Shown here piece by piece: positions 1 to 64,000 of a stretch of DNA of 64,000 nt. Source of the DNA: Dehalococcoidia bacterium (lineage in GTDB: Bacteria > Chloroflexota > Dehalococcoidia > Lucifugimonadales > UBA3495). The stretch's first letter is position 1. The number at the start of each line of letters is the position of its first letter. The position numbers were made by a program, and so were the translations under genes. The stretch covers positions 458,526 through 522,525 of the forward strand of contig CBDBCU010000002.1 of assembly GCA_965203435.1 (NCBI GenBank), read 5' to 3'. Below the pieces are notes generated by a model that ran no database searches, was not told where the DNA came from, and was given only the letters and a program-made list of their open reading frames with translations.

Positions 1-2037
1 AATAAGTTCCCGCAGGCCGGGGGGGGAAAGGCTGTAAAGTTCTGCCCAGATCGGATCGCCTACCGGCCCGAAGTTGCCCAGCCGGCGCTGCATCAAAATC
101 AAATCGCCCTGGGCATAATCCGGCAGTTGCAGGACGGCGAGGCAGGTATCGCCCAGCCGTATCCGGTGATTGCCGAATGTGGCGTAGGAACCGGGGTTAT
201 ACACCTCCGGCGGCAAAGTTGCGATGTGGTGGGGGAAGAGCCGCACCCCCAGCCAGGCATCCCGGCTCTCCGGCGGGCAGTTTTCCTGAACAAAAACCAG
301 CCGCTTGTCGTTGCGATAGACAGCATAATCGGCGCGGATGATGGGTTCGCCGGCGATGGCTTGGCGGTAAATTTCCCGGTAGGCGGCGACGGCGGCCGGC
401 GTCATCTGCTCAGCATTCAGCGGCCGGGCGGTAATCAGGGTGTTGTTATAAAAGCGGCGGCGGTAGGCCGAATTAAAAGCCAAATCCGGCCGATGCGGTT
501 CCAACTGATAAATCAGTTCATAATCGGCATTGCGGCCGGAAGCCAACAGCAAGCGCCGCCCGGCCCGGGCCGGCAAAGTTTCCAACTGCCGCCGCTTGGC
601 CCGCACCGTCAAGGTCTCTCCGGGATGGCGCGCCAGCAGCCGTTGCAAGGCATCCCGCTGCGCCAACTCCCAATAATCCAAATCATACTGCGTCCGCAGC
701 TGCTCTGGGGTAGCGCGATCCACCAGAAAGTTGAAATAGATATACTGCAAGGGATGGAGCTGGATCAGCTGAAAAGCCAGCAATCCCAAGCCTAGCCCGG
801 CCAATCCGCAGATCCCGGCCGGCCAGAGCCGCCGGCCGGCCAGGGATGCCAGCAACCAGCCGCCGCCCAGGGCCGCCAGTAGGCAGAATGGCCCATAGAC
901 GAAGTAGAAATGCCGCCAGCCGCTGTAGATGATGGAACCCAGCAGGGCGGCGGCCAGCGGCGGCAGCAGGAAAGCGGCCAGCAGCAGCAGTTGCAAACGC
1001 AGCGGGCCGTTGCGAAAAGCCAAGCCGGGCCGGCGCAACGCCTTGACCGCCACCGCCGCCATTCCGGCCAAGCCCAGCAGCAAAACCAGCGGCGGCGTGG
1101 TAAGACTGAACCAGGTCGGCAAGTAATGCGGCGGCAGTTCGTTGGAAAAAAGCGCTGCGCCCTGAAACAACTGCCGTACTACATTGGGATGATGGACCGT
1201 CAAGTTGAGACTGGCCGCCAGATAGCCGATGGGGTCGATCCAGGCGTAGGGGGTTAGGGCGTAAAAAGTCAATCCGGCGGCCAGGGCGAACAGGCCGGCG
1301 GTCCGTAAAATGCCTTTCCGTTCCGGCCTCCCTCCGGCATAAAACCCGTCCAATCCCCGCATTGCCAACACCGCCGGAATCAGCATTATCCCGACAATGC
1401 GGAGGTTGGTCAGTACGCCCACCGCCGCGCCCAGCAGGATAAAAGCCCCCAGGGTATCCTTGCGGAAAGCCCGTTCCAGCAGGTAGAGGGCAAGGACAAA
1501 CATAGTGAGAAAGGCGGGGTCTTTGCTGTTCAGATAGGATTGGGCGTAGAGGCGGGGATGCAGCAGAAAGAGCAGCAGGGCGAAAAGGGCGATCAGCCGG
1601 CTGCCGAACAGCCGGTAAGCCAGCAAGTAGCAAAAGAAAGCGCCGATAATAAAGAGCAGGTGATTGAGGGTCAGCCGCAGGCGGTGGATTTGGTAGTAAT
1701 CGGCCGCCGGCCCCAATAGCCCCTCGGCCAACAGCAGCGGCAACTCCCAAGCCACGCCGTAATAGCGGTCGGAGGGTATCAGCTGGGGGGCACCACTATC
1801 GGGCGCGGCCAGGATGCCGTTGTAATCAGCCCGGCCGCGGATATAATCCCAATTGGCCCGGGCAATGGCCCGCTGAATCGGATCATCCTGATTGATGCCG
1901 TAATCCCCAGCCAGGGCAATGCCGGCCAGCAGAAACAGGCTACAGATTAGCCGGCCGCAATGATCGGCAAAAAAATTCCCGACCGCCCGGCGCCGGCCGG
2001 CAAATCGGTAGGGCAGCGGGCGCAGCGGCGGAAACAT
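1..2037 (-). CDS. GT-C fold (PMT_2/ArnT/GT39-like) polytopic membrane protein, paralog A; 3' end lies beyond the left window edge
   Basis: Absent from ORF track (no stop inside window). Manual translation from ATG 2037..2035 gives MFPPLRPLPYRFAGRRRAVGNFF...LAGDYGINQDD...WELPLLLAEG...HRLRLTLNHLLFIIGAFFC, colinear with the 2072..4438 product down to ...PPGLRELI at nt 1. 2037 nt = 679 whole codons. Confidence 0.8.
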   Translation of the reverse strand, partial: MFPPLRPLPYRFAGRRRAVGNFFADHCGRLICSLFLLAGIALAGDYGINQDDPIQRAIARANWDYIRGRADYNGILAAPDSGAPQLIPSDRYYGVAWELPLLLAEGLLGPAADYYQIHRLRLTLNHLLFIIGAFFCYLLAYRLFGSRLIALFALLLFLLHPRLYAQSYLNSKDPAFLTMFVLALYLLERAFRKDTLGAFILLGAAVGVLTNLRIVGIMLIPAVLAMRGLDGFYAGGRPERKGILRTAGLFALAAGLTFYALTPYAWIDPIGYLAASLNLTVHHPNVVRQLFQGAALFSNELPPHYLPTWFSLTTPPLVLLLGLAGMAAVAVKALRRPGLAFRNGPLRLQLLLLAAFLLPPLAAALLGSIIYSGWRHFYFVYGPFCLLAALGGGWLLASLAGRRLWPAGICGLAGLGLGLLAFQLIQLHPLQYIYFNFLVDRATPEQLRTQYDLDYWELAQRDALQRLLARHPGETLTVRAKRRQLETLPARAGRRLLLASGRNADYELIYQLEPHRPDLAFNSAYRRRFYNNTLITARPLNAEQMTPAAVAAYREIYRQAIAGEPIIRADYAVYRNDKRLVFVQENCPPESRDAWLGVRLFPHHIATLPPEVYNPGSYATFGNHRIRLGDTCLAVLQLPDYAQGDLILMQRRLGNFGPVGDPIWAELYSLSPPGLRELI

Positions 2038-2044
2038 AAGCCGG

Positions 2045-2053
2045 ATTATAGCA
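2045..2053 (-). promoter_or_regulatory. extended -10 box TGCTATAAT, exactly 7 nt upstream of the paralog A ATG (leaderless-type start)
   Basis: attatagca on + strand = TGCTATAAT on - strand. Same motif and N7 spacing recur at 4446, 34200 and 37079. Confidence 0.6.
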
Positions 2054-2071
2054 TAAGGGGGCGGCCCCGCC

Positions 2072-4438
2072 TTACCGCCCGGCCGACAAATTTACCGACC
2101 ACAATTCCCCTTGGCCGGGGATATACTGGCCGGTGCGGATGGTTTTGATGGGATAATCGGGCAGGGGGACGATTGCCACGCATTCCCCGCCGGGCCGGCC
2201 GCCGTAGGTATTCAGGGGAAAATCCCGGTTCTCAAAGTTGACGGATGGGGCGGCCGGCGGCAAATCCTCCGGCCGGGCCGGGTGGATATGCAGGAATACC
2301 GGGGTTTCGTATTCGTCTTGAGTGCAGGCGGCTTTGGCGTAAAGCAGGCGGTTACGGCCGGCCTCCCGGTCAAGGAAAACGGCGAAATCCTCCGACCCGG
2401 CCGGGGGTTGCCGTTGCCGCCGCCCCTGGGCAATCAGTTCCCGCAAGCCGGGTTGGGAAAGGCTGTGCAATTCCGCCCCTAGGGTTGTCCCGCCGGGTTC
2501 GTAATTGCCGCCGCTGCGCTGCATCAGGATCAGGTCGCCGTCCCCATCATCGGGCAGCTGAATGACCGCCAGGCAAAGGCCGTCCACCCTTACCCGCTGA
2601 TTGTGCCAGGGGGCATAAAAGCCGGGCTGCGGGAAATAGGGCGGCAAGGTTTCCGGCGTCGGCGGTAGCGGCTTAACCCCAAACCACACATCCGGCCCGT
2701 CCGCCGGGCAGTTTTCCTGAATAAAGGTCAGCCGCCGGCCGTCAATATAGACATCATAATCGGCGCGGATAATCGGCTCTCCGGCCGTGGTTTGGCGGTA
2801 TATTTCCCGGTAGGCGGCAATGGCGGCCGGCGTCATTCGGGCATCGTCCAACGGCCGCGCTACACTGAGGGTATTGTTATAAAGGCGGCGGCGGTAGCGG
2901 GAATTGAAAGCCAAATCCGGCTGATACGCCGCCGGCTGGCCGGCCAAAGTATAGTCGGCGCGGCGATGCACGGTGTCGGCGGTCAACTGCTGCCGGTCTG
3001 CCGCCGGCAGGATGTTTAGATGCCGCCGGCCGGTACGCACGGTCAGAGTTTCATTTGGATGGCTGTCCAACAGGTATTGCAATCCATCCCCCGCCGCCAG
3101 TTTCCAGTAATCCATCGCATACTGCGTCCGCAGCCGCTCCGGCGTCGTACGGTTCACCAGAAAGTTGAAATAGTCGGTCTGCAAGGGATGGATTTGCGCC
3201 ATTTGCAGCAGGGTCAACCCCAAGCCTACTCCGGCCAATCCATACAATCCGGCCGGCCCATAGCGCCGGCGGGATAAGGCGGTCAACAGCCAACCGCCGC
3301 CCAAGGCCGCCAGCAGGCAAAAGGGCGCATAGAGAAAATAAAGCTGCCGCCAGCCCTCATACTGATTGGATCCCAGCAGGGCGGCGGCCAGCGGCGGCAA
3401 TAGAAAGCAGGCCGCCAGCAGCACCAGGAAACGCCGCCGGGTGTTGCGGAAAACCGCTCCGGGCCGGCGCCAGGCCCTTACCGCTACCATTGCCAATCCG
3501 ACAAAGCCCAGCAGCAAAATCGGCGGCGGCGTGGTGATGGCAAACCAGACGGCGGCGTAATGCGGCGGCAATTCGTTGGACAATAGCAATTGTCCCTGAA
3601 ACAGCTGCGGCAAAACAACCGGATGATTTACCGTCAAACTCAGGCTGGTGATCAGGTAGTCAACGGGATTGGCCCAGGCGTAGGGGGTTACGGCATACAA
3701 AGTCAGTCCGGCGGTCAAGGCAAACACTCCGGCGGTTAGCAGGATGGGTTTCCGTTCCGGCCAACCGGCCGCCCCTAGCAAATCCAGTCCCCGCATTGCC
3801 AGGGCCGCCGCCAAAAGCCCTAGCCCCATAATCCGCAGGTTGGTCAATATCCCTACGGCTATTCCCAGCAGCACAAAAGCGCCGACGGTGTCTTTGCGGA
3901 AAGCCCGTTCCAGCAGATACAGGGCGATGATGAGCAGGGCGAGAAAGGGCAGGTCTTTGCTGTTGAGGTAGGAATGGGCGTAGAGGCGGGGGTGCAGCAG
4001 GAAAAGCAGCAGGGCCAGCAGGGCGATAAGCCGATGGTCGGTTAGCCGATAAGCCAGCCGCCAGCAAAAGAAAGCGCCAATGATAAAGAGCAGGTGGGTC
4101 AGGGTCAGCCGCAGGCGGTGGACATAGTAATAATCCTCCAAGCCCAGGATCCCCTCGGCCAGCAGCAGGGGCAGCTCAAAAACCACGCCATAAACCCGGT
4201 CGTGGTAAAGCTCGGTATCGATGCGGTCGGACTGCCCGAGGATGTAGTCCCGATTGGCTTGGGCAATCTGCCGCTGCGCCCGTTCATCGTAGTTAATGCC
4301 ATAATCCCCGGCCAGCACCAAGCCGGCCATTAGGAAAAGGGCGCAGATAATCAGGCCGCCGCGGTCCATAAGGAAGTTCCGCGCCGCCCGGCGGCCGCCG
4401 GAAACTTGCGGAACTATGCGGCGCAGCGGCGGGAACAT
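2072..4438 (-). CDS. GT-C fold (PMT_2/ArnT/GT39-like) polytopic membrane protein, paralog B, with two C-terminal two-Cys modules
   Basis: ORF track 2072..4555. Start moved to ATG 4438 (MFPPLRRIVPQ...) because all paralogs begin there right after a TGCTATAAT box. Many hydrophobic segments and a PMT_2-like pattern (YGVVFELPLLLAE...LAYRL...LHPRLYAHSYLNSKD). C-terminus ...CVAIVPLPDYPIKTIRTGQYIPGQGELW. Confidence 0.8.
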   Translation of the reverse strand: MFPPLRRIVPQVSGGRRAARNFLMDRGGLIICALFLMAGLVLAGDYGINYDERAQRQIAQANRDYILGQSDRIDTELYHDRVYGVVFELPLLLAEGILGLEDYYYVHRLRLTLTHLLFIIGAFFCWRLAYRLTDHRLIALLALLLFLLHPRLYAHSYLNSKDLPFLALLIIALYLLERAFRKDTVGAFVLLGIAVGILTNLRIMGLGLLAAALAMRGLDLLGAAGWPERKPILLTAGVFALTAGLTLYAVTPYAWANPVDYLITSLSLTVNHPVVLPQLFQGQLLLSNELPPHYAAVWFAITTPPPILLLGFVGLAMVAVRAWRRPGAVFRNTRRRFLVLLAACFLLPPLAAALLGSNQYEGWRQLYFLYAPFCLLAALGGGWLLTALSRRRYGPAGLYGLAGVGLGLTLLQMAQIHPLQTDYFNFLVNRTTPERLRTQYAMDYWKLAAGDGLQYLLDSHPNETLTVRTGRRHLNILPAADRQQLTADTVHRRADYTLAGQPAAYQPDLAFNSRYRRRLYNNTLSVARPLDDARMTPAAIAAYREIYRQTTAGEPIIRADYDVYIDGRRLTFIQENCPADGPDVWFGVKPLPPTPETLPPYFPQPGFYAPWHNQRVRVDGLCLAVIQLPDDGDGDLILMQRSGGNYEPGGTTLGAELHSLSQPGLRELIAQGRRQRQPPAGSEDFAVFLDREAGRNRLLYAKAACTQDEYETPVFLHIHPARPEDLPPAAPSVNFENRDFPLNTYGGRPGGECVAIVPLPDYPIKTIRTGQYIPGQGELWSVNLSAGR

Positions 4439-4445
4439 AGGGGGG

Positions 4446-4454
4446 ATTATAGCA
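4446..4454 (-). promoter_or_regulatory. extended -10 box TGCTATAAT, 7 nt upstream of the paralog B ATG
   Basis: attatagca on + strand. Spacer 4439..4445 is 7 nt, then ATG at 4438. Confidence 0.6.
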
Positions 4455-4553
4455 TATAGCGACCGCGTCTTTACCGTCGGGGCAGTGGCATCAGCCCGAT
4501 TTAAGGGGTATAATAGATTTAACCTGGCCCCGCCGGATAAGAAAGGAATTGCC

Positions 4554-5090
4554 ATGTCGGAACACGCGGCCCAACACTACGCCGGCATCAGTCGGCGGAT
4601 GATCCGCCAATCCCATTACGAACTGACGCGCCGGGGCGACCGGCTCCAAGCCTCGGAAAAGGCCGCCGGAGCCGTAGCCCACGCGGTCAAAGCCGTCGGC
4701 GAGGATCGGTTCTGGCGGCACGATTCTCACAATCGGCGGCGGGCCATTATTGACCTGGTGGCCGCCGAGTATGGGCAGTCGGAGCTGACGGCGTTGAACG
4801 CGATGGCCGACGAGTTGCACGAGAATTTTTACGAGGATCAGCTGGAGGACTGGCAGGTACAGGAACGCTTGACCCGGCTGACCCGCTGGCTGGAGTCGCT
4901 GGTAGCAACCCGCACCTTGCCCCCGAACCCGGATTTCGTCCCTTCGCCGGGGCAGCAGCGGGTTCTGGATCGCCTGCGGCTTACCCCTGAGGAAATTGAA
5001 GCTAACGAGGCCAAGGAGTTTCCGCCGCCGATGCCCCCTTTCGCGCCGGAGGACGAGGAATGGGAGGAGGAGGATGGGGAAATGGCGTAG
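4554..5090 (+). CDS. PaREP1-like (HEPN superfamily) protein
   Basis: ORF 4416..5090 trimmed to ATG 4554 (AAGGAA upstream). Motifs GDRLQASEKAAGAVAHAVKAV, WRHDSH and LHENFYED match my recollection of the PaREP1/PaREP8 family pattern. Pro/acidic C-terminal tail. Confidence 0.6.
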   Translation: MSEHAAQHYAGISRRMIRQSHYELTRRGDRLQASEKAAGAVAHAVKAVGEDRFWRHDSHNRRRAIIDLVAAEYGQSELTALNAMADELHENFYEDQLEDWQVQERLTRLTRWLESLVATRTLPPNPDFVPSPGQQRVLDRLRLTPEEIEANEAKEFPPPMPPFAPEDEEWEEEDGEMA

Positions 5091-5102
5091 CTGGGGGCCG
5101 GG

Positions 5103-5645
5103 TTAATCCGCATCCTCCGGGTCAAAATCCGGCGGCGGCGGGGGATATTCCGCCGCCCACCGGGCCGCAATTTCCGCCTCCGTCAAGCGCAACCGGCCGA
5201 TGCTCCGTTCCTGATCCGGAGTAGGCCGAAAATCGGGATTCGGCTCCCTCTCCAGCAGCTCGGTAAAAGTCGCCAGCAGGCCGGTCAGCAGCTCCAGCCG
5301 TACCGCTACTTCCCGAGCGCACATCCAGTCCTCGCAAATGTTCCTGCGTAGCTGGTCGGCGGCATCATGCATCGCATTCCACTCCGGCTGCCCGTACTCG
5401 TCCGCCAGCAGATGCACAATCCGCCGCCGGTAGTTATGGGAATCGCTCCGCCAGCAGCGGGCTTCCGCGGCCGCCTTGACCCCGTGGGCGACGGCCCCGG
5501 ACGCCTTGTCGCACGCCTGCACCCGGTCGCCGCGTTTTTCCAGTTCGTAGCGGGCCTGGCGAATCAGCCGCCGGCTGGTTTTGCGGTGATGTTCCACGCC
5601 CGGCAGGGCCGCGCCGCCGCCCTGGCCCTCAGGATTGTCCGTCAT
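5103..5645 (-). CDS. PaREP1-like (HEPN superfamily) protein, convergent paralog of 4554..5090
   Basis: ORF 5103..5702 trimmed to ATG 5645, preceded by GGAGGA. GDRVQACDKASGAVAHGVKAA, WRSDSH; same PNPDF...RLRLTEAEI...PPPPPDFDPED tail. Confidence 0.6.
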   Translation of the reverse strand: MTDNPEGQGGGAALPGVEHHRKTSRRLIRQARYELEKRGDRVQACDKASGAVAHGVKAAAEARCWRSDSHNYRRRIVHLLADEYGQPEWNAMHDAADQLRRNICEDWMCAREVAVRLELLTGLLATFTELLEREPNPDFRPTPDQERSIGRLRLTEAEIAARWAAEYPPPPPDFDPEDAD

Positions 5646-5712
5646 AACTTTTGATTCCTCCGGAGACAAGTTTTGCCCCATTGTAGCATATTCCAGGGAC
5701 ATTGCGGCCTAT

Positions 5713-5742
5713 TCATCCTTCAACAAGTTCAGGATGAGCGGA
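5713..5742. repeat. PAL-4 palindromic repeat (TCATCCTTCAACAAGTTCAGGATGAGCGGA)
   Basis: Same ~30-nt imperfect palindrome as at 9537, 10891, 27585, 28442, 40365 and 62919. Confidence 0.8.
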
Positions 5743-5911
5743 TGGGGCGGGATGGCATCTTTCAACAGACCCGGCAAACGCCGCCCTTGCCAACTATGGC
5801 ATAGGGCGGCGGCCGTGGGGTATAATTGTTGCCACATCCTTAATAAACCGGCCGCCGGGCGCAGTTCCGATTTGCGCCGCCGCGCCGCCATCCCGTCCCG
5901 GAGGAAAACCC

Positions 5912-7765
5912 ATGGCTTACCTGCCCATCGAGGATTACGGCATCATCGGCAATATGCACACCGTGGCTCTGGTGGGCATCAACGGCTCCATCGACTGGTT
6001 CTGCTGCCCGGACTTCGACTCGCCCAGCGTTTTCGCCGCCATTCTGGACGATGCCCAGGGCGGCCATTTCAAGATTGCCCCGGCCGGCGGCCAGGAGGAG
6101 ATTACCTACAAGCAGATGTATTGGCCGGAGACCAATGTGCTGGTAACGCGTTTCCTGTCTCCGGATGGCGTGGGCGAGGTCATCGACTTTATGCCGGTGG
6201 GGGAACGCGGCCGGCACGACCATAACGAACTAATCCGCCGGGTCAATGTGGTGCGCGGCGAGATGACCTTTCGGATGGAGTGCATTCCGGCCTTTAACTA
6301 CGCCCGCAGCGGCCATAAAATCACCCGGAACGAATCCGGGGCCCTGATGGTTTCCGACGAAGGGCTGAGCATTCAGCTGTCCACTTCCCTGCCGCTGGAA
6401 GCCCAGGACGGCGGGCTGGTCTGCGATTTTACCCTGCACCGGGGGCAGACCACGACCTTTGCCCTGGATGAAATCGGCAACAATGTGGGCGATCCCCATC
6501 CCTTTACCGAGGCGGAAAGCGAGCAGCTTTTCGAGGATACCGTGGCCTATTGGCGCAACTGGCTGTCCCGCTGCACTTACAAGGGGCGCTGGCGGGAAAT
6601 GGTGCAGCGCTCGGCCCTGGCCCTGAAACTGCTGACCTATGAACCGACCGGAGCCATCGTCGCCGCCCCCACCTGCAGCCTGCCGGAGGATTTGGGCGGG
6701 GTGCGGAACTGGGACTATCGCTATACCTGGATCCGGGACGCCGCCTTTACCCTCTATGCCCTGCTGCGGATTGGCTTTACCGAGGAGGCGGCCAAGTTTA
6801 TGCACTGGATCGAGGAACGGGCCAGCGAGCTGAACCCGGACGGCTCCCTGCAAATTATGTACGGCATTGACGGCCGCCATCAGTTGACCGAGGAAACCCT
6901 GTGGCATCTGGACGGCTACAAAGGCTCCAGCCCGGTGCGGATTGGCAACGGGGCCTATGACCAGTTGCAGCTGGACATTTACGGCGAGCTGCTGGATTCG
7001 GTCTATATCTACAACAAGCACGGCGCGCCCATTTCCTTTGACTTCTGGCAGCATCTGCGCCGCCTGACCGATTGGGTGGTGGAGCATTGGCAAGAGGAGG
7101 ATGAGGGCATTTGGGAAGTGCGCGGCGGGCGCAAGCATTTCGTCTATTCCAAGCTGATGTGCTGGGTGGCCGTGGATCGGGCGTTGCGGCTGGCCGAGGC
7201 CCGCTCTTTTCCGGCCGACCGGGCCAAGTGGGAAAAGACCCGGGACGAAATTTTTGAGGATATTATGGAAAAGGGCTGGAGCGAAAACCGCCAGGCTTTC
7301 GTCCAGTATTACGGCGGCGAGGCCCTGGACGCCTCGAACCTGATGATGCCCCTGGTCTTTTTTATGGCCCCTTCCGACCCGCGGATGCTGAAAACCCTGC
7401 AAGCCATCAACCAGTCCCCGGAACAGGGCGGGTTGGTGTCCAACAGCCTGGTCTATCGCTACCACCTGGAATCCTCTCCGGACGGGCTGATGGGCTACGA
7501 AGGCTCTTTCAACATCTGCACTTTCTGGCTGGTGGAGGCCATGAGCCGGGCCGGCCGCTACGATCCCCAAGCCCTGGATCAGGCCCGGCTGATTTTCGAA
7601 AAGATGCTCAGCTACGCCAATCATCTGGGCCTGTACGCCGAGGAAACCGGCCACAGCGGCGAGGGCCTGGGCAACTTCCCCCAAGCCTTTACCCATCTGG
7701 CCCTGATAAGCGCCGCCTGCAACCTGGATCGGGACATCGACAGTGCCGGCCTGGTGGACTGGTAA
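5912..7765 (+). CDS. glycoside hydrolase family 15 (glucoamylase/trehalase-like)
   Basis: 617-aa ORF. N-terminus [45 protein letters not shown] and ...[19 protein letters not shown]... are typical GH15. GGAGGA SD. Confidence 0.9.
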
Positions 7766-7802
7766 CAGGGGGGGATGGGCAAGGGGATATTCCCGCCCCC
7801 TA

Positions 7803-7899
7803 CCGTCATTCCCGCGTAAGCGGGAATCCCGACGGTACTGCCTTATGACGGTATTGTAGGCAGGCAACCGTGGGATTCCCGCTTACGCGGGAAGGACGG
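7803..7899. repeat. REP-1 composite element: two inverted GTCATTCCCGCGTAAGCGGGAATCC hairpins flanking a ~45-nt core
   Basis: ccgtcattcccgcgtaagcgggaatcc...cgacggtactgccttatgacgg...ggattcccgcttacgcgggaaggacgg. Confidence 0.85.
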
Positions 7900-7934
7900 T
7901 GGGGGCGGCCAGTACCGTCCTAAGCAGACCAAAG

Positions 7935-7969
7935 AATCCTGTCTATCCTGTTAATCCATGTTTGAATCC
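7935..7969. repeat. MITE-3 solo terminal repeat (AATCCTGTCTATCC...CCATGTTTGAATCC)
   Basis: Matches the right end of the full elements at 47004, 47274 and 60777. Confidence 0.7.
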
Positions 7970-8026
7970 GTTCCCCCGGGGCGAGGGAATGACGGCAAGC
8001 CGATTGTGTGGCACAATGGTACCCTT

Positions 8027-9307
8027 ATGTCTGCCGAAGTCCGCCCTGCTAAGGCCGCCGGTTTGCGCCGGTTTCTGCCCGCCGCCATGCGCTACGGGCA
8101 GTTCCGCTATTATTGGCTGGCCCTGCTGACCGGCGTCACCGGGCATCAGATGCTCTTTCAGTTCACCCTGGGCTGGCTGATGTTCGACTTGACCGGGGAG
8201 GAGGGCTATCTGGCCTATCTGGGCTTGGCCGTGGCGGCGCCGGCCCTGGCTCTGAACCTGCTGGGCGGGGTGATGGCCGACCGCCTGGAACCCCGGCGCT
8301 TGGTGGCGGCGGCGCAAAGCATTTCCGCCACCGTGATTAGCCTGCTGGCGGCGCTGGTGCTGCTGGGCCGGGTGGAGCCGTGGCACATCCTGCTGGCCGC
8401 CTTCAGCGCCGGCGTCTGCCAGGCTTTTGACCAGGCCAGCCGCGCCAGCATCTTTCCCCGATTGGTGCAGCGGGAGCATATCGCCAACGCCGCCGCTATG
8501 GAGTCCATCGTCTGGAACGGAGTGCGGGTCTTGGCTCCGGCTTTGGCCGGCCTGGTCATTGCCCGGCTCAGCATCGCCGCCTCTATGTTCCTCAGCGCCG
8601 CCTCTTTCTATGTGCTGGCGGCGGTGATTGCCCAGCTGAAACTGCGGGAACGGCCGCCGGCCACCGGGCGGGTGGTGCGGCAAATGGGCGAAAGCCTGCG
8701 CTATGTAGGCCGCCATCCCATCTTTCTCTATGTAATGCTGCTGACCTTTTGCAACAGCCTGTTCGGAATGGCCTACATCCTGCTGATGCCGGTATTGGCG
8801 GAAAAATCCCTGCTGGTGGCGGCCGACCGGGCCGGTTTCCTGCTGGGCGCGGCCGGCTTGGGGGCGATCGTCGGCAACTGGATTATCGGCAGCCTGCCCC
8901 GGGGCAGCCCTCGGGGACAGATAATCCTGGGCGGGGCGATGGCTTACGCCGTGGCTTTGCTGCTCTTTGCCCTGGCCGCGGGGCAGGCGCTGTATTGGCC
9001 GGCTATGGGCCTGCTGTTCATCGCCGGCGTAGCCTTTGCCCTGTATCTGGTGGGGGGATTAAGCACCTTGCAGGAATTGGTGCCGGATAACATTCGCGGC
9101 CGGGTGATGGGTTTGTACGGGGCCACTTGGAGCTTGGGGCCGCTGGGGTTGGCCCAATCCGGATTTATGGCCCAATACTTCGGCGCGCCGCTGGCGGTGG
9201 CGGCCGGGGCGGCGGTGATGCTGGCGGTAGCCCTGCTGATTTACCTGTTCCGCCCGGAGGTCCGCAACTTCCGCAGCGGGATGGAACTGGCGGCGCGGGC
9301 CGGTTAG
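8027..9307 (+). CDS. MFS transporter
   Basis: ORF 7958..9307 trimmed to ATG 8027. Multiple hydrophobic segments and an FRYYWLALL start typical of the MFS_3/EntS-like group. Confidence 0.8.
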   Translation: MSAEVRPAKAAGLRRFLPAAMRYGQFRYYWLALLTGVTGHQMLFQFTLGWLMFDLTGEEGYLAYLGLAVAAPALALNLLGGVMADRLEPRRLVAAAQSISATVISLLAALVLLGRVEPWHILLAAFSAGVCQAFDQASRASIFPRLVQREHIANAAAMESIVWNGVRVLAPALAGLVIARLSIAASMFLSAASFYVLAAVIAQLKLRERPPATGRVVRQMGESLRYVGRHPIFLYVMLLTFCNSLFGMAYILLMPVLAEKSLLVAADRAGFLLGAAGLGAIVGNWIIGSLPRGSPRGQIILGGAMAYAVALLLFALAAGQALYWPAMGLLFIAGVAFALYLVGGLSTLQELVPDNIRGRVMGLYGATWSLGPLGLAQSGFMAQYFGAPLAVAAGAAVMLAVALLIYLFRPEVRNFRSGMELAARAG

Positions 9308-9384
9308 GGCGTGTCCACGCTAATCCCGGGAATTATCCCTTGCGGCCGGGAGCTTGGCAGTATATTGGAAAGCCGTAGCCACCC

Positions 9385-9485
9385 TACTATGTCATTCCGA
9401 GCGTAGCCGAGGAATCTAAAAATCTTGAAATGGATTTCAGTGCGGGCATTTCAGATTCCTCGGCTACGCTCGGAATGACATAGTA
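9385..9485. mobile_element. MITE-2, ~100-bp element with ~30-nt terminal inverted repeats TACTATGTCATTCCGAGCGTAGCCGAGGAATCT
   Basis: tactatgtcattccgagcgtagccgaggaatct...agattcctcggctacgctcggaatgacatagta. Near-identical copies at 29382, 30615 and 41657. Confidence 0.85.
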
Positions 9486-9536
9486 AAGGGGTGGGCTATC
9501 CGAGGCATCAGTAATTAGCATGAACAAGCCCCGGTT

Positions 9537-9660
9537 TCATCCTTCAACCAGTTCAGGATGAGCGGAAAGGGGGCCGCCGGTTTCCGTCCTTCAACAAGTT
9601 CAGGATGAGCGGATAGGGGGGCCGCCGGGTTCATCCTTCAACCAGTTCAGGATGAGCGGA
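9537..9660. repeat. three tandem PAL-4 repeats
   Basis: tcatccttcaaccagttcaggatgagcgga occurs 3 times, separated by ggggccgccgg spacers. Confidence 0.85.
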
Positions 9661-9692
9661 TAGGGGAAACCGACTCAAATAAAGGAGGATTT

Positions 9693-10073
9693 ATGACGCC
9701 GCAGGACAATCCGCAGAACTACAATCCCTTGACGCCGCAGGAGCGGTACATCCTCGAGTTCAAGGGGACGGAACGGCCTTTCAGTGGGGAGTACGATGAC
9801 TTTTACCAGGAGGGAGTCTATCTCTGCCGCCGCTGCAATGCCGAGTTGTACCGGTCGGCGGACAAGTTTGACGCCCATTGCGGCTGGCCGGCTTTTGACC
9901 GGGAAGTCCCGGCGGCGGTGCGGCAGCTGCCCGACCCGGACGGCTTTCGGACGGAAATCGAGTGCGCCCACTGCGGGGGACACCTGGGCCATGTATTCTT
10001 TGGCGAGGGGTTCACTCCCACCAACGCCCGCCACTGCGTCAACTCCCTCTCCCTGCGCTTTGTGGGGGAATAG
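9693..10073 (+). CDS. msrB: peptide-methionine (R)-S-oxide reductase
   Basis: AAGGAGG SD. CRRC...CGWPAF...CAHCGGHLGHVF...RHCVNS are the MsrB zinc and catalytic motifs. Confidence 0.93.
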   Translation: MTPQDNPQNYNPLTPQERYILEFKGTERPFSGEYDDFYQEGVYLCRRCNAELYRSADKFDAHCGWPAFDREVPAAVRQLPDPDGFRTEIECAHCGGHLGHVFFGEGFTPTNARHCVNSLSLRFVGE

Positions 10074-10196
10074 GGGGATGGCCCTTTTCCCTGGGCTGGC
10101 GGCGGATCCGTCCGCTCACCCGGAAAGGGAAAGGGATCCGGAGTCAAGGCGATGGCCTATTTCTAACGAATTGCCAACCGTATTTCCCGCCCTCCA

Positions 10197-10250
10197 CCGT
10201 CCTTCCCGCGCAAGCGGGAATCTAGAACGGCGCGGCCTTATGATGCCGTA
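10197..10250. repeat. REP-1 half element
   Basis: ccgtccttcccgcgcaagcgggaatctagaacggcgcggccttatgatgcc. Confidence 0.6.
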
Positions 10251-10435
10251 TCCTTATCTGTCGGTCGTCAAAGACATCCCTGGCCTTTTCCTTGTAGTTG
10301 GGCGTGGGCTTGCCCGGCCCCACCTTGGCGGCGGTTTGCCAAGGGCGGTAGAAAGGGGGCAGGCCGGGAAGGACGGCTCCTAAGAAGGGGCGGTTCCTAT
10401 GTAAAATTGCCCGGAATTTTCCCGGGTCAAACCCC

Positions 10436-10464
10436 TTGACAATCCCCGGCCGCCGTTATATAAT
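10436..10464 (+). promoter_or_regulatory. consensus sigma-70-type promoter for the tRNA cluster (TTGACA-N17-TATAAT)
   Basis: TTGACA 10436..10441, 17-nt spacer, TATAAT 10459..10464, ~45 nt upstream of tRNA-Ala. Confidence 0.75.
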
Positions 10465-10508
10465 CATCCTTGAACCGGGGGATTATTCTCCATGGAGGGC
10501 AATAATCC

Positions 10509-10584
10509 GGGGATATAGCTCAACTGGGAGAGCGCGGCGTTCGCAACGCCGAGGTTGGGGGTTCGAGCCCCCCTATCTCCACCA
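10509..10584 (+). tRNA. tRNA-Ala (anticodon CGC), CCA encoded
   Basis: Manual cloverleaf: acceptor GGGGATA/TATCTCC with G3:U70, D arm GCTC/GAGC, anticodon loop TTCGCAA, T arm GGGGG-TTCGAGC-CCCCC. Confidence 0.9.
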
Positions 10585-10589
10585 AACCA

Positions 10590-10666
10590 GCCCCTGTAGC
10601 TCAGGAGGACAGAGCGGCGGCGTCCTAAGTCGCGCGGCGGGGGTTCGAGTCCCTCCAGGGGTACCA
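10590..10666 (+). tRNA. tRNA-Arg (anticodon CCT), CCA encoded
   Basis: Acceptor GCCCCTG/CAGGGGT, anticodon stem GCGGC/GTCGC, loop GTCCTAA, T loop TTCGAGT. The first loop base G is unusual. Confidence 0.8.
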
Positions 10667-10715
10667 TAACCGGCAAGCCTTTCCCAAGCCGGCGGTCGCG
10701 CCGGCCGGATAATGC

Positions 10716-10793
10716 AGGAGCGTAGCTCAGTCTGGCCAGAGCGCTGGTCTCCAAAACCAGTGGTCGGGGGTTCGAATCCTCCCGCTCCTGCCA
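10716..10793 (+). tRNA. tRNA-Trp (anticodon CCA), CCA encoded
   Basis: Acceptor AGGAGCG/CGCTCCT, anticodon stem CTGGT/ACCAG with loop CTCCAAA, T arm GGGGG-TTCGAAT-CCTCC. Confidence 0.9.
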
Positions 10794-10819
10794 TCCCTTT
10801 CCCCGAATATCGTACAGTT

Positions 10820-10848
10820 AGAGGGTCAGCCGGCCCTCTTTTCTTTTA
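10820..10848 (+). terminator. putative intrinsic terminator after the tRNA cluster
   Basis: AGAGGG-tcagccgg-CCCTCT hairpin followed by TTTTCTTTTATT. Confidence 0.55.
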
Positions 10849-10890
10849 TTCCGGCAACCGCATTGTCAGTTCCATTCCATTGCCATCCTT

Positions 10891-10920
10891 TCATCCTTCA
10901 ACAAGTTCAGGATGAGCGGA
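10891..10920. repeat. PAL-4 repeat
   Basis: tcatccttcaacaagttcaggatgagcgga. Confidence 0.8.
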
Positions 10921-10951
10921 ATGAATATCCCTGCCTTGGGAGGATAGCCTG

Positions 10952-12988
10952 ATGACTCAGCCTATGGCCCCGGATTTGGTGCGCCACTTGCAATCGGTCG
11001 GCGACCCGGCCCTGTCCCCGGACGGCTCCCTACTGGCCTTTGTCCATTCCCGCATCGACCCGGAAACGCTGCAAAGCCAGTCCCGGATCCGTTTGCTGAA
11101 CTTGGGGGACACTATTCCGGATGCGGCTGAGGCCGCGGCTATCCCCGACTTTACCGCCGGCCCCCGGGATGGATTGCCCCGTTTTGCTCCGGACGGCCGG
11201 ACGATTGCTTTTCTGCGCGGCCCGGCCAGCGGCCCCAAGCAGCTGTGGCTGATTGGCGTGGACGGCGACGCGGCCCGGCCGCTGACCCACCAGCCCGGCG
11301 GCGTCATCGACCTGGCCTGGTCTCCTGACTCCCGGCGGTTGGCTTATGTGGCCGATGAAAAGCCGGCCGATCCGGCGGATTCCGCAGATTCGTCCGGCAC
11401 TACTTGGCCCCAAGGCAGCGTAGTGCGGCGCATCCGCTACCGCTATGACGGCTTGGGCTGGCGCGGCGATTGCCATTTCCATATTTTCCTGGTTGACACG
11501 GACACCGGGGAAAGCCGGCAGCTTACCGCCGGCGATTGGGATGACTTTCTGCCGGCTTGGTCGCCGGACGGCAACCGCCTGGCCTTTGTATCCGGCCGAC
11601 GGGAGGATCGGGATGTCCGGGCCCGGACGGAGGCTTATGTGGTGGCTATTGACCGGCGGCTGGCTGAGGGGGAACGGAAAGTTGACGCGGGGTCGGCCGG
11701 GACGGATTGGACCGACGGGGCGGAATTGTGGTCGGGGGATTTGGGCAGCGTGGGGGCTTTGACCTGGTCGCCGGACGGCCGGCAGCTGCTGGCGGCCGCC
11801 TCGCCGCTGCCCGGCGGCTTGGGCTTGTGGCAAAGCCTGCTGTATCTACTGGAGCCGGGCCAAGAGCCGCAAGCCCTTACCGACGACGCTATCCGCCCGG
11901 TAGTGGGCATCCCGGCCATCAGTCCCAACCCGGAACTGGCCTGGTACTCCGATGGGCGCATTAGGTTTCTGGGGGAAAGCCGGGGGCAATCCTGGCTGAT
12001 GGAAACTACGGCCGCCGGCGGCCCGGTTAAGCGGTGGGGCGGCGGCGGAATGCAGAGCGCGGCCCTGGCCCTGGACGCCGCCGGCCGCCAAGCCGTCCTG
12101 ATTGCCAATACCCCTCAATCCCCCAGCAATCTGCTGCTGCTGGACGGGAATGATACCGCCGGACAGCTTTTGACCGACTACAACCGGGCTTATCTGGCGG
12201 AACATCCGCCGGCCCGGCCGGAAAAATTTATCCTGGAGCGGGAGGGTTGGGAAATTGAGTGTCGCCTTTACTTTCCGCCGGATTTTGACCCGGCCCGGCG
12301 GTATCCCCTGGTATTGGAAATTCACGGCGGCCCCAACGGCGCTTTCTACGATGCCTTTGCCCCCTTGCATCAGGTCTTGGCGACCAACGGCTATCTGACC
12401 CTGGCGGCGAACCCCCGGGGTTCCTCGACCTATGGGGTGGATTTTATGACGGCGGTGCTGGCCGATTGGGGCGGGGCGGATTACTTGGATTTGATGGCGG
12501 CGGTGGATGCGGTGGCGGCCCGGCCCTATGTGGACGCGGCCCGGCTGGGCATTCACGGCTACAGCTACGGCGGCTATATGACCGCTTGGACCATCGGCCA
12601 CACGAACCGCTTTCGGGCGGCGGTGGTCGGCGCGCCCTGCATTGACCTGGTCAGTATGTATGGCACTTCCGACATTGGCGTCAGTTTTGGCGAGGTGCAG
12701 TGGGGCGGTTCGCCGATGGACAATTTTGCCGAACTGGTGCGCCGTTCCCCCCTGACCTATGCGCCGCAGGTAGAAACGCCGGCCCTGCTGCTCCACGGCG
12801 ACGCTGACCATCGCTGCCCCATCAGCCAGAGTGAATCCTATTTTGTGCAGCTGCGGCGATTGGGCAAGACGGCGGAACTGGTCCGCTTTCCCGGCGGTTC
12901 CCATGCCTTTCCCCGCCAGGGCCACCCGGCCCTGCGGGAGGAATACTTGTCCCGGACGCTGGCCTGGTTTGAGCGGTATCTGGGGTAG
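10952..12988 (+). CDS. S9 family serine peptidase (prolyl oligopeptidase/acylaminoacyl-peptidase-like) with N-terminal beta-propeller
   Basis: 678-aa ORF. Repeated SPDG/WSPDG propeller motifs, nucleophile elbow GYSYGGYM, C-terminal LLLHGDADHRCP...GGSHAF. Confidence 0.9.
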   Translation: MTQPMAPDLVRHLQSVGDPALSPDGSLLAFVHSRIDPETLQSQSRIRLLNLGDTIPDAAEAAAIPDFTAGPRDGLPRFAPDGRTIAFLRGPASGPKQLWLIGVDGDAARPLTHQPGGVIDLAWSPDSRRLAYVADEKPADPADSADSSGTTWPQGSVVRRIRYRYDGLGWRGDCHFHIFLVDTDTGESRQLTAGDWDDFLPAWSPDGNRLAFVSGRREDRDVRARTEAYVVAIDRRLAEGERKVDAGSAGTDWTDGAELWSGDLGSVGALTWSPDGRQLLAAASPLPGGLGLWQSLLYLLEPGQEPQALTDDAIRPVVGIPAISPNPELAWYSDGRIRFLGESRGQSWLMETTAAGGPVKRWGGGGMQSAALALDAAGRQAVLIANTPQSPSNLLLLDGNDTAGQLLTDYNRAYLAEHPPARPEKFILEREGWEIECRLYFPPDFDPARRYPLVLEIHGGPNGAFYDAFAPLHQVLATNGYLTLAANPRGSSTYGVDFMTAVLADWGGADYLDLMAAVDAVAARPYVDAARLGIHGYSYGGYMTAWTIGHTNRFRAAVVGAPCIDLVSMYGTSDIGVSFGEVQWGGSPMDNFAELVRRSPLTYAPQVETPALLLHGDADHRCPISQSESYFVQLRRLGKTAELVRFPGGSHAFPRQGHPALREEYLSRTLAWFERYLG

Positions 12989-13000
12989 GCCGGCCTTTCC

Positions 13001-13546
13001 CTACCGCCCCGGCGGCTTTACCGGCGGCCGCTCCTCTATCGGCGGCCGGCCGTTAGCCAACCGATCCCGATCCGGGTCGCTGGTAGGCGTCTCCAAGGAG
13101 CGGATGCTGGCCTCCGTGGCGGCGTCGACATAGGGCGGCCGGTAATCGGCATCCAGCGTCGGAAGCAACGCCGCCACAAAATTCTCCGCCGATTCCAGCG
13201 CGAACCCCAGCGTTTTCGCGCCATACTCATGGCGGTAAAAGTTAAAGTGCGCGTCCCGGGCCAGGGAATAGAAGGCCATAACTTCAGCCCGGCCCAGTTC
13301 GGCGGTAAGGATTTCCGCGGCCCGGCGCAGTTTCCAGTCGGCTTCGTTGAACCAGCGGCGCTTTTCCGCTACGGTCTTGACCGCAAAGGCCGTGGCTCCC
13401 CAAATCTTTTCCGAGGCTTGCAGCAAGTCCCCGGCCGCCAGCTCCAGGCGGGCCGCCAGCAGCAGCTCCGCGCAGATTTCCCCATTGCGAATCGCCTCGG
13501 CGTCCGGCGAAGGGCCGGGGGCCGTATCCAAAGGCAAGGTCGTCAT
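13001..13546 (-). CDS. PaREP1-like (HEPN superfamily) protein, divergent third copy
   Basis: LAAGDLLQASEKIWGATAFAVKTVAEKRRW...DAHFNFYRHEY. Lacks the RxxxxH-like WR.DSH of the other two. Confidence 0.55.
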   Translation of the reverse strand: MTTLPLDTAPGPSPDAEAIRNGEICAELLLAARLELAAGDLLQASEKIWGATAFAVKTVAEKRRWFNEADWKLRRAAEILTAELGRAEVMAFYSLARDAHFNFYRHEYGAKTLGFALESAENFVAALLPTLDADYRPPYVDAATEASIRSLETPTSDPDRDRLANGRPPIEERPPVKPPGR

Positions 13547-13605
13547 AAAGTAGCGCCTCTCGTCAAGATAGGTCTATTGTAACACACCGGGCCGCCAGCC
13601 CTGCC

Positions 13606-14079
13606 TCAGAACCCGGGCCAGCCGGGCAAGGCGGCCGCCTGCCGAATCCATTCCGCCATTTGCGCCGCGTCAAAGCCGTCCTCGTAGATGTCAAACCAGC
13701 GGGCGTCCGGGTCTTTGCCGGCCCCGGGCGGCGGCGGTTGCAGGGCCGCGCCGTGCAGGAAAGTAACCTTTACATAGCGGGCAAAGACATGGTAGCTGAG
13801 AAACCAGCCCTGCCCGGCCACGCCATACCAGGGCGAGTTCCAGCGCACCGCCTTAAGCGCTTCCGGCACATTTTCCACGATAAGGGCGTCAAGGCGGCGG
13901 CCGAGGTCCCTTTTCCAACCGGGCATCGCCGCAATGTACGCCTGCACCGGGGCATCGCCATCGCCTTTGGCAATCTGCGGATTGCCGCCGGAGAGGAGGA
14001 CCACCGGGTTAGCGGCATCCGGGGCGGCGGCCGGCTTGTCGGACGATCGTTTTGATTTCCGGGTTGGACGGGCGGGCAT
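13606..14079 (-). CDS. DUF1801 (YdhG-like) domain protein
   Basis: ORF 13606..14157 trimmed to ATG 14079 (GAGGAA 7 nt upstream; the longer N-terminus runs into a REP-1 copy). WKRDLGRRLDALI...AVRWNSPWYG...YVKVTFLHGAAL pattern. Confidence 0.65.
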   Translation of the reverse strand: MPARPTRKSKRSSDKPAAAPDAANPVVLLSGGNPQIAKGDGDAPVQAYIAAMPGWKRDLGRRLDALIVENVPEALKAVRWNSPWYGVAGQGWFLSYHVFARYVKVTFLHGAALQPPPPGAGKDPDARWFDIYEDGFDAAQMAEWIRQAAALPGWPGF

Positions 14080-14101
14080 TATCATTCCTCTATAGTGGAT
14101 T

Positions 14102-14208
14102 GGATTCCCGCTTGCGCGGGAAGGACGGTAGCCGGGTGGGAAGGACGACGTAGGCAATGCTGACCGGCTAATCCGCCGCCCTGGTTCCCGCTTGCGCGGG
14201 AATGACGG
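14102..14208. repeat. REP-1 pair
   Basis: ggattcccgcttgcgcgggaaggacgg ... ggttcccgcttgcgcgggaatgacgg. Confidence 0.8.
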
Positions 14209-14236
14209 CAGGGTTCACGCGGGATAGATGGCAAGG

Positions 14237-14935
14237 CTAATCCCCCAGCGGCGGCAGTATCCTGGTCAGCCAGGGGATTAAATCTTGCAGCACCTCGAAA
14301 GGGATTTCGTGGCCCATAGCATACTCCCGGTATTCGGGTTGGTAGCCCTCGGCCGCGAGAAAGGCGCGGGTGGCCCGGGCCGTGGCCACATCAATCTGGC
14401 GGTCGCCGGTGCCGTGGGCAATGAATATCGGCTGGCCGCGGTCGGTGGCCGGCAGTCGGGGTTTCAGGATAGCCGGGTCAAAGACGGCGGCGCTCAAGGC
14501 AATCAGGGCGGCAAAGGTGTACGGGCGATCCAGGCCGCAGCGATAGGTCATCGTCCCGCCCTGGGAAAAGCCCAGCAAGGCCGCCCCGCCGGGAGCCGTG
14601 TTCAGGTGATCGAAAACTTCCTCGAAAAAGCCGGCCAGCAACTGCTCCGACTGCTGCCGGGCCGCTTCCACTTCCTCCGGCGCGGCGGCGTTTTGCCGGG
14701 GCATCCAGCCGTAGCCGAGGTGACCGCCGCCGAAGTCAAAGGGAAAGGGCGCATTGGGGCAGGCATAGACATAGCCCCGATCCGCAATGGCCGGAGCCAG
14801 GCCGGCCAAATCGCCCATATTAGCCCCGAACCCGTGCAGCATAATCACCAGGGGATAGCTGTTCGCCGGGTTGTAGTCGTCGGGAGTAACGGTGATGTAG
14901 TTGAGCTGCCGCCCTTGATGCTGTTCGCTTTTCAT
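14237..14935 (-). CDS. alpha/beta hydrolase, phospholipase/carboxylesterase family
   Basis: ORF trimmed to ATG 14935 (AAGGAAAGG upstream). VIMLHGFGAN, nucleophile elbow GFSQGG, FIAHGTGDRQI, GHEI. Confidence 0.8.
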   Translation of the reverse strand: MKSEQHQGRQLNYITVTPDDYNPANSYPLVIMLHGFGANMGDLAGLAPAIADRGYVYACPNAPFPFDFGGGHLGYGWMPRQNAAAPEEVEAARQQSEQLLAGFFEEVFDHLNTAPGGAALLGFSQGGTMTYRCGLDRPYTFAALIALSAAVFDPAILKPRLPATDRGQPIFIAHGTGDRQIDVATARATRAFLAAEGYQPEYREYAMGHEIPFEVLQDLIPWLTRILPPLGD

Positions 14936-14948
14936 TCCCGGCCTTTCC

Positions 14949-15293
14949 TTATTGCAATGGGTTTTCCAGGTCAAAACCGCCGTCATCCTCCGGCGTCAGC
15001 GGCCGGATGGCAGTCACCGCGCCGATTTCCAGGGGGCCGTAGATGTGGGGGTACAGTTCCCCGGAGCGGCTGGGTTCGGTTACTACCGGGGCGGACAGCA
15101 AAGCGGTATCCACTTGCAGAGCCAGCAAATCCGCCCGGCCGGCGTAAAGGCGTTGGGCTACCCGCAACATTTGCGCCGGGTCTTGCGAGCAGTGGATAAA
15201 GCCCTCGATAGCCAAACTTTCCGGGCGCAGTTGCCCGGCCGCTTGCGCCGCCGCCCAATCCTCCCGGTTGGTCAAGTGGTAGATGATGGGCAT
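14949..15293 (-). CDS. DUF952 domain protein
   Basis: ORF trimmed to ATG 15293. MPIIYHLTNREDW...GFIHCS...ELYPHIYGPL matches the DUF952 pattern. Confidence 0.75.
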   Translation of the reverse strand: MPIIYHLTNREDWAAAQAAGQLRPESLAIEGFIHCSQDPAQMLRVAQRLYAGRADLLALQVDTALLSAPVVTEPSRSGELYPHIYGPLEIGAVTAIRPLTPEDDGGFDLENPLQ

Positions 15294-15335
15294 ATTCCGG
15301 CTAACTCCCTTGCCGCCATTCCCGCCGTCCCGCAA

Positions 15336-15537
15336 CCGTCATTCCCGCGTAAGCGGGAATCCCGAACGGCGCTGCCTTATGATGCCGCAGACTCAGCAAT
15401 CAACCGTGGGATTCCCGCGTAAGCGGGAATGACGGTAAGGGACGGCGGGAATAAAGGTTTTGTAGGCCATTGCCCGGCCGTCAGTCCCGGATTCCCGCTT
15501 ACGCGGGAATGACGGTAGAGATGGGCGGGAATGACGG
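15336..15537. repeat. REP-1 cluster: one composite element plus extra hairpins
   Basis: ccgtcattcccgcgtaagcgggaatcccgaacggcgctgccttatgatgccgcag...ggattcccgcgtaagcgggaatgacgg, then a second ggattcccgcttacgcgggaatgacgg. Confidence 0.85.
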
Positions 15538-15566
15538 TCTCTATGCCATTGCTATCCCGGGCCGCC

Positions 15567-16382
15567 CTATTCCTGTTGCAACAGGAACTCGACCAGCGCC
15601 TCTACATCCGCATCGCTCAGGTTGGCTACGATGGCGGCGGTCATCAGGCCGGGGGTGGCCCGCTCGATGCCGGTGGCTACGAAACTTTCCGGGTCGACGA
15701 TGGAAGTGGTGATGTAGTCCCGGGCCGAGACGCCGGGCTGCCGGGTAGCGGCCTCGGTAGCGATATGGGTCAAGTCCGGGCCGATTATCCCTACCGCCCC
15801 GGGGACGCCCTCGATGGTGTGGCAGGTCATACAGATGCCGGCGCCGGTAAAGACGGCTTGCCCCTGGGCCGCCAAGCCGCCGGCCGCCGGCGCGGCCGGA
15901 GCCGCGGTTTCCGTCCCGCCGGCCGTTTCCGTAGTCCCATCCGCCGGCGCCGGTTCGGCGGCAACGGCCGCTACCAGCGGCGCGCAGCCGCCATGCTCGT
16001 GGTCAAAAAGGCAGGGTTCGGCATTGGCTTGCGCCCAGGCCCGCGGCGAGGGCGTGAAAGTGGCGAACAAGCCAATCAGGGCGAACACCACCGCAAAGCC
16101 CAACGCCAGCCCCCCCAGGAAAATCCAGGTCAGCAGGGGGTTGTCAAACTTCAGGTGCATATAGAAAAAGATGACCGCCGCGAACTTGATCGCCGACAGA
16201 ATCGCCAAGGGCGCAAGCGTCCAGCCCGCCCCCGCGTACCTGGGAATCCCCAGGAACCCATCCGGCGGCAGGATGATGACGAACTCGACGAGGGTGACGA
16301 CGAACAGAAATATGGCAATCGCCACATACTGTTTGAGGGTGGGATGGCGGGACTGATGCGCCGCCGCCGGGTCGCTGCTCAT
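15567..16382 (-). CDS. cytochrome c oxidase subunit IV (prokaryotic COX4 family) fused to a C-terminal class I cytochrome c domain
   Basis: N-terminus KQYVAIAIFLFVVTLVEF...AIKFAAVIFFYMHLKFD (COX4_pro pattern), Ala/Pro linker, then GQAVFTGAGICMTCH heme-binding motif. AAGGAG SD. Confidence 0.8.
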   Translation of the reverse strand: MSSDPAAAHQSRHPTLKQYVAIAIFLFVVTLVEFVIILPPDGFLGIPRYAGAGWTLAPLAILSAIKFAAVIFFYMHLKFDNPLLTWIFLGGLALGFAVVFALIGLFATFTPSPRAWAQANAEPCLFDHEHGGCAPLVAAVAAEPAPADGTTETAGGTETAAPAAPAAGGLAAQGQAVFTGAGICMTCHTIEGVPGAVGIIGPDLTHIATEAATRQPGVSARDYITTSIVDPESFVATGIERATPGLMTAAIVANLSDADVEALVEFLLQQE

Positions 16383-16403
16383 TGCGCCGCTACTCCTTGC
16401 CGG

Positions 16404-17105
16404 TTAGCCCAGGAAGGGCAGGATGGAATGGAGAACTTCGGTACCTTCGGGCAGGGCCGGGCCGGTGTCGAACCCGCCAATCAGGTACACCAGGGTGAAA
16501 ATGACAATCCAGACGATGTCGACGAAGTGCCAGTAAAGGCCGGCCAGTTCCACATCCAGGGCGGTGCGCGGCCCCAGCCGTCCCTTGCGGGCAATCCAAG
16601 CCAACGCCAGCAGCCAGACGATGCCCAGGGTCACGTGGGCGCCGTGAAAGCCGGTCAGGGTAAAGAAAGTGCTGCCGAACAGGTTGGTGTCAATCCGCAG
16701 GCCCTCGCTGCGGAACAGGTTGAACTCGTACACCTGAAAGCCGATAAAGATGGCCCCCAGAAAGGCGGTCATCAGCAGCCAGAACTGGATGCGGCTCTGA
16801 TTGCCCTCGTTGGTGGCGGCCAGGGCGCGCACCATCGCGAAACTGCTGCACAGCAGCACGAAAGTGCTGATGGTGGTTATCGGCACATCGATGATGTCGA
16901 CCGGATAGGGGCCGACCAGGCTCTGCCCCCGATAGACCATATAAGTGGCAATCAGGGAGCCGAAAAACAGGCAGTCCGACGACAGGAAAACCCACATCAG
17001 GAGTTTCCGGTGGTTAATGCCGGTAGTGGTCTGCTCCTCGGGATGTTCGCCGTGACCGCCGCCGCCGTGATGCTGCGGCGGGGCGTGTTCCGCTTGGTAA
17101 GCCAA
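16404..17105 (-). CDS. ctaE: cytochrome c oxidase subunit III
   Basis: 233 aa, TTG start after AGGAGGGG. ...FHGAHVTLGIVWL...LYWHFVDIVWIVIFTLVY. Confidence 0.9.
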   Translation of the reverse strand: MAYQAEHAPPQHHGGGGHGEHPEEQTTTGINHRKLLMWVFLSSDCLFFGSLIATYMVYRGQSLVGPYPVDIIDVPITTISTFVLLCSSFAMVRALAATNEGNQSRIQFWLLMTAFLGAIFIGFQVYEFNLFRSEGLRIDTNLFGSTFFTLTGFHGAHVTLGIVWLLALAWIARKGRLGPRTALDVELAGLYWHFVDIVWIVIFTLVYLIGGFDTGPALPEGTEVLHSILPFLG

Positions 17106-17163
17106 CTTTTGCCCCTCCTGATGGGTTCCTTGCCGCTGGGTTCCTCGGGACGCCGATGGATTC

Positions 17164-19122
17164 CTAGTGATGGGACTGGACGCCGGATTCCAGGATTAGC
17201 CCGCAGTAGGGGCAGAACTGGAAGGACGGCTTGGTCTGACTGCCGCAATGGGGGCAGGTCACCCCCTCTTTAGTGGCCGGCTCGTTGCTCCAGGCCACAA
17301 TGCCGATAAAGCAGATTATCCCGCCGATAAAGGGAATGGGAAAGCGGATATAAGGCCAGCCCACATCCACCAGCATCCCGGCCCCCAGAATCAGCACCCC
17401 CACCGCCGTTACCAGCGGCCAGTACGAGGGACTGGGCATATGTATGGTCGCCGGGTTCACCGGAGCCTCCGGCTCCGTGATGGGATTGCCCTCGGCCGCG
17501 GCGGCCCGCTTGACAATCCAGTAATGATCCAAGCCCCGCACCTGGGGGATTTGGGCGAAGTTGTAAGCCGGCGGCGGCGAGTCAATCATCCATTCCAGCC
17601 CGGGAGCGTCCCAGGGGTCATGGCCGGAATCCTTTTCTTTCCGCAGGCTGACCACCAGGTTCAGGATGAAAGCCAGGGTGCCGGCCAGCAGCACCAGATA
17701 GCCCAGGGAGGCCAGCAGGTTCAACCCATCCCAGCCGAACTCGCTGGCATAGGTGTAAATCCGGCGCGGCATCCCGTTCAGGCCCAGGTAGTGCATCGGG
17801 AAAAAGGTAATGTTCATCCCGATGAAATAGAGCCAGAAGTGGGCTTTGCCGATGCCCTCGTGCAGCAGTTTCCCGGTCAGCTTGGGAAACCAGTAATAGA
17901 CCCCGGAAAAGATGCCGAACAGGGCGCCGCCGAACAGCACATAATGGATATGGGCCACGATGTAATAGGTATCCTGCTGCTGATTGTCCGAGGGGGCGAC
18001 GGCATGGGACACCCCGCTGAGCCCGCCCACTACAAAGAGGGCGACGAACCCCAGGGAAAAAAGCATCGCCGTTTTCAGGTCAATGGAGCCGCCCCAAAGG
18101 GTGCCAATCCAGTTAAAGATTTTCACCCCGGTCGGCACGGCGATAAGCATGGTGGTGATGGTGAACACCGACACCGCAATCGGCCCCAGGCCCACGGTGA
18201 ACATATGGTGACTCCACACCGCCCAGCCCATTATGCCGATGACGATGCCGGAAAAGACCACGACCGGATAGCCGAACAGCGGCTTGCGGGAGAAAGTGGG
18301 CAGCACTTCGGAGACGATGCCCATCGCCGGCAGAATCAGGATATAGACCTCCGGGTGACCGAACACCCAGAACAGATGCTGCCACATAATGGGATCGCCG
18401 CCGCCTTCCGGGACGAAAAAGTTGGTGCCGAAGTTGCGGTCGAAGGTCAGTTCAATCAGCCCCACGGTGATGACCGGAAAGGCCAGCACCAGCAGCACCG
18501 AAGTCACCAGGGTCATCCAGACGAACAGGGGCATCCGCATCAGGCTCATCCCCGGCGCCCGCATATTGACGATGGTAACGATGAAGTTAAAGGCGGCGGC
18601 CAGGGAGGATACGCCCAGCACCTGCAAGCCCAAGGCCCAATAGTCCAGGCCGGCGTTGGGGCTGAAGGGCTTTTCGGTCAGGTTGGCGTAGGAAAACCAG
18701 CCGGCGTCCGGAGCCTGATTGGTCAGGAAACTGGCGTTGAGCAGCAGGCCGCCAAAGAGGAACACCCAGTAGCTGAACGCGTTCAGCCGGGGAAAGGCCA
18801 CATCCCGGGCCCCGATGGCCAGGGGGATGACGAAGTTAAAGAAACTGGCGCTCAGCGGCATCACCACCAGGAAAATCATAGTGGTGCCGTGCATGGTGAA
18901 CATCTGGTTAAAGGCGTCCGGGCTGACCAGGGAATTGTCCGGCACGGCCAGTTGCAGGCGGATGATGCCGGCTTCGATGCCGCCCAGGAGCAGAAAGATG
19001 AAAGCCGTCGTCCCGTACAGAACGCCGATGCGCTTGTGGTCAACCGTAGTAAGCCAGCTCCAGAGGCCGGACTGGCCGGCCGGGCGGGCAATTACGCCGG
19101 TAGTTTCGGCTGCGGTAGCCAT
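17164..19122 (-). CDS. ctaD: cytochrome c oxidase subunit I with extra C-terminal TM segments and a terminal CxxC-x10-CxxC zinc-ribbon-like tail
   Basis: 652 aa. WLTTVDHKRIGVLY, GHPEVYILILP, HHMF and the YVLFGG family signature. Tail CPHCGSQTKPSFQFCPYCG. Confidence 0.93.
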   Translation of the reverse strand: MATAAETTGVIARPAGQSGLWSWLTTVDHKRIGVLYGTTAFIFLLLGGIEAGIIRLQLAVPDNSLVSPDAFNQMFTMHGTTMIFLVVMPLSASFFNFVIPLAIGARDVAFPRLNAFSYWVFLFGGLLLNASFLTNQAPDAGWFSYANLTEKPFSPNAGLDYWALGLQVLGVSSLAAAFNFIVTIVNMRAPGMSLMRMPLFVWMTLVTSVLLVLAFPVITVGLIELTFDRNFGTNFFVPEGGGDPIMWQHLFWVFGHPEVYILILPAMGIVSEVLPTFSRKPLFGYPVVVFSGIVIGIMGWAVWSHHMFTVGLGPIAVSVFTITTMLIAVPTGVKIFNWIGTLWGGSIDLKTAMLFSLGFVALFVVGGLSGVSHAVAPSDNQQQDTYYIVAHIHYVLFGGALFGIFSGVYYWFPKLTGKLLHEGIGKAHFWLYFIGMNITFFPMHYLGLNGMPRRIYTYASEFGWDGLNLLASLGYLVLLAGTLAFILNLVVSLRKEKDSGHDPWDAPGLEWMIDSPPPAYNFAQIPQVRGLDHYWIVKRAAAAEGNPITEPEAPVNPATIHMPSPSYWPLVTAVGVLILGAGMLVDVGWPYIRFPIPFIGGIICFIGIVAWSNEPATKEGVTCPHCGSQTKPSFQFCPYCGLILESGVQSHH

Positions 19123-19173
19123 AGAGCTTTTCCTCTCCCTGGTCAGATCTGAGGGTTACGCCGGTTTCCGATT

Positions 19174-20370
19174 TTACTTCAGGCTGAGCAGATATTCCAT
19201 CAGGTCGGAAATCTGCCGCCCGCTGAGATTGGCCTGCCCGTCGGCGGTCTGGTAGATGTTGGCCCGAGAGGCCATCAGGTTGCCCGGCTTGATAATATCC
19301 GGGTTTTCCAGCCACTGCCGCAGGTTTTCCCGGTTCAGGTCGGCCAAGCCGGCGCCAAAGCGTTCCCGGGTCGCCAGGTCGGTCAAGTTGGGGCCGGGGG
19401 CAATGCCGGTTTCGGTGGTCATAAAGCCGGTTACCCGGCCCGCCACCACTTCCGGGCTGTCGGAGCCGTTGGCGGTGTGGCAGACCACACAGCCGCCCAC
19501 GCCGTTGAATACCTGCTGCCCGGCGGTAGCCTGGGCCGACAATTCCGGCGGCTGGCCGAAACTTTCCGCCCAAGCCAGGTAATCCTCCTGCGGCAGCACC
19601 TGCACCAGAAACTTCATCTGGGCGTGGGCCGTGCCGCAAAACTCGGCGCACTGGCCGTAAAAAGTGCCGGTTTCATCGGCTTGGAACCACATATAGTTGT
19701 TGCGGGTCGGCACCACATCCACCTTGCCGGCCAGTTTCGGCACCCAGAAACTGTGGATAACATCGTCGCTGCGGAGGTTAATCTGAATGGCCCGGTCGAC
19801 CGGAATCCGCAGTTCGTTGGCGGTGGTGATGTATTTGCCGTTGCCGTCGGCGTCGGGATACTCAAACTCCCACCACCACTGATGCCCCACGGCGGTAACT
19901 TCCAGGGTATCAGCCCCCCGCGGCGGCTGATCCAGGTCAAACAGGGTGATGACCGACCAGATGCCCAAGCCCAGGATGAGGATGGTGGGAATAACCGTCC
20001 AGGTAATTTCCAGGGCGGTATGGCCGTGGGTCTGCGGCGGCAGTTCATCCTGCCCGGGCCGGCGGCGGAACTTGATGATGGCGTAAATCAGGACGCCTTC
20101 CACCAGGACGAAAACGGCGACCATCACCCAGAGCAGGACGTTGAACAGGAGCAGCTGCTTTTCGGCGACCGGCCCGGCGGTGCCGAAAGTGGACTGCTTG
20201 GCGTCCGGGGCGCACGCCAGCAGCAGGAATAAAAGGGACAACAGCCCCAACAGGGCCAGTTGCCGGCTCCGGATGGGAAAGCTCCTCGGGATACGGATTG
20301 CGGATTTACCTTTGACATCCCCGGCCGCGGCGGCCCGGGAATCTGCGCCTCGCAAGGGCAAAAGCCCCAT
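19174..20370 (-). CDS. ctaC: cytochrome c oxidase subunit II with C-terminal cytochrome c domain (caa3 type)
   Basis: ORF 19174..20475. I prefer ATG 20370 (GGGGAG SD), but the start is uncertain. CuA motif CAEFCGTAHAQM, heme motif CVVCH, lipobox-like LLLAC. Confidence 0.85.
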   Translation of the reverse strand: MGLLPLRGADSRAAAAGDVKGKSAIRIPRSFPIRSRQLALLGLLSLLFLLLACAPDAKQSTFGTAGPVAEKQLLLFNVLLWVMVAVFVLVEGVLIYAIIKFRRRPGQDELPPQTHGHTALEITWTVIPTILILGLGIWSVITLFDLDQPPRGADTLEVTAVGHQWWWEFEYPDADGNGKYITTANELRIPVDRAIQINLRSDDVIHSFWVPKLAGKVDVVPTRNNYMWFQADETGTFYGQCAEFCGTAHAQMKFLVQVLPQEDYLAWAESFGQPPELSAQATAGQQVFNGVGGCVVCHTANGSDSPEVVAGRVTGFMTTETGIAPGPNLTDLATRERFGAGLADLNRENLRQWLENPDIIKPGNLMASRANIYQTADGQANLSGRQISDLMEYLLSLK

Positions 20371-20479
20371 TTGCCAACTCCCCTTGTTTGCTGGTCTGCC
20401 GGCGAAAGCGGCGGCTTGGGGCCAAGTTTCCCCAATGCCGGGAAAAACCTTACCACAGGAATTAAACCCTGTCAACGCT

Positions 20480-20488
20480 ATTATAGCA
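20480..20488 (-). promoter_or_regulatory. extended -10 box TGCTATAAT upstream of the cox operon
   Basis: attatagca on + strand, ~110 nt upstream of the preferred ctaC ATG. Confidence 0.45.
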
Positions 20489-20548
20489 GGAAATTAGGAA
20501 AGGATTTTTGGTCAATTTGGCAATTGCCCTTCCCGGCCGCCCTTTCTA

Positions 20549-20715
20549 CCGTCATTCCCGCCTGATTACCGCCATTCCCGCCCCTCTCTACCGTCATTCC
20601 CGCGCAAGCGGGAATCCAGCGGGGGCAACCGGAATTATCTTTTCAATACCGTTCTGGATTCCCGCTTGCGCGGGAATGACGGTAGCGGGAATTCCCATTT
20701 TCATGGGAAGGACGG
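20549..20715. repeat. REP-1 cluster with a composite element
   Basis: ccgtcattcccgcc..., ccgtcattcccgcgcaagcgggaatccagcggg...ttttcaataccgttctggattcccgcttgcgcgggaatgacgg. Confidence 0.85.
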
Positions 20716-20829
20716 TTTCCGCCGGCAATTGCCAATTTCCCCCGGGGCGGCGTATAATGGCAGCCTAACGGGTTTTCAGACCATCCGGCCGGGGACAGGC
20801 AATCGTCCCGGGCGTTAAGGGGGAATGGA

Positions 20830-21720
20830 ATGGTTGAAGTTTTGACCGGAACTTTTACGGTGAAGGCGGGCCACGCCCAGATGCTGAAGGGCGGGGTGAT
20901 TATGGATGTGGTGAACGCCGAGCAGGCGCGCATCGCCGCCGAAGCCGGGGCCGTGGCCGTGATGGCCCTGGAACGGGTGCCGGCCGACATCCGCGCCGAT
21001 GGCGGCGTGGCCCGGATGACCGATCCGGCGGTGATTCTGGAAATTATGGACGCGGTAAGCATTCCGGTGATGGCTAAGTGCCGCATCGGGCATTTCGTCG
21101 AGGCCCAGGTGCTGGAAGCCATCGGCATCGACTATATCGACGAGTCGGAAGTGCTGACCCCGGCCGACGAAACCCATCATGTCTGGAAACGGGATTTTCA
21201 GGTACCCTTTGTCTGCGGCTGCCGGGACTTGGGCGAGGCTTTGCGCCGCATTTCCGAGGGGGCGGCGATGATCCGCACCAAGGGCGAGGCCGGCACCGGG
21301 GATGTGGTGGAAGCCGTCCGCCACATGAGGGCGGTGCAGGATGCCATCCGCAAGCTGCAAACTATGCCGGCGGATGAACTGGTAGTGGAAGCCCGCAATC
21401 TGGGGGTCAGCCTGGAACTGCTCCAGCAGACCAAGGATCTGGGCCGCCTGCCGGTGGTCAACTTCGCCGCCGGGGGCGTGGCTACCCCCGCCGACGCCGC
21501 CCTGATGATGCAGCTGGGGGCCGACGGCGTCTTTGTGGGCAGCGGCATTTTCAAGTCCGGCGACCCGGCCCAGCGCGGCTATGCTATCGTCCAAGCCGTA
21601 ACCCATTACAACGACCCCCAAATCCTGGCCGATGTTTCCAAAAACCTGGGCGAGCCGATGGTCGGCCGCAGTGTCCAGGAATTGGAAAGCCGGGAACTGA
21701 TGGCGGCGCGGAGTTTCTAG
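20830..21720 (+). CDS. pdxS: pyridoxal 5'-phosphate synthase lyase subunit
   Basis: [28 protein letters not shown]-like N-terminus, ...[10 protein letters not shown]..., [14 protein letters not shown]. Confidence 0.95.
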
Positions 21721-22320
21721 TTGAAAATCGGGGTTCTGGCGGTTCAGGGCGATTTTGCCGAGCATATCGCCGTCCTGCGGCGGCTGGGCGTGGACGGCGT
21801 CGAGGTGCGCCTGCCGCCGCAGCTGGCCGCCGTGGACGCCTTGATTATCCCCGGCGGCGAAAGCACGACCCTGAGCCGGCTGATGAGCATTTATCACCTG
21901 CGGGAACCCATCGCGGCTATGGCGGCCCGGGGCCAAGCCCTGTGGGGTACCTGCGCCGGGATGATTATGCTGGCGCAGGAAATCGCCGAGGCCGACCCGG
22001 AGCCGCTGCGGCTGATGGATATTGATGTGCGGCGCAACGCTTTTGGCCGGCAGATTGACAGCTTCGAGCAGGCTTTGCCCCTGGCCGGCTTGGCGCCGGA
22101 ACCTTTTCCCGCCGTCTTTATCCGCGCCCCCATTGTTACCCGGGCCGGGCCGGCGGTAACGACCCTGGCGGCGTTGCCCAACGGCGGCCCGGCGGTGGCA
22201 GTGCAACAGGATAATCTGCTGGCTACCGCCTTTCACCCGGAATTGACCGGGGATGATCGGATGCACCGCTATTTTCTGAATATGGCGGCCGGCGGCTCCG
22301 CCGGGCAGCGGATGGGATGA
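21721..22320 (+). CDS. pdxT: pyridoxal 5'-phosphate synthase glutaminase subunit
   Basis: TTG start directly after the pdxS stop. IGVLAVQGDF..., IIPGGESTT, WGTCAGMI, FHPELT. Confidence 0.93.
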   Translation: MKIGVLAVQGDFAEHIAVLRRLGVDGVEVRLPPQLAAVDALIIPGGESTTLSRLMSIYHLREPIAAMAARGQALWGTCAGMIMLAQEIAEADPEPLRLMDIDVRRNAFGRQIDSFEQALPLAGLAPEPFPAVFIRAPIVTRAGPAVTTLAALPNGGPAVAVQQDNLLATAFHPELTGDDRMHRYFLNMAAGGSAGQRMG

Positions 22321-23384
22321 AACCGATGCAATCCTTCCGAATCAGCGATGCTTTGCGCTGCACCCTGCCGCAGCCGCCGCGGGGGCCGAACTTGGCTTGC
22401 CCCCGGGAAAGTCTGGCCGGGGTTATGCCGGGCCGGCAGAATGCCCTGCTGTGGAAAAGCGCCCTCTGGCAGTCCGCGGACCGGGTAGCTCTGGCCCAGT
22501 GGGATGGGTGGCGGCTGAACGGATTGGTCTCCGCCCGCATCCGCTGCGGCCGCCGGGCCTGGGAAATTGACGGCTTGTATTTTCCGGGCCGGGCCGGGTT
22601 GACCGCGGCAGCGGCGGCGGAAAACCGCAACGGGGCCGGCCTCCGGGCGATTCATCCCCGGGAGGACGAATCGGACGCCGCCGCCCTGGAACTGTTGGAA
22701 CAGCTGATTGCGGCGGTGGGCTGGCGTTCCGGAGAACGGATTTTTCTGCGCTTGGCGGCTAATTGCCCGGCTCTGCCGCTGGCCCGGCGCAGCGGTTTCC
22801 ATCCCTGCTTTAACGAAACCCTACTCGCCGGCTATGGCGGGATAATTGCCCATCCCGATTCCGGTGGTCGGCTGGATGCGGCGGTCAAAGGATCCCCGGC
22901 CGGGCCGGGTTCTGGGGACAGGATGGGCAACTTGCGGCCGCGGCGGCCGGCGGAGGATTACGCCCTGTTTCAACTCTTTTGCGCCAGTACCCCGGTGGCG
23001 GTGCGGGACGCTTTGGGCTTGACCTTTGACCAGTGGCAGGCGGCCCGGGAACCCCTGTTCCGGCAAGGAAACGGCGGCCGGGCTCAGGAATGGGTATCCG
23101 AGCATAAAGACCGCATCATTGGCTGGTTGGGTCTAGCGCAACGCCGCCGGGCAGTCGAAGCGATGGCTATGGTTCATCCCGACTACCCGGAACAGCAAGC
23201 CGCCCTGCTGAACGCCGCCTTATCCCGGCCCGGCGGACAGCGCTGGCTGATCCCGGAATACCGGGCGGCGATGGCCGACCGGCTCCTCGGGCAGGGCTTT
23301 CAGACCCAGGCGCAATACACTATGCTGGTTAAGTTGGCGGCCGCCCCGGCCCGCAGCTACGGGATGGCCGCAGTGGAGGCTTGA
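22317..23384 (+). CDS. hypothetical protein, possibly a degenerate tandem GNAT-like fold
   Basis: 355-aa ORF. ATGA overlap with pdxT and TTGA overlap with the next gene suggest operon membership. Only a weak GNAT-like C-terminal pattern (RIFLRLAANCPALPLARRSGFHP). Confidence 0.5.
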   Translation: MKPMQSFRISDALRCTLPQPPRGPNLACPRESLAGVMPGRQNALLWKSALWQSADRVALAQWDGWRLNGLVSARIRCGRRAWEIDGLYFPGRAGLTAAAAAENRNGAGLRAIHPREDESDAAALELLEQLIAAVGWRSGERIFLRLAANCPALPLARRSGFHPCFNETLLAGYGGIIAHPDSGGRLDAAVKGSPAGPGSGDRMGNLRPRRPAEDYALFQLFCASTPVAVRDALGLTFDQWQAAREPLFRQGNGGRAQEWVSEHKDRIIGWLGLAQRRRAVEAMAMVHPDYPEQQAALLNAALSRPGGQRWLIPEYRAAMADRLLGQGFQTQAQYTMLVKLAAAPARSYGMAAVEA

Positions 23385-25105
23385 AGTTGGTAGCAGCGCA
23401 TAAGTTGGGCCCGGGGGAACTGGAGCGGTTGCTGGAAGTGCTGCCGCAACGGGTTAAGGGCCGCCTGCTCAACGCGGAAAACCTGGCGGAACTGCTCGAG
23501 GTGGTGCTGGATTTGGGCCGCGTGCCGGAGGCCCGCTTTCCGGCCGGGGATGTAATCCTGGATGACCGGGAAGTCAGCCGGGAGGACCTGGACTATCTGG
23601 TGCAGCAGGTGGGGGAGTTCGGCGACGACAATCGGGCCGGGATGGAGCGCACCCTGCACCGCATTTCCGCCATCCGCAATCGCCAGGGGCAGGTGGTCGG
23701 CATCACCTGCCGGGCCGGGCGCGCCATATCCGGGGCCATCAAAATCATCGAAGACCTGGCCCTGGCCAACAAAAACATCCTGCTGCTGGGCCGGCCCGGC
23801 GTGGGCAAAACCACGATGCTGCGGGAAGTGGCCCGGGTCTTGGCCGATGAGGCCCGCAAACGGGTGGTCATCGTCGACACTTCCAACGAAATCGCCGGGG
23901 ATGGAGATGTGCCGCATCCGGCCATCGGCCATGCCCGCCGAATGCAGGTCGCCACGCCCACCCGCCAGCACGGGGTAATGATCGAGGCCGTGGAAAACCA
24001 TATGCCCGAGGTCATCATCATCGACGAAATGGGAACGGAGGAGGAGGCCGCCGCCGCCCGCACCATCGCCGAGCGCGGCGTGCAGCTGATTGCCACCGCC
24101 CACGGCAACACCCTGGACAACCTGATCCTCAATCCTACCCTGTCCGACCTGGTGGGCGGAGTGCAGGCAGTAACGCTGGGCGACCAGGAGGCCCGCTATC
24201 GGGGAACGCAAAAAACCGTCCTGGAGCGCAAAGCCCCGCCGACCTTTGAGGTCGTCGTGGAAATCCAGAGTTGGGAACAGGTAGCCGTCCACGATGGGGT
24301 GGCTAATGTGGTCGACCAGTGGCTGCGCGGCTATCCCATTGCCCCGGAAATCCGGGCTTTGGATGAAAGCGGCGCGGTAAAGCGGCTGCCGGGCGCGCCC
24401 CGGCCCAATACGGCCCCGCCGCCGCCCTGGAGTCAGGATTTGGACCGGACCGGCGGCTCCCGCGGCTTTGGCGGCCGGCGGCAAGGCGGCCGCTATGCCG
24501 ACCAGGGCCGGGACAGCTTTGCCGCCGATTACTATGACACCGCCCCGCCGGCCGCTGATGGCGGCGATATTGCTGAATCGGAAAGCCCGTCCCGCCGGTT
24601 GGAAGCCCAGGTTTTCCTCTTTGGCGTCAGCCGGGACAAGCTGGAAACGGCTCAGGCGGAAATGGGCTTGTCGCTAGGCATCGTCAACGAACTGCGCCGG
24701 GCCAGCCTGGTGCTGACCACCAAAACCCATTACCGCCGGGGGGCGCAGCTGGTCAAGTCGGCGGAATCCACCGGCACTCCGGTCTATGTGCTGCGGAAAA
24801 ATACCCAGCCGCAAGTGGCGGATTTTCTGCGGACGCTGGCTAAGGAGCAAGGCATTGACCTGCGCGGCAGCGCCGGCCCGCGGCGGCCGCGGGACGAAGC
24901 CGCCGCCCGGGAGACCCTGGATCAGGCCATGTCCGAAGCCGAGGCCGCGGCGCAGCGGGTATTGGACGGCGAGTTCAGCGTCCAGCTGCATCCCCAGCGG
25001 GCTTATGTCCGCCGCTTGCAGCATCTGCTGGCCCAGCGGTTCAACCTGGCCTCCACCAGCCGCGGCCGGGAGCCGGAGCGGTCGGTGCTGTTTTACCGGA
25101 CTTAA
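23381..25105 (+). CDS. AAA ATPase with C-terminal R3H nucleic-acid-binding domain (Ycf45/SpoIIIAA-like family)
   Basis: Walker A GRPGVGKTT, Walker B VIIIDEMG, IATAHGNTLDNL, C-terminal ...YVRRLQHLLAQRFNL R3H-like segment. Confidence 0.8.
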   Translation: MKLVAAHKLGPGELERLLEVLPQRVKGRLLNAENLAELLEVVLDLGRVPEARFPAGDVILDDREVSREDLDYLVQQVGEFGDDNRAGMERTLHRISAIRNRQGQVVGITCRAGRAISGAIKIIEDLALANKNILLLGRPGVGKTTMLREVARVLADEARKRVVIVDTSNEIAGDGDVPHPAIGHARRMQVATPTRQHGVMIEAVENHMPEVIIIDEMGTEEEAAAARTIAERGVQLIATAHGNTLDNLILNPTLSDLVGGVQAVTLGDQEARYRGTQKTVLERKAPPTFEVVVEIQSWEQVAVHDGVANVVDQWLRGYPIAPEIRALDESGAVKRLPGAPRPNTAPPPPWSQDLDRTGGSRGFGGRRQGGRYADQGRDSFAADYYDTAPPAADGGDIAESESPSRRLEAQVFLFGVSRDKLETAQAEMGLSLGIVNELRRASLVLTTKTHYRRGAQLVKSAESTGTPVYVLRKNTQPQVADFLRTLAKEQGIDLRGSAGPRRPRDEAAARETLDQAMSEAEAAAQRVLDGEFSVQLHPQRAYVRRLQHLLAQRFNLASTSRGREPERSVLFYRT

Positions 25106-25180
25106 TGGGGGCGGCCAATCGGCGCCCCCGGTTAATTCCTGGACAATTCCTTGTCCGATACCCTATCGAGAGGTGATTTG

Positions 25181-25495
25181 ATGGAAATAGTGGAATGGGC
25201 CAACCTGGTGCCCTTGCAGCTGATTACCTGGCTGGAATATATCGTCGTGGGCGGGCTGGCCCTGGCGGCGGTCTATGCCCTGTGGCTGAACTGGAAACAC
25301 CGGGGCAGCGGCGACGGCGAGGATTGGTTGGATACCGAAACCTACGCGGAACGGCGGGAGCGGGAAGCCGCCGCCAAAGCCGCCGCCCAACAGGAAACCG
25401 CCCCGGAACCGGAGCCGGCCACTACCGGCACGGAATCGTCCCGGCCCGATGCGGAACCGGAGCCGGCGTCGACCGAGCCGGGCGACGGGCGGTAG
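25181..25495 (+). CDS. small single-pass membrane protein, hypothetical
   Basis: ATG 25181 after GAGAGGTGA. One hydrophobic helix (WLEYIVVGGLALAAVYALWL), then an acidic Pro/Glu-rich tail. Confidence 0.5.
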   Translation: MEIVEWANLVPLQLITWLEYIVVGGLALAAVYALWLNWKHRGSGDGEDWLDTETYAERREREAAAKAAAQQETAPEPEPATTGTESSRPDAEPEPASTEPGDGR

Positions 25496-25498
25496 CCG

Positions 25499-26167
25499 GT
25501 GGACAATTCCTTGTTCATTGCCTTTGAGGGCGGCGAGGGCGCGGGCAAAACCACCCAGGCCGGCCTGCTCCACGCCGCCCTGCAAGAGTTGGGCCGCCCG
25601 GCCCGCCTGCTGCGGGAACCCGGCGGCACCGTCCTGGGCGAATACCTGCGGGATTACCTCAAAAGCGCGCGGCCGCTGACCCCGGAAGCGGAGTTGCTGC
25701 TCTTTGCGGCGGCCCGGGTCGAGTTGGCAGTCAACGGCATTAAGCCGGCCCTGGACGCCGGCGGCATCGTCATCGCCGACCGATTCGCCGCCTCGACCGT
25801 GGCCTATCAAGGCTACGGCCGGGGATTGGATTTGAGCCTGATCGCCGCCCTCAACGGCTTTGCCACCTTGGGCCGCCCTCCCGACCTGATTTTGCTGCTG
25901 GATGTGGCCCCGGCCCTGGGCTTGGGCCGCGCCGCCGGCCAGCAGACGGCTTTTGACGAAAACCGGTTCGGCGAACTGACCCCCCTGCACCGCAACGCTG
26001 AGGGCCGCCGTTTCGAGGATTTGGCCCTGGAGTTTCACGAAAAGGTGCGGCAGGGCTTTCGCGCCCAAGCCCGCAGCGACCCGGAACGCTGGGCGGTAAT
26101 TGACGCCGCCGATTCCATTGCCGCCGTTCAGCAGCAGGTATGGCGCAAGGTTAGGGAACGGCTGTAG
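25499..26167 (+). CDS. tmk: dTMP (thymidylate) kinase
   Basis: GTG start. FIAFEGGEGAGKTT P-loop, DRF..ST.AYQG motif. Confidence 0.92.
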   Translation: MDNSLFIAFEGGEGAGKTTQAGLLHAALQELGRPARLLREPGGTVLGEYLRDYLKSARPLTPEAELLLFAAARVELAVNGIKPALDAGGIVIADRFAASTVAYQGYGRGLDLSLIAALNGFATLGRPPDLILLLDVAPALGLGRAAGQQTAFDENRFGELTPLHRNAEGRRFEDLALEFHEKVRQGFRAQARSDPERWAVIDAADSIAAVQQQVWRKVRERL

Positions 26168-26281
26168 GGGTCGGATGTCAGCCGCCCGGTCAACCGGCGC
26201 CGGTTGACCGAGCCAATACGCCGTCAAGCCGCGGAATCGGTCATCCAAGGATCTTTGCCAACACAGCATCGGGAGGGTAAA

Positions 26282-26761
26282 ATGAACAATGAACGCCCCA
26301 GGAGGAATTGGGCTTGGCCGCCCTTGGTGCCGCGGCCGATTCTGGCGGTGGCTTGGGCCGGCTTTAACGGAATAACCGCCTTGGCCATAGTAATAGACCT
26401 GATTCAGGCCCCGGCGGGGATGCCGGCGTGGTCCGTCATCTGGGAAGCCATCGGCGGCGATGCCAGCGGCGTCTGCTACTGGGCCCTGCTGGGCAGCTAC
26501 CTTTACTCGGAGGTGATTACCATGATTCTCACCAAGTGGGCCAACCAGGCCCGGGTGGAACAGGCCTTGGAACAGGGTCGGTCCGAAGGCCGGACTGAGG
26601 GTCGGACTGTGGGCCGGGCCGAGGGCCGGCAGCGCGGCCGGACTGAGGAAAACCGCCGGTGGCGGGAATACCTCGAGCGCCGGGCGGCGGCGGAAAGGGC
26701 CGGCTTGCCCTTCTATGAACCGATGCCGGAGCCGCCGGATCCTTTCCTAGACGACCACTAG
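26282..26761 (+). CDS. membrane-anchored protein with (E/Q)GR-repeat and Pro/acidic C-terminal tail, hypothetical
   Basis: ORF 26204..26761 trimmed to ATG 26282 (GGGAGGG SD). Hydrophobic N-terminal half, then EQGRSEGRTEGRTVGRAEGRQRGRTEENRRWREYLERRAAAERAGLPFYEPMPEPPDPF. Confidence 0.6.
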   Translation: MNNERPRRNWAWPPLVPRPILAVAWAGFNGITALAIVIDLIQAPAGMPAWSVIWEAIGGDASGVCYWALLGSYLYSEVITMILTKWANQARVEQALEQGRSEGRTEGRTVGRAEGRQRGRTEENRRWREYLERRAAAERAGLPFYEPMPEPPDPFLDDH

Positions 26762-26800
26762 TCCCCCAAAGGAAACCGGCCACCCGCGGAGGGGATTGCT

Positions 26801-27052
26801 ATGATTTTGACCATGTGGGCCAACCAGGCTCGGGTGGAACAGGCTTGGGAAGAGGCCCTGGAACAGGGTCGGTCCGAAGGCCGGACTGAGGGTCGGACTG
26901 TGGGCCGGGCCGAGGGCCGGCTGCGCGGCCGGGCTGAGGAAAACCGCCGGTGGCGGGAATACCTCGACCGCCGGGCGGCGGCGGAAAGGGCCGGCTTGCC
27001 CTTTACTGAACCCCGGCCGGAGCCGCCGGAGCCTTTCCAGGACGACCGTTAG
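26801..27052 (+). CDS. TM-less duplicate of the C-terminal half of 26282..26761
   Basis: GGAGGGG SD. MILTMWANQARVEQ...GRSEGRTEGRTVGRAEGRLRGRAEENRRWREYLDRRAAAERAGLPF. The nucleotide sequence is nearly identical to 26522..26761. Confidence 0.55.
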   Translation: MILTMWANQARVEQAWEEALEQGRSEGRTEGRTVGRAEGRLRGRAEENRRWREYLDRRAAAERAGLPFTEPRPEPPEPFQDDR

Positions 27053-27067
27053 TTCCCCAAAGGGAAA

Positions 27068-27098
27068 CCGGCCACCCTTAAAGGATGGCCGGTTTTTT
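27068..27098 (+). terminator. intrinsic terminator
   Basis: CCGGCCACCC-ttaaa-GGATGGCCGG hairpin followed by TTTTTT. Confidence 0.75.
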
Positions 27099-27134
27099 AC
27101 TGGCAGTTTTGCCGGGGGAGCCACCGACAGCGGG

Positions 27135-27425
27135 CTAGTTGTCCGCCGGAACGGCAACCCGGTCCACGGCGGCAATGCGCTCGGCGATGACTTCCTTCAT
27201 CTTGCGGACGCGGGACAGGTCGGGGTAGGCGTTCCCCTCGGCCTTCTTGTCAAAGATTTTCTCCCCGTCCATAAAGACTTCCATGATGCCCTGGCCGCGC
27301 GGGGAAATCGTAATCGCCGCGTCCGGCCCATAGGCCCGGAAAAACTCGTTCGCCATCCACGTGGCGGTCGCGTGGTGCTGTCAAGGCACGCAGTAGGTAA
27401 TCTCCAGCTGGACCTTTCCTTCCAT
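27135..27425 (-). CDS. SelW/Rdx-family selenoprotein with in-frame TGA (Sec) at 27383..27381
   Basis: The track shows only the 73-aa ORF 27135..27356. In the same frame, upstream: ATG 27425 (AAGGAGG 7 nt upstream), MEGKVQLEITYCVP-TGA-QHHATATW, then MANEFF... The CxxU redox motif sits at the family-typical position, followed by ...GIMEVFMDGEKIFDKK. Confidence 0.8.
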
Positions 27426-27469
27426 GGCTAACCCTCCTTAACCGGTCGATTTGGGGTAAGGTCTAATCC

Positions 27470-27497
27470 ATTCTATACCAAATTATCCCTTTGTCAA
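27470..27497 (-). promoter_or_regulatory. promoter of the selenoprotein gene (TTGACA-N16-TAGAAT)
   Basis: tgtcaa 27492..27497 and attcta 27470..27475 on the + strand, in an AT-richer spacer. Confidence 0.65.
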
Positions 27498-27584
27498 CCC
27501 TTAATCGAAAATCCGATTTTCTTTGTTTTCGGCCTATCCGCTCCCCCGGAACTTGTTGCCGGGTCCCTCGAAGCCGGTCGCTGG

Positions 27585-27610
27585 GTCATCCTGAACTGGT
27601 CAAGGATGAC
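27585..27610. repeat. PAL-4-like palindrome
   Basis: gtcatcctgaactggtcaaggatgac. Confidence 0.6.
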
Positions 27611-27632
27611 CCCGGAAATCCCGCCCTCCCCC

Positions 27633-28412
27633 TTAAAACGCGGGCTGCCGCTTTTCCTTAAAGGCTTGGATTCCCTCTTGCGGATGGGGGGAAGTGGCGA
27701 AGTATTGGATAAAGTTGACGCTTTCCAAGGCGATGCCCTCCCGCAAGGGCAAGGATTGGCCGCGTTGGGTGACGGACTTAATCCGTTCCAAGCCGGCGCG
27801 GCTTTTAGGCCGCAACTGGCTCAGCAGCGTTTCCAGTTCGGCGTCCAGGGATTCCGGCGGGGCGGCGCGCAAGACCAGCCCCCAATCGGCCGCTTCAATC
27901 CCGGACAAGTGGCGGCCGGTGGTCAGCAGTTCCATCGCCCGTTGCATCCCGATGCGGCGGGGCAGGCGCTGCGTAGAGCCGCCGCCGGGCATCAGTCCCA
28001 AGTTGGCGTGCTGATCGCCAATCCGGGCATCCGAAGTAGCCAGGGCTAGATCGCAGGCCAGGAGCAGCTCCAGCCCCCCGGCCAGGACAAAGCCGTGGAC
28101 GACGGCAATAGTGGGAATTGGCAGTTCCTCCAGCTGCAACAGGCAGTCGTTCAGCAATTTCACATAGGGCGGCAGGCGGGACGTCTCGGCAAAGACGGTG
28201 TCAAAAAAGAGCAAATCGGCTCCGGCGCAAAAGGCCCGGCCCGCGCCGCGCAGCACCAGGGCTTTGACCGATTCGTCCCGGCCCACCTCAGCCACGGCAT
28301 CGGAAAACTGTTCCAGCAAGGCCGGGCTTAACGCATTCAGGGCGTCCGGCCGGTTCAAGGTCAGGGTAGCTACGGCAGCCGCCGTTTCCAGTTTCAGGTC
28401 GGTGTAGGTCAA
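27633..28412 (-). CDS. enoyl-CoA hydratase/isomerase (crotonase) family protein
   Basis: TTG start after GGAGG. LTLNRPDALNAL, RAFCAGADL, GFVLAGGLELLLACD. Confidence 0.9.
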   Translation of the reverse strand: MTYTDLKLETAAAVATLTLNRPDALNALSPALLEQFSDAVAEVGRDESVKALVLRGAGRAFCAGADLLFFDTVFAETSRLPPYVKLLNDCLLQLEELPIPTIAVVHGFVLAGGLELLLACDLALATSDARIGDQHANLGLMPGGGSTQRLPRRIGMQRAMELLTTGRHLSGIEAADWGLVLRAAPPESLDAELETLLSQLRPKSRAGLERIKSVTQRGQSLPLREGIALESVNFIQYFATSPHPQEGIQAFKEKRQPAF

Positions 28413-28441
28413 GATTTGCCTCCGGTTAGATTGGCGATAAT

Positions 28442-28469
28442 CCGCTCATCCTGAACTTGTTGGAGGATG
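28442..28469. repeat. PAL-4 repeat
   Basis: ccgctcatcctgaacttgttggaggatg. Confidence 0.75.
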
Positions 28470-28511
28470 GGGTACGCAATTGTTGATGCCGCGGATAGTC
28501 TAATCCCCCCA

Positions 28512-28880
28512 CCGTCATTCCCGCGTAAGCGGGAATCCCGCCATCCCCACCGTCATTCCCGCGTAAGCGGGAACCCCGCCGCCCCTACCGTCATTCCCGC
28601 GCAAGGGGGAATCTCGCCGCCCCTACCGTCATTCCCGCGCAAGGGGAATCCCGGCATCCCTACCGTCATTCCCGCGCAAGCGGGAATCCCGCCGCCCTTA
28701 CCGTCATTCCCACGCAAGTAGGAATCCAGCCGCCCCTTTACCGTCATTCCCGCGTAAGCGGGAATCCCGCCGCCCCCTTACTGTCATTCCCGCGTAAGCG
28801 GGAATCCCGCGGTGGCTTGCCGAGGCTGCGGCATTATAAGGCAGCGCCGTTCTGGATTCCCGCGTAAGCGGGAATGACGG
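28512..28880. repeat. REP-1 array: eight direct hairpin copies at 37-40-bp period, ending in one composite (inverted) element
   Basis: The unit accgtcattcc starts at 28511, 28549, 28587, 28625, 28662, 28700, 28740 and 28780. Spacers are only ~12 nt and near-identical (cgccgcccct). Confidence 0.9.
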
Positions 28881-28960
28881 TGGCGAGGCCGCAGTCAACC
28901 TAGTCTCCGGCAACCCGTTCCGGATGCCCCTTCAACCCGTTCAAGATGGGCGGTATAGCC

Positions 28961-29317
28961 CTACCGGTACATCGGCTTGAAAAAGCTGTGCAGAAAGTTG
29001 CGCTGATGCGCCCAGGAATGGACGCGCTTGACCACCGCCGCCGGGATAGCCTGCCCCTGCCGCTGGGTAATCCGCAGGGTTTCGTAGCCGCTCAACTCCG
29101 GAGGAGCGTCCGCGGTAAAAAGGGCCTCGCAACCGGCGCCGTCGATGAATACTTTCAGGGATTCGTAGCCGGTCACCCGCTTGTTGGGGGTCTGATAGAC
29201 ATACAGCTCGGTGCAGCCGTACAAATCCTCGACATGGTCGTTGCCGTTGCCGCGGCCGCCGCCCTGCCGCAACTGCCGGCGGCCGATGCCGTGGCCCCGC
29301 AAATCCATATTCTGCAT
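28961..29317 (-). CDS. hypothetical protein; N-terminus resembles the distal half of a GNAT acetyltransferase (possible truncated remnant)
   Basis: 118-aa ORF, AAGGAAGGG SD. RGHGIGRRQL...ELYVYQTPNKRVTGYESLKVF resembles GNAT motif A and the following strands. A MITE-2 copy lies just upstream. Confidence 0.35.
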   Translation of the reverse strand: MQNMDLRGHGIGRRQLRQGGGRGNGNDHVEDLYGCTELYVYQTPNKRVTGYESLKVFIDGAGCEALFTADAPPELSGYETLRITQRQGQAIPAAVVKRVHSWAHQRNFLHSFFKPMYR

Positions 29318-29381
29318 AAGCCCTTCCTTTGTATTGGCGGCCGCGGGTTGCGCGTAACCGAGGAATCCCGTCTAAAGGGAT

Positions 29382-29470
29382 GTCATTCCGAGCGTAGCCG
29401 AGGAATCTGAAATGCCCGCCCTTGACTCCCTTGCAAGATTTTTAGATTCCTCGGCTACGCTCGGAATGAC
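29382..29470. mobile_element. MITE-2 copy
   Basis: gtcattccgagcgtagccgaggaatctgaaatgcccgccc...agattcctcggctacgctcggaatgac. Confidence 0.85.
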
Positions 29471-29482
29471 CTAGGAGATTGG

Positions 29483-30391
29483 TTACGGGTAAATCGCCCA
29501 GCCGACCCGGTCCGTTTCGGCCCGGTAAAAGTGGCCGTCGGTGGAAGTAACATACAGGGTAGTCAGGGCCGGGCCGCCGAAACAGCAGTTGGTGGGGCGG
29601 TTGGCGGCGATGGGATGGGTTTCCAGCACCCGGCCGCTGGGGGAAAAGACATAAATCATCCCGCCGGGGCCGCCCAATTCCCAGCCGGCGGTGGCGATGA
29701 TGTTGCCCCCGGCGTCCAGGCACATTCCGTCAATGCCGCGCTGCGCCCCGGCGGCGTCGGCCCCGAAAGTGTGCAGGGTGCGGTAAGCCCCCAAACTGCC
29801 GTCGGCGTGGATGGGATAGGCCCGCAATTCCCGGTTCAAGTCGGGCCGGTCGCTGTTGCTTTCGGCCACATACAGGGTGTTCTGGTCCGGGGATACCAGC
29901 ACGCCGTTGGGCATAGTGGTGTCAAAGGTAACGCGGGATACCGTATAGCTGCCGTCCGATTGGGGGGCGGCGCACAGCACCGAGCGGTTATCCAGTTCCT
30001 CGACCTCGCTGGGATCGATATTGCCGCCGTTCCAGGGATTGGTGAACCAGATGCGGCCGCGGCGGTCAATCGCCAGGTCGTTGGGGGTATTGAGCTTTTG
30101 CCCGTCCACCCGGTCGGCAATCACCGTGGTACCGCCGTCCCGGTCAAAGCGGACAATGGCCCGGCCGCCGGAACAGCAGCCGAACAGGTTGCCCTGGGCG
30201 TCAAAGGCCAGCCCGTTGGTGTGATTGGTGGCGCCGCGATATTCGGCGATTTCCCCGGAAGTGGGGTCGTAGCGCATAATGCGGCTGCTGGGGATGTGGG
30301 TAAAGAGCAGAGCCGCGCCGTCCCACGCCGGCCCCTCGGTAACGCCGCCATAGGGACGGCGGAGCAACTCGAACTGATAAGGCCAAACCAT
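29483..30391 (-). CDS. SMP-30/gluconolactonase/LRE-like beta-propeller protein
   Basis: ORF trimmed to ATG 30391 (GGGAGGG SD). TEGPAWDG..., NGLAFDAQGNL, PNDLAIDRRGRIWFT, GIDGMCLDAGGNI. Confidence 0.85.
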   Translation of the reverse strand: MVWPYQFELLRRPYGGVTEGPAWDGAALLFTHIPSSRIMRYDPTSGEIAEYRGATNHTNGLAFDAQGNLFGCCSGGRAIVRFDRDGGTTVIADRVDGQKLNTPNDLAIDRRGRIWFTNPWNGGNIDPSEVEELDNRSVLCAAPQSDGSYTVSRVTFDTTMPNGVLVSPDQNTLYVAESNSDRPDLNRELRAYPIHADGSLGAYRTLHTFGADAAGAQRGIDGMCLDAGGNIIATAGWELGGPGGMIYVFSPSGRVLETHPIAANRPTNCCFGGPALTTLYVTSTDGHFYRAETDRVGWAIYP

Positions 30392-30493
30392 AATCGGATA
30401 ATCCCTCCCGTTCCGGCCCGGATTTTCCCCGGGCCCGCGCCGGCCATTATAGCAGAGGGAAAGGCGGTTTGCCAGGGGGCGGACGGACGCCGC

Positions 30494-30594
30494 CCGTCCT
30501 TCCCGCGTAAGCGGGAATCCCGAACGGTACTGCCTTATTATGCCACAGTCTTGGTCAAGCAACTGCTGGATTCCCGGGTAAGCGGGAAGGACGG
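30494..30594. repeat. REP-1 composite element
   Basis: ccgtccttcccgcgtaagcgggaatcccgaacggtactgccttattatgcc...ggattcccgggtaagcgggaaggacgg. Confidence 0.85.
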
Positions 30595-30614
30595 TAGTAG
30601 AGCCGCAACCAACC

Positions 30615-30715
30615 TACTATGTCATTCCGAGCGTAGCCGAGGAATCTAAAATGCCTGCCCTTGACTCCCGTACAAGACTTTTAGATTCCTCGGCTACGCT
30701 CGGAATGACATAGTA
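30615..30715. mobile_element. MITE-2 copy
   Basis: tactatgtcattccgagcgtagccgaggaatct...agattcctcggctacgctcggaatgacatagta. Confidence 0.85.
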
Positions 30716-30760
30716 AAGCCACAAGCCATCCGGGGCGTCAATAAATAGCGCGAACCCGGA

Positions 30761-33700
30761 TTAAGGCCCGGCCACTAAACCCACCGACCACAAATCCCCT
30801 TGCCCGGGGACAAATTGCCCCGTCCGCACTTTCTTGATGGGATAATCCGGCAGAGGAACCGCCGCCAGACACTTGCCATCGAAATGGCCGCCTTGCCGGA
30901 CAAAGGCAAAGCCCCCGTGGGCAAAGCCGGCCTCCCGCCGCTCCGCCGGCAAATCGGCTACATCCTGCGGGACGATATGCAGGAAAAAGCCGGCCGCCGT
31001 ATCATCAGCCGCGCAGGATTCCCGCAAGTAAAGCAGCCGGTTATCCCGCCAATACAAGGCGAAATAATCCCGGGCCGCCGGTTCAGTGCTGGACAAGGCG
31101 GCGTAGTCAGCCCGCAGTTGGTCATATTCGGGCGCGGCGACTAACTCCACCGACCACAAATCGCCTTGGCCGGGGATATGCTGCCCGGTGCGTATTTCCT
31201 TGATGGGATAGTCGGGCAGGGCAACGGACACTAGACACTTCCCATCAAAAGGGCCGCCCCAGCGGGCAAAATCAAAACCCCGGTGGGCAAAACCGGCCGC
31301 CCGCCGCTCTGTCGGCAAAGCGGCAACATCCTCCGGGATGATATGCAGGAAAAAGCGGGCCGCCGTATCCGCCGCCGCGCAGGATTCCCGCAAGTAAATC
31401 AGCCGGTTGTCCTGAACATACAGGTCGAAATAGCCCCGGGCCGCCGGCTGCTCAACGGTCAGAGCGGCATAAGTCGCCCGCAGGGATTCCGGGTCGACCG
31501 GCGGATACCAGTTGACTTCCCAGCGGCCGACTTGCCCGGTGCGGAGGGCGGCGATGGGATAATCCGGCAAGGGAACCGTGGCCAGGCATTTGCCGTCAAA
31601 ATGGCCGCCCCAGCGCCCAAAGGCAAAATCTAGGTTGTCCTTAGCGGCCGCCGGCCCGGCCGACAAAGCGGCGGCGGCCGGGAATATATGCAGAAAGAAC
31701 GGCTCGGCCGTATCCGCCGCCGTGCAGGATTCCCGGAGATAGGTCAGCTGATTATCCTGAATATACAGGGCAAAGAAGTCCCGGAGGTCGGGTTGAATAG
31801 CGGCCAAGGCGGCGTAAGCGGCCCGCAGGGGTTCCGGGTCGGCCGGCGGATACAGGTTCTTTTTCCAGACCCCGGCCTGGCCGGTGCGGATTTCGCGGAT
31901 GGGATAGTCCGGCAGGGGATATACCGCCAGGCAGTCCCCGCCGGGTCGGCCGCCTTGTACGGACAGGTGGAAATCCCGGTTATCAAAGCCGTCGCCCCGG
32001 AGTTCCACCGGCAAATCCGCCAAGTTCGCCGGGTAGATATGCAGGGTTACGCGGGTTGTATATTCAGCAGTGGCGCAGTTCTTTTTGGCGTAGAGCAGGC
32101 GGTTACGGCCGGCCGCCTGGTCCAGGAAAACCTCAAAAGCCGCCGGCCCGGCCGGGGGCGGCTGATTCTGTCGATAGTCGGCGATAATTTCCCGCAAGCC
32201 GCGGCGGGACAGGGGGTAAAGTTCCTCCCACAAGGGCAAGCCCGCCGTCCCCCCGTCGATCCAATGCTGCTGCCGCAGGATAAGGTCGCCGTTGGCATAA
32301 TCCGGCAGTTGGAGGACGGCCAGGCAAAGCCGGCCCAGCCTTACCCCGTGCGTCTTGAGGGTGGCATAGGCCAAGTTTGGTCCCAAAGGCGGCGGCAAGG
32401 TTTCAAGATGGCGGGGAAAAATCCGCACGCCGAACCAGGCATCCGGCTCCTCCGGAGCGCAGTTTTCCCGGACAAAAGTCAGCCGCGGCCCCTCCCGATA
32501 AACATTATAATCGGCGCGGATAATCGGCTCCCGGGCCGTAGCTTGACGGTAAAGTTCCCGGTAAGCGGCGATGGCCGCCGGCGTCATCCGGGCCGCGTGC
32601 AGCGGCCGCAGGGCAATCGGAGTGTTGTGATAAATTTGCCGGGGATAAAGGGAATTAAAAGCCCAATCCGGCTGGCTGGGCTTCGGCTCCCTTAGTTCAT
32701 AATCGGCGCGGCGGCCGGCCCTCAGCAAACGCCGCCGCGCCGCCGCCGGCAGGATTTGCTGATTTTCTACGAGCTTGCTGCTCCCCAATACGACCAGCGT
32801 CTCCCCGGGATGGCGTTCCAGCAGATACTCCAGCGTCCGCCGATAGGCCAATTGCCAGTGATCCATTGCGTACCGCGTCCACAGATATTCCGGAGTAGTC
32901 CGATTCACCAGAAAGTTGAAATAGTCATGCTGCCAGGGATGGAGCTGCATCATCTGGAACAGAACCAATCCCACGCCTAATCCGGCCAAGCCGTACACCC
33001 CGGCCCGCCCCGGCCGCCAACGGGAAAAGCGGCGCGCCAGCCCGCCCAATCCCCCGGCCGCCAGCAGGCAGAAAGGCGCATACAGGAAATAGAAATGCCG
33101 CCAGTTGTCGTACTGATTGGGGCCCAGCAGGGCGGCGGCCAGCGGCGGCAGCAGGAAAGCCGCCAGCAGCAGCCCGGCAAAGCGCTGCCGGGTATTGCGG
33201 AAAACCGCCCCAGGCCGGCGGCAAAGCCCGGCCGCCACGACCGCTATTCCCGCCAGCCCCAGCAGCAGCAACGGCGGCGGCGTGGTGATGCTGAACCAGA
33301 CCACAGTGTAATGCGGCGGCAGTTCGGTGGAAAGAAACCAATCGCCCTGAAACAACTGCCGCGGCGGAACGATCGGATGATTGACCGTCAAGTTCAGACT
33401 CGTCGCCAGGTAGTCCAGCGGTCCCGTCCAGGCGTAGGGGGTGGCGGCGTACCAGGCCAGCCCGGCCGCCAGAATAAACCCTCCGCCGCTCAACAGAATG
33501 TCCCGGCGCGCCGCCCCGTTTCCGGCATAAAACAAGTCCAGCCCCCGCAGGACTAATACTGCGGGAATCAGCATTGCCCCCATAATCCGCAGATTAGTCA
33601 GCAGTCCCACGACTATTCCCAGCAGCGCAAAGGCCCCGATAGTGTCCCGGCGGAAAGCCCGTTCCAGCAGATACAGGGCAAGGATGAACATAGTGAGAAA

Positions 33701-34192
33701 AGGCAGGTCTTTGGAATTGACGAAGGAATGGGCGTAGATGCGGGGGTGCAACAGGAAAATCAGCAGGGCAAACAGGGCCAGCAGGCGATTGTTGAACAAA
33801 TGGCAAGCCAGCCGGTAGCAAAAGAAACCGCCAACGATAAAGAACAGGTGGGTTAAGGTTAAACGGAGCTGGTGGATCTGGTAATAATCCACCAGGCCCA
33901 GGGCCCGCTCGGCCAGCAGCAACGGCAGCTCAAAGGCCACGCCATACAAGGCGTGGGGGTAGGGGAGCTCCTCGAAACTGTCCCCCTGGCCCAGGATGTA
34001 GTTCAGGTTGGCAAGGGCAATCTGCCGCTGCGCCATTTCATCGGTACTGAGGCCGTAATCCCCGGCCAGGAATAACCCGGCCAGCAGAAAAAGGGCGCAG
34101 ACCAACAGGCCGCCATAGGCGGCCAGAAAATTCCGCGCCCCCCGGCTAGGACCGGAATGGGGCGGCGATATGCGGCGCAGTGGCGGGAACAT
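30761..34192 (-). CDS. GT-C fold (PMT_2/ArnT/GT39-like) polytopic membrane protein, paralog C, with five C-terminal two-Cys modules
   Basis: ORF 30761..34225 trimmed to ATG 34192 (MFPPLRRISPP). N-terminal half colinear with paralogs A, B and D. The C-terminal ~590 aa are 5 repeats ending ...LPDYPI.(E/K/A).RTGQ. Confidence 0.85.
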   Translation of the reverse strand: MFPPLRRISPPHSGPSRGARNFLAAYGGLLVCALFLLAGLFLAGDYGLSTDEMAQRQIALANLNYILGQGDSFEELPYPHALYGVAFELPLLLAERALGLVDYYQIHQLRLTLTHLFFIVGGFFCYRLACHLFNNRLLALFALLIFLLHPRIYAHSFVNSKDLPFLTMFILALYLLERAFRRDTIGAFALLGIVVGLLTNLRIMGAMLIPAVLVLRGLDLFYAGNGAARRDILLSGGGFILAAGLAWYAATPYAWTGPLDYLATSLNLTVNHPIVPPRQLFQGDWFLSTELPPHYTVVWFSITTPPPLLLLGLAGIAVVAAGLCRRPGAVFRNTRQRFAGLLLAAFLLPPLAAALLGPNQYDNWRHFYFLYAPFCLLAAGGLGGLARRFSRWRPGRAGVYGLAGLGVGLVLFQMMQLHPWQHDYFNFLVNRTTPEYLWTRYAMDHWQLAYRRTLEYLLERHPGETLVVLGSSKLVENQQILPAAARRRLLRAGRRADYELREPKPSQPDWAFNSLYPRQIYHNTPIALRPLHAARMTPAAIAAYRELYRQATAREPIIRADYNVYREGPRLTFVRENCAPEEPDAWFGVRIFPRHLETLPPPLGPNLAYATLKTHGVRLGRLCLAVLQLPDYANGDLILRQQHWIDGGTAGLPLWEELYPLSRRGLREIIADYRQNQPPPAGPAAFEVFLDQAAGRNRLLYAKKNCATAEYTTRVTLHIYPANLADLPVELRGDGFDNRDFHLSVQGGRPGGDCLAVYPLPDYPIREIRTGQAGVWKKNLYPPADPEPLRAAYAALAAIQPDLRDFFALYIQDNQLTYLRESCTAADTAEPFFLHIFPAAAALSAGPAAAKDNLDFAFGRWGGHFDGKCLATVPLPDYPIAALRTGQVGRWEVNWYPPVDPESLRATYAALTVEQPAARGYFDLYVQDNRLIYLRESCAAADTAARFFLHIIPEDVAALPTERRAAGFAHRGFDFARWGGPFDGKCLVSVALPDYPIKEIRTGQHIPGQGDLWSVELVAAPEYDQLRADYAALSSTEPAARDYFALYWRDNRLLYLRESCAADDTAAGFFLHIVPQDVADLPAERREAGFAHGGFAFVRQGGHFDGKCLAAVPLPDYPIKKVRTGQFVPGQGDLWSVGLVAGP

Positions 34193-34199
34193 AGGCCGG

Positions 34200-34208
34200 A
34201 TTATAGCA
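34200..34208 (-). promoter_or_regulatory. extended -10 box TGCTATAAT, 7 nt upstream of the paralog C ATG
   Basis: attatagca on + strand. Spacer 34193..34199. Confidence 0.6.
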
Positions 34209-34218
34209 TACCCCCTTA

Positions 34219-34357
34219 CCGTCATTCCCGTCCTTTTCTACATTCCCGCCATCCCCTACCGTCATTCCCGCGTAAGCGGGAATCCCGCAGTGGCTTGCCA
34301 AGACTGCGGCATTATACGGCAGTACCGTCGGGATTCCCGCTTACGCGGGAAGGACGG
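34219..34357. repeat. REP-1 cluster with a composite element (core in inverted orientation)
   Basis: ccgtcattcccgtcc..., ccgtcattcccgcgtaagcgggaatcccgcagtggcttgccaagactgcggcattatacggcagtaccgtcgggattcccgcttacgcgggaaggacgg. Confidence 0.85.
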
Positions 34358-34379
34358 TTGTTATACGCCCTTGCCCGCC

Positions 34380-36977
34380 TCAGGGGGCCACCGCCAACTC
34401 CACCGCCCATAATTCCCCCCGCCCGGGTACATACTGCCCCGTCCGCATTTCCTTAATGCCGCCGGGATAGCCCGGCAAGGCAACGGACGCCAGACACTTG
34501 CCGTCAAAAGAGCCGCCATAGCGGGCAAAGGCAAAATCCAAGTTGGCAAAGCCGGCCGGCCGCCGTTCCGCCGACAAATCCGCAACATCTACCGGGACGA
34601 TATGCAGGAAAAAGTCGGCCGCCGTATCCTCAGCCGCGCAGGATTCCCGGATATAGGTCAAATGCCCGTCCCGCCAATACAGGGCAAAGTAGTCCCGGGC
34701 TGCCGGCGCCACGGCAGCCAGGGCGGCATAATCGGCCCGCAGTTGGTCGGGATCGGCCGGGAAATAGAGGACTTCACTCCAGCGGTCGGATTGGCCGGTG
34801 CGGATTTCCCGGATGGGATAATCCGGCAAAAGAAAGGCGGCCAGACACTCTCCGCCGGGCCGGCCGCCGTAATCGGGCAGTAGGAAGTCCCGGTTCTCGA
34901 ATCCCCCCGTCCAAAGATAAAACGGCAAATCCGCCAAGTTTTCCGGATAGATATGCAGCGTTACCAAGGTTTCATATTCGGCGGGAGAGCAGTCCCCTTT
35001 AGCGTAGAGCAGGCGGTTCTGGCCGGCGGCATCCGGCTCCCGGAAAACGGCGAAACTATCCGGCCGGGCCGGGCGGGGGCTGGCCCGCCGGGCCGCGGCG
35101 ACGCGCTCCCGCAATCCCGGCTGGGCGCGGCTGTAAAGGACCGCCCATTGGTCGCCCTCCGGCTGATCCTGGCCGATGATAAGGTCGTGGGGAGTAGCGT
35201 CGGGCAGTTGGAGGACCGCCAGGCAGGTATTATCCCAGCGCACCCCGTGACTGCGTAAGATAATAGTGGGTTCCCCTTCCCTTCCTCTTGCTGGCGCCGG
35301 CAGGAGAACTTGGGCAAAGACGCGCCGCGCCATATCCCCGGCGGCGCAGTTTTCCCGGATAAAAGTCAAAGTTCGGCCCTGGATATAAACATCGTAAGCG
35401 GCCCGGATGATGGGGGTTCCGGCCACCGTCTGCCGATAAAGTTCCCGGTAGGTTGCCACGGCGGCGGCGGTCATCCGGGATGCTTTCAGGGGTTTTACGG
35501 CCAGCAGAGTATTGTGGTAAGTCCGTCCCACCGGCAGCGCGTTAAAGGCCAAATCCGGATCGTTGCCCTGCCAAATGTAAAACATCGCATAATCCCCCTC
35601 GACGAACCCCTCCCGAAAACCCGGCTCGTCAGCCCAGACGCCCCGCACCGCCAGGGTCTCGTTGGGATGGCGTTTTCGCAGATAGTCTAGGGCCGTCGCT
35701 ACCGCCGCGTTGGGGGAACGAATCTGATACTGCGTCCGCAGATATTCCGGAGTCGTCCGGTCGACCAGGAAGTTGAAATAAAGATCCTGCAAGGGATGGA
35801 TTTGCGTCATCGCGAGGATAATCAAGCCCAAGCCAACCCCGGCCAGGCCGTACGCGCCGGCCGGCAAAACCGGCTTGGCGAATTGTCGGCGGCGGGCGCT
35901 CGAACGACAAATCCAATGCAATCCCCCGGCCGCCAGCAGGCTGAAAGGCGTATACAGGAAATAGAAATGCCGCCAATCGTTATACTGATTGGAACCCAGC
36001 AGGGCGGCGGCCAGCGGCGGCAGCAGAAAGCAAGCCAGCAGCAACCACCCAAAGCGCAATCGGGTATTGCGGAAAACCGCCCCGGGCCGGGTCAGGCTCC
36101 GGGCCAGGACCGCAACGATCCCGACGCCGCCCAGCAACAGTAGCGGCGGCGGCGTGGTAATACTGAACCAGACCAAGTTGTAATGCGGCGGCGTTTCGTT
36201 GGAAAGAATCCATTCGCCTTGGAACAACGACCACACCCGAGTGGGATGATTGACCGTCAATTCCAGGCTCGCCGCCAGGTAGTCCAGGGGATGGGTCCAG
36301 GCGTAGGGCGCGGCGGCGTACAGCGTCAGCCCGGCGGCCAGGGCGAACATTCCGGCCGTCCGCAATATGCTCCGCCGCTGCGGCCAATTCCCGGCATAAA
36401 ACAAATCCAATCCCCGCATTCCCAAGGGAGCCGCAAAGAGCATTATCCCCATAATCCGCAGGTTGGTCAGCAATCCCACCGCTATTCCCAGCAGGACAAA
36501 GGCCCCGATAGTGTCCCGGCGGAATGCCCGTTCCAGCAGATAGAGGGCGATTATGAACATACTGATAAAGGGCGCGTCTTTGGAATTGATAAAGGAATTG
36601 GCATAGATGCGGGGATGCAGGAGAAAAATAAGCAGGGCAAACAGGGCCAGCAGCCGATTGCCGAACAGCCGATAAGCCAGCCGGTAGCAGAAATAGCCGC
36701 CGATAATAAAGAACAGGTGGGTTAGCAAGGAACGGAGGTGGTGGATGTCGCCTTTATCGGTCAAGCCCAGGGCCCGCTCGGCCAGTAGCAGGGGCAGCTC
36801 AAAGGCTACGCCATACACCCGGTCGTGGTAACGCTCCGTCGCCACGCCGTCGGTCTGGCCCCGGATGTAATTCAGGTTAGCTTGGGCAATGCGCCGCTGG
36901 TTCGGCTCATCAATGTGAATGCCGTAATCGCCGGCCAGGGCCAGCCCCGCCAGCAGGAAAAGGGCGCAGACCAGCAA
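34380..36977 (-). CDS. GT-C fold (PMT_2/ArnT/GT39-like) membrane protein, paralog D, three C-terminal modules; as sequenced it is cut off from its native start by a G16 tract
   Basis: 865-aa ORF beginning at a TTG inside the first TM (LLVCALFLLAGLALAGDYG). The conserved N-terminus and promoter lie upstream in another frame (see 36978..37087). Confidence 0.8.
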   Translation of the reverse strand: MLVCALFLLAGLALAGDYGIHIDEPNQRRIAQANLNYIRGQTDGVATERYHDRVYGVAFELPLLLAERALGLTDKGDIHHLRSLLTHLFFIIGGYFCYRLAYRLFGNRLLALFALLIFLLHPRIYANSFINSKDAPFISMFIIALYLLERAFRRDTIGAFVLLGIAVGLLTNLRIMGIMLFAAPLGMRGLDLFYAGNWPQRRSILRTAGMFALAAGLTLYAAAPYAWTHPLDYLAASLELTVNHPTRVWSLFQGEWILSNETPPHYNLVWFSITTPPPLLLLGGVGIVAVLARSLTRPGAVFRNTRLRFGWLLLACFLLPPLAAALLGSNQYNDWRHFYFLYTPFSLLAAGGLHWICRSSARRRQFAKPVLPAGAYGLAGVGLGLIILAMTQIHPLQDLYFNFLVDRTTPEYLRTQYQIRSPNAAVATALDYLRKRHPNETLAVRGVWADEPGFREGFVEGDYAMFYIWQGNDPDLAFNALPVGRTYHNTLLAVKPLKASRMTAAAVATYRELYRQTVAGTPIIRAAYDVYIQGRTLTFIRENCAAGDMARRVFAQVLLPAPARGREGEPTIILRSHGVRWDNTCLAVLQLPDATPHDLIIGQDQPEGDQWAVLYSRAQPGLRERVAAARRASPRPARPDSFAVFREPDAAGQNRLLYAKGDCSPAEYETLVTLHIYPENLADLPFYLWTGGFENRDFLLPDYGGRPGGECLAAFLLPDYPIREIRTGQSDRWSEVLYFPADPDQLRADYAALAAVAPAARDYFALYWRDGHLTYIRESCAAEDTAADFFLHIVPVDVADLSAERRPAGFANLDFAFARYGGSFDGKCLASVALPGYPGGIKEMRTGQYVPGRGELWAVELAVAP

Positions 36978-37071
36978 CCCGCTGTAACTGGGGGGGGGGG
37001 GGGGGTAAAGTAGATGTCCTGCGGATAAGGCGGAAAATTTGCGGGGGGATATGGCGCGGCGGCGTAAGCAT
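36978..37071 (-). other. displaced native 5' coding segment of paralog D (ATG 37071), out of frame by one nucleotive with the main ORF
   Basis: ATG CTT ACG CCG CCG CGC... = MLTPPRHIPPQIFRLIRRTSTL + poly-Pro. 37071 to 36977 is 94 nt (3n+1). With 15 C the frame reads ...PPPPPSYSGLLVCALF, matching AAYGGLLVCALF of paralog C. Confidence 0.8.
36990..37005. repeat. G16 homopolymer (C16 on the coding strand) inside the 5' coding region of paralog D
   Basis: Counted directly: ...gctgtaact g gggggggggg ggggg taaag... Confidence 0.95.
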
Positions 37072-37078
37072 AGACGGC

Positions 37079-37087
37079 ATTATAGCA
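37079..37087 (-). promoter_or_regulatory. extended -10 box TGCTATAAT, 7 nt upstream of the native paralog D ATG
   Basis: attatagca on + strand. Spacer 37072..37078. Confidence 0.6.
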
Positions 37088-37159
37088 TAAAGCTACCGAT
37101 GGATTCCTTGCCGGCCGGGGGCAATTCCGGGGAATTGCTTATACCCGACTAATCCTCAA

Positions 37160-37315
37160 CCGTCATTTCTGCCGCTCGCCTACCGTCATTCCCGCGTAAG
37201 CGGGAATCCGGCGGTTGCTTGCCGAGGCGGCGGTATCAGGCAGTACCGTTCGGGATTCCCGCTTACGCGGGAATGACGGTAGAGGCGGCGGCCCATCCGA
37301 CTTGCCGGGACGCCG
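37160..37315. repeat. REP-1 cluster with a composite element
   Basis: ccgtcattcccgcgtaagcgggaatccggcggttgcttgccgaggcggcggtatcaggcagtaccgttcgggattcccgcttacgcgggaatgacgg. Confidence 0.85.
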
Positions 37316-37545
37316 CTGGATTCCTGCTTGCGGGGGAAGGACGGTAGGGGGACGGCGGGAATCCGGCAAGGCCGCGGACGCTGGATTTCCCTTGCGCGGG
37401 AAGGACGGTAGGGGGACGGCGGGAATCCGGCAAGGCCGCGGACGCTGGATTTCCCTTGCGCGGGAAGGACGGTAGGGGGACGGCGGGAATCCGGCAAGGC
37501 CGCGGACGCTGGATTTCCCTTGCGCGGGAAGGACGGTAGGGATGC
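37316..37545. repeat. 64-65-bp tandem repeat, ~3.6 copies, built from a degenerate REP-1 hairpin
   Basis: The unit ctggatttcccttgcgcgggaaggacggtagggggacggcgggaatccggcaaggccgcggacg starts at 37316, 37381, 37445 and 37509. Copies 2 and 3 are identical. Confidence 0.9.
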
Positions 37546-37624
37546 GCGGGAATCCCGGCAAGCAAGAACTGCCGCAAGGAATCCGTCAGAAACCGGCCCT
37601 TTCCCGCCGCCTTTCAGCCTTTGT

Positions 37625-37653
37625 TTGACAAAGAATGGCGTTAGCGCTATATC
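37625..37653 (+). promoter_or_regulatory. promoter of the SBP gene (TTGACA-N17-TATATC)
   Basis: TTGACA 37625..37630, TATATC 37648..37653. Confidence 0.55.
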
Positions 37654-37719
37654 TTTGCCTGCCCGGTCGACCGGAAACGGCCGGGGCGCGTCCCCAATTT
37701 AATGCGGAGGGGAATTATT

Positions 37720-39645
37720 ATGCGCTTTATGCCTTTCATCCGCCCCCGGCCTTGGATTATTCCGGCGGCGCTGCTGCTGCTACTGGTCGGCGTGGCCTGC
37801 GGCTCGGCGTCCGAGGAGCCAGTGCCGGCGCCCCCGGCCGGTTCCCAAGATGCGGCCCCGGCCGCCGGACAACCGGCCGCCCCGGCCGCCGCCGCGACCC
37901 CGGCGGCCGCCGCCGCGGCAGCGATGTCCCCCACGGCGGCCCCGGCGGCCCCGGCCGCCCGCAGCGTATCGCCCACCCCTACCACCGCCCCGGAACAGGC
38001 AAGGGTAGTCCCGGAAACCGCCGCCGTGGATGATGCCCCCTATGGCATCCTGCGGGTTGCCAACAAGGATTTGGGGCCGCCGCAATTCCTGCCCAAGAAT
38101 ATGGCCGTCCCCCAAGCCACCTATGTCAGCCCGGTCATCTTTGACGCCCTGTGGCGGGTCAGCCCCAGCCGGGAACTGCAAAACGACCTGCTGGAGGATT
38201 GGAGCCTTTCCGCCGACGGAACTACCTGGCGGCTCCAGCTGAAAGCGGGCATCCCTTACCACAAGGATTGGGGCACCGCCAATGTCAACGACCTGATGTG
38301 GGTGGTGAACCAGATAATGCTGGACGAAGGCCGTCATCCCGGCAAAACCAATATGCGCCGCATTTTCCAGCGGGAGGAAACCGAAACCACCGTCAACATC
38401 ATTGACGACCTGACGGTGGAAATCAACACCGGCACCCACCAGGCTTTTGACTTCATCTGGCGCTTTCAGCAGTTCGGGGCCAACAACTTCATCCCCATGG
38501 CCAGCAAAGCTTACGCCGACGCCGTGGGCGAGGAGCAGGCTACTCTGGAGGGCATCGGCACCGGCCCCTGGCAGTTCGTCGAGTTCAAGACCAATGAACG
38601 TTTCATCTCCGAGGCGGTGCCGGATCACTGGCACAAGCCCCCCTACTTTCAGGAACTCCACTACTACCAGATTGCCGAGGAATCCACCCGCATCGCCAAC
38701 TTCCTGGCCGGGGAATTGGATACGATGCAGACTTCCCTGGGGTCGATTCCCAACCTGCTCGACGCCCAAGGCGTCAAGTTTATGCGCTTTCCCGGGGCCT
38801 TGGAACTGCACATCACCCTCCACGGCCAACTCTATATCGACCGGGAGGGCGTGCCGGAACGGGATGCCAGCCTGCCCTGGATTTCGTCCACCGCCGATGT
38901 GAACTCGGCGGAATGGAAACGGGCCCGGGATGTGCGCGAAGCCCTGCGGATTGCCATTGACCGGGAATCCATCCTGGACAATGTGCTGGATGGCGAGGGC
39001 AATGCCGACAATCCCTATTGGCGCTGGACGGGCTACGAGCAGTTCTTTGACGATGAAATGCGGCAAGCCCAGCCCGAATACAACCCGGAGCGGGCCCGGC
39101 AGCTGCTGGCCGCCGCTGGCTATGCCGACGGCTTTTCCATTGATATGGCCCTCACCCAGCGTTCCTACCCCGGCACCCCCAAAGTGGGCGAGGCGGTGTG
39201 CGTGATGTGGGAGGAAATCAATGTGCGCTGCAATCAGCAGCGGATGCCGATGACCGCTTTCCGCCCCCACTTCGTCAACCGCACTTGGAAAGGCTACAAC
39301 ACCCACGACAACAGCCCCCAGGACGAACCCATTGACGCCTACAATCAGGGCGTATCCAGCAAGGGGCTGATTATGCGCGGCATGGAACATCCCTACCTGG
39401 ATGCCCAGGTCGAGGCCATGTTCGCCGAGCCGGACTTTGAGCGGCGGATGGAAATTCAGCGGGAAACGGCCAAGTGGATTTTGGAGAATGCGGTGCATTT
39501 CCCCATTGCATCCATCAATGTGGTCTGGCCGGTGGGGGCCGAAATTGACCTGTGGAACTTCGGCTGCTGCGCCCGGGACATCGCATCCAACCTGGAGTTT
39601 GCCCCCCACCGGGATCAGTTGGGCGGTGAACAGTTCCCCAAATAG
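37720..39645 (+). CDS. ABC transporter substrate-binding lipoprotein, family 5 (DppA/OppA-like)
   Basis: ORF trimmed to ATG 37720 (GGAGGGG SD). Lipobox LLLVGVAC-GS, ~60-aa Ala/Pro linker, then a long soluble domain of SBP_bac_5 type. No permease or ATPase genes adjacent. Confidence 0.75.
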   Translation: MRFMPFIRPRPWIIPAALLLLLVGVACGSASEEPVPAPPAGSQDAAPAAGQPAAPAAAATPAAAAAAAMSPTAAPAAPAARSVSPTPTTAPEQARVVPETAAVDDAPYGILRVANKDLGPPQFLPKNMAVPQATYVSPVIFDALWRVSPSRELQNDLLEDWSLSADGTTWRLQLKAGIPYHKDWGTANVNDLMWVVNQIMLDEGRHPGKTNMRRIFQREETETTVNIIDDLTVEINTGTHQAFDFIWRFQQFGANNFIPMASKAYADAVGEEQATLEGIGTGPWQFVEFKTNERFISEAVPDHWHKPPYFQELHYYQIAEESTRIANFLAGELDTMQTSLGSIPNLLDAQGVKFMRFPGALELHITLHGQLYIDREGVPERDASLPWISSTADVNSAEWKRARDVREALRIAIDRESILDNVLDGEGNADNPYWRWTGYEQFFDDEMRQAQPEYNPERARQLLAAAGYADGFSIDMALTQRSYPGTPKVGEAVCVMWEEINVRCNQQRMPMTAFRPHFVNRTWKGYNTHDNSPQDEPIDAYNQGVSSKGLIMRGMEHPYLDAQVEAMFAEPDFERRMEIQRETAKWILENAVHFPIASINVVWPVGAEIDLWNFGCCARDIASNLEFAPHRDQLGGEQFPK

Positions 39646-39700
39646 ACCACAAGCCGGCCGGCGGCCGGCGGCAGCGGCTGACCGGCATCAGCCAAAAATA

Positions 39701-39733
39701 CGGGGCGGGTTTGCTACCCGTCCCGGATTTTTT
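39701..39733. terminator. bidirectional intrinsic terminator between the SBP gene and hicB
   Basis: AAAAATA-CGGGGCGGGT-ttgct-ACCCGTCCCG-GATTTTTT, with an A-run on one side and a T-run on the other. Confidence 0.75.
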
Positions 39734-39754
39734 GCCGGCCGTTTTTCAACCCGC

Positions 39755-40186
39755 TTACGCCGCCAAATCCTCTACCACCAGACGGCAGCAGCCCAGCAGT
39801 TCCATGGCCCGGTCTAGCTGACTCCAGGGGGTAAGGCAGTCGGGATGCACCAGCTTTTTGATCGAAGCCTCCTGCAAGCCCAGCTGCTGTGCCAGGGCGG
39901 CGTTGCTGATGCCCTGCCGGCGCATAGCGGTATAAATGGACATCTTGGCCGCCACCAGCGGCGGCACCGGAATCAGTTCCTGCCCTTTCTTGACCTTGCT
40001 GGGGATGGGCATATCCTCATCGCACCGGATATAACCGCGCAGAGCCGCCGTCAGGCAGTCGTGGGCTTGGAACTTGGCTTCCGCGTAGGTGTCGCCCCCG
40101 GTGTTGGCCCCGTACACATCCGGAAAACGAACCGAGTAGCCGCCGTCGCTGCTCGGTTTGATCTTGCAGGGATAGGCGTAACGCAT
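39755..40186 (-). CDS. hicB: HicB-family antitoxin with C-terminal HTH
   Basis: MRYAYPCKIKPSSDGGYSVRFPDVYGANTGGDTYAEA...; C-terminal GISNAALAQQLGL HTH. Paralog of 60082..60516. Confidence 0.85.
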   Translation of the reverse strand: MRYAYPCKIKPSSDGGYSVRFPDVYGANTGGDTYAEAKFQAHDCLTAALRGYIRCDEDMPIPSKVKKGQELIPVPPLVAAKMSIYTAMRRQGISNAALAQQLGLQEASIKKLVHPDCLTPWSQLDRAMELLGCCRLVVEDLAA

Positions 40187-40188
40187 AG

Positions 40189-40449
40189 CTAGAACCTCCT
40201 CCGGTCGATGCCCAAATCCCGAAACATCCCCATCAGGGTGTCGATCTTAATCTCGCCGTGCTGCACTACGGTGCGGCGATTGCCCAGGTAAAAAGTGCCG
40301 TGGCTGCCCTTGCCCTCGCTGGGTTCGAACTGCCACTCCAGCCCGTTGCGCCGGGCGTAGCGGCGGGCGCTGGTTTTCCGCTCATCCTGAACTTCGTTGA
40401 AGGACGAGCGGAAAATCAGCGCCCACTGTTGGAACTCGGACCCGTTCAT
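40189..40449 (-). CDS. hicA: HicA-family toxin carrying an in-frame 20-codon PAL-4 insertion near the N-terminus
   Basis: ...GKGSHGTFYLGNRRTVVQHGEIKIDTLMGMFRDLGIDRRRF aligns with 60519..60725. Extra WALIFRSSFNEVQDERKTSA is encoded by 40366..40425. Confidence 0.8.
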   Translation of the reverse strand: MNGSEFQQWALIFRSSFNEVQDERKTSARRYARRNGLEWQFEPSEGKGSHGTFYLGNRRTVVQHGEIKIDTLMGMFRDLGIDRRRF

Positions 40450-40599
40450 CCTTCAACGAAGTTCAGGATGAACGGACTTCAACGAAGTTCAGGATGAGCG
40501 GAAAACCAGCGCCCGCTGTTGAACTCAGCCCCGTTCATCCTTCAACGAAGTTCAGGATGAACGGACTTCAACGGAGTTCAGGATGAGCGGAAAATCAGC
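40365..40599. repeat. PAL-4 cluster, ~2.5 tandem ~88-bp units, overlapping the hicA 5' end and its upstream region
   Basis: The unit cttcaacgaagttcaggatgagcggaaaaccagcgcccgctgttgaactcagccccgttcatccttcaacgaagttcaggatgaacgga is repeated. Confidence 0.85.
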
Positions 40600-40604
40600 C
40601 CCGG

Positions 40605-41516
40605 CTAGGCGGCCAGCAGGCCCACGCCGACCCACCAGTGTTTGCCCTTGCCGCGCCGCCGCCGTTGAAAGCCCTGGGCGGTCAGCTGCATTCCGAAAGT
40701 GCGTTGCGGCAGCGGCTGCCGGCCCTGTTCTTTACACCAGTCGAGATACGCCTGATAAAACTCCTTGGCGATAATCAGGGCATCATCACTCACGGCGCAG
40801 CGGGCGGCTACGAAGTCGGCGACCTGAGCCAGGGGCGAGGCGGCTTCCCCGGCGGCCGCGGCCAGTTCCGCGGCGGCGGCCCGAGCGGCGGCCGCTTCCC
40901 GTTCCGCCGCGGCTGCGGCGGCGGCTTTAGCCGCGGCGGCCGCTTCCTCTTGCGCCTTTTCCACCTGGTCGCTGCAAAACTGGAGCAGAGCCATATAGCG
41001 CTGCAAGCCGCCGAAATCGTCCCACAGCACTTCCTTGCCATCCAGAATAGACGCGTCCAGGGTGAAATCCACCGGCTTGACTTCGAAGCGATGCCGGTAG
41101 TCCGGGGGGCAGACCCAGACCGGAGAAAGCAAGTCCCGGCTCATAGTATTGCTGAGCAGGTACAGGGCGCAGCGGGCGGCTTTCAGGTCCGGGTCGGGGT
41201 CTTGGAGCGGCTGGCCTTTGTAGGTCAGCTCCATGGTGCGGTGGGTCTGGATGGCGGAAAAGGCGAAGGAGCCGCGGATCTGGTTGTTGATGCAGCGCAC
41301 CAGTTCCCGGTTGTCACCCAGTTGCAGGGGCGTATCCACTTCCACCGTGGCATCGTTCAGCGCCTTGAACTCCGTTTTGCCCGGCACATAGGCGGCGGTG
41401 ATGACGCCGCGCTGGGCGGCCGCCCACAGCGCAATGGACAGGGCCAGGTTCTCCTTGACCATCTTGATGTTCGATGCGGATGGCGCCACTTTGTTACCCC
41501 CTGAACTGCTGGTCAT
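40605..41516 (-). CDS. hypothetical protein: unknown ~190-aa N-terminal domain, poly-Ala/Glu linker, C-terminal domain resembling the extreme C-terminus of P4/D5-family phage-plasmid primases
   Basis: C-terminus VADFVAARCAVSDDALIIAKEFYQAYLDWCKEQGRQPLPQRTFGMQLTAQGFQRRRRGKGKHWWVGVGL fits the pattern (..C......s.ly..Y..WC...G..pls...fg..L...Gf...r...g....Gi.L). Confidence 0.55.
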   Translation of the reverse strand: MTSSSGGNKVAPSASNIKMVKENLALSIALWAAAQRGVITAAYVPGKTEFKALNDATVEVDTPLQLGDNRELVRCINNQIRGSFAFSAIQTHRTMELTYKGQPLQDPDPDLKAARCALYLLSNTMSRDLLSPVWVCPPDYRHRFEVKPVDFTLDASILDGKEVLWDDFGGLQRYMALLQFCSDQVEKAQEEAAAAAKAAAAAAAEREAAAARAAAAELAAAAGEAASPLAQVADFVAARCAVSDDALIIAKEFYQAYLDWCKEQGRQPLPQRTFGMQLTAQGFQRRRRGKGKHWWVGVGLLAA

Positions 41517-41656
41517 CCTGCGCTCCCATTCCCCCTTATCCCGGCCGCCGCGGCCGGACCAAGCCCATTATAACCGACTGTCCTCGGCCCTGAGCTTGGC
41601 CGTTGCGGTCAAATTAGCGCCGTTTTTGGCCTTCCGGGCCGCATTTCCCCCGCCAT

Positions 41657-41745
41657 GTCATTCCGAGCGTAGCCGAGGAATCTAAAATGCCCGCCCTTGA
41701 ATCCTTTGCCAGATTTTCAGATTCCTCGGCTACGCTCGGAATGAC
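41657..41745. mobile_element. MITE-2 copy
   Basis: gtcattccgagcgtagccgaggaatctaaaatgcccgccc...agattcctcggctacgctcggaatgac. Confidence 0.85.
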
Positions 41746-41793
41746 CTAGTGGAGGGACTGCTGACCGGCCCGGACTCAGCGAACACCGGCCGC

Positions 41794-42774
41794 CTACTGG
41801 TTAATGTCCATCACCACCTTGATGATGTTGTCCTGCCGCTGTTCGTACATATCGTACGCCTGCTGCACCTGGGAAAAGGGCAGGCGGTGGGTTATCATCT
41901 GGGCCGGGTCGCACCAGCCGCGCTGCCGCAGGTTCACCAAATCCTGAATCTGGCTGATGGGATCGCCGCTGCGCGCCCCGGTCGTGGGAATGATGATAGG
42001 CTGCTTTTCCATCAGCAGGTTATGCTCCAGCGGCACATACTGGTCGCTCTGGATGCCGAACAGGATGACCTGCCCGAACTGCTTGACCAGGCCGAAAGCC
42101 AGGTTAAAGGTGTCCGGATAGCCGGCCGCCTCAATGACCACATCCGCCCCCTGGCCCCGGGTCACTTCCATAACCGCCGCCCGCAAATCCTCCTGATCCG
42201 GATTGACGGTATGGGTGGCGCCCATGGTCCGGGCCTTGTCCAGGCGATAGTCCAGCAAATCGGCGGCGATGACATTCCGCGCCCCCATATTGGCGGTCAG
42301 CATGGTAAAGCTGAGGCCGATGCTGCCCTGGCCCAAGACCAGGACATTCTTTTGCAGCAGGGTGCCAATCTGCCGGCAGGAGTATAGCACGGTGCCGGTG
42401 GGCTGGCACATCACCCATTCGTCCAGCGGCCCCTCGTCCGGCAGCAGAATCATCCGGCCGGGATGGGAAACCAGGTATTCCATCAGCCCGCCGGTGCCGC
42501 GTTCCGGGATGACGATGACCCGCTGCCCTTCGTGATAGGCATCGGTGCGGCTTTCCACCACAACGCCGGCCAGTTCGTGGCAGGGCCGGCCCGGGGTCAT
42601 CGGATAGTTTTCCTCCGGCTCGATCGGCCCGTAGCCGTGGCGAATATCGCTGCCGCAGACGGAGACCCGTTCCAGCTTGATAAGGCACTGGCCGTCGCCG
42701 GCCTGGGGCATCTCCAGTTCCACGAAGTCAAACTGCTTGGGGGCGGCCAGACGGGCTGCTTTCATAGCGTTCAC
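41794..42774 (-). CDS. zinc-dependent alcohol dehydrogenase (MDR) family, threonine/sorbitol dehydrogenase-like
   Basis: VSVCGSDIRHG zinc-site region, GHELAG, nucleotide fold VLVLGQGSIGL. Confidence 0.88.
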   Translation of the reverse strand: MNAMKAARLAAPKQFDFVELEMPQAGDGQCLIKLERVSVCGSDIRHGYGPIEPEENYPMTPGRPCHELAGVVVESRTDAYHEGQRVIVIPERGTGGLMEYLVSHPGRMILLPDEGPLDEWVMCQPTGTVLYSCRQIGTLLQKNVLVLGQGSIGLSFTMLTANMGARNVIAADLLDYRLDKARTMGATHTVNPDQEDLRAAVMEVTRGQGADVVIEAAGYPDTFNLAFGLVKQFGQVILFGIQSDQYVPLEHNLLMEKQPIIIPTTGARSGDPISQIQDLVNLRQRGWCDPAQMITHRLPFSQVQQAYDMYEQRQDNIIKVVMDINQ

Positions 42775-42973
42775 TGCTCCGGCAAGTCTAGGATGGGCAA
42801 ACTCCGGGCGGCGGTAGCGCCGCGCCGGGGCCGTTCTGTCTGTATAATAAAGGCAAACTTGCCGCTGGGCAATACATCCGGCCTATCTAATTGGCAAATT
42901 TAGGGGATTGATTTGGGGAATTGGGGGATTTTGAGGGAAAATCCGGCCCGGCAAGGCCGTTTCCGCCGCCCTA

Positions 42974-43073
42974 CCGTCATTCCCGCGTAAGCGGGAATCC
43001 CGCAGTTGCTTGCCAAAACTGCGGCGGTATAAGGCAGTACCGTTAGGGATTCCCGCTTACGCGGGAATGACGG
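42974..43073. repeat. REP-1 composite element
   Basis: ccgtcattcccgcgtaagcgggaatcccgcagttgcttgccaaaactgcggcggtataaggcagtaccgttagggattcccgcttacgcgggaatgacgg. Confidence 0.85.
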
Positions 43074-43115
43074 TAGGGGGCGGCCGCGGATTGGGGCAAG
43101 AAGGACGGTTGATTG

Positions 43116-44423
43116 CTATATCCCATTGCCCGCCGCCAACCCCGCCCCCACCCGCGGCCGCCGCGCCAGCAGAAACAATATGCCGCCCAGAAAGTTCAGC
43201 CCGGCCAGCAGCAGAAAGGCCAGATCGTAACTGCCCTGAACATCCCGCATATAGCCGGCCAGCGGCGAGCCAATCAGCAGCAGCACATTCATCGGCACCG
43301 TGGACAAGCCCAAAATCCGCCCGAACGAGGCCCGGCCAAAGTATTCCCCCCGGATGGCCGTGGTCAGCGGATTGCGCCCGCCAAAGCCAATGCCGAACAA
43401 GATGGCAAACAGGTAAAAACTCAGCAGGCTGGCGGCTAAAGTCAGCATCACTATGGCCGCCGCCTGAATGCTGGAAAAGAGGAACAGCATCAGGTTTTTG
43501 GGCAACCGGTCGCCGGCATAGCCGCCAATCAGCTGAAAAACCATCGCCGTCGCCGTATAGACCGCCACAATCCACCCGGTCGTCTGCACATCAAAGCCCT
43601 TATCTTTCAGCAGCAGCCCCAAGTGGGTCATAATCGCCAGGATTACCATCGAGGTAAAGCCGTGGCCAAAGGAAATCAGCCAGAAAGCCGGCGTCCGCAG
43701 GGCTTGGGCGGCGGTCAAATCGCCGCTATCGGAAGTAGCGGCGGCCCGCCGCCGGGAGGATGCGGCGGATAATGATGACGCCGCCGCCGGAGCCGCGCCG
43801 TCCGGCAGCTGCCCATATTCCTGCGGCCGATTGCGGATCAGCCGGGTCAAGGGAAAGGCGATGATTAAAGTAAAGATGCCCAGCAGCAGGGCCGTCCCCT
43901 GCCAGCCCAATCGCTGCTGCGCCGGGTCAATGGCCCAGGCGATGGCCGGCACCAACAGCAGTGCCCCGATCCGGCTGCCCACATTAGCCCAGCCCATCGC
44001 CGTCGCCCGCCGCCGGGCAAACCAGTTGTTAAGGGTAGTCATCAACGGCAGCCAGCTGCCCAAGCCCTGGCCCAGAGCCATTACGATAAAGGCCAGGTAA
44101 AACATCCCCAGATTGCGGACGCCGGCAAAGAGCAGAAAGCCCACGCCCAAAATCAGCAGTCCGACTAGGATCATCCGCCGCGCCCCCAGGCGGTCGGTCA
44201 GATAGCCCTCGACCGGCCCCATCAGCCCGCCCTCGATGCGGGTAAAGGTCAGCGCCAATCCCAGCTGGCCCCGGCTCCAACCGAATTGGCTTTCCAGGGC
44301 CACCGACCAGACGGCCATAGCGTGGTACAGCGGCACCGTGGCGATGGTCATCGTAAAGCCGCTGATAGCCACCAGCCACCAGCCATAGAAAACCCCGCGC
44401 AGCCGCCGCGGCGTCGCGGCCAT
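43116..44423 (-). CDS. MFS transporter (oxalate/formate antiporter-like subfamily)
   Basis: ORF trimmed to ATG 44423 (MAATPRRLRGVFYGWWLV). 12-TM-like hydrophobicity with a central Ala/Ser-rich loop. Confidence 0.8.
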   Translation of the reverse strand: MAATPRRLRGVFYGWWLVAISGFTMTIATVPLYHAMAVWSVALESQFGWSRGQLGLALTFTRIEGGLMGPVEGYLTDRLGARRMILVGLLILGVGFLLFAGVRNLGMFYLAFIVMALGQGLGSWLPLMTTLNNWFARRRATAMGWANVGSRIGALLLVPAIAWAIDPAQQRLGWQGTALLLGIFTLIIAFPLTRLIRNRPQEYGQLPDGAAPAAASSLSAASSRRRAAATSDSGDLTAAQALRTPAFWLISFGHGFTSMVILAIMTHLGLLLKDKGFDVQTTGWIVAVYTATAMVFQLIGGYAGDRLPKNLMLFLFSSIQAAAIVMLTLAASLLSFYLFAILFGIGFGGRNPLTTAIRGEYFGRASFGRILGLSTVPMNVLLLIGSPLAGYMRDVQGSYDLAFLLLAGLNFLGGILFLLARRPRVGAGLAAGNGI

Positions 44424-44500
44424 CCCTCGGATCAATCCCAAAGCCCTGCCCCCACTATAACGGATGCGCCAGTTTAACACAGGAAAGGGCGGGGAGACGG

Positions 44501-44529
44501 TTGCAACCGGCCGCCATTCCTGCTAATAT
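44501..44529 (+). promoter_or_regulatory. higBA promoter (TTGCAA-N17-TAATAT), 6 nt before the GTG start
   Basis: TTGCAA 44501..44506, TAATAT 44524..44529, GTG 44536. Confidence 0.55.
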
Positions 44530-44535
44530 ATCCGG

Positions 44536-44832
44536 GTGATTGCGGATTTTGCCGACCAAGGTACGGAGGACATTTTCTACGGCGTGAACAGCGCCGCCGC
44601 CCGGCGTACCTGCCCGCTACCCTTGCATCCCAGTGCATGGAAAAAGCTGGAAAGGGTGAATGCGGTGGGGGAACTGGCGGATTTGGCTTGGCCGCCGGGC
44701 AATCGGTTGGAAGCTCTGCGCGGCGACCGGCGCGGCCAGCATAGCATCCGCATTAACGCCCAGTACCGGATTTGCTTTACTTGGGACGGCGCTGACGCCC
44801 GGGCTGTGGAAATCGTCGATTATCACGGCTGA
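44536..44832 (+). CDS. higB: HigB-type toxin (RelE/ParE superfamily, plasmid maintenance killer protein)
   Basis: MIADFADQGTEDIFYG...PPGNRLEALRGDRRGQHSIRINAQYRICFTW. Confidence 0.88.
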   Translation: MIADFADQGTEDIFYGVNSAAARRTCPLPLHPSAWKKLERVNAVGELADLAWPPGNRLEALRGDRRGQHSIRINAQYRICFTWDGADARAVEIVDYHG

Positions 44833-44867
44833 CCCGCCCGCCATCCCCTTAGCCAGGAGGATCCCCT

Positions 44868-45236
44868 ATGCCTTTGCGTATTCCGACCCACCGGGAACCC
44901 ACCCATCCCGGCGTGATGCTGCTCGAGGAGTTTCTGACGCCGCTGGGGCTGACCCCGCAGGACTTGGCGGCGGCTCTCTTGGTCCCGTACCCGGAAATCG
45001 CGGAACTTGTCGGCCGGCAGCGCGGCATCAGCGCTGAATTGGCTTTGCGGCTGTCCCGGTACTTCGGCAACAGTCCTGGCTTTTGGCTGAACCTGCAAAG
45101 GGTATGGGATATTTATCACGCCCAACGTTCGGAAGCGGCGGCTCTGGAACAGATTAAGCCGCTGACTTGGGCGGATATTCCCGAAGTAGAGGAATTGGCC
45201 GCGGAGCGGGCGGCCGCGGAAGTCGCCGCCGGCTGA
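44868..45236 (+). CDS. higA: HigA-type antitoxin (XRE HTH)
   Basis: AGGAGG SD. THPGVMLLEEFLTPLGLTPQDLAAAL...ELALRLSRYFGNSPGFWLNLQ. Confidence 0.9.
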   Translation: MPLRIPTHREPTHPGVMLLEEFLTPLGLTPQDLAAALLVPYPEIAELVGRQRGISAELALRLSRYFGNSPGFWLNLQRVWDIYHAQRSEAAALEQIKPLTWADIPEVEELAAERAAAEVAAG

Positions 45237-45309
45237 ACTTTGGCGGGCGGGGACAGCCGCCGGCCGCCCCTTTACATTCCCCGGCAACTTGTGCTTTAAT
45301 AATCCCCTA

Positions 45310-45915
45310 ATGGAGAAAGATCAGCAGCCCCCGGAAAGGGAACGGAAAAGAGAATCCATCTGGAGCGTAGCCGGGGGATGGCTGCCCGGGTATCTGCTCT
45401 TGTCTTTCACTTTGCTCTTTATCTGGACAGCCTTTGTCGCTTGGCTCGCGGTCGCCTACGGCTCTTATCGGGCCTTTGGCCTGCTGGTCGAGGCTGTCGG
45501 CATCAAAAGCTCCGCCGGCGTCCCGGGGTCTTTTGCGTTGTCCCTGGGCATCATCACCGCCGCCGATACGGGAGGAGGCGCTATCGTGGTAACTTACCGC
45601 TACTTGAACAACAAGTTCGTGGAACCCCTCCGCCGCCAGCTGCGGCAGGAGGGCATGGCCGAGGGCCGGGAACAGGGCCTTGAGGAGGGCATCGAGGTAG
45701 GCATCGAGCGAGGTATCGAGCGAGGTATCCAAGTGGGCCGGGAGGAGGGCATCCAGGCCGGCCGGGAGCAGGCCCGGGAGGAAGTGTACGCGCTCAAAAT
45801 CAGGACTATGGCGTGGTACACCCGGCAGCAAGTGGCCCTGGCCAAAGGCGAACCCTTCGACGAGCCGCCGCCTTTCAGCGAATTGTCCAACGGCAAAGAT
45901 CCGGCTGGGGAATAG
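45310..45915 (+). CDS. membrane-anchored protein with EG-x-x-x-G repeats and EPPPF tail, hypothetical (same architecture as 26282..26761)
   Basis: Hydrophobic N-terminal half, then QEGMAEGREQGLEEGIEVGIERGIERGIQVGREEGIQAGREQ..., then ...WYTRQQVALAKGEPFDEPPPF. Confidence 0.55.
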   Translation: MEKDQQPPERERKRESIWSVAGGWLPGYLLLSFTLLFIWTAFVAWLAVAYGSYRAFGLLVEAVGIKSSAGVPGSFALSLGIITAADTGGGAIVVTYRYLNNKFVEPLRRQLRQEGMAEGREQGLEEGIEVGIERGIERGIQVGREEGIQAGREQAREEVYALKIRTMAWYTRQQVALAKGEPFDEPPPFSELSNGKDPAGE

Positions 45916-45981
45916 CCGCCGCCGGGGACTTCCCCCTTGCCGCTCCATTCCCGCCGCCCTAGCGTCAATCCCGTCCCGAGA

Positions 45982-46104
45982 CCGTCATTCCCGCGCAAGC
46001 GGGAATCCCGAACAGTATTGAAAAGATAATCCGGCTGCTCTCTCTGCGCCGCCCTGGATTCCCGCTTACGCGGGAAGGACGATAGGGGGCGGCAGGAATG
46101 ACGG
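45982..46104. repeat. REP-1 composite element (GTATTGAAAAGA core type)
   Basis: ccgtcattcccgcgcaagcgggaatcccgaacagtattgaaaagataatcc...ggattcccgcttacgcgggaaggacg. Confidence 0.85.
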
Positions 46105-46167
46105 CAATAGCAGGGGATTTGCCCATTGCCGCTCCATCCCCGCCGCCCGGGCGTATAATGCCCGGCT

Positions 46168-47001
46168 ATGGGAACTTTTTATGTCGTCGGCACTCCTATC
46201 GGCAATTTAGAGGATTTGACCCGCCGGTCAGCCCGCATCCTGGCGGCGGTGGATTTGATTGCCGCCGAGGATACGAGGGTCACCCGCCGCCTGCTGAATC
46301 ACTTGGGCCTGCGGACGCCGTTGCTCAGCTGCCACCGCCACAATTGGCCGGCCCGGTTGCCGCAACTGCTGCAAGCCCTGGCAGCCGGAGATGTGGCTTT
46401 GGTAACGGACGCCGGGATGCCGGCGGTCAGCGATCCGGGGGCGGAAATAACGGCGGCCGTGGCGGCCGCCGGCTTTCCGATAGAAGTCATCCCCGGCCCT
46501 TCGGCGGTTACGGCGGCCCTGGCCGCCGCCGGAATGCCGGCCGACTCCTTTCTGTTCTTGGGCTTTCTGCCGCGCCGCCGCCATGAACGGCAAGCGGCCC
46601 TGGCGCAAGCCGCCGCCCTGCCTTATACCTTGGTCATTTTTGAGGCGCCGCACCGCCTGCGCCCGGCTCTGGCCGATTTGCAAGCCCTCCTGGGCGACCG
46701 GCAAATCGCCGTATGCCGGGAATTGACCAAAATTCATCAGGAAGTATGGCGCGGCGATCTGGCCGGGGCGTTGGATTATTTTACTGCGCCCCGGGGGGAG
46801 TTTGTGCTGGTAGTGGCCGGCAATACGGCCTCCGATATTGGTACGGCGGCGGTCGACCCGGACGCCGCCCGGCAGCAACTGGCGGAAAAGCGACAAGCCG
46901 GCCTCCGCGCCCGGGAGGCCGTTGCCGCCGTTACCGCCGCCACCGGCTTGCCCCGCCGGGAAGTGTACCAACTCTGGCTGGAACTGAAAGCCGGGGAGTG
47001 A
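46168..47001 (+). CDS. rsmI: 16S rRNA (cytidine1402-2'-O)-methyltransferase
   Basis: MGTFYVVGTPIGNLEDLTRRSARILAAVDLIAAEDTR..., DAGMPAVSDPG. TATAAT at 46154..46159, only 8 nt upstream of the ATG. Confidence 0.92.
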   Translation: MGTFYVVGTPIGNLEDLTRRSARILAAVDLIAAEDTRVTRRLLNHLGLRTPLLSCHRHNWPARLPQLLQALAAGDVALVTDAGMPAVSDPGAEITAAVAAAGFPIEVIPGPSAVTAALAAAGMPADSFLFLGFLPRRRHERQAALAQAAALPYTLVIFEAPHRLRPALADLQALLGDRQIAVCRELTKIHQEVWRGDLAGALDYFTAPRGEFVLVVAGNTASDIGTAAVDPDAARQQLAEKRQAGLRAREAVAAVTAATGLPRREVYQLWLELKAGE

Positions 47002-47003
47002 TG

Positions 47004-47128
47004 CAAACATGGATAGACCGGATAGACCGGATAGACAAGATTTTTTCGCTGGTCGAGCAAGGCGTTTCCTTTAAGAAAGAATCCTACATAGCGGACCCAA
47101 GAATCCGGTCTATCCATGTTTTGAATCC
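47004..47128. mobile_element. MITE-3 full copy (TIR GATTCAAACATGGATAGACCGGAT)
   Basis: caaacatggatagaccggatagaccggatagac...aatccggtctatccatgttttgaatcc. Confidence 0.85.
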
Positions 47129-47139
47129 GCCGCCCCTTA

Positions 47140-47260
47140 CCGTCATTCCCGCGTAAGCGGGAATCCCGAACGGTACTGAAAAGACCAGCCCATTGCCGTC
47201 CCGCCGCCGCCGGATTCCCGCTTACGCGGGAATGACGGTCGGGAGCGGCGGGAATAACGA
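47140..47260. repeat. REP-1 composite element, sandwiched between two MITE-3 copies
   Basis: ccgtcattcccgcgtaagcgggaatcccgaacggtactgaaaagaccagcc...ggattcccgcttacgcgggaatgacgg. Confidence 0.85.
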
Positions 47261-47273
47261 TAGGGGCGGCTAA

Positions 47274-47389
47274 ATCAAACATGGATAGACCGGATTTTTC
47301 CCCTTGCTTTGAAGGGCGTTTCCTTTAAGAAATGACCTTGCATGGCAGACATAAGAATCCGGTCTATCCGGTCTATCCATGTTTGAATC
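47274..47389. mobile_element. MITE-3 full copy
   Basis: atcaaacatggatagaccggatttttcc...aatccggtctatccggtctatccatgtttgaatc. Confidence 0.85.
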
Positions 47390-47445
47390 AAGTTGACTAA
47401 GGGGATAGTTTCCGGGTAAGCTGGGCGGCAAGGGGGTTAGCGGGT

Positions 47446-49464
47446 ATGCAGTTGCAGCGGATTGAGGACCTCCTGGCAACCCGGCGGCGGCCCGACAGCT
47501 TTACCCTCTTTCTGCTTTGCCTTTCCCTGCTGGGCGCGGGCTTGGCTCTGGCGCTGCACGGCGGCCGCGGCGTCCTGCTGGATTGGGATTCGGTAAATTA
47601 CATTTCCGTGGCCGACAGCCTGCTGGCCGGCGAGGGTTTCCGGCAGTTTAACGGGCTGCTGTATCGGGACTGGCCGCCGCTCTATCCCCTGCTGCTGGCC
47701 GCGCCGGGATTGGCCGGCGTTGACCCTTATCCCTGGGCCGGATGGCTCAATGCCCTGGCCTTTGCCTTGACCATTTTCGTCGTCGGCCAAGGGCTGCGGC
47801 GGCATTTGACTTCCCGGGGTCTGCTGCTGGGCGGCTGTCTGGCGGCGGCCCTGGCCTATCCCCTGACCCGGCAGGCGGCCTTTGCCCTTACCGAAACGAT
47901 TTTCATTCTGTTCACCCTGCTGGCGCTGCTGGCGGCGGAGCGGTTTCTGAACGCGGAACGGCGATCGGCTCTGCTGTGGGCGGCCCTGTTCACCGCCCTG
48001 GCTTGCCTGACCCGTTACCTGGGCTTGACCCTGGTCGTCGCTATTGTCCTGCTGCTGGCCCTGCAAAGCGGCGTCCCCCTACGGCAGCGGGCGCAGCGCA
48101 TTGGTCTCTATGCAATCCTCTCCTTGGCCCCGATCGGCTTGTGGATGTTGCGGAACTACCTGCTGTTCGGCGGTCTGACCGGCCGCCGCTCTTATGATGT
48201 ATTGACCTTTTCCGAATCCCTGACGCAAACCGGGGCGGCGCTGTCCGACTGGACGGCGTGGGGATTGCTGGTCTCCGTCGTATCCCCCTCCTGGTTGAGT
48301 ACGGCGCTGAATTTTCTGCCGGCGGCCATTCTGATGGTATTGGCCGCCGCCCTGATTTATGGACTGACGGCCGCCGGGCGCGGCGGAGGCCCGCCCCTCC
48401 TTGACTTACGGCCGCTCTATATCTTTGGCCTCTTTGCCCTCGTTTATCTAATCCTGTTCAATTTCGTGGCGCATCGCGCTAGTTTTGCCGCCGAGGACAA
48501 CAGCCGCTACATCCTGCCGGCTTGGTTGCCGCTTTTGCTGACCGCCTTGATTGCCCTGGATCGGCTAAGGCAATACATCAAGGAATGGGGGACGGATGAA
48601 AGCCGGTGGATTCTGGCCGGGCTGTACCGGGGGCGGTTTTGGCTGCGCGGCGCGCTGTTCCTGGCCTTTATCCTGTGGCTGGGTTGGCAGGTTTTCCTGA
48701 ACGGGCAGCAGATAGTACGGGCTTGGGACGGCCGGCCGGATAGCTATTCCGTCTGGGCCGAGGATGAAACCTTGCGCTATCTGCGGGAAACGGTCCGCCC
48801 GGATTCGTGGGAATGGGTACTCAGCAACCTGCCGGCGGCGACTTACATTTTTGGCGGCCGGTCGCAGCAGCAGGCCGAACTGCCTTACAACATTCCGGAT
48901 TTGCTCCAATGGATGGCCGCCGGCGATTTGGGGCCGGCCACCATCTATGTGGTCTGGCTTTACGGCTCTCCGGATGAGCATTATTACGGCTACGACCACC
49001 AGGATTTGCGGGATTTGCCCACGGCGGAGACGATGGCGGAATTTGACTCTGGGGTGCTGCTGCGGTTAAGGCGCGCGGCCGAGCCGGGCTTGTCTTACCG
49101 GGTAAATCTGCACGGCAACCGGGTGTTTTATCGGAAAAGCCCCTGCTTTCCCAGCGACGCTAATCCCGTTTTTTCCCTGCAAATTTACCCGGCGGAGGGG
49201 CAGAACCTGCCCGCCGACCGGCAGGAATACGGTTTTGTGGGCGAGGATTTCCGGCTGGAGGATTTCGGACGGCGGGAACAGGGCCGCTGTTATATGGAGC
49301 GAGAACTGCCATCCTATCCCATCCGCGAAATCCGCACCGGGCAGTATCGCATTGGCGCGGACGGCGCGGCGGTAAATATCTGGCAAGACGGTTTCCGCCG
49401 GGAAACCCTCCGGGAGCCGCTGCGCCCGGCCCGCCCCCGGCGCTGGTCCCGTTTTGGTAATTAA
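47446..49464 (+). CDS. GT-C fold (PMT_2/GT39-like) membrane protein, distant paralog E, with one C-terminal two-Cys module
   Basis: YRDWPPLYPLLLAAPG... is a typical PMT_2 pattern. The C-terminus NRVFYRKSPC...FSLQIYPAEGQNLPADRQEYGF...GRCYMERELPSYPIREIRTGQY matches the module of paralogs A-D. Confidence 0.85.
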   Translation: MQLQRIEDLLATRRRPDSFTLFLLCLSLLGAGLALALHGGRGVLLDWDSVNYISVADSLLAGEGFRQFNGLLYRDWPPLYPLLLAAPGLAGVDPYPWAGWLNALAFALTIFVVGQGLRRHLTSRGLLLGGCLAAALAYPLTRQAAFALTETIFILFTLLALLAAERFLNAERRSALLWAALFTALACLTRYLGLTLVVAIVLLLALQSGVPLRQRAQRIGLYAILSLAPIGLWMLRNYLLFGGLTGRRSYDVLTFSESLTQTGAALSDWTAWGLLVSVVSPSWLSTALNFLPAAILMVLAAALIYGLTAAGRGGGPPLLDLRPLYIFGLFALVYLILFNFVAHRASFAAEDNSRYILPAWLPLLLTALIALDRLRQYIKEWGTDESRWILAGLYRGRFWLRGALFLAFILWLGWQVFLNGQQIVRAWDGRPDSYSVWAEDETLRYLRETVRPDSWEWVLSNLPAATYIFGGRSQQQAELPYNIPDLLQWMAAGDLGPATIYVVWLYGSPDEHYYGYDHQDLRDLPTAETMAEFDSGVLLRLRRAAEPGLSYRVNLHGNRVFYRKSPCFPSDANPVFSLQIYPAEGQNLPADRQEYGFVGEDFRLEDFGRREQGRCYMERELPSYPIREIRTGQYRIGADGAAVNIWQDGFRRETLREPLRPARPRRWSRFGN

Positions 49465-49470
49465 CCCGGA

Positions 49471-49500
49471 ATTAACATGGATAGACAGGATTTACAGGAT
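49471..49500. repeat. MITE-3 solo terminal repeat
   Basis: ttaacatggatagacaggatttacaggata. Confidence 0.65.
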
Positions 49501-49538
49501 ATTTTTGTATCTGATTAGAACGGTACTGGCCGCCCCCT

Positions 49539-49660
49539 ATCGTCATTCCCGCCGCCCCCCACCGTCATTCCCGCGTAAGCGGGAATCCCGACGGTATTGC
49601 CCAAGACCGGCCTGCTACCCATCCGGCATTTCGGGATTCCCGCTTGCGCGGGAATGACGG
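49539..49660. repeat. REP-1 cluster with a composite element
   Basis: tcgtcattcccgcc..., ccgtcattcccgcgtaagcgggaatcccgacggtattgcccaagacc...ggattcccgcttgcgcgggaatgacgg. Confidence 0.85.
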
Positions 49661-49784
49661 TTTCTATTTGCAATAGCCTTGGAGACCCTGTTAATTCAGA
49701 CTTGCCGGAAAGGGGTTGACCGGGTAATCTGTAGGGCAAACCGTGGGGGTTGACAATTATCCCCCCAGCACAAAAGGAGTTGTT

Positions 49785-51458
49785 ATGCCCAACCTGAACG
49801 GAGGCCATCTTTTCATCCGCTGCCTGAAACAGGAAGGCGTGCGGCGGGTGTTCACCATTGTCGGCGACACCATCCTGCCCCTGGTGGACGCGGCCGCCGA
49901 TGAGGGCATTGAGTTTATTGACACCCGCCACGAGGGGGCGGCGATGCACATGGCCGACGGCTATGCCCGCATTACCGGAGAGCCGGCGGTGGCAATGTTC
50001 ACCGGCGGCCCCGGCTTTGCCAACGCCATCTCCGGCCTGCCGGCTATTTACACCTCGGAAAGCCCGGTTATCTTTGTGGCCGGCTGCGCCGAACTGCCGG
50101 AAAAGGGAATGACCACCTTTCAAGAAGTGGATCAGGTCGGGATGGCCGCCCCGGTAACTAAAGGTTCCTGGCTGATTCACGACCGCCAGCGCATTCCGGA
50201 GTTCGTCGCCACCGCCTTTCGTACCGCTATGGCCGGCCGGCCCGGCCCGGTGCATCTGACCTTGCCCATCGACATTCAAGACCAGCCCATTGCTGAGGAG
50301 GAACTGCCGCCTTGGCTGCCCTCCGAATATCGCAATATGGGCAAAGCCCACGGTGACCCGGCTTTGATTCAGCAGGCCGCCGACTTGCTGCGGTCGGCCC
50401 AGCGGCCGGTTATCATCGTGGGCAATCCGGCCCGCTACACCGCTACCCAAGAGCAGTTGACTGCCCTGGTGGAGGCCAGCGGCGTGCCGGCCTTTACCGT
50501 GGAGCAGGCCCGGGGGATGATTGACGATGAACATTCCCTATGTTTCGGCTATGCCGATGGCGCATTGAACGGGGCGGCCCGCCGTTTCCGGGAGGCGGAT
50601 GTCGTCCTGCTGCTGGGCAAGCGCCTGGATCATCGCTATCGCTACGGGCAGATTTTCAGTCCCGAGGCTAAACTGATTCAAGCCGACCCGGCTCCGGCGG
50701 AAATTGGCCGCAATCGCGGCGTAGCTGTCGGACTGCTGGGCGATTTGGGGGCCATTGCCGAGCAGTTGACCGCCGCCCTCAGCCGCGGCGGCGGCAAAAC
50801 CGATCTTTCCCCCTGGATTGCCCAACTGAGCCAAGACCGCGCCGCCTGGCTGAATCAGATGCGGGCCAACGCTGACGGCCAGGAACCCATGCACCCGGTC
50901 GATGTGTTCACCGGCATTGAGCATTTGATTGACGCCGACACTTTCATCATCCTGGACGGCGGCGACTATGTGCAGTGGGGTCGTTCCTATTTCAGTGCCC
51001 GAAGGCCGGGCCGGTTCCTGCGCTTGGGGCCGCTGGGCCACTTGGGCGGCGGGATTCCCTACGGTATGGCGGCCAAGCTGGCGCATCCGGAAAGCAAGGT
51101 GCTGGTCTTTTGCGGCGACGGCTCCTTTGGCTTTTATCCGATGGAGTACGACACCTGCATCCGGCACAACCTGCCCATCACCACCGTGCTGGGCAACGAT
51201 GCCACCTGGGGCATTGACAAGACCTTTCAGGTAGCCTACTACGGGCGGGCGGTAGGCACCGATTTGCGGTTCATCCGCTACGACCAGGTCGTGGCGGCCA
51301 TTGGCGGCTATGCCGAGTATGTGGAAAAGCCGGCGGAAGTAGGCCCGGCGGTGGAACGGGCCATAAACTCCGGCCTCCCGTCCCTGGTCAACATAGCCGT
51401 CCGCTCCGGAGCCAGCCCCCTGGCCGAGGCAATGATTAACCGGAGGACGGGGCGGTAG
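49785..51458 (+). CDS. thiamine diphosphate-dependent enzyme (acetolactate synthase large subunit/oxalyl-CoA decarboxylase-like family)
   Basis: ORF trimmed to ATG 49785 (AAAGGAG SD). GVRRVFTIVGDTILPLVDA, RHEGAAMHMADGYAR, ThDP motif CGDGSFGF...LGNDATWG. Confidence 0.85.
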   Translation: MPNLNGGHLFIRCLKQEGVRRVFTIVGDTILPLVDAAADEGIEFIDTRHEGAAMHMADGYARITGEPAVAMFTGGPGFANAISGLPAIYTSESPVIFVAGCAELPEKGMTTFQEVDQVGMAAPVTKGSWLIHDRQRIPEFVATAFRTAMAGRPGPVHLTLPIDIQDQPIAEEELPPWLPSEYRNMGKAHGDPALIQQAADLLRSAQRPVIIVGNPARYTATQEQLTALVEASGVPAFTVEQARGMIDDEHSLCFGYADGALNGAARRFREADVVLLLGKRLDHRYRYGQIFSPEAKLIQADPAPAEIGRNRGVAVGLLGDLGAIAEQLTAALSRGGGKTDLSPWIAQLSQDRAAWLNQMRANADGQEPMHPVDVFTGIEHLIDADTFIILDGGDYVQWGRSYFSARRPGRFLRLGPLGHLGGGIPYGMAAKLAHPESKVLVFCGDGSFGFYPMEYDTCIRHNLPITTVLGNDATWGIDKTFQVAYYGRAVGTDLRFIRYDQVVAAIGGYAEYVEKPAEVGPAVERAINSGLPSLVNIAVRSGASPLAEAMINRRTGR

Positions 51459-51551
51459 ATTAGACCCCGGCGCGGCTGATGCCAAAGTCCGCCCATTCCG
51501 GCCGGCAGGGGTGGGGGTGGGCGGATGTGGCAACCGTCCTTCAACCTATTA

Positions 51552-51716
51552 CTGTCATTCCCGCGTAAGCGGGAATCCAGAACGGTAATGCCTTATGATG
51601 CCGCATCCTAGTCGAGCAACATCTGGATTCCCGCTTACGCGGGAATGACGGTTCCGGGCGGCCGGGAATGACGGTAGCGAGGCGTGGGAATAACGGTAAG
51701 CAGTTGGGAAAGACGG
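51552..51716. repeat. REP-1 cluster with a composite element
   Basis: ctgtcattcccgcgtaagcgggaatccagaacggtaatgccttatgatgccgcatcc...ggattcccgcttacgcgggaatgacgg, plus degenerate gggaatgacgg copies. Confidence 0.85.
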
Positions 51717-51815
51717 TTGCTATAATGCCCTTGCCGGGCCAAAAGGCGATACGGCAAAAGAACCGGCATGGCAAAATTTACGGCAAAACAAAACCCTTTC
51801 CGGCTGGAGGCGGCT

Positions 51816-52061
51816 ATGAAAACCTATGTCTTTCAGGTAGTCATTGAACCCGACGAGGATCGCTGGCAAGCCTACTGCCCGGAACTGGTGCGGTACGGCG
51901 GGGCCACTTGGGGCTACACCCGGGAGGATGCGGAGAAAAACATCCGGGAAGTGCTGGCGATGACGCTGGAAACGATGGTGGAGTATAACTACGCCATCCC
52001 GGAAACGGCGGCCGAGAACGGCTTGGCCCCGGCGGGCGACTTGGTCGAGGTAACGGTCTAA
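51816..52061 (+). CDS. hicB: HicB-like antitoxin (UPF0150 family, short form)
   Basis: ATG 51816 after GGAGG. MKTYVFQVVIEPDEDRWQAYCPEL...GYTREDAEKNIREVL. Confidence 0.8.
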   Translation: MKTYVFQVVIEPDEDRWQAYCPELVRYGGATWGYTREDAEKNIREVLAMTLETMVEYNYAIPETAAENGLAPAGDLVEVTV

Positions 52062-52316
52062 ATGTCCATACCTTGGGGCCAGTTGCGGAGCTTGACCGCC
52101 CGTCAAATCGTGGCCGCTTTGCGGCGGGATGGCTTTGCGTTGGTTCGGCAAACCGGTAGCCACCGGCAATATATTCATCCCGACGACCTGCGGTTGGTTA
52201 CGGTGTCCTTTCACCGTCCCGGCCAGACCTTTCGCATCGACACCCTGCGGCGGATGCTACAAGACCAAGCCCGATGGACGGCCGCCGACCTGCGGCGGCT
52301 GGGTCTGCTGCGGTAG
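52062..52316 (+). CDS. hicA: HicA-family toxin (YcfA-like)
   Basis: ATG immediately after the hicB stop. LTARQIVAALRRDGFALVRQTGSHRQYIHPD. Confidence 0.85.
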   Translation: MSIPWGQLRSLTARQIVAALRRDGFALVRQTGSHRQYIHPDDLRLVTVSFHRPGQTFRIDTLRRMLQDQARWTAADLRRLGLLR

Positions 52317-52628
52317 CGGTGGCAAGGGCTGAAACCCGGAGTACGGCGAAAATACCCCGACCATTTCTTGGAGCAGTATAATCTCTCTGTATCGAAATGG
52401 CCGACTTGGTAAGCCGCCACCCATTCCCTTGCAACACTCCTACGCTTTCCGCCGTATATCAGCCTATATACCGCCCGGATTCGTCACCAAACCGGCTATA
52501 ACGGCAAATTGGAAATATGTTTGATTTATCTATTGACAACTATTGGCCGACCGGTTTATCCTATCCAATACAAATGCGCCGGCGCTGGCGCTTACTGGCG
52601 ACAACCCGAAACGGGAGGAGGCAAAGCT

Positions 52629-53906
52629 ATGCTGAAAATCGGGCATGAAGTAACCCGCCCGGGGCGCAACCTGGGCGAAGCCGCCGTAACCATCCCCATC
52701 CCGGAGGAACTGGAAACCGTCCCCGGCATTCCCCAGACCAAGCGGGAAGTGGACTGGTACGCCCGGGAGTATCCCCTGGAAACCATCAACATCACCGAGC
52801 GGGCCTCCCGGGACTGGGCCAACACCCTGCGGGATCAGCACGCCGAAATGCGGGAAATCCGCAAGGAGCATGAAAAGCTCAACCGGCCGCTGATTATGGC
52901 CTGCCGGATGACCGCCGACCTGGAACCCACCGCCCAGCCCAGCGGCGCGGATGTTTCCGAGCTCATTAAGAGCAAGGCCCGGGAACTGGGCTTTGTGGAA
53001 GTGGGCATCACCGCCTTCGACCACCGCTATACCTTCCAGAGCAAAAAGAACAGCACCACCTACTACGAGCATTTCGTCGCCCTGGCCTACGAGCAGGACT
53101 TCGAGCCGACCCAGACCATCCCCAGCGTGGATGCGGAAATCGTCCATTCCAGCACCTACCGCACCGAGGGCGCGGCCGCCCTGGAACTGGGCAACTACAT
53201 CCGCTCCCTGGGCTACCACGCCCAGGTGATGGGCTCCGGCGACTCCGCCGGCCCCTACATTCCCATGCACGTGGCCGCCGGCGTCGGCCAGCTGGGGGCC
53301 TGCGGCTACCTGCTCACCCCCCATGTCGGCTCCCGCTGCCGCCTGGTGGGGCTGACCACCGACGCCAAAGTCACCTATGACCAGCCGGTGGACTATGGCA
53401 TCCACGCCTTTTGCCAGGTCTGCCAGGTCTGCGTCAACCGCTGCCCCGGCCGCGCCCTGATGCGGGATAAGATCTGGTGGCGGGGGATTGAAAAGAACAA
53501 GCTCTACTTCAAGCGCTGCCGCCCGGTGATGGCCCGCTACCTGGGCTGCGGCATCTGCATGAAGGTCTGCCCCATCCAGAAGTACGGCCTCCAGAATGTG
53601 ATGGAACACTACGCCGTCACCGGCCAGGTGCTGGGCAAAGGCACCCACGACCTGGAGGGGTACGAGCTGGAGGGCAAGGGCTACTTCGGCCCCGGCGAGA
53701 TGCCGGTGTTCGATGCCGGGTTCTTTAATATGCCCCACGGCGGCACCGACGAGTGGGCTTTTGACCGCTTTAAGGAGCAGGCCAAGGCTACCGGCGGCGA
53801 TGTCAGCGACGAAATGTTGCAGGAACTGAAGGAGGACATCCTCAAGTCCCTGTTCCAGGCCACCGACAATGTGGGCATGATGGACGAGGACGCCGACTAC
53901 ATCTAG
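52629..53906 (+). CDS. reductive dehalogenase-family/epoxyqueuosine reductase-like protein with two 4Fe-4S motifs; no Tat signal seen
   Basis: ORF trimmed to ATG 52629 (GGGAGGAGG SD). ELIKSKARELGFVEVGIT, CQVCQVCVNRCP and CGICMKVCP cluster motifs. Confidence 0.55.
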   Translation: MLKIGHEVTRPGRNLGEAAVTIPIPEELETVPGIPQTKREVDWYAREYPLETINITERASRDWANTLRDQHAEMREIRKEHEKLNRPLIMACRMTADLEPTAQPSGADVSELIKSKARELGFVEVGITAFDHRYTFQSKKNSTTYYEHFVALAYEQDFEPTQTIPSVDAEIVHSSTYRTEGAAALELGNYIRSLGYHAQVMGSGDSAGPYIPMHVAAGVGQLGACGYLLTPHVGSRCRLVGLTTDAKVTYDQPVDYGIHAFCQVCQVCVNRCPGRALMRDKIWWRGIEKNKLYFKRCRPVMARYLGCGICMKVCPIQKYGLQNVMEHYAVTGQVLGKGTHDLEGYELEGKGYFGPGEMPVFDAGFFNMPHGGTDEWAFDRFKEQAKATGGDVSDEMLQELKEDILKSLFQATDNVGMMDEDADYI

Positions 53907-53943
53907 CCGGCAGTCCATCCTCCGGTCAGCACAACGGCCAAAG

Positions 53944-53982
53944 GCGGCCGGCAGTATTTCTACTGCCGGCCGCAACCTTTTT
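53944..53982 (+). terminator. intrinsic terminator
   Basis: GCGGCCGGCAGTA-tttc-TACTGCCGGCCGC, then aaccTTTTT. Confidence 0.75.
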
Positions 53983-54012
53983 GCCCGGCGGCCGGGCATT
54001 GGCTTATAGAAA

Positions 54013-54422
54013 CCGTCATTCCCGCGCTTTTCTACCATCATCCCCATCCCTCTCTACCGTCATTCCCGCGTAAGCGGGAATCCAGAACGGTATTGAAAAG
54101 ACAAGCCTACTACCAATCGGGCATTTCTGGATTCCCGCTTACGCGGGAATGACGGTGGGGGCGGCCGAGAATGACGGTAGAAAAGGGGCGGCCGTCCCGG
54201 ATTCCCGCTTGCGCGGGAATGACGGTAGAGGGCGGCCGGGAATGACGGTAGGGATGGGCGGCCGTTCGGGATTCCCGCTCACGCGGGAATGACGGTAGGG
54301 GGCTGCCGGGAATGGCGGTAAAAAAGGGCGGCCGTTCTGGATTCCCGCTTACGCGGGAATGACGGTAGCAAGGGCGGCCGGAATGACGGTGAGGGCGGTA
54401 AGGTTATGCGCGGGAAGGACTG
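54013..54422. repeat. REP-1 cluster: one composite element followed by four 70-bp tandem units
   Basis: ggattcccgct(t/c)(a/g)cgcgggaatgacgg starts at 54129, 54199, 54269 and 54339 (period 70). Each is followed by a degenerate gggaatgacgg half copy. Confidence 0.9.
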
Positions 54423-54441
54423 TAAGAATTGCCCCCCGGCG

Positions 54442-55722
54442 CTAAAAGAACCGCCCCCGAATCCGGCCCCGGCGGTAAGCAATGCGGAGGGCCAGGGCCG
54501 CGCCGCCGGCCAGAATCGCTATCCCGCTCAAAAGGCCCACTATCAGCCAGGGCTGCAAGGCAAAATCCGGATCCACATAGGACACCATAAGGCGGGAATC
54601 CGGTTGTTTGGGCCGCGGCGTATCCGCAGCGGATTGACTGCCGGGTTGATGGACGCCCTCCCGCAGTTCCTTGTGGCGTACCCGGCCCTGGTTTTCGACG
54701 AAAGCCGTGGCCGCGGCAAAATCGGCGGCATAAACCCGGAAAGTTACATTGGCCTGTTCCCCATCGGCATAGGTCAGCCAATACACCTCGTCCAATGCGC
54801 CCTCCCGCTGGGCCACATAATCCTTGAGCTGCGTCACCCGGTCGGCCACATTGGACACTTCCAGGGTAAAGCTGGCCCGGGGCGGATCGGACGGCCCCAA
54901 TCCCGGCGGCAGCAGGGTCAGCCGGATGGATGCCAATTCCACCCGCCGCTCCAGAAAGTTCCGCTGCCCCTGCCAGCGTTCCACCTCGGCCCGCACCCGG
55001 GCCAATTCCCGCTCCACCGCCAGAATTTCCGCTACGCTGCCGCTGCGTTCCAGCAGAGCCAGCAGGCTTTGCTCCTCCCGCATGGCGCTGTTCAGCCGGG
55101 CCGACAGGTCAATATGCTGCGCGGTAACATCCTCTTGCCCTAAAGTGCGGAACTGCACTTCGCCCAGGGATTCCAGGCGTTCCAGGGCCGGGAAAAACTG
55201 CGGCTGCGGCACGCGCAGGGTCAAATCGGCCCGAGGCGGTTCCGCCCCGCCGGCGCTGGACAGCTGCTCGACGAACCCGCCCAAATCCGCGGCAATGTTG
55301 CGGGCGCGGGTTACGGCCCGCTCCACAGAATCCGCCGCAATAGTCAATTCCGCGGTGGATATGATTTGGCGTACGGCAACTTGCCCGGTTTCCCGGCCGG
55401 CGGCATTGGCGGCGCGGTTCATCCCGGCCGCCGTGGCCGCCGGCATGGCCCGGGGGGCCGGGGTAGGGATGGCGGCCGCCGCATCCGATTTCGGAAAAGA
55501 CGCGACCGGGATTGCATTGCCGCTTTCCCCGTCGGCCCCATCCCTGGCTTGAATTGCGGCCGATTCCGTCCGGTCAAGACCCGATACTATCCCGGTCTGC
55601 GGCCAACCCGGAGCGGCCGGAGCGGCCGCCGTTGCCCCCTCGTCCGCGCCGGCGCAACCGATCAGCAGCATTAAAAGCGCCAGAGCCGTTGCCGCAAAAA
55701 CCCAAAGTTTCCCTGTTGCCAT
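54442..55722 (-). CDS. DUF4349-like lipoprotein with C-terminal TM anchor
   Basis: Lipobox LMLLIGC-AG. Coiled-coil-like ...DVTAQHIDLSARLNSAMREEQSLLALLE...ERELARVRAEVERWQGQRNFLERRVELASIRLTL. C-terminal helix WLIVGLLSGIAILAGGAALAL. Confidence 0.6.
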   Translation of the reverse strand: MATGKLWVFAATALALLMLLIGCAGADEGATAAAPAAPGWPQTGIVSGLDRTESAAIQARDGADGESGNAIPVASFPKSDAAAAIPTPAPRAMPAATAAGMNRAANAAGRETGQVAVRQIISTAELTIAADSVERAVTRARNIAADLGGFVEQLSSAGGAEPPRADLTLRVPQPQFFPALERLESLGEVQFRTLGQEDVTAQHIDLSARLNSAMREEQSLLALLERSGSVAEILAVERELARVRAEVERWQGQRNFLERRVELASIRLTLLPPGLGPSDPPRASFTLEVSNVADRVTQLKDYVAQREGALDEVYWLTYADGEQANVTFRVYAADFAAATAFVENQGRVRHKELREGVHQPGSQSAADTPRPKQPDSRLMVSYVDPDFALQPWLIVGLLSGIAILAGGAALALRIAYRRGRIRGRFF

Positions 55723-55867
55723 AGACTCCGCCCGCCTTGCCGGGAATAAGTTGAATGTGGCCCCAATTTTACTACAAAAAGGGATGGCGGCGGTATCCCG
55801 AAATTTCCCCGTCTTGATTCAGTTGCCTGGCAGGATGAACCCTTTGCCGTCATTCGCTATCCTCCCA

Positions 55868-55965
55868 CCGTCATTCCCGCGTAAGCGGGAATCCCGAACG
55901 GTACTGTCTTATGATGGTATTGTCGACAGGCAACCGTGGGATTCCCGCTTACGCGGGAATGACGG
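55868..55965. repeat. REP-1 composite element
   Basis: ccgtcattcccgcgtaagcgggaatcccgaacggtactgtcttatgatggtattgtcgacaggcaaccgtgggattcccgcttacgcgggaatgacgg. Confidence 0.85.
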
Positions 55966-56003
55966 TAGGGGGCCGTCAACCACCTTTCTATACAGACACC
56001 CAA

Positions 56004-56038
56004 AATCCTGTCTATCCTGTCTATCCATGTTTGAATCC
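56004..56038. repeat. MITE-3 solo terminal repeat
   Basis: aatcctgtctatcctgtctatccatgtttgaatcc. Same REP-1 + MITE-3-end arrangement as 7803..7969. Confidence 0.7.
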
Positions 56039-56207
56039 GTCTCCCTTTGGGCGGGCCGGGCGGTAAAGGGGCGGCGGAAATGGCGGTTTATACAGGCGAT
56101 TGCCCGGTGCCATTACGAATTACCCCTAGCCTTTTCGCAGATTTGGCGTTATTATGGGCATATATCAGGGCGCGACGGACCCAATCCTTAATGCGGAGGG
56201 GGAAATT

Positions 56208-57191
56208 ATGAACGACTACACCATCAGCATTGGTACTGTCGGCGGGGGCTTGTCGGTCAGCCCGGACGGGGGCGAAACCTGGAATCGCATCCGGGATCCC
56301 CTGCCCTCGGAAGGCAATGTGCGGGCCTTGACCGTCTATCCCGACGACCCGCAGCGCCTTATCGCCGGCACGGATGGCGGTATTTTCCGCAGCGACGACA
56401 ACGGCGTCTCCTGGCAGGAACTGGATTCCCCGATGGGCAGTATCCAAATCTGGTCGGTGGCCGTGGATCCGGAGGATGCGGACACCATTTTTGCCGGCAC
56501 CCGCCCGGACGCTTTCCGCTCCCGGGATGGCGGCAAAACCTGGGAACAGCTTTCCCTGGGCGTAACCCTGCCCTGTCCGGTGGGCATTCCCCGCACCACC
56601 AACATCATCGTCGACCCCCGGGATCATCGGACGGTGTGGGCCGGCATTGAGGTGGATGGCATTTACAAGAGTATGGACGGCGGCGACCGCTGGCTGCACC
56701 TGCCCGACCTGGGGCCGGATCCCTTTCACGGGGATATTCACGGGATGGCCCTGCGGCGGGCCGGCGGACGGACGGCCATTCACGCCACCACGCCCTTTGG
56801 CATTTCCACCAGCGTGGATGAGGGGGAAAGCTGGGATTTGCACGAGTTTCCCAAGTTTCACGCCGACGACCGCCGTTCCTACTGCCGGGGGATGGCGGTC
56901 AAACCGGACAATCCGCAGGTGATGTTCGTCGGCAACGGCGATTCCATTCCCGGCGTTACCGGAGCCATCCGGCGCACCACCGACGGCGGCCAGACCTGGC
57001 AGGCGGTCAATCTGCCGGTGCCGCCCAATTCGGTGGTTTATTGGTTCGGCGTCCACCCGGCACTGCCGGAGGTAGTCATCGCCGCCAGCCTGTACGGGTA
57101 TGTCTATCGCAGCGCGGATGGCGGCGACACCTGGGAAAAGCTGCCCAAAGAGTTCGGGGAAATCCGCGCCGTAGCCCTGACGCCTAATTAG
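56208..57191 (+). CDS. BNR/Asp-box repeat beta-propeller protein
   Basis: ATG 56208 after GGAGGGGG. Six S-x-D-x-G-x-(T/S/R)-W motifs: SPDGGETW, SDDNGVSW, SRDGGKTW, SMDGGDRW, TTDGGQTW, SADGGDTW. Confidence 0.8.
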   Translation: MNDYTISIGTVGGGLSVSPDGGETWNRIRDPLPSEGNVRALTVYPDDPQRLIAGTDGGIFRSDDNGVSWQELDSPMGSIQIWSVAVDPEDADTIFAGTRPDAFRSRDGGKTWEQLSLGVTLPCPVGIPRTTNIIVDPRDHRTVWAGIEVDGIYKSMDGGDRWLHLPDLGPDPFHGDIHGMALRRAGGRTAIHATTPFGISTSVDEGESWDLHEFPKFHADDRRSYCRGMAVKPDNPQVMFVGNGDSIPGVTGAIRRTTDGGQTWQAVNLPVPPNSVVYWFGVHPALPEVVIAASLYGYVYRSADGGDTWEKLPKEFGEIRAVALTPN

Positions 57192-57235
57192 GGGAGGGAT
57201 GCGGCCGGGCAATACCCGGATTAGTAGCCTGGTTT

Positions 57236-57267
57236 AAGGGGCGGGGATATTGCCAACCCCGCCCCTT
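57236..57267. terminator. GC-rich hairpin between convergent genes (possible bidirectional terminator; no clear U-tract)
   Basis: AAGGGGCGGGG-atattgccaa-CCCCGCCCCTT. Confidence 0.4.
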
Positions 57268-57296
57268 GGGTTAGCGATTTGCACGCTATCCCGGAT

Positions 57297-58400
57297 TTAT
57301 CCCCCCAGCATTTCGGCCAGATCCGGGGGCATTTGGATACCATGCCGCTGCTCAAAGGCGGCGACGGTTTCGTAGTCCTCTAGGAATGAACCCGCAATGT
57401 CCGCCCCTTTACTGAGTGCGACATTAAAATCTGCTCTGGCCCGCTCCCATTCGCCCAAATGCAACCAAGCCTCTCCGCGATAGTAGTAAGCCGCCGCATA
57501 ATCCGGGTCCAGGTTTATGGCGCTAGTAAGGTCTTGGATAGTGAGGTCCCACTCGCTTTTAAGCCGGTAAGTAAAGCCGCGATTGAAATAACCCACGGCG
57601 TAATCCGGATCCAGATCTACGGCTTGGTTAAAATCTGCAATAGCAAGGTCGATCTCCCCTATCGTCTGGTATGCCGCGCCGCGACCATTATAGGCTTCAA
57701 CCAGTTGGGGATTAAGAGCCAAGGCTTGGCTGAAACGTTCAATGGCCCCTGGATAATCCGCCCTGTCCAGATAAGACTGGCCGGCGCTGAAAGTGGCGGA
57801 GGCTTCCTGGTGGATGGCCGCGTACCGGATATAGCCGTGCAGGTCGTTATAGATAGTTTCAGCGGCAATGCCGTGACCCTGGCGCAGGTAGCGCAACAGC
57901 GGCGCTTTGCGCTGAGCCGGAATAACGACCACAATATCCGGCTCAATAAAGCCTTCCGGTGGGCGCACGAAAATGCTTTTCTGGGCGATGGCCCGGTTCA
58001 CCGGGCGGCTCGGCTCGTAGATGGAATCGGCAATCGCCGCTGACTTTTTCAGCAGAAGGACGCGGCCATCCTGGGAAGGGCTGCCATCGCAGGCAAAGAA
58101 CAGGGCAATGAGATAGTCGGCGGTAAAGTCAATCAGGTTGGTCTTGCCGCCGTAATGCTGGAGTTCGGTCAGAATTTCAAACGCATCCTTCTCGGTAGTG
58201 AACCGCTGCGCTTCCAACAAGCGTATTTCTTGCACGGCTTCGACTTGACCGCGCAAGTGGCCCGGTAGCTCGCGGTAGAGGCCGGAGGATACCTCGGGAT
58301 AGCACTGGGGTTCGCCCCGGAAAATGTAATCCCCGGCGGCGGCTTCCCGCGCCAAATTGGTAATTACTTCCAGGACTTCTCCCAAGGCATCGCTAGGCAT
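57297..58400 (-). CDS. FRG-domain protein fused to C-terminal TPR repeats
   Basis: ORF 57297..58577 trimmed to ATG 58400. DYIFRGEPQCY...LTELQHYGGKTNLIDFTADYLIALFFAC (FRG pattern), then ~4 TPR units (AIERFSQALALNPQLVEAYNGRGAAY...). Confidence 0.8.
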   Translation of the reverse strand: MPSDALGEVLEVITNLAREAAAGDYIFRGEPQCYPEVSSGLYRELPGHLRGQVEAVQEIRLLEAQRFTTEKDAFEILTELQHYGGKTNLIDFTADYLIALFFACDGSPSQDGRVLLLKKSAAIADSIYEPSRPVNRAIAQKSIFVRPPEGFIEPDIVVVIPAQRKAPLLRYLRQGHGIAAETIYNDLHGYIRYAAIHQEASATFSAGQSYLDRADYPGAIERFSQALALNPQLVEAYNGRGAAYQTIGEIDLAIADFNQAVDLDPDYAVGYFNRGFTYRLKSEWDLTIQDLTSAINLDPDYAAAYYYRGEAWLHLGEWERARADFNVALSKGADIAGSFLEDYETVAAFEQRHGIQMPPDLAEMLGG

Positions 58401-58569
58401 ACCGACTTTCGTCCTTACCCGGTTGCTGGCGCAGGGGCAACCGAGCGCCGCCGCGCTGCGGCAACCGCCGCCGCCGCACCGGTTGTTGGCCCGTCTTGCC
58501 GGACTTGCCGGAAGGCCCGGTTTTCGCCCCCGACGAAGGGCTGTAGTTGGTCGCGCTAATGGGCTGCAT
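58393..58569 (-). CDS. small basic ORF (58 aa), translationally coupled to the FRG-TPR gene
   Basis: GGAGGTGA SD 5 nt upstream of ATG 58569. MQPISATNYSPSSGAKTGPSGKSGKTGQQPVRRRRLPQRGGARLPLRQQPGKDESRYA. Its TAG overlaps the FRG ATG (tATGCCTAG). A paralog lies at 58753..58932. Confidence 0.5.
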   Translation of the reverse strand: MQPISATNYSPSSGAKTGPSGKSGKTGQQPVRRRRLPQRGGARLPLRQQPGKDESRYA

Positions 58570-58597
58570 TGTGTCACCTCCTGCCCAAGATACCCGG

Positions 58598-58626
58598 ATT
58601 GTCCCCCATTCCACTGCCTTTGTCAA
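58598..58626 (-). promoter_or_regulatory. promoter for small ORF 1 / FRG-TPR (TTGACA-N17-GACAAT)
   Basis: tgtcaa 58621..58626 and attgtc 58598..58603 on the + strand. Confidence 0.5.
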
Positions 58627-58646
58627 GGGCAAAACCGGCAATTCAA

Positions 58647-58766
58647 TCAGCCTTTACCCGGCCGCCCCACCCTTGCGGGAATAGCACCGGTTCCATCCCC
58701 GGCGGCGGCTTTCCGCGCCAGATTGGTGATTACTTCCAGGACTTCGCCCAGTTCATCGCTGGACAT
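58647..58766 (-). pseudogene. duplicated 5' fragment of the FRG gene (first ~25 codons, then divergence and a stop)
   Basis: MSSDELGEVLEVITNLARKAAAGD... versus MPSDALGEVLEVITNLAREAAAGD... of 58400. Ends ...GRPGKG-TGA at 58647. Confidence 0.65.
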
Positions 58767-58932
58767 ACCGAATTTCGACCTTGCCCGTCTGCGGGTTCAG
58801 AGTAAACTGAGCGCCGCCGCGCTGTTGCCGCCGCCTCCGCACCGGTTGCCGGCCCGTCTTGCCACAAGTCCGGCAGGGCGCAGTTTTCGTCCCTGCCCGA
58901 GGGCTGTAGCTGGTCGCGCTAATGGGCTGCAT
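58753..58932 (-). CDS. small basic ORF (59 aa), paralog of 58393..58569
   Basis: GGGAGGTGA SD. MQPISATSYSPRAGTKTAPCRTCGKTGRQPVRRRRQQRGGAQFTLNPQTGKVEIRYVQR. Its stop overlaps the ATG of the FRG fragment. Confidence 0.45.
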   Translation of the reverse strand: MQPISATSYSPRAGTKTAPCRTCGKTGRQPVRRRRQQRGGAQFTLNPQTGKVEIRYVQR

Positions 58933-58961
58933 TGATGTCACCTCCCGCCCTTGATAAGTTG

Positions 58962-58990
58962 ATTATCCCCCATTTCCCCGCCTTGGTCAA
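58962..58990 (-). promoter_or_regulatory. promoter for small ORF 2 (TTGACC-N17-GATAAT)
   Basis: ggtcaa 58985..58990 and attatc 58962..58967 on the + strand. Confidence 0.5.
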
Positions 58991-59037
58991 GGGTAAAACC
59001 GGCAATGCAATCGGCCTTTCCCCGGCCGCCCACCTGC

Positions 59038-59997
59038 CTACGGGTTAAGTTTAAGCCACACCGCGCCGGCATCCACGCCAAATCGCCGTAGCAGAGCCTT
59101 GGTACTCTCGGATACTTCGACGTTGCCGCGCCTTTGATTCAGATGAAGGCCGTTAGACAACCGACTCGGATTCCTAAAATCCGTGCCGTTGGTGTGCTGG
59201 CTGGTGGTGTTGACCACGCAAGTCGTTATCCCCCGCAGGACCGGACACTTATCGGCGGTCAACTGATTGGTTCGGATTAACCACTCAGCAGTCTCCCGCA
59301 GGGCCTGCCGCCAGCTTTGAATCGGCTTTTCCCTTTCCCCGGGAAAGAGAATCGCCATCGGTTTCGGACTGTTAAGCCTTTCCGGCGTGTAGAGGGATAC
59401 ATCTACCCAATCATCACCAGCGGGGACAGACGGTTGCGGGTTAACAACCGTTGCCGCCGGCGTCGGAGCAACCGCCACCACCGGCGGAGAAATAATCGGT
59501 TCCACTGCCGCCACTGGCTCTCCCGTTGCCAGGTTAGGCCGCCACAGCAGCAGCAGTTTCAGGGCAAGCTGGTGCGCGGGTTCGCCGGAAAGGGATACGC
59601 TCAACTTCCGGCGTTCACTGCCGGAAAAGTCGGAAACATCGTCAAGAACCCACCGATTGCCATCGGTCAGGCCGGCGTATTTCACCCGCTGCGTCAAAGC
59701 GTAGGTGAAAATCTGTTCCACGTTGCGCGGGGATTCCAGAGTTTCATCCAACCTCTTGGCTTCGATGAAAGCCTGCGGCTTGTCGCCGCCGCCCAGCAAA
59801 GCGTAGTCGGCCCGGCCGTTGCCGACGGTATACTCCGGCGTAACCAAGGCCGGATCGGCCGTGTCCCAGCCCAGGGCCCGCAGCAGCGGGTCAATCAGGG
59901 CGTAGCGGGTCAACGCTTCGCTTTGACTCAAAGCCGGGCGGTGCTGCTCGATCCGCCCTTGCAGCGTCGCAATCACCCCCACCAAATCGTCCAGCAT
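59038..59997 (-). CDS. HsdR_N-like (type I restriction enzyme R N-terminal, PD-(D/E)xK fold) domain protein with an unknown C-terminal domain
   Basis: GGAGG SD. SEALTRYALIDPLLRALGWD...GRADYALLGGGDKPQAFIEAKRL (D...ExK), Pro/Val linker, then an unassigned ~130-aa C-terminal domain. Confidence 0.65.
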   Translation of the reverse strand: MLDDLVGVIATLQGRIEQHRPALSQSEALTRYALIDPLLRALGWDTADPALVTPEYTVGNGRADYALLGGGDKPQAFIEAKRLDETLESPRNVEQIFTYALTQRVKYAGLTDGNRWVLDDVSDFSGSERRKLSVSLSGEPAHQLALKLLLLWRPNLATGEPVAAVEPIISPPVVAVAPTPAATVVNPQPSVPAGDDWVDVSLYTPERLNSPKPMAILFPGEREKPIQSWRQALRETAEWLIRTNQLTADKCPVLRGITTCVVNTTSQHTNGTDFRNPSRLSNGLHLNQRRGNVEVSESTKALLRRFGVDAGAVWLKLNP

Positions 59998-60081
59998 AAT
60001 GCCTCCGTTCCGCCGGTTCGAGCCCGGTTGCGGGCATTGTAGCCGGTAGGATATGATTGGTCAAATCCCGGCCCAACCCGG

Positions 60082-60516
60082 TCAGGCCGCCCGTTCCGCC
60101 GCCGGTTGAGCGCCCACCGCCGCCAGCGCCGCCATTACCCGGTCGATGGGGATGCTGTAGTTCAGGATTAGCAGTTGGCCGGCTTCCTTTTCGCTGACCC
60201 CCAAGCGCCGGGCCAAATCCGCCGTTCCCATACCCTGGGCCCGCAGGGCCGTATAGAGATCCAGCTGGGCGGCAATCAGCGGCTGCACGCCAACCAATTC
60301 CTGCCCCGCCGCCCGGGGGCTGGGCGTGGGCAGTTCCTCCTGACAGTCGATATAGGCGGCCAAGGCAACGACCAAGGCATCCTCGGCCAGGATGATGGCC
60401 TCCTTGAAAGTGTCGCCGCCGGTATGACAGCCGATTACATCGGGAAAGGAAACGATATAGCTCCGCTCGCCCTCGGTTTCATCGAGGACGATGCTGCACG
60501 GAAAGGTGTATTGCAC
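60082..60516 (-). CDS. hicB: HicB-family antitoxin with C-terminal HTH
   Basis: MQYTFPCSIVLDETEGERSYIVSFPDVIGCHTGGDTFKEA...; paralog of 39755..40186. Confidence 0.85.
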   Translation of the reverse strand: MQYTFPCSIVLDETEGERSYIVSFPDVIGCHTGGDTFKEAIILAEDALVVALAAYIDCQEELPTPSPRAAGQELVGVQPLIAAQLDLYTALRAQGMGTADLARRLGVSEKEAGQLLILNYSIPIDRVMAALAAVGAQPAAERAA

Positions 60517-60518
60517 TT

Positions 60519-60725
60519 TCAGAACCTCCTGCGGTCGATGCCCAATTGCCTGAGCATACTCAAAAGCAGCCCCGGCTTAATCTCCCCGTGTTTTACCTGG
60601 GTGCGCCGGCGGCCTAGGAAAAAGGTTCCGTGGCTGCCTTTGCCCCGCTCCGGGGCAAAGGAGCACTCCAACCCGTTGTTCCGGGCGTAGCGGCGGGCCC
60701 GCCGGACAAATTGTTGACCGTTCAT
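60519..60725 (-). CDS. hicA: HicA-family toxin
   Basis: MNGQQFVRRARRYARNNGLECSFAPERGKGSHGTFFLGRRRTQVKHGEIKPGLLLSMLRQLGIDRRRF. Confidence 0.85.
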   Translation of the reverse strand: MNGQQFVRRARRYARNNGLECSFAPERGKGSHGTFFLGRRRTQVKHGEIKPGLLLSMLRQLGIDRRRF

Positions 60726-60776
60726 AGGGCTATTGTAACCTTACCGGATACCGCCGTCAAAGCAACCCGGGCTGTG

Positions 60777-60903
60777 GATTCAAACATGGATTAACAGGAT
60801 AGACAGGATTCTTTTTATCGGCCCAGAGCGGTTATTGACGGTCAGTACCGTTCTATACCGACCAACAAAATCCTGTCTATCCTGCCCATCCATGTTTGAA
60901 TCC
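60777..60903. mobile_element. MITE-3 full copy
   Basis: gattcaaacatggattaacaggatagacaggatt...aatcctgtctatcctgcccatccatgtttgaatcc. The interior contains cagtaccgttc (= GAACGGTACTG, also in REP-1 cores). Confidence 0.85.
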
Positions 60904-60910
60904 GCCCCGG

Positions 60911-62815
60911 CTATTCCTCCAGGGTGGTGATGTCCCCCGGATCCAGTCCCAGCTCCCGGGCTTTCAGCAGGCGGCGCATTATCTTGCCGGAGCGGGTCTT
61001 GGGCAGTAGCGGCGTGAACTCAATTTCCGCCGGCACCGCTATCGGCCCCAAAGCGGTGCGAACCTGATTCCGCAGGGCGTCCACCATCACATCCGACGGA
61101 TCGTTGCCCACCCGCAGGGTTACGAAACCCTTGATGACTTCCCCCCGCAGTTGATCCGGCTTGCCGATAACCGCCGCCTCGGCCACCGCCGGATGGGACA
61201 CCAGGGCGCTCTCCACTTCCGCCGACCCGATGCGGTGGCCGGCCACATTCAGCACATCGTCGGCCCGCCCCACCACCATATAGTAGCCATCGGCATCGCG
61301 CAGGGCCACATCCCCGGAGGAATAGACCCCCGGGATCTGCTGCCAAGTGGCGGCGTAGCGTTCCGGGTCGCCCCAAACGGTGCGGGAAAAGTGGGGAAAG
61401 GGCCGGCGGATGACCAGAAACCCGCCCTTGTCCGGCTCCTCGATCGGCTGTCCCTCCCGGTCGACCACATCCAGCAAGGCCCCGGGCAGCGGCTTGCCGA
61501 CCCGGCCGGGCCGGGAGGCCATCGTAGCCAGCGTCCCCAGGCAAGGGCCGCCGGTTTCCGTCTGCCACCAGTTATCCACAATGTGCGCCCACTCGCCGCT
61601 ACCGCAGATATGTTCGTAAGCCCAGCGCAAAGCCTCCGGATTCAGCGGCTCCCCGGCGCAGGTCAAAAAGCGCAGCGAGCGCAGATTGTAGCCCTGAGCC
61701 GGCTCCGCCCCGTAGCGCATCAGCATCCGCACCGCCGTGGGGGCCGTGAAAATCACATTGACCCCATACTTCTCGATGATTTCGTAAAAGACGGCGCTGT
61801 GGGGATAGTCCGGGGCCCCTTCCCGAAAAATAGTAGTAGCCCCGGCCACCAGCGGCGCATAGACGATATAGCTGTGGCCGACCACCCAGCCAATGTCCGA
61901 CATACACCAGAAAACATCGGCGTCTTTCACATCCCAAAAGGTCTTGAAATGGTAATGAGTGCCGACCATATAGCCGCCGTGGACATGGACAACCCCTTTG
62001 GGCTTGCCGGTAGTGCCGCTGGTGTAGAGGATATAGAGGGGATCCTCCGCGTCCATCACTTCCGCCGGGCATTCGATGGCACTGGCCGCCAGCAGTTGGT
62101 CAAAATCGGTCTGGCCGGGGGACAATTCGGTTTGCTCCGGTTCCCGCCGCCAGAGGATAACGGCGGTCAACGAATCGCAGCCGATAACGGCCTCATCCGC
62201 GATGGATTTCAAGTCCACCCGGCTGCCGCGCCGGTAGCCCACATCCCCGGCAATCAGAACCTTGGCGGCGGCGTCCTGAATGCGATCCCGCAAAGAGCCG
62301 ACGCTGAACCCGGCATAGACCACGCTGTGGATGGCTCCAATCCGGGCGCAGGCCAGCATGGCGATAGCCCCCTCCGGAGTCAACGGCATATAGATGACCA
62401 CCCGGTCGCCTTTGCCCACGCCCAGGGATTTCAGCCCGTTGGCGCAGCGATTGACCTGCTGGGCCAAGCGGCCGTAGGTATAAACCTGTTCCGCGCCATC
62501 CTCGCCCAGCCAGATGAGAGCCGCCTTGTTCCGCCGCTCGGTCGTCAAATGCCGATCCAGGGCGTTGTAGCAGATGTTGGTCTGCCCGCCGAGGAACCAC
62601 CGAAAGTTGGGATAATCCCACTGAAAGACGGCATCCCAGGGGCGGAACCAGTGCAGCCCGGCGGCGGCCTCGGCCCAGAACCCTTCCGGGTCGGCCAGGG
62701 AACGGGCATAAACGGCGTCATAATCTTGCAGGGCGGCCTGCCCGGATACATGGGGCGGCGGCGGAATCTCCCCGGATTCCCGCAGCAGGTTGTCAATCTG
62801 TCCTTGCTGAACCAT
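60911..62815 (-). CDS. acs: acetyl-CoA synthetase (AMP-forming)
   Basis: ORF 60911..63031 trimmed to ATG 62815 (AAAGGAG SD; the longer N-terminus runs through repeats). PEGFWAEAA..., YTSGTTGKPKG, WWQTETGG, LPKTRSGKIMRR. Confidence 0.93.
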   Translation of the reverse strand: MVQQGQIDNLLRESGEIPPPPHVSGQAALQDYDAVYARSLADPEGFWAEAAAGLHWFRPWDAVFQWDYPNFRWFLGGQTNICYNALDRHLTTERRNKAALIWLGEDGAEQVYTYGRLAQQVNRCANGLKSLGVGKGDRVVIYMPLTPEGAIAMLACARIGAIHSVVYAGFSVGSLRDRIQDAAAKVLIAGDVGYRRGSRVDLKSIADEAVIGCDSLTAVILWRREPEQTELSPGQTDFDQLLAASAIECPAEVMDAEDPLYILYTSGTTGKPKGVVHVHGGYMVGTHYHFKTFWDVKDADVFWCMSDIGWVVGHSYIVYAPLVAGATTIFREGAPDYPHSAVFYEIIEKYGVNVIFTAPTAVRMLMRYGAEPAQGYNLRSLRFLTCAGEPLNPEALRWAYEHICGSGEWAHIVDNWWQTETGGPCLGTLATMASRPGRVGKPLPGALLDVVDREGQPIEEPDKGGFLVIRRPFPHFSRTVWGDPERYAATWQQIPGVYSSGDVALRDADGYYMVVGRADDVLNVAGHRIGSAEVESALVSHPAVAEAAVIGKPDQLRGEVIKGFVTLRVGNDPSDVMVDALRNQVRTALGPIAVPAEIEFTPLLPKTRSGKIMRRLLKARELGLDPGDITTLEE

Positions 62816-62918
62816 AGCAGCGCTCCTTTGTAGTTGATTGGCGGATTTGCGGCCGGCGGCTAATCCGCCGGCAATCGGCTGCCGGGAAGTATGTTGGCAA
62901 GCCGCAGCCAATTCCTTT

Positions 62919-62946
62919 CCGCTCATCCTGAACTTGTTGAAGGATG
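62919..62946. repeat. PAL-4 repeat, followed by a MITE-2 fragment (62950..62975)
   Basis: ccgctcatcctgaacttgttgaaggatg, then ccaagcgtagccgagggatctgaaatgcc. Confidence 0.75.
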
Positions 62947-62991
62947 CCCTTCCAAGCGTAGCCGAGGGATCTGAAATGCCGGCCCTAGCTA

Positions 62992-63252
62992 CCGTCCTTC
63001 CCCCCTTACTACCGTCCTTCCCGCCCTCCACCGCAATTCCCGCCCTAGCTACCGTCCTTCCCGCCTCCCACCGTCATGCCGGCTGTCCCTACCGTCATTC
63101 CCGCGTAAGCGGGAATCCGGCGGCGGTTGGACGGCAAAGGGCTGGTCTTTTCAGCACCGTCGGGATTCCCGCTTACGCGGGAATGACGGTGGGGGCCGCC
63201 GGTATTACGGTAGGGGGTGGCCGGTATGACGGTGGGGCAGCCGGTACGACGG
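62992..63252. repeat. REP-1 cluster with one composite element and many degenerate half copies
   Basis: ccgtccttcc x3, ccgtcattcccgcgtaagcgggaatccggcggcggttggacggcaaagggctggtcttttcagcaccgtcgggattcccgcttacgcgggaatgacgg, then ggtattacgg/ggtatgacgg/ggtacgacgg. Confidence 0.85.
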
Positions 63253-63303
63253 TAGGGGTCGCCGTCAATCTACGGCTACCCTCGGAATTACCGGGCCGGT
63301 TGC

Positions 63304-63600
63304 CTAAAGCCTTCCGCCGCCGGCGACCGCAATGACTTCCTGCGCCGCTTCCGGATCCAGCTTAATCCGCCCCTTTTCCGGCGGATACTCGATGACCAGC
63401 ACTTCCTCGACCGCCTCCGGCGGCAAGCCCCGGCGACCATTTTCCCGCGAAAAATCCAGCATCAGGGCAATGGCCTGCGCCAGGTTTTCCCGGGCCGCCG
63501 CTTTAGTCTTGCCCTGCCCGTTGGCCTCGGGAACCTCCAGGCAATAGGCAACATACCAATCCTCGTCCTGTTCCAAAACCACCGTGAACTCGTTGATCAT
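63304..63600 (-). CDS. hicB: HicB-like antitoxin (UPF0150 family) with EYPPEKGRIKL C-terminal extension
   Basis: MINEFTVVLEQDEDWYVAYCLEVPEANGQGKTKAAARENLAQAI... Confidence 0.75.
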   Translation of the reverse strand: MINEFTVVLEQDEDWYVAYCLEVPEANGQGKTKAAARENLAQAIALMLDFSRENGRRGLPPEAVEEVLVIEYPPEKGRIKLDPEAAQEVIAVAGGGRL

Positions 63601-63669
63601 CCGACCAGACCTCCTTGATGGCTATGCGCCTTTCTAACCCGGCCAGCAAAGACCGCCGGCCGCCGGGAA

Positions 63670-63861
63670 TCAGCGGCCAATCTCCGGCACGGAAAGGGTG
63701 CGGCAGATTTTGCGCGCAATCCCTTCCTTAATTTCCGAATGGCGCGGCACGCCGTCTTTGTCGCCCGTTTCCGGGTTAATCCCGAGGGAATGGTTGCCGC
63801 CCTCCCGCAGCCGGTAGCAGCCATGCCGCCGCAAGTGGCGCACCAGCGTGTTCAGATGCAT
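63670..63861 (-). CDS. hicA: HicA-family toxin (YcfA-like)
   Basis: MHLNTLVRHLRRHGCYRLREGGNHSLGINPETGDKDGVPRHSEIKEGIARKICRTLSV. Confidence 0.8.
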   Translation of the reverse strand: MHLNTLVRHLRRHGCYRLREGGNHSLGINPETGDKDGVPRHSEIKEGIARKICRTLSVPEIGR

Positions 63862-64000
63862 TCGACCACTACCACCTCCGGCGCCGCCTCCGGAGCCAGC
63901 TTAATCCGCCCCTTTTCCGGCGGATACTCCAGGGCCAGCACTTCCTCGACCGCCTCCGAAGTCAAATATGGGGCCAAATCCCGCCGGCTTTTCTCCTGCC
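63852..64000 (-). CDS. partial gene (5' end beyond the right window edge) whose C-terminus is paralogous to 63304..63600; probable second HicB-like antitoxin
   Basis: Manual translation: ...QEKSRRDLAPYLTSEAVEEVLALEYPPEKGRIKLAPEAAPEVVVVECI-TGA. The stop 63854..63852 overlaps the hicA ATG at 63861. Confidence 0.55.
   Translation of the reverse strand, partial: QEKSRRDLAPYLTSEAVEEVLALEYPPEKGRIKLAPEAAPEVVVVECI

Follow-up and report, generated by a model that had tools for sequence, protein, structure and literature searches.

A candidate conflict cassette of a small basic protein and an FRG-TPR protein in a Dehalococcoidia bacterium

The FRG family (PF08867), the 'Frg clade' of the ADP-ribosyltransferase (ART) superfamily, has been placed in that superfamily as a predicted NADase or ADP-ribose-generating effector of prokaryotic immunity (PMC9503650; PMC12522546), and the description of FRG as an uncharacterised domain in the original prediction for this locus is therefore outdated. 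In PADLOC the family corresponds to PDC-S15, a single-gene candidate defence entry, and the literature searched contained no experiment on any FRG protein and no validation of PDC-S15. Other described systems resemble the locus in part, including type II toxin-antitoxin (TA) and ART-type pairs (DarT-DarG, RES-Xre, ParT-ParS), effector-TPR immune proteins (TIR-TPR and protease-TPR paralogs), the orphan modules of polymorphic toxins (Rhs/CDI), and the Ssn family of small single-domain GIY-YIG ssDNA nucleases, which modulate the integration of incoming DNA (PMC11893778) and are defined by a single GIY-YIG domain in a protein of <150 aa and a gene flanked by repeated hairpins (cd10448).

In this study, an FRG-TPR gene and its surroundings were analysed in a window of 64,000 nucleotides, the window being the whole stretch of DNA considered. 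The locus shares the N-terminal domain of the FRG family, with the family threshold passed, and adds to the single-gene candidate a small basic partner with an overlapping ORF, a TPR part with a conserved C-terminal module, a slot that can hold alternative cassettes, and an HsdR_N-like gene as optional companion. As in type II TA and ART-type pairs, a small upstream gene overlaps the gene of a predicted ART-like enzyme, a single promoter-like site is present and the small gene survives in orphan copies; here, however, the small protein is of extreme basicity, carries neither an HTH nor a macro domain and shows weak constraint, most FRG-TPR genes lack the partner, and charge complementarity hints at binding. 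With the effector-TPR immune proteins it shares the TPR/C-terminal scaffold with swappable heads, although the scaffold here comes without a STAND NTPase module. A truncated remnant and an intact small partner gene left beside a live copy are also known from Rhs/CDI modules, but the remnant here is a 5' stub lying upstream and not a 3' toxin tip lying downstream, and the locus has neither a secretion apparatus nor an Rhs/CdiA core. The likeness to Ssn concerns the small protein of sister cassettes (variant B), by its size (68-69 aa), its single domain and its place at a site of DNA exchange, whereas flanking hairpin repeats are inconsistent at variant B and the small protein of the window (variant A) has lost the catalytic pattern.

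Every feature described in the original prediction was found in the FRG-TPR region, all on the minus strand, and the features of the locus (57297-60760) and of its downstream edge are as follows.

60760-60732, minus: promoter-like site of hicA itself (promoter scan)
60519..60725, minus: hicA toxin gene, a neighbour (Pfam HicA_toxin, 3.5e-7)
60082..60516, minus: hicB antitoxin gene, a neighbour (Pfam HicB_lk_antitox, 3.6e-10)
60036..60064, minus: promoter-like site before the HsdR_N-like gene, TTGACC-17-TACAAT (promoter scan)
59038..59997, minus: HsdR_N-like PD-(D/E)xK protein, 319 aa (profile searches)
58695..59031, minus: repeat unit 1, the older remnant cassette with promoter, SD, small ORF and FRG stub
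58962..58990, minus: promoter-like site of unit 1, TTGACC-17-GATAAT (promoter scan)
58945-58938, minus: SD GGAGGTGA of the orphan small ORF
58753..58932, minus: variant A small basic ORF, orphan copy, 59 aa, PCRTCG subtype
58647..58766, minus: stub of an older FRG gene, a 39-codon ORF with FRG homology limited to codons 1-24 (58766-58695)
58329..58667, minus: repeat unit 2, which makes up the 5' portion of the live cassette
58598..58626, minus: promoter-like site of unit 2, TTGACA-17-GACAAT (promoter scan)
58581-58574, minus: SD GGAGGTGA of the operonic small ORF
58393..58569, minus: variant A small basic ORF, operonic copy, 58 aa, PSGKSG subtype
57816..58400, minus: FRG domain, aa 1-195 of the 367-aa FRG-TPR protein (Pfam FRG, PADLOC PDC-S15, AF2 model)
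57297..57815, minus: four TPR repeats, conserved C-terminal helical module (...AAFEQRHGIQMPPDLAEMLGG) and stop codon
57236..57267, minus: perfect 11-bp GC-rich hairpin (AAGGGGCGGGG...CCCCGCCCCTT), read from the sequence

The promoter scan gave five promoter-like sites for the region, whereas shuffled sequence would lead one to expect 1.4, and the GC content of the FRG-TPR gene is 56% versus 62.5% for the whole window. The flanking genes scanned (54442-63861) comprise hicAB, acs and the genes of a BNR protein and a DUF4349 protein. The hairpin at 57236..57267, placed between the convergent FRG-TPR and BNR genes, is likely to mark a transcript end; it was not called in the terminator scan because it has no T-run.

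The 367-aa FRG-TPR protein matched Pfam FRG over aa 24-108 at 5e-12, above the gathering score (47 bits against a cut-off of 25), TPR_11 at 1.4e-23 and 13 PADLOC models of PDC-S15 (best 2.5e-20). The invariant residues of its FRG domain are R28-G29-E30, S39, R43, H82, T87-N88-L89, D91 and Q140-K141, and the F/Y-R-G-E motif is invariant in 118 FRG homologs. The AF2 model of aa 1-195 reached a pLDDT of 93.3, and in the fold search ARTs made up seven of the ten top PDB matches, though at non-significant values (best E = 0.088), and DarT was the top viral match in BFVD, also non-significant (E = 0.012), with TM-scores of 0.26-0.39 for these matches. Since the matches to the ART fold, whose split beta-sheet core binds NAD+, are non-significant, the predicted identity of the FRG domain as an ART-superfamily NADase effector is taken from the literature (PMC9503650; PMC12522546), with which our own fold search agrees weakly. 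FRG-TPR is cellular rather than viral, with 352 relatives in genome representatives against one in IMG/VR.

Genes neighbouring FRG-TPR in other genomes encode TIR-TPR and Trypsin-TPR proteins, Eco57I-type RM systems, BrnT toxins and further FRG-TPR copies, and together with the PDC-S15 match they bear out the conflict-type surroundings that had been proposed. In neighbouring genes, one and the same TPR array with its C-terminal motif is topped by an FRG, TIR_2 or Trypsin_2 head; the NADase activity of TIR heads is established, and the exchange of TIR with FRG on this scaffold fits an NAD+-directed role for FRG. The HsdR_N-type core proposed for 59038..59997 was confirmed by Pfam (HSDR_N, 29 bits against a cut-off of 25.1, aa 25-57 only), by PHROG 4225 'endonuclease' (1.9e-13, aa 9-116) and by the GRADYAL...FIEAK (D...ExK) motif, next to a PADLOC REase_I match at 2e-4, the nuclease-fold core spanning aa ~9-120; the C-terminal ~190 aa had no Pfam or PDB match. 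A full HsdR, the R subunit of Type I restriction, was considered and rejected, because the 319-aa protein has no helicase domain (no SF2 helicase/ATPase motor) and no hsdM/hsdS partners occur among the scanned flanking genes; the product is best described as a stand-alone HsdR_N-like protein. Homologs of it lie directly upstream of FRG-TPR in two Poribacteria (L021, L032), and a single HsdR_N-like::FRG-TPR gene fusion was detected (L014). These two adjacencies and one fusion uphold the HsdR_N link of the three-gene module suggested earlier, but the module is not obligate, as the small ORF and FRG-TPR occur as a pair without the HsdR_N-like gene in L008 and L001; the gene appears from these neighbourhoods to be a frequent but optional companion.

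Between the HsdR_N-like gene and the FRG-TPR gene, a 340-nt unit consisting of the promoter, GGAGGTGA, the 58-59-codon basic ORF and the first 24 FRG codons is present twice at 82% identity (blastn E = 1.5e-92), and the 64-kb window holds no third copy. The predicted duplication is thus real, though its coordinates were loose and now read 59031-58695 and 58667-58329; each copy does carry the predicted promoter pair with 17-nt spacer, in the shared form TTGAC(C/A)-17 nt-GA(T/C)AAT, the SD and the 58-59-aa basic ORF. The expected overlap of the orphan small ORF (58932-58753) with an FRG relic also stood, the partner being the stub ORF 58766-58647, except that homology covers 24 codons instead of 25 (87.5% identity to the FRG N-terminus over 24 aa, tblastn), after which the stub ORF continues into the next repeat unit. 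Rather than a 'duplicated cassette' by design, the duplication is what old cassette turnover has left behind, and its stub and junction recur unchanged in position in relatives (L005 and L097-L099). In sister strains (L096-L101), this chromosomal slot, again with that promoter, is occupied by another cassette, in which variant B, a mini GIY-YIG-like protein of 68-69 aa (68 aa in these strains), takes the small-ORF position before a 338/339-aa FRG-TPR of 51% identity to that of the window. The small-ORF type and the FRG type are always paired, stubs included, and this co-variation could be plain linkage. The CxxC had been misplaced: PCRTCG belongs to the upstream stub-linked copy, whereas the operonic copy has PSGKSG. 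An inverted CCGG-CAAGT-CCGG quasi-palindrome would seem to account for the difference (14/16 matches inverted versus 9/16 direct, counted manually), and the CxxC is one of two interchangeable subtypes and not a conserved metal site.

The operonic small ORF, which ends in ...TATGCCTAG, runs across the FRG ATG at 58400, so that its TAG stop and the FRG start overlap by 8 nt. The recurrence of such MQPISAT-type ORFs upstream of FRG, which the original prediction had proposed to check, was found: variant A with the same 8-nt overlap is present in all close FRG-TPR relatives, among them the syntenic L001, L003, L005 and L007, and also in L008, where it precedes a 64%-identical FRG-TPR in an unrelated context between purF and an enoyl-CoA hydratase gene. 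The small ORF is represented by 19 further protein clusters, and its orphan copy is called as a gene in public assemblies. As a universal partner of FRG-TPR it does not hold, being absent from most FRG-TPR genes in other phyla (~70/79 loci in other genomes), which indicates that the effector in general would not need one. Its dN/dS is 0.59 in frame versus 0.98-1.13 in the other forward frames (bootstrap 95% CI 0.39-0.94, P(>=1) = 0.003); the neutral evolution that had been named as a refuter of the small ORF is contradicted by an interval below 1. The middle and C-terminal parts are near-neutral (0.76-0.78), all indels are multiples of three, and 1-nt indels occur in the 5' UTR. On this evidence variant A is a genuine gene whose coding constraint is weak but measurable, and the prediction of a conserved micro-ORF overlapping FRG-TPR is sustained.

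These data also bear on what the small ORF is for. It might be a leader or coupling ORF only, delivering ribosomes to the FRG start while its peptide has no function, with the RRRR run perhaps serving as a sensor for the supply of arginine or tRNA. We regard this as unlikely, though the 8-nt overlap, the strong SD of the small ORF beside only AAGG at 13-14 nt upstream of the FRG ATG, the weak overall constraint and the interchange of two subtypes through a short inversion all fit it; orphan copies standing before nothing but a stub keep frame, SD and promoter in at least five lineages with a dN/dS of 0.46 as a group, the N-terminus and the RRRR-QQRGGARLT core are held at ~0.4, and variant B in the same position is strongly conserved and has no FRG overlap outside the syntenic lineage. 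A riboswitch or other structured leader RNA in the conserved 5' region, with the ORF merely incidental to it, is very improbable, because frame-specific dN/dS and 3n-only indels speak against it, the RNAalifold covariation term is positive (+1.16), compensatory change occurs in 3 of 49 pairs and therefore lends no covariation support, and the Rfam covariance-model search gave no match even at E <= 1, despite conserved blocks that include synonymous sites near the start and a GC-rich sequence able to form stems. Hardly credible at all is a gene model without any small gene, in which FRG-TPR would start at GTG 58577 and reach 426 aa: the FRG frame is open back to that position, but this GTG is itself part of the SD, the extension frame is neutral (0.98-1.13), a 1-nt indel before the ATG shifts the GTG frame in copy 1, and the MPSD position is the start both of the homologs in other phyla and in every gene call.

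A role in mobility is improbable as well, although variant B makes it worth weighing. In this explanation, variant B would be a minimal Ssn-kind GIY-YIG nuclease that makes nicks in DNA and thereby promotes replacement of the cassette next to it, as Ssn nucleases modulate the integration of incoming DNA (PMC11893778), and variant A its degenerate descendant. Variant B is clearly a coding, strongly conserved gene by its dN/dS of 0.13; in its wider family, 21 of 114 members match Pfam GIY-YIG, with further matches to MUG113 and T5orf172, and members are named GIY-YIG nucleases in two sources. It also occurs stand-alone among IS elements and ahead of an AAA ATPase and TIR pair, and the slot itself shows cassette turnover with stubs. 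The hhalign score of A against B was 18.1 versus 9.8 +/- 2.1 for column shuffles, of which 1/300 reached 18.1, and a likeness beyond composition is suggestive only. On the other side, variant B belongs to the GIY-YIG superfamily through its wider family whereas variant A does not; variant A has no Pfam or NCBIfam match, thus no GIY-YIG match, lacks the Y..Y / RxxxH / E pattern (Tyr/His/Glu catalytic) and is not similar to the broad variant B profile. Perfect hairpins follow the variant B gene in L010, L088 and L090 and are absent in L026, L058 and L096, and among 80 distant variant B relatives, with diverse neighbours, none adjoins an FRG gene. A somewhat poorer prospect still is that FRG-TPR serves symbiosis as a 'eukaryote-like' TPR protein acting on an animal host. 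Nearly all of the best 79 FRG-TPR genome loci come from MAGs assigned to Poribacteria, Dehalococcoidia, Latescibacterota, Entotheonella, Caldilineaceae or Nitrospirales. Such phyla typically make up sponge microbiomes, which are rich in TPR proteins; yet RM enzymes, BrnT and HicAB toxins and TIR-TPR paralogs lie next door, a PADLOC candidate is matched, immunity genes typically show such tandem paralogs and turnover of alleles, and by eye the N-terminal helix has no obvious export signal.

Our preferred reading, to which we give about an even chance, is a plausible conflict cassette with FRG-TPR as sensor/effector and the small basic protein as its partner. The live unit is a two-gene cassette with a promoter-like site of its own, the ORF of the very basic, arginine-rich 58-aa protein with its strong SD followed by the acidic 367-aa FRG-TPR, whose translation probably depends on that of the small ORF. 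FRG-TPR may combine sensor and effector in one chain, as a candidate anti-phage protein (PDC-S15), with a TPR/C-terminal part recognising a signal or partner and an FRG head, probably NAD+-consuming or ADP-ribosylating, then depleting NAD+ or ADP-ribosylating a target. The net charge of FRG-TPR is -22 (-16 in the strongly acidic TPR/C-terminal part, 57297..57815) versus +10 to +14 for the small proteins (variant A: orphan copy +11.5, operonic copy +9.5), and from charge alone we infer that the small protein binds the TPR part. As cognate partner it would most likely bind the acidic TPR part, nucleic acid or both, and set the effector threshold in an antitoxin- or bait-like manner; an antitoxin or regulator role is possible. 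The cassette is an exchangeable allele, with the mini GIY-YIG-like protein and its FRG-TPR in the sister slot, and the upstream repeat was left by an earlier cassette, with its promoter, a still-constrained orphan small gene and the 24-codon FRG stub.

A bolder combination of these elements, which we consider a long shot, is that an acidic ART-TPR immune sensor has highly basic small proteins as its dedicated ligands, the arginine-rich 58-mer here and the minimal GIY-YIG protein in sister cassettes. These would keep its NAD+-directed FRG head inactive until the ligand is removed or modified by an invader, one option being that the arginine-rich protein serves as a decoy for an R-S-type ART. 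If this were true, orphan copies would by themselves protect against incoming alleles, allele replacement at the hotspot would in addition be driven by the mini GIY-YIG version, and the whole would represent a new class of ART-based immunity that depends on a partner and has expanded in sponge-type symbionts.

This study observed that a small arginine-rich ORF and the FRG-TPR gene (FRG domain plus TPR repeats) that it overlaps form a real, conserved two-gene cassette within a small variable islet of the window, which consists of the following features:

60911-63031, acetyl-CoA synthetase gene (acs), bounding the locus on one side
60725-60082, minus strand, hicA and hicB
59997-59038, minus strand, HsdR_N-like protein, 319 aa
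59031-58695, minus strand, repeat unit, upstream copy, ~340 nt
58667-58329, minus strand, repeat unit, downstream copy, ~340 nt
58400-57297, minus strand, FRG+TPR protein, 367 aa
56154-57191, convergent BNR/Sortilin-type gene, bounding the locus on the other side

Sigma-70-like sites with 17-nt spacers and 10/12 matches were noticed before hicA, the HsdR_N-like gene and both repeat units (n=4), and the scan gave five promoter-like sites, compared with an expectation of 1.4 from shuffles. The two repeat units share 82% identity (blastn E = 1.5e-92) with no further copy within the window, and in each a promoter is followed by GGAGGTGA and by an ORF with an ATG start, 59 codons long in the upstream copy and 58 in the downstream copy. 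The end of the downstream small ORF, TATGCCTAG, spans the FRG start codon, and the upstream small ORF overlaps a 39-codon ORF whose codons 1-24 match the FRG N-terminus at 87.5%. The duplicated cassette of promoter, SD and small ORF in the original prediction is present with all its features, but its coordinates were loose and the CxxC motif belongs to the upstream copy. The GC content of the FRG-TPR gene (56% versus 62.5% for the window) would fit horizontal acquisition.

Other elements were also recorded around the islet. A 128-bp MITE-like palindromic element (60776-60903; 57-nt arms, 81% complementary) lies at its left edge between the hicA promoter and acs, and REP-like inverted repeats with the common core TCCCGCGTAAGCGGGA occur at 55861-55972 and 63061-63220 (arms of 35 and 58 nt, 94% and 86% complementary), giving rise to the recurring spurious ORFs of the 'IPAYAGMTVGG' type. 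Several hicAB pairs are found in this region, as in the loci of relatives; downstream of a second hicA (63861-63670, minus strand; Pfam HicA_toxin, 3e-7) lies a 98-aa ORF (within 63304-63861, minus strand) that looks HicB-like by eye, without a Pfam match.

The small ORF, here termed variant A, recurs upstream of close relatives of the FRG-TPR gene: every close FRG-TPR homolog (76-83% identity, syntenic contigs) has, in the gene calls, an ORF of 55-59 codons that shares the 8-nt overlap, and so does a homolog of 64% identity in a Dehalococcoidia MAG, whose pair is flanked by purF and an enoyl-CoA hydratase gene and has no HsdR_N-like gene close by. A protein search added 19 further clusters, and neither of the two small ORFs matched Pfam, NCBIfam, PHROGs or PADLOC. 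Among 12 distinct DNA copies aligned by codon, all indels within the ORF were multiples of three, and the 5' UTR contained 1-nt indels. The dN/dS was 0.59 in the annotated frame versus 0.98-1.13 in the other forward frames, with a bootstrap 95% interval of 0.39-0.94 and 0.3% of replicates reaching 1, which bears out the non-neutral conservation that had been predicted. Constraint was concentrated in the first 15 codons and in the RRRR-QQRGGARLT core (dN/dS about 0.4), the remainder being near neutral. Orphan copies, which lie upstream of FRG stubs, gave 0.46 as a group versus about 0.7 for operonic copies; judged by these substitutions, the orphan ORFs are not decaying. From this comparative evidence, we concluded that variant A is a small protein gene that is translated and evolves fast.

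Other interpretations of this segment were set aside. A structured RNA was rejected, as RNAalifold on 12 leaders gave no covariation and the repeat region had no Rfam match; the sole matches of the Rfam scans of the whole window and the repeat region were three distant tRNA genes, clustered at 10509-10790 on the plus strand. A 426-aa FRG-TPR starting from a GTG inside the SD was rejected because the extension frame shows neutral evolution and is interrupted in copy 1 of the repeat. Inside the two small ORFs, the segments 58858-58880 and 58492-58514 display the PCRTCG and PSGKSG subtypes, respectively, an apparent inversion of the quasi-palindrome CCGG-CAAGT-CCGG (14/16 matches in inverted versus 9/16 in direct orientation, by our own count). 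Both subtypes are found in many relatives, and thus one multi-base event appears to have made or removed the 'CxxC'.

The cassette was found to be polymorphic among relatives. A 4.4-Mb relative has the gene order acs, hicAB, HsdR_N-like gene and BNR as in the window, but harbors a different pair, in which the same promoter and SD precede variant B, a basic 68-aa ORF with an 8-nt overlap with a 338-aa FRG-TPR of 51% identity to that of the window and a nearly identical C-terminus. Arrays of cassettes were also observed: three of the relatives' loci (L097-L099) carry variant A with an FRG type-1 stub, then variant B with a full FRG type-2, and another (L001) has stubs of A and of B, in that order, ahead of a live A cassette. 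Among the relatives' cassettes, FRG type tracks small-ORF type without exception. The stub and junction sequence of the window are common to locus L005 and occur in a slightly different form in L097-L099, indicating that the duplication is old and inherited rather than recent. A microhomology model for the junction (GCCGGGGA) was dropped, as it leaves 27 extra junction bases unexplained by our own reading, and a DGR-type repeat was dropped because the repeat lies at the 5' end and no reverse transcriptase gene was noticed close to the locus.

Variant B is, by its substitution pattern, under strong purifying selection (dN/dS 0.13; third positions variable in 64/68 codons). A profile search of 1.84 billion representatives disclosed 344 relatives, mostly of 60-130 aa; among the 114 scanned, 21 had a Pfam GIY-YIG match (best 1e-6), others matched MUG113 or T5orf172, and a few were fused to HTH domains. 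Family members are already named GIY-YIG nuclease in two public sources, and a PDB sequence search with the profile gave chance matches only. A 69-aa variant B was also noticed at L088:3097-3306 and L090-L095:4001-4210: in a gammaproteobacterial MAG it is followed by a gene for a 922-aa AAA_15/AAA_21 ATPase, accompanied by a ThsB-type TIR gene, and on other contigs variant B stands alone among several IS transposases. None of 80 more distant relatives from metagenomes lies beside an FRG gene and their neighbours are diverse, so that there is no general neighbourhood rule. Perfect hairpins directly follow the variant B stop codon in some loci (18-bp, L010:3863-3905; 14-bp, L090:4219-4250) and are absent from others; their role may be that of terminators or of Ssn-type target motifs. 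Against the narrow variant B profile, variant A aligns collinearly (P..RRRR..Q.RGGa.LT against P.RReREHq..RPGGkLT) with an hhalign score of 18.1 versus 9.8 +/- 2.1 for column shuffles, a score reached by 1/300 shuffles, and no signal was obtained by hhalign with the broad GIY-YIG-like profile. Given this narrow match and broad null, the descent of variant A from a B-like gene is suggestive.

The FRG domain scored above the Pfam threshold and matched 13 models of PDC-S15, a single-gene candidate defence family of PADLOC. FRG has been placed as a clade of the ADP-ribosyltransferase (ART) superfamily and predicted to be an NADase-type antiviral effector (PMC9503650; PMC12522546); our literature search found no experimental test of it. 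The AlphaFold models were of high confidence, with a pLDDT of 92.9 for the full-length protein and 93.3 for aa 1-195, the FRG domain being re-predicted alone because the full-length fold search was swamped by TPR structures. The isolated domain had no significant structural neighbour in the PDB or a viral library. Its best-ranked PDB matches, none significant, were almost all ARTs (Rhs TreTu toxin, rifampin ART, cholera toxin A, KptA/Tpt1, a guanine-specific ART, CARDS toxin and Scabin), and the viral-library matches, also not significant, were DarT, PARP and ART-PolyVal. This non-significant ranking of a predicted fold is consistent with the ART assignment in the literature.

With one genome per species, 352 confirmed FRG-TPR relatives were obtained, and the best 79 of these were almost all MAGs of Poribacteria, Dehalococcoidia, Latescibacterota, Entotheonella, Caldilineaceae or Nitrospirales, which are typical of marine-sponge microbiomes. 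A search of 2.9 million viral contigs gave one relative (L182, IMGVR_UViG_2740892559_000001, match 3001-4353, 39% identity). Neighbours in the 79 loci include TIR_2-TPR (L028:2005-3924 and L046:5606-8584) and Trypsin_2-TPR (L053:2114-3928) proteins, Eco57I-type RM enzymes, a second FRG-TPR in tandem and, in five Latescibacterota-type loci, BrnT toxins. By our own sequence reading, TIR-TPR and some further TPR neighbours share the C-terminal motif of FRG-TPR, which in the L028 protein reads ...F.N.Y..V..FEQK.G..LP.D.A.ML. This points to a putative head-swapped TPR protein family, and the exchange of FRG for TIR on a shared scaffold is in keeping with an effector directed at NAD+.

The HsdR_N-like protein has the nuclease core and lacks a helicase, and is therefore not an HsdR; a PDB sequence search with it gave chance matches only. 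Its identity across syntenic relatives ranges from 48 to 92%, signifying fast divergence. The predicted neighbourhood with FRG-TPR was partly upheld. Outside the lineage, two Poribacteria have a homolog immediately upstream of FRG-TPR, and in a third the homologous domain is fused to the FRG-TPR N-terminus (31% identity/118 aa, E = 5e-12; catalytic E to V). This 765-aa fusion of HsdR_N-like domain, FRG and about nine TPRs (L014:926-3223, Poribacteria MAG) is followed, 760 nt downstream, by another FRG-TPR gene. The two adjacencies and one fusion argue for a functional link, but the gene is absent from L001 and L008, so that the link would be optional.

The most likely reading suggested by these data is that the small protein is the cognate partner of FRG-TPR, because the genes overlap, small-ORF and FRG types pair strictly, and orphan small genes are retained. 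The net charge is -22 for FRG-TPR (-16 in the TPR part) versus +10 to +14 for variants A and B, and the small protein may bind the acidic TPR part and/or nucleic acid and would gate the FRG head; the two genes would also be coupled in translation. There are three main alternatives. The small ORF may be a peptide-independent leader, to be weighed with the overlap on one side and the in-frame constraint and orphan retention on the other; by analogy with Ssn nucleases (PMC11893778), the GIY-YIG-derived small gene may have a mobility role, to be weighed with the copies among IS transposases on one side and the absence of a GIY-YIG match for variant A on the other; and FRG-TPR may act in host interaction, to be weighed with the sponge-type lineages and the PDC-S15 matches. 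The cassette is best filed with the FRG/PDC-S15 kind of candidate defence, and to our knowledge the small basic partner gene, its GIY-YIG-like alternative and the turnover of cassettes and stubs are undescribed.

FRG is among the ART-like domains predicted to act in prokaryotic immunity, and this locus offers a compact form of it, a pair of a predicted 367-aa effector-sensor and a predicted 58-aa partner. The sister strains supply natural 'controls': their slot is filled by another partner and allele, and stubs and orphan partners also occur. Should the small ORF serve only as a leader that couples translation, the locus would rank as an ordinary representative of a candidate defence family. 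If the cognate small protein does gate the enzyme, it would be a new kind of regulator for NAD+-based defence and would account for the persistence of the tiny arginine-rich ORFs that gene callers report beside such genes. The cassette polymorphism is a record of immune-allele turnover in uncultured symbiont genomes.
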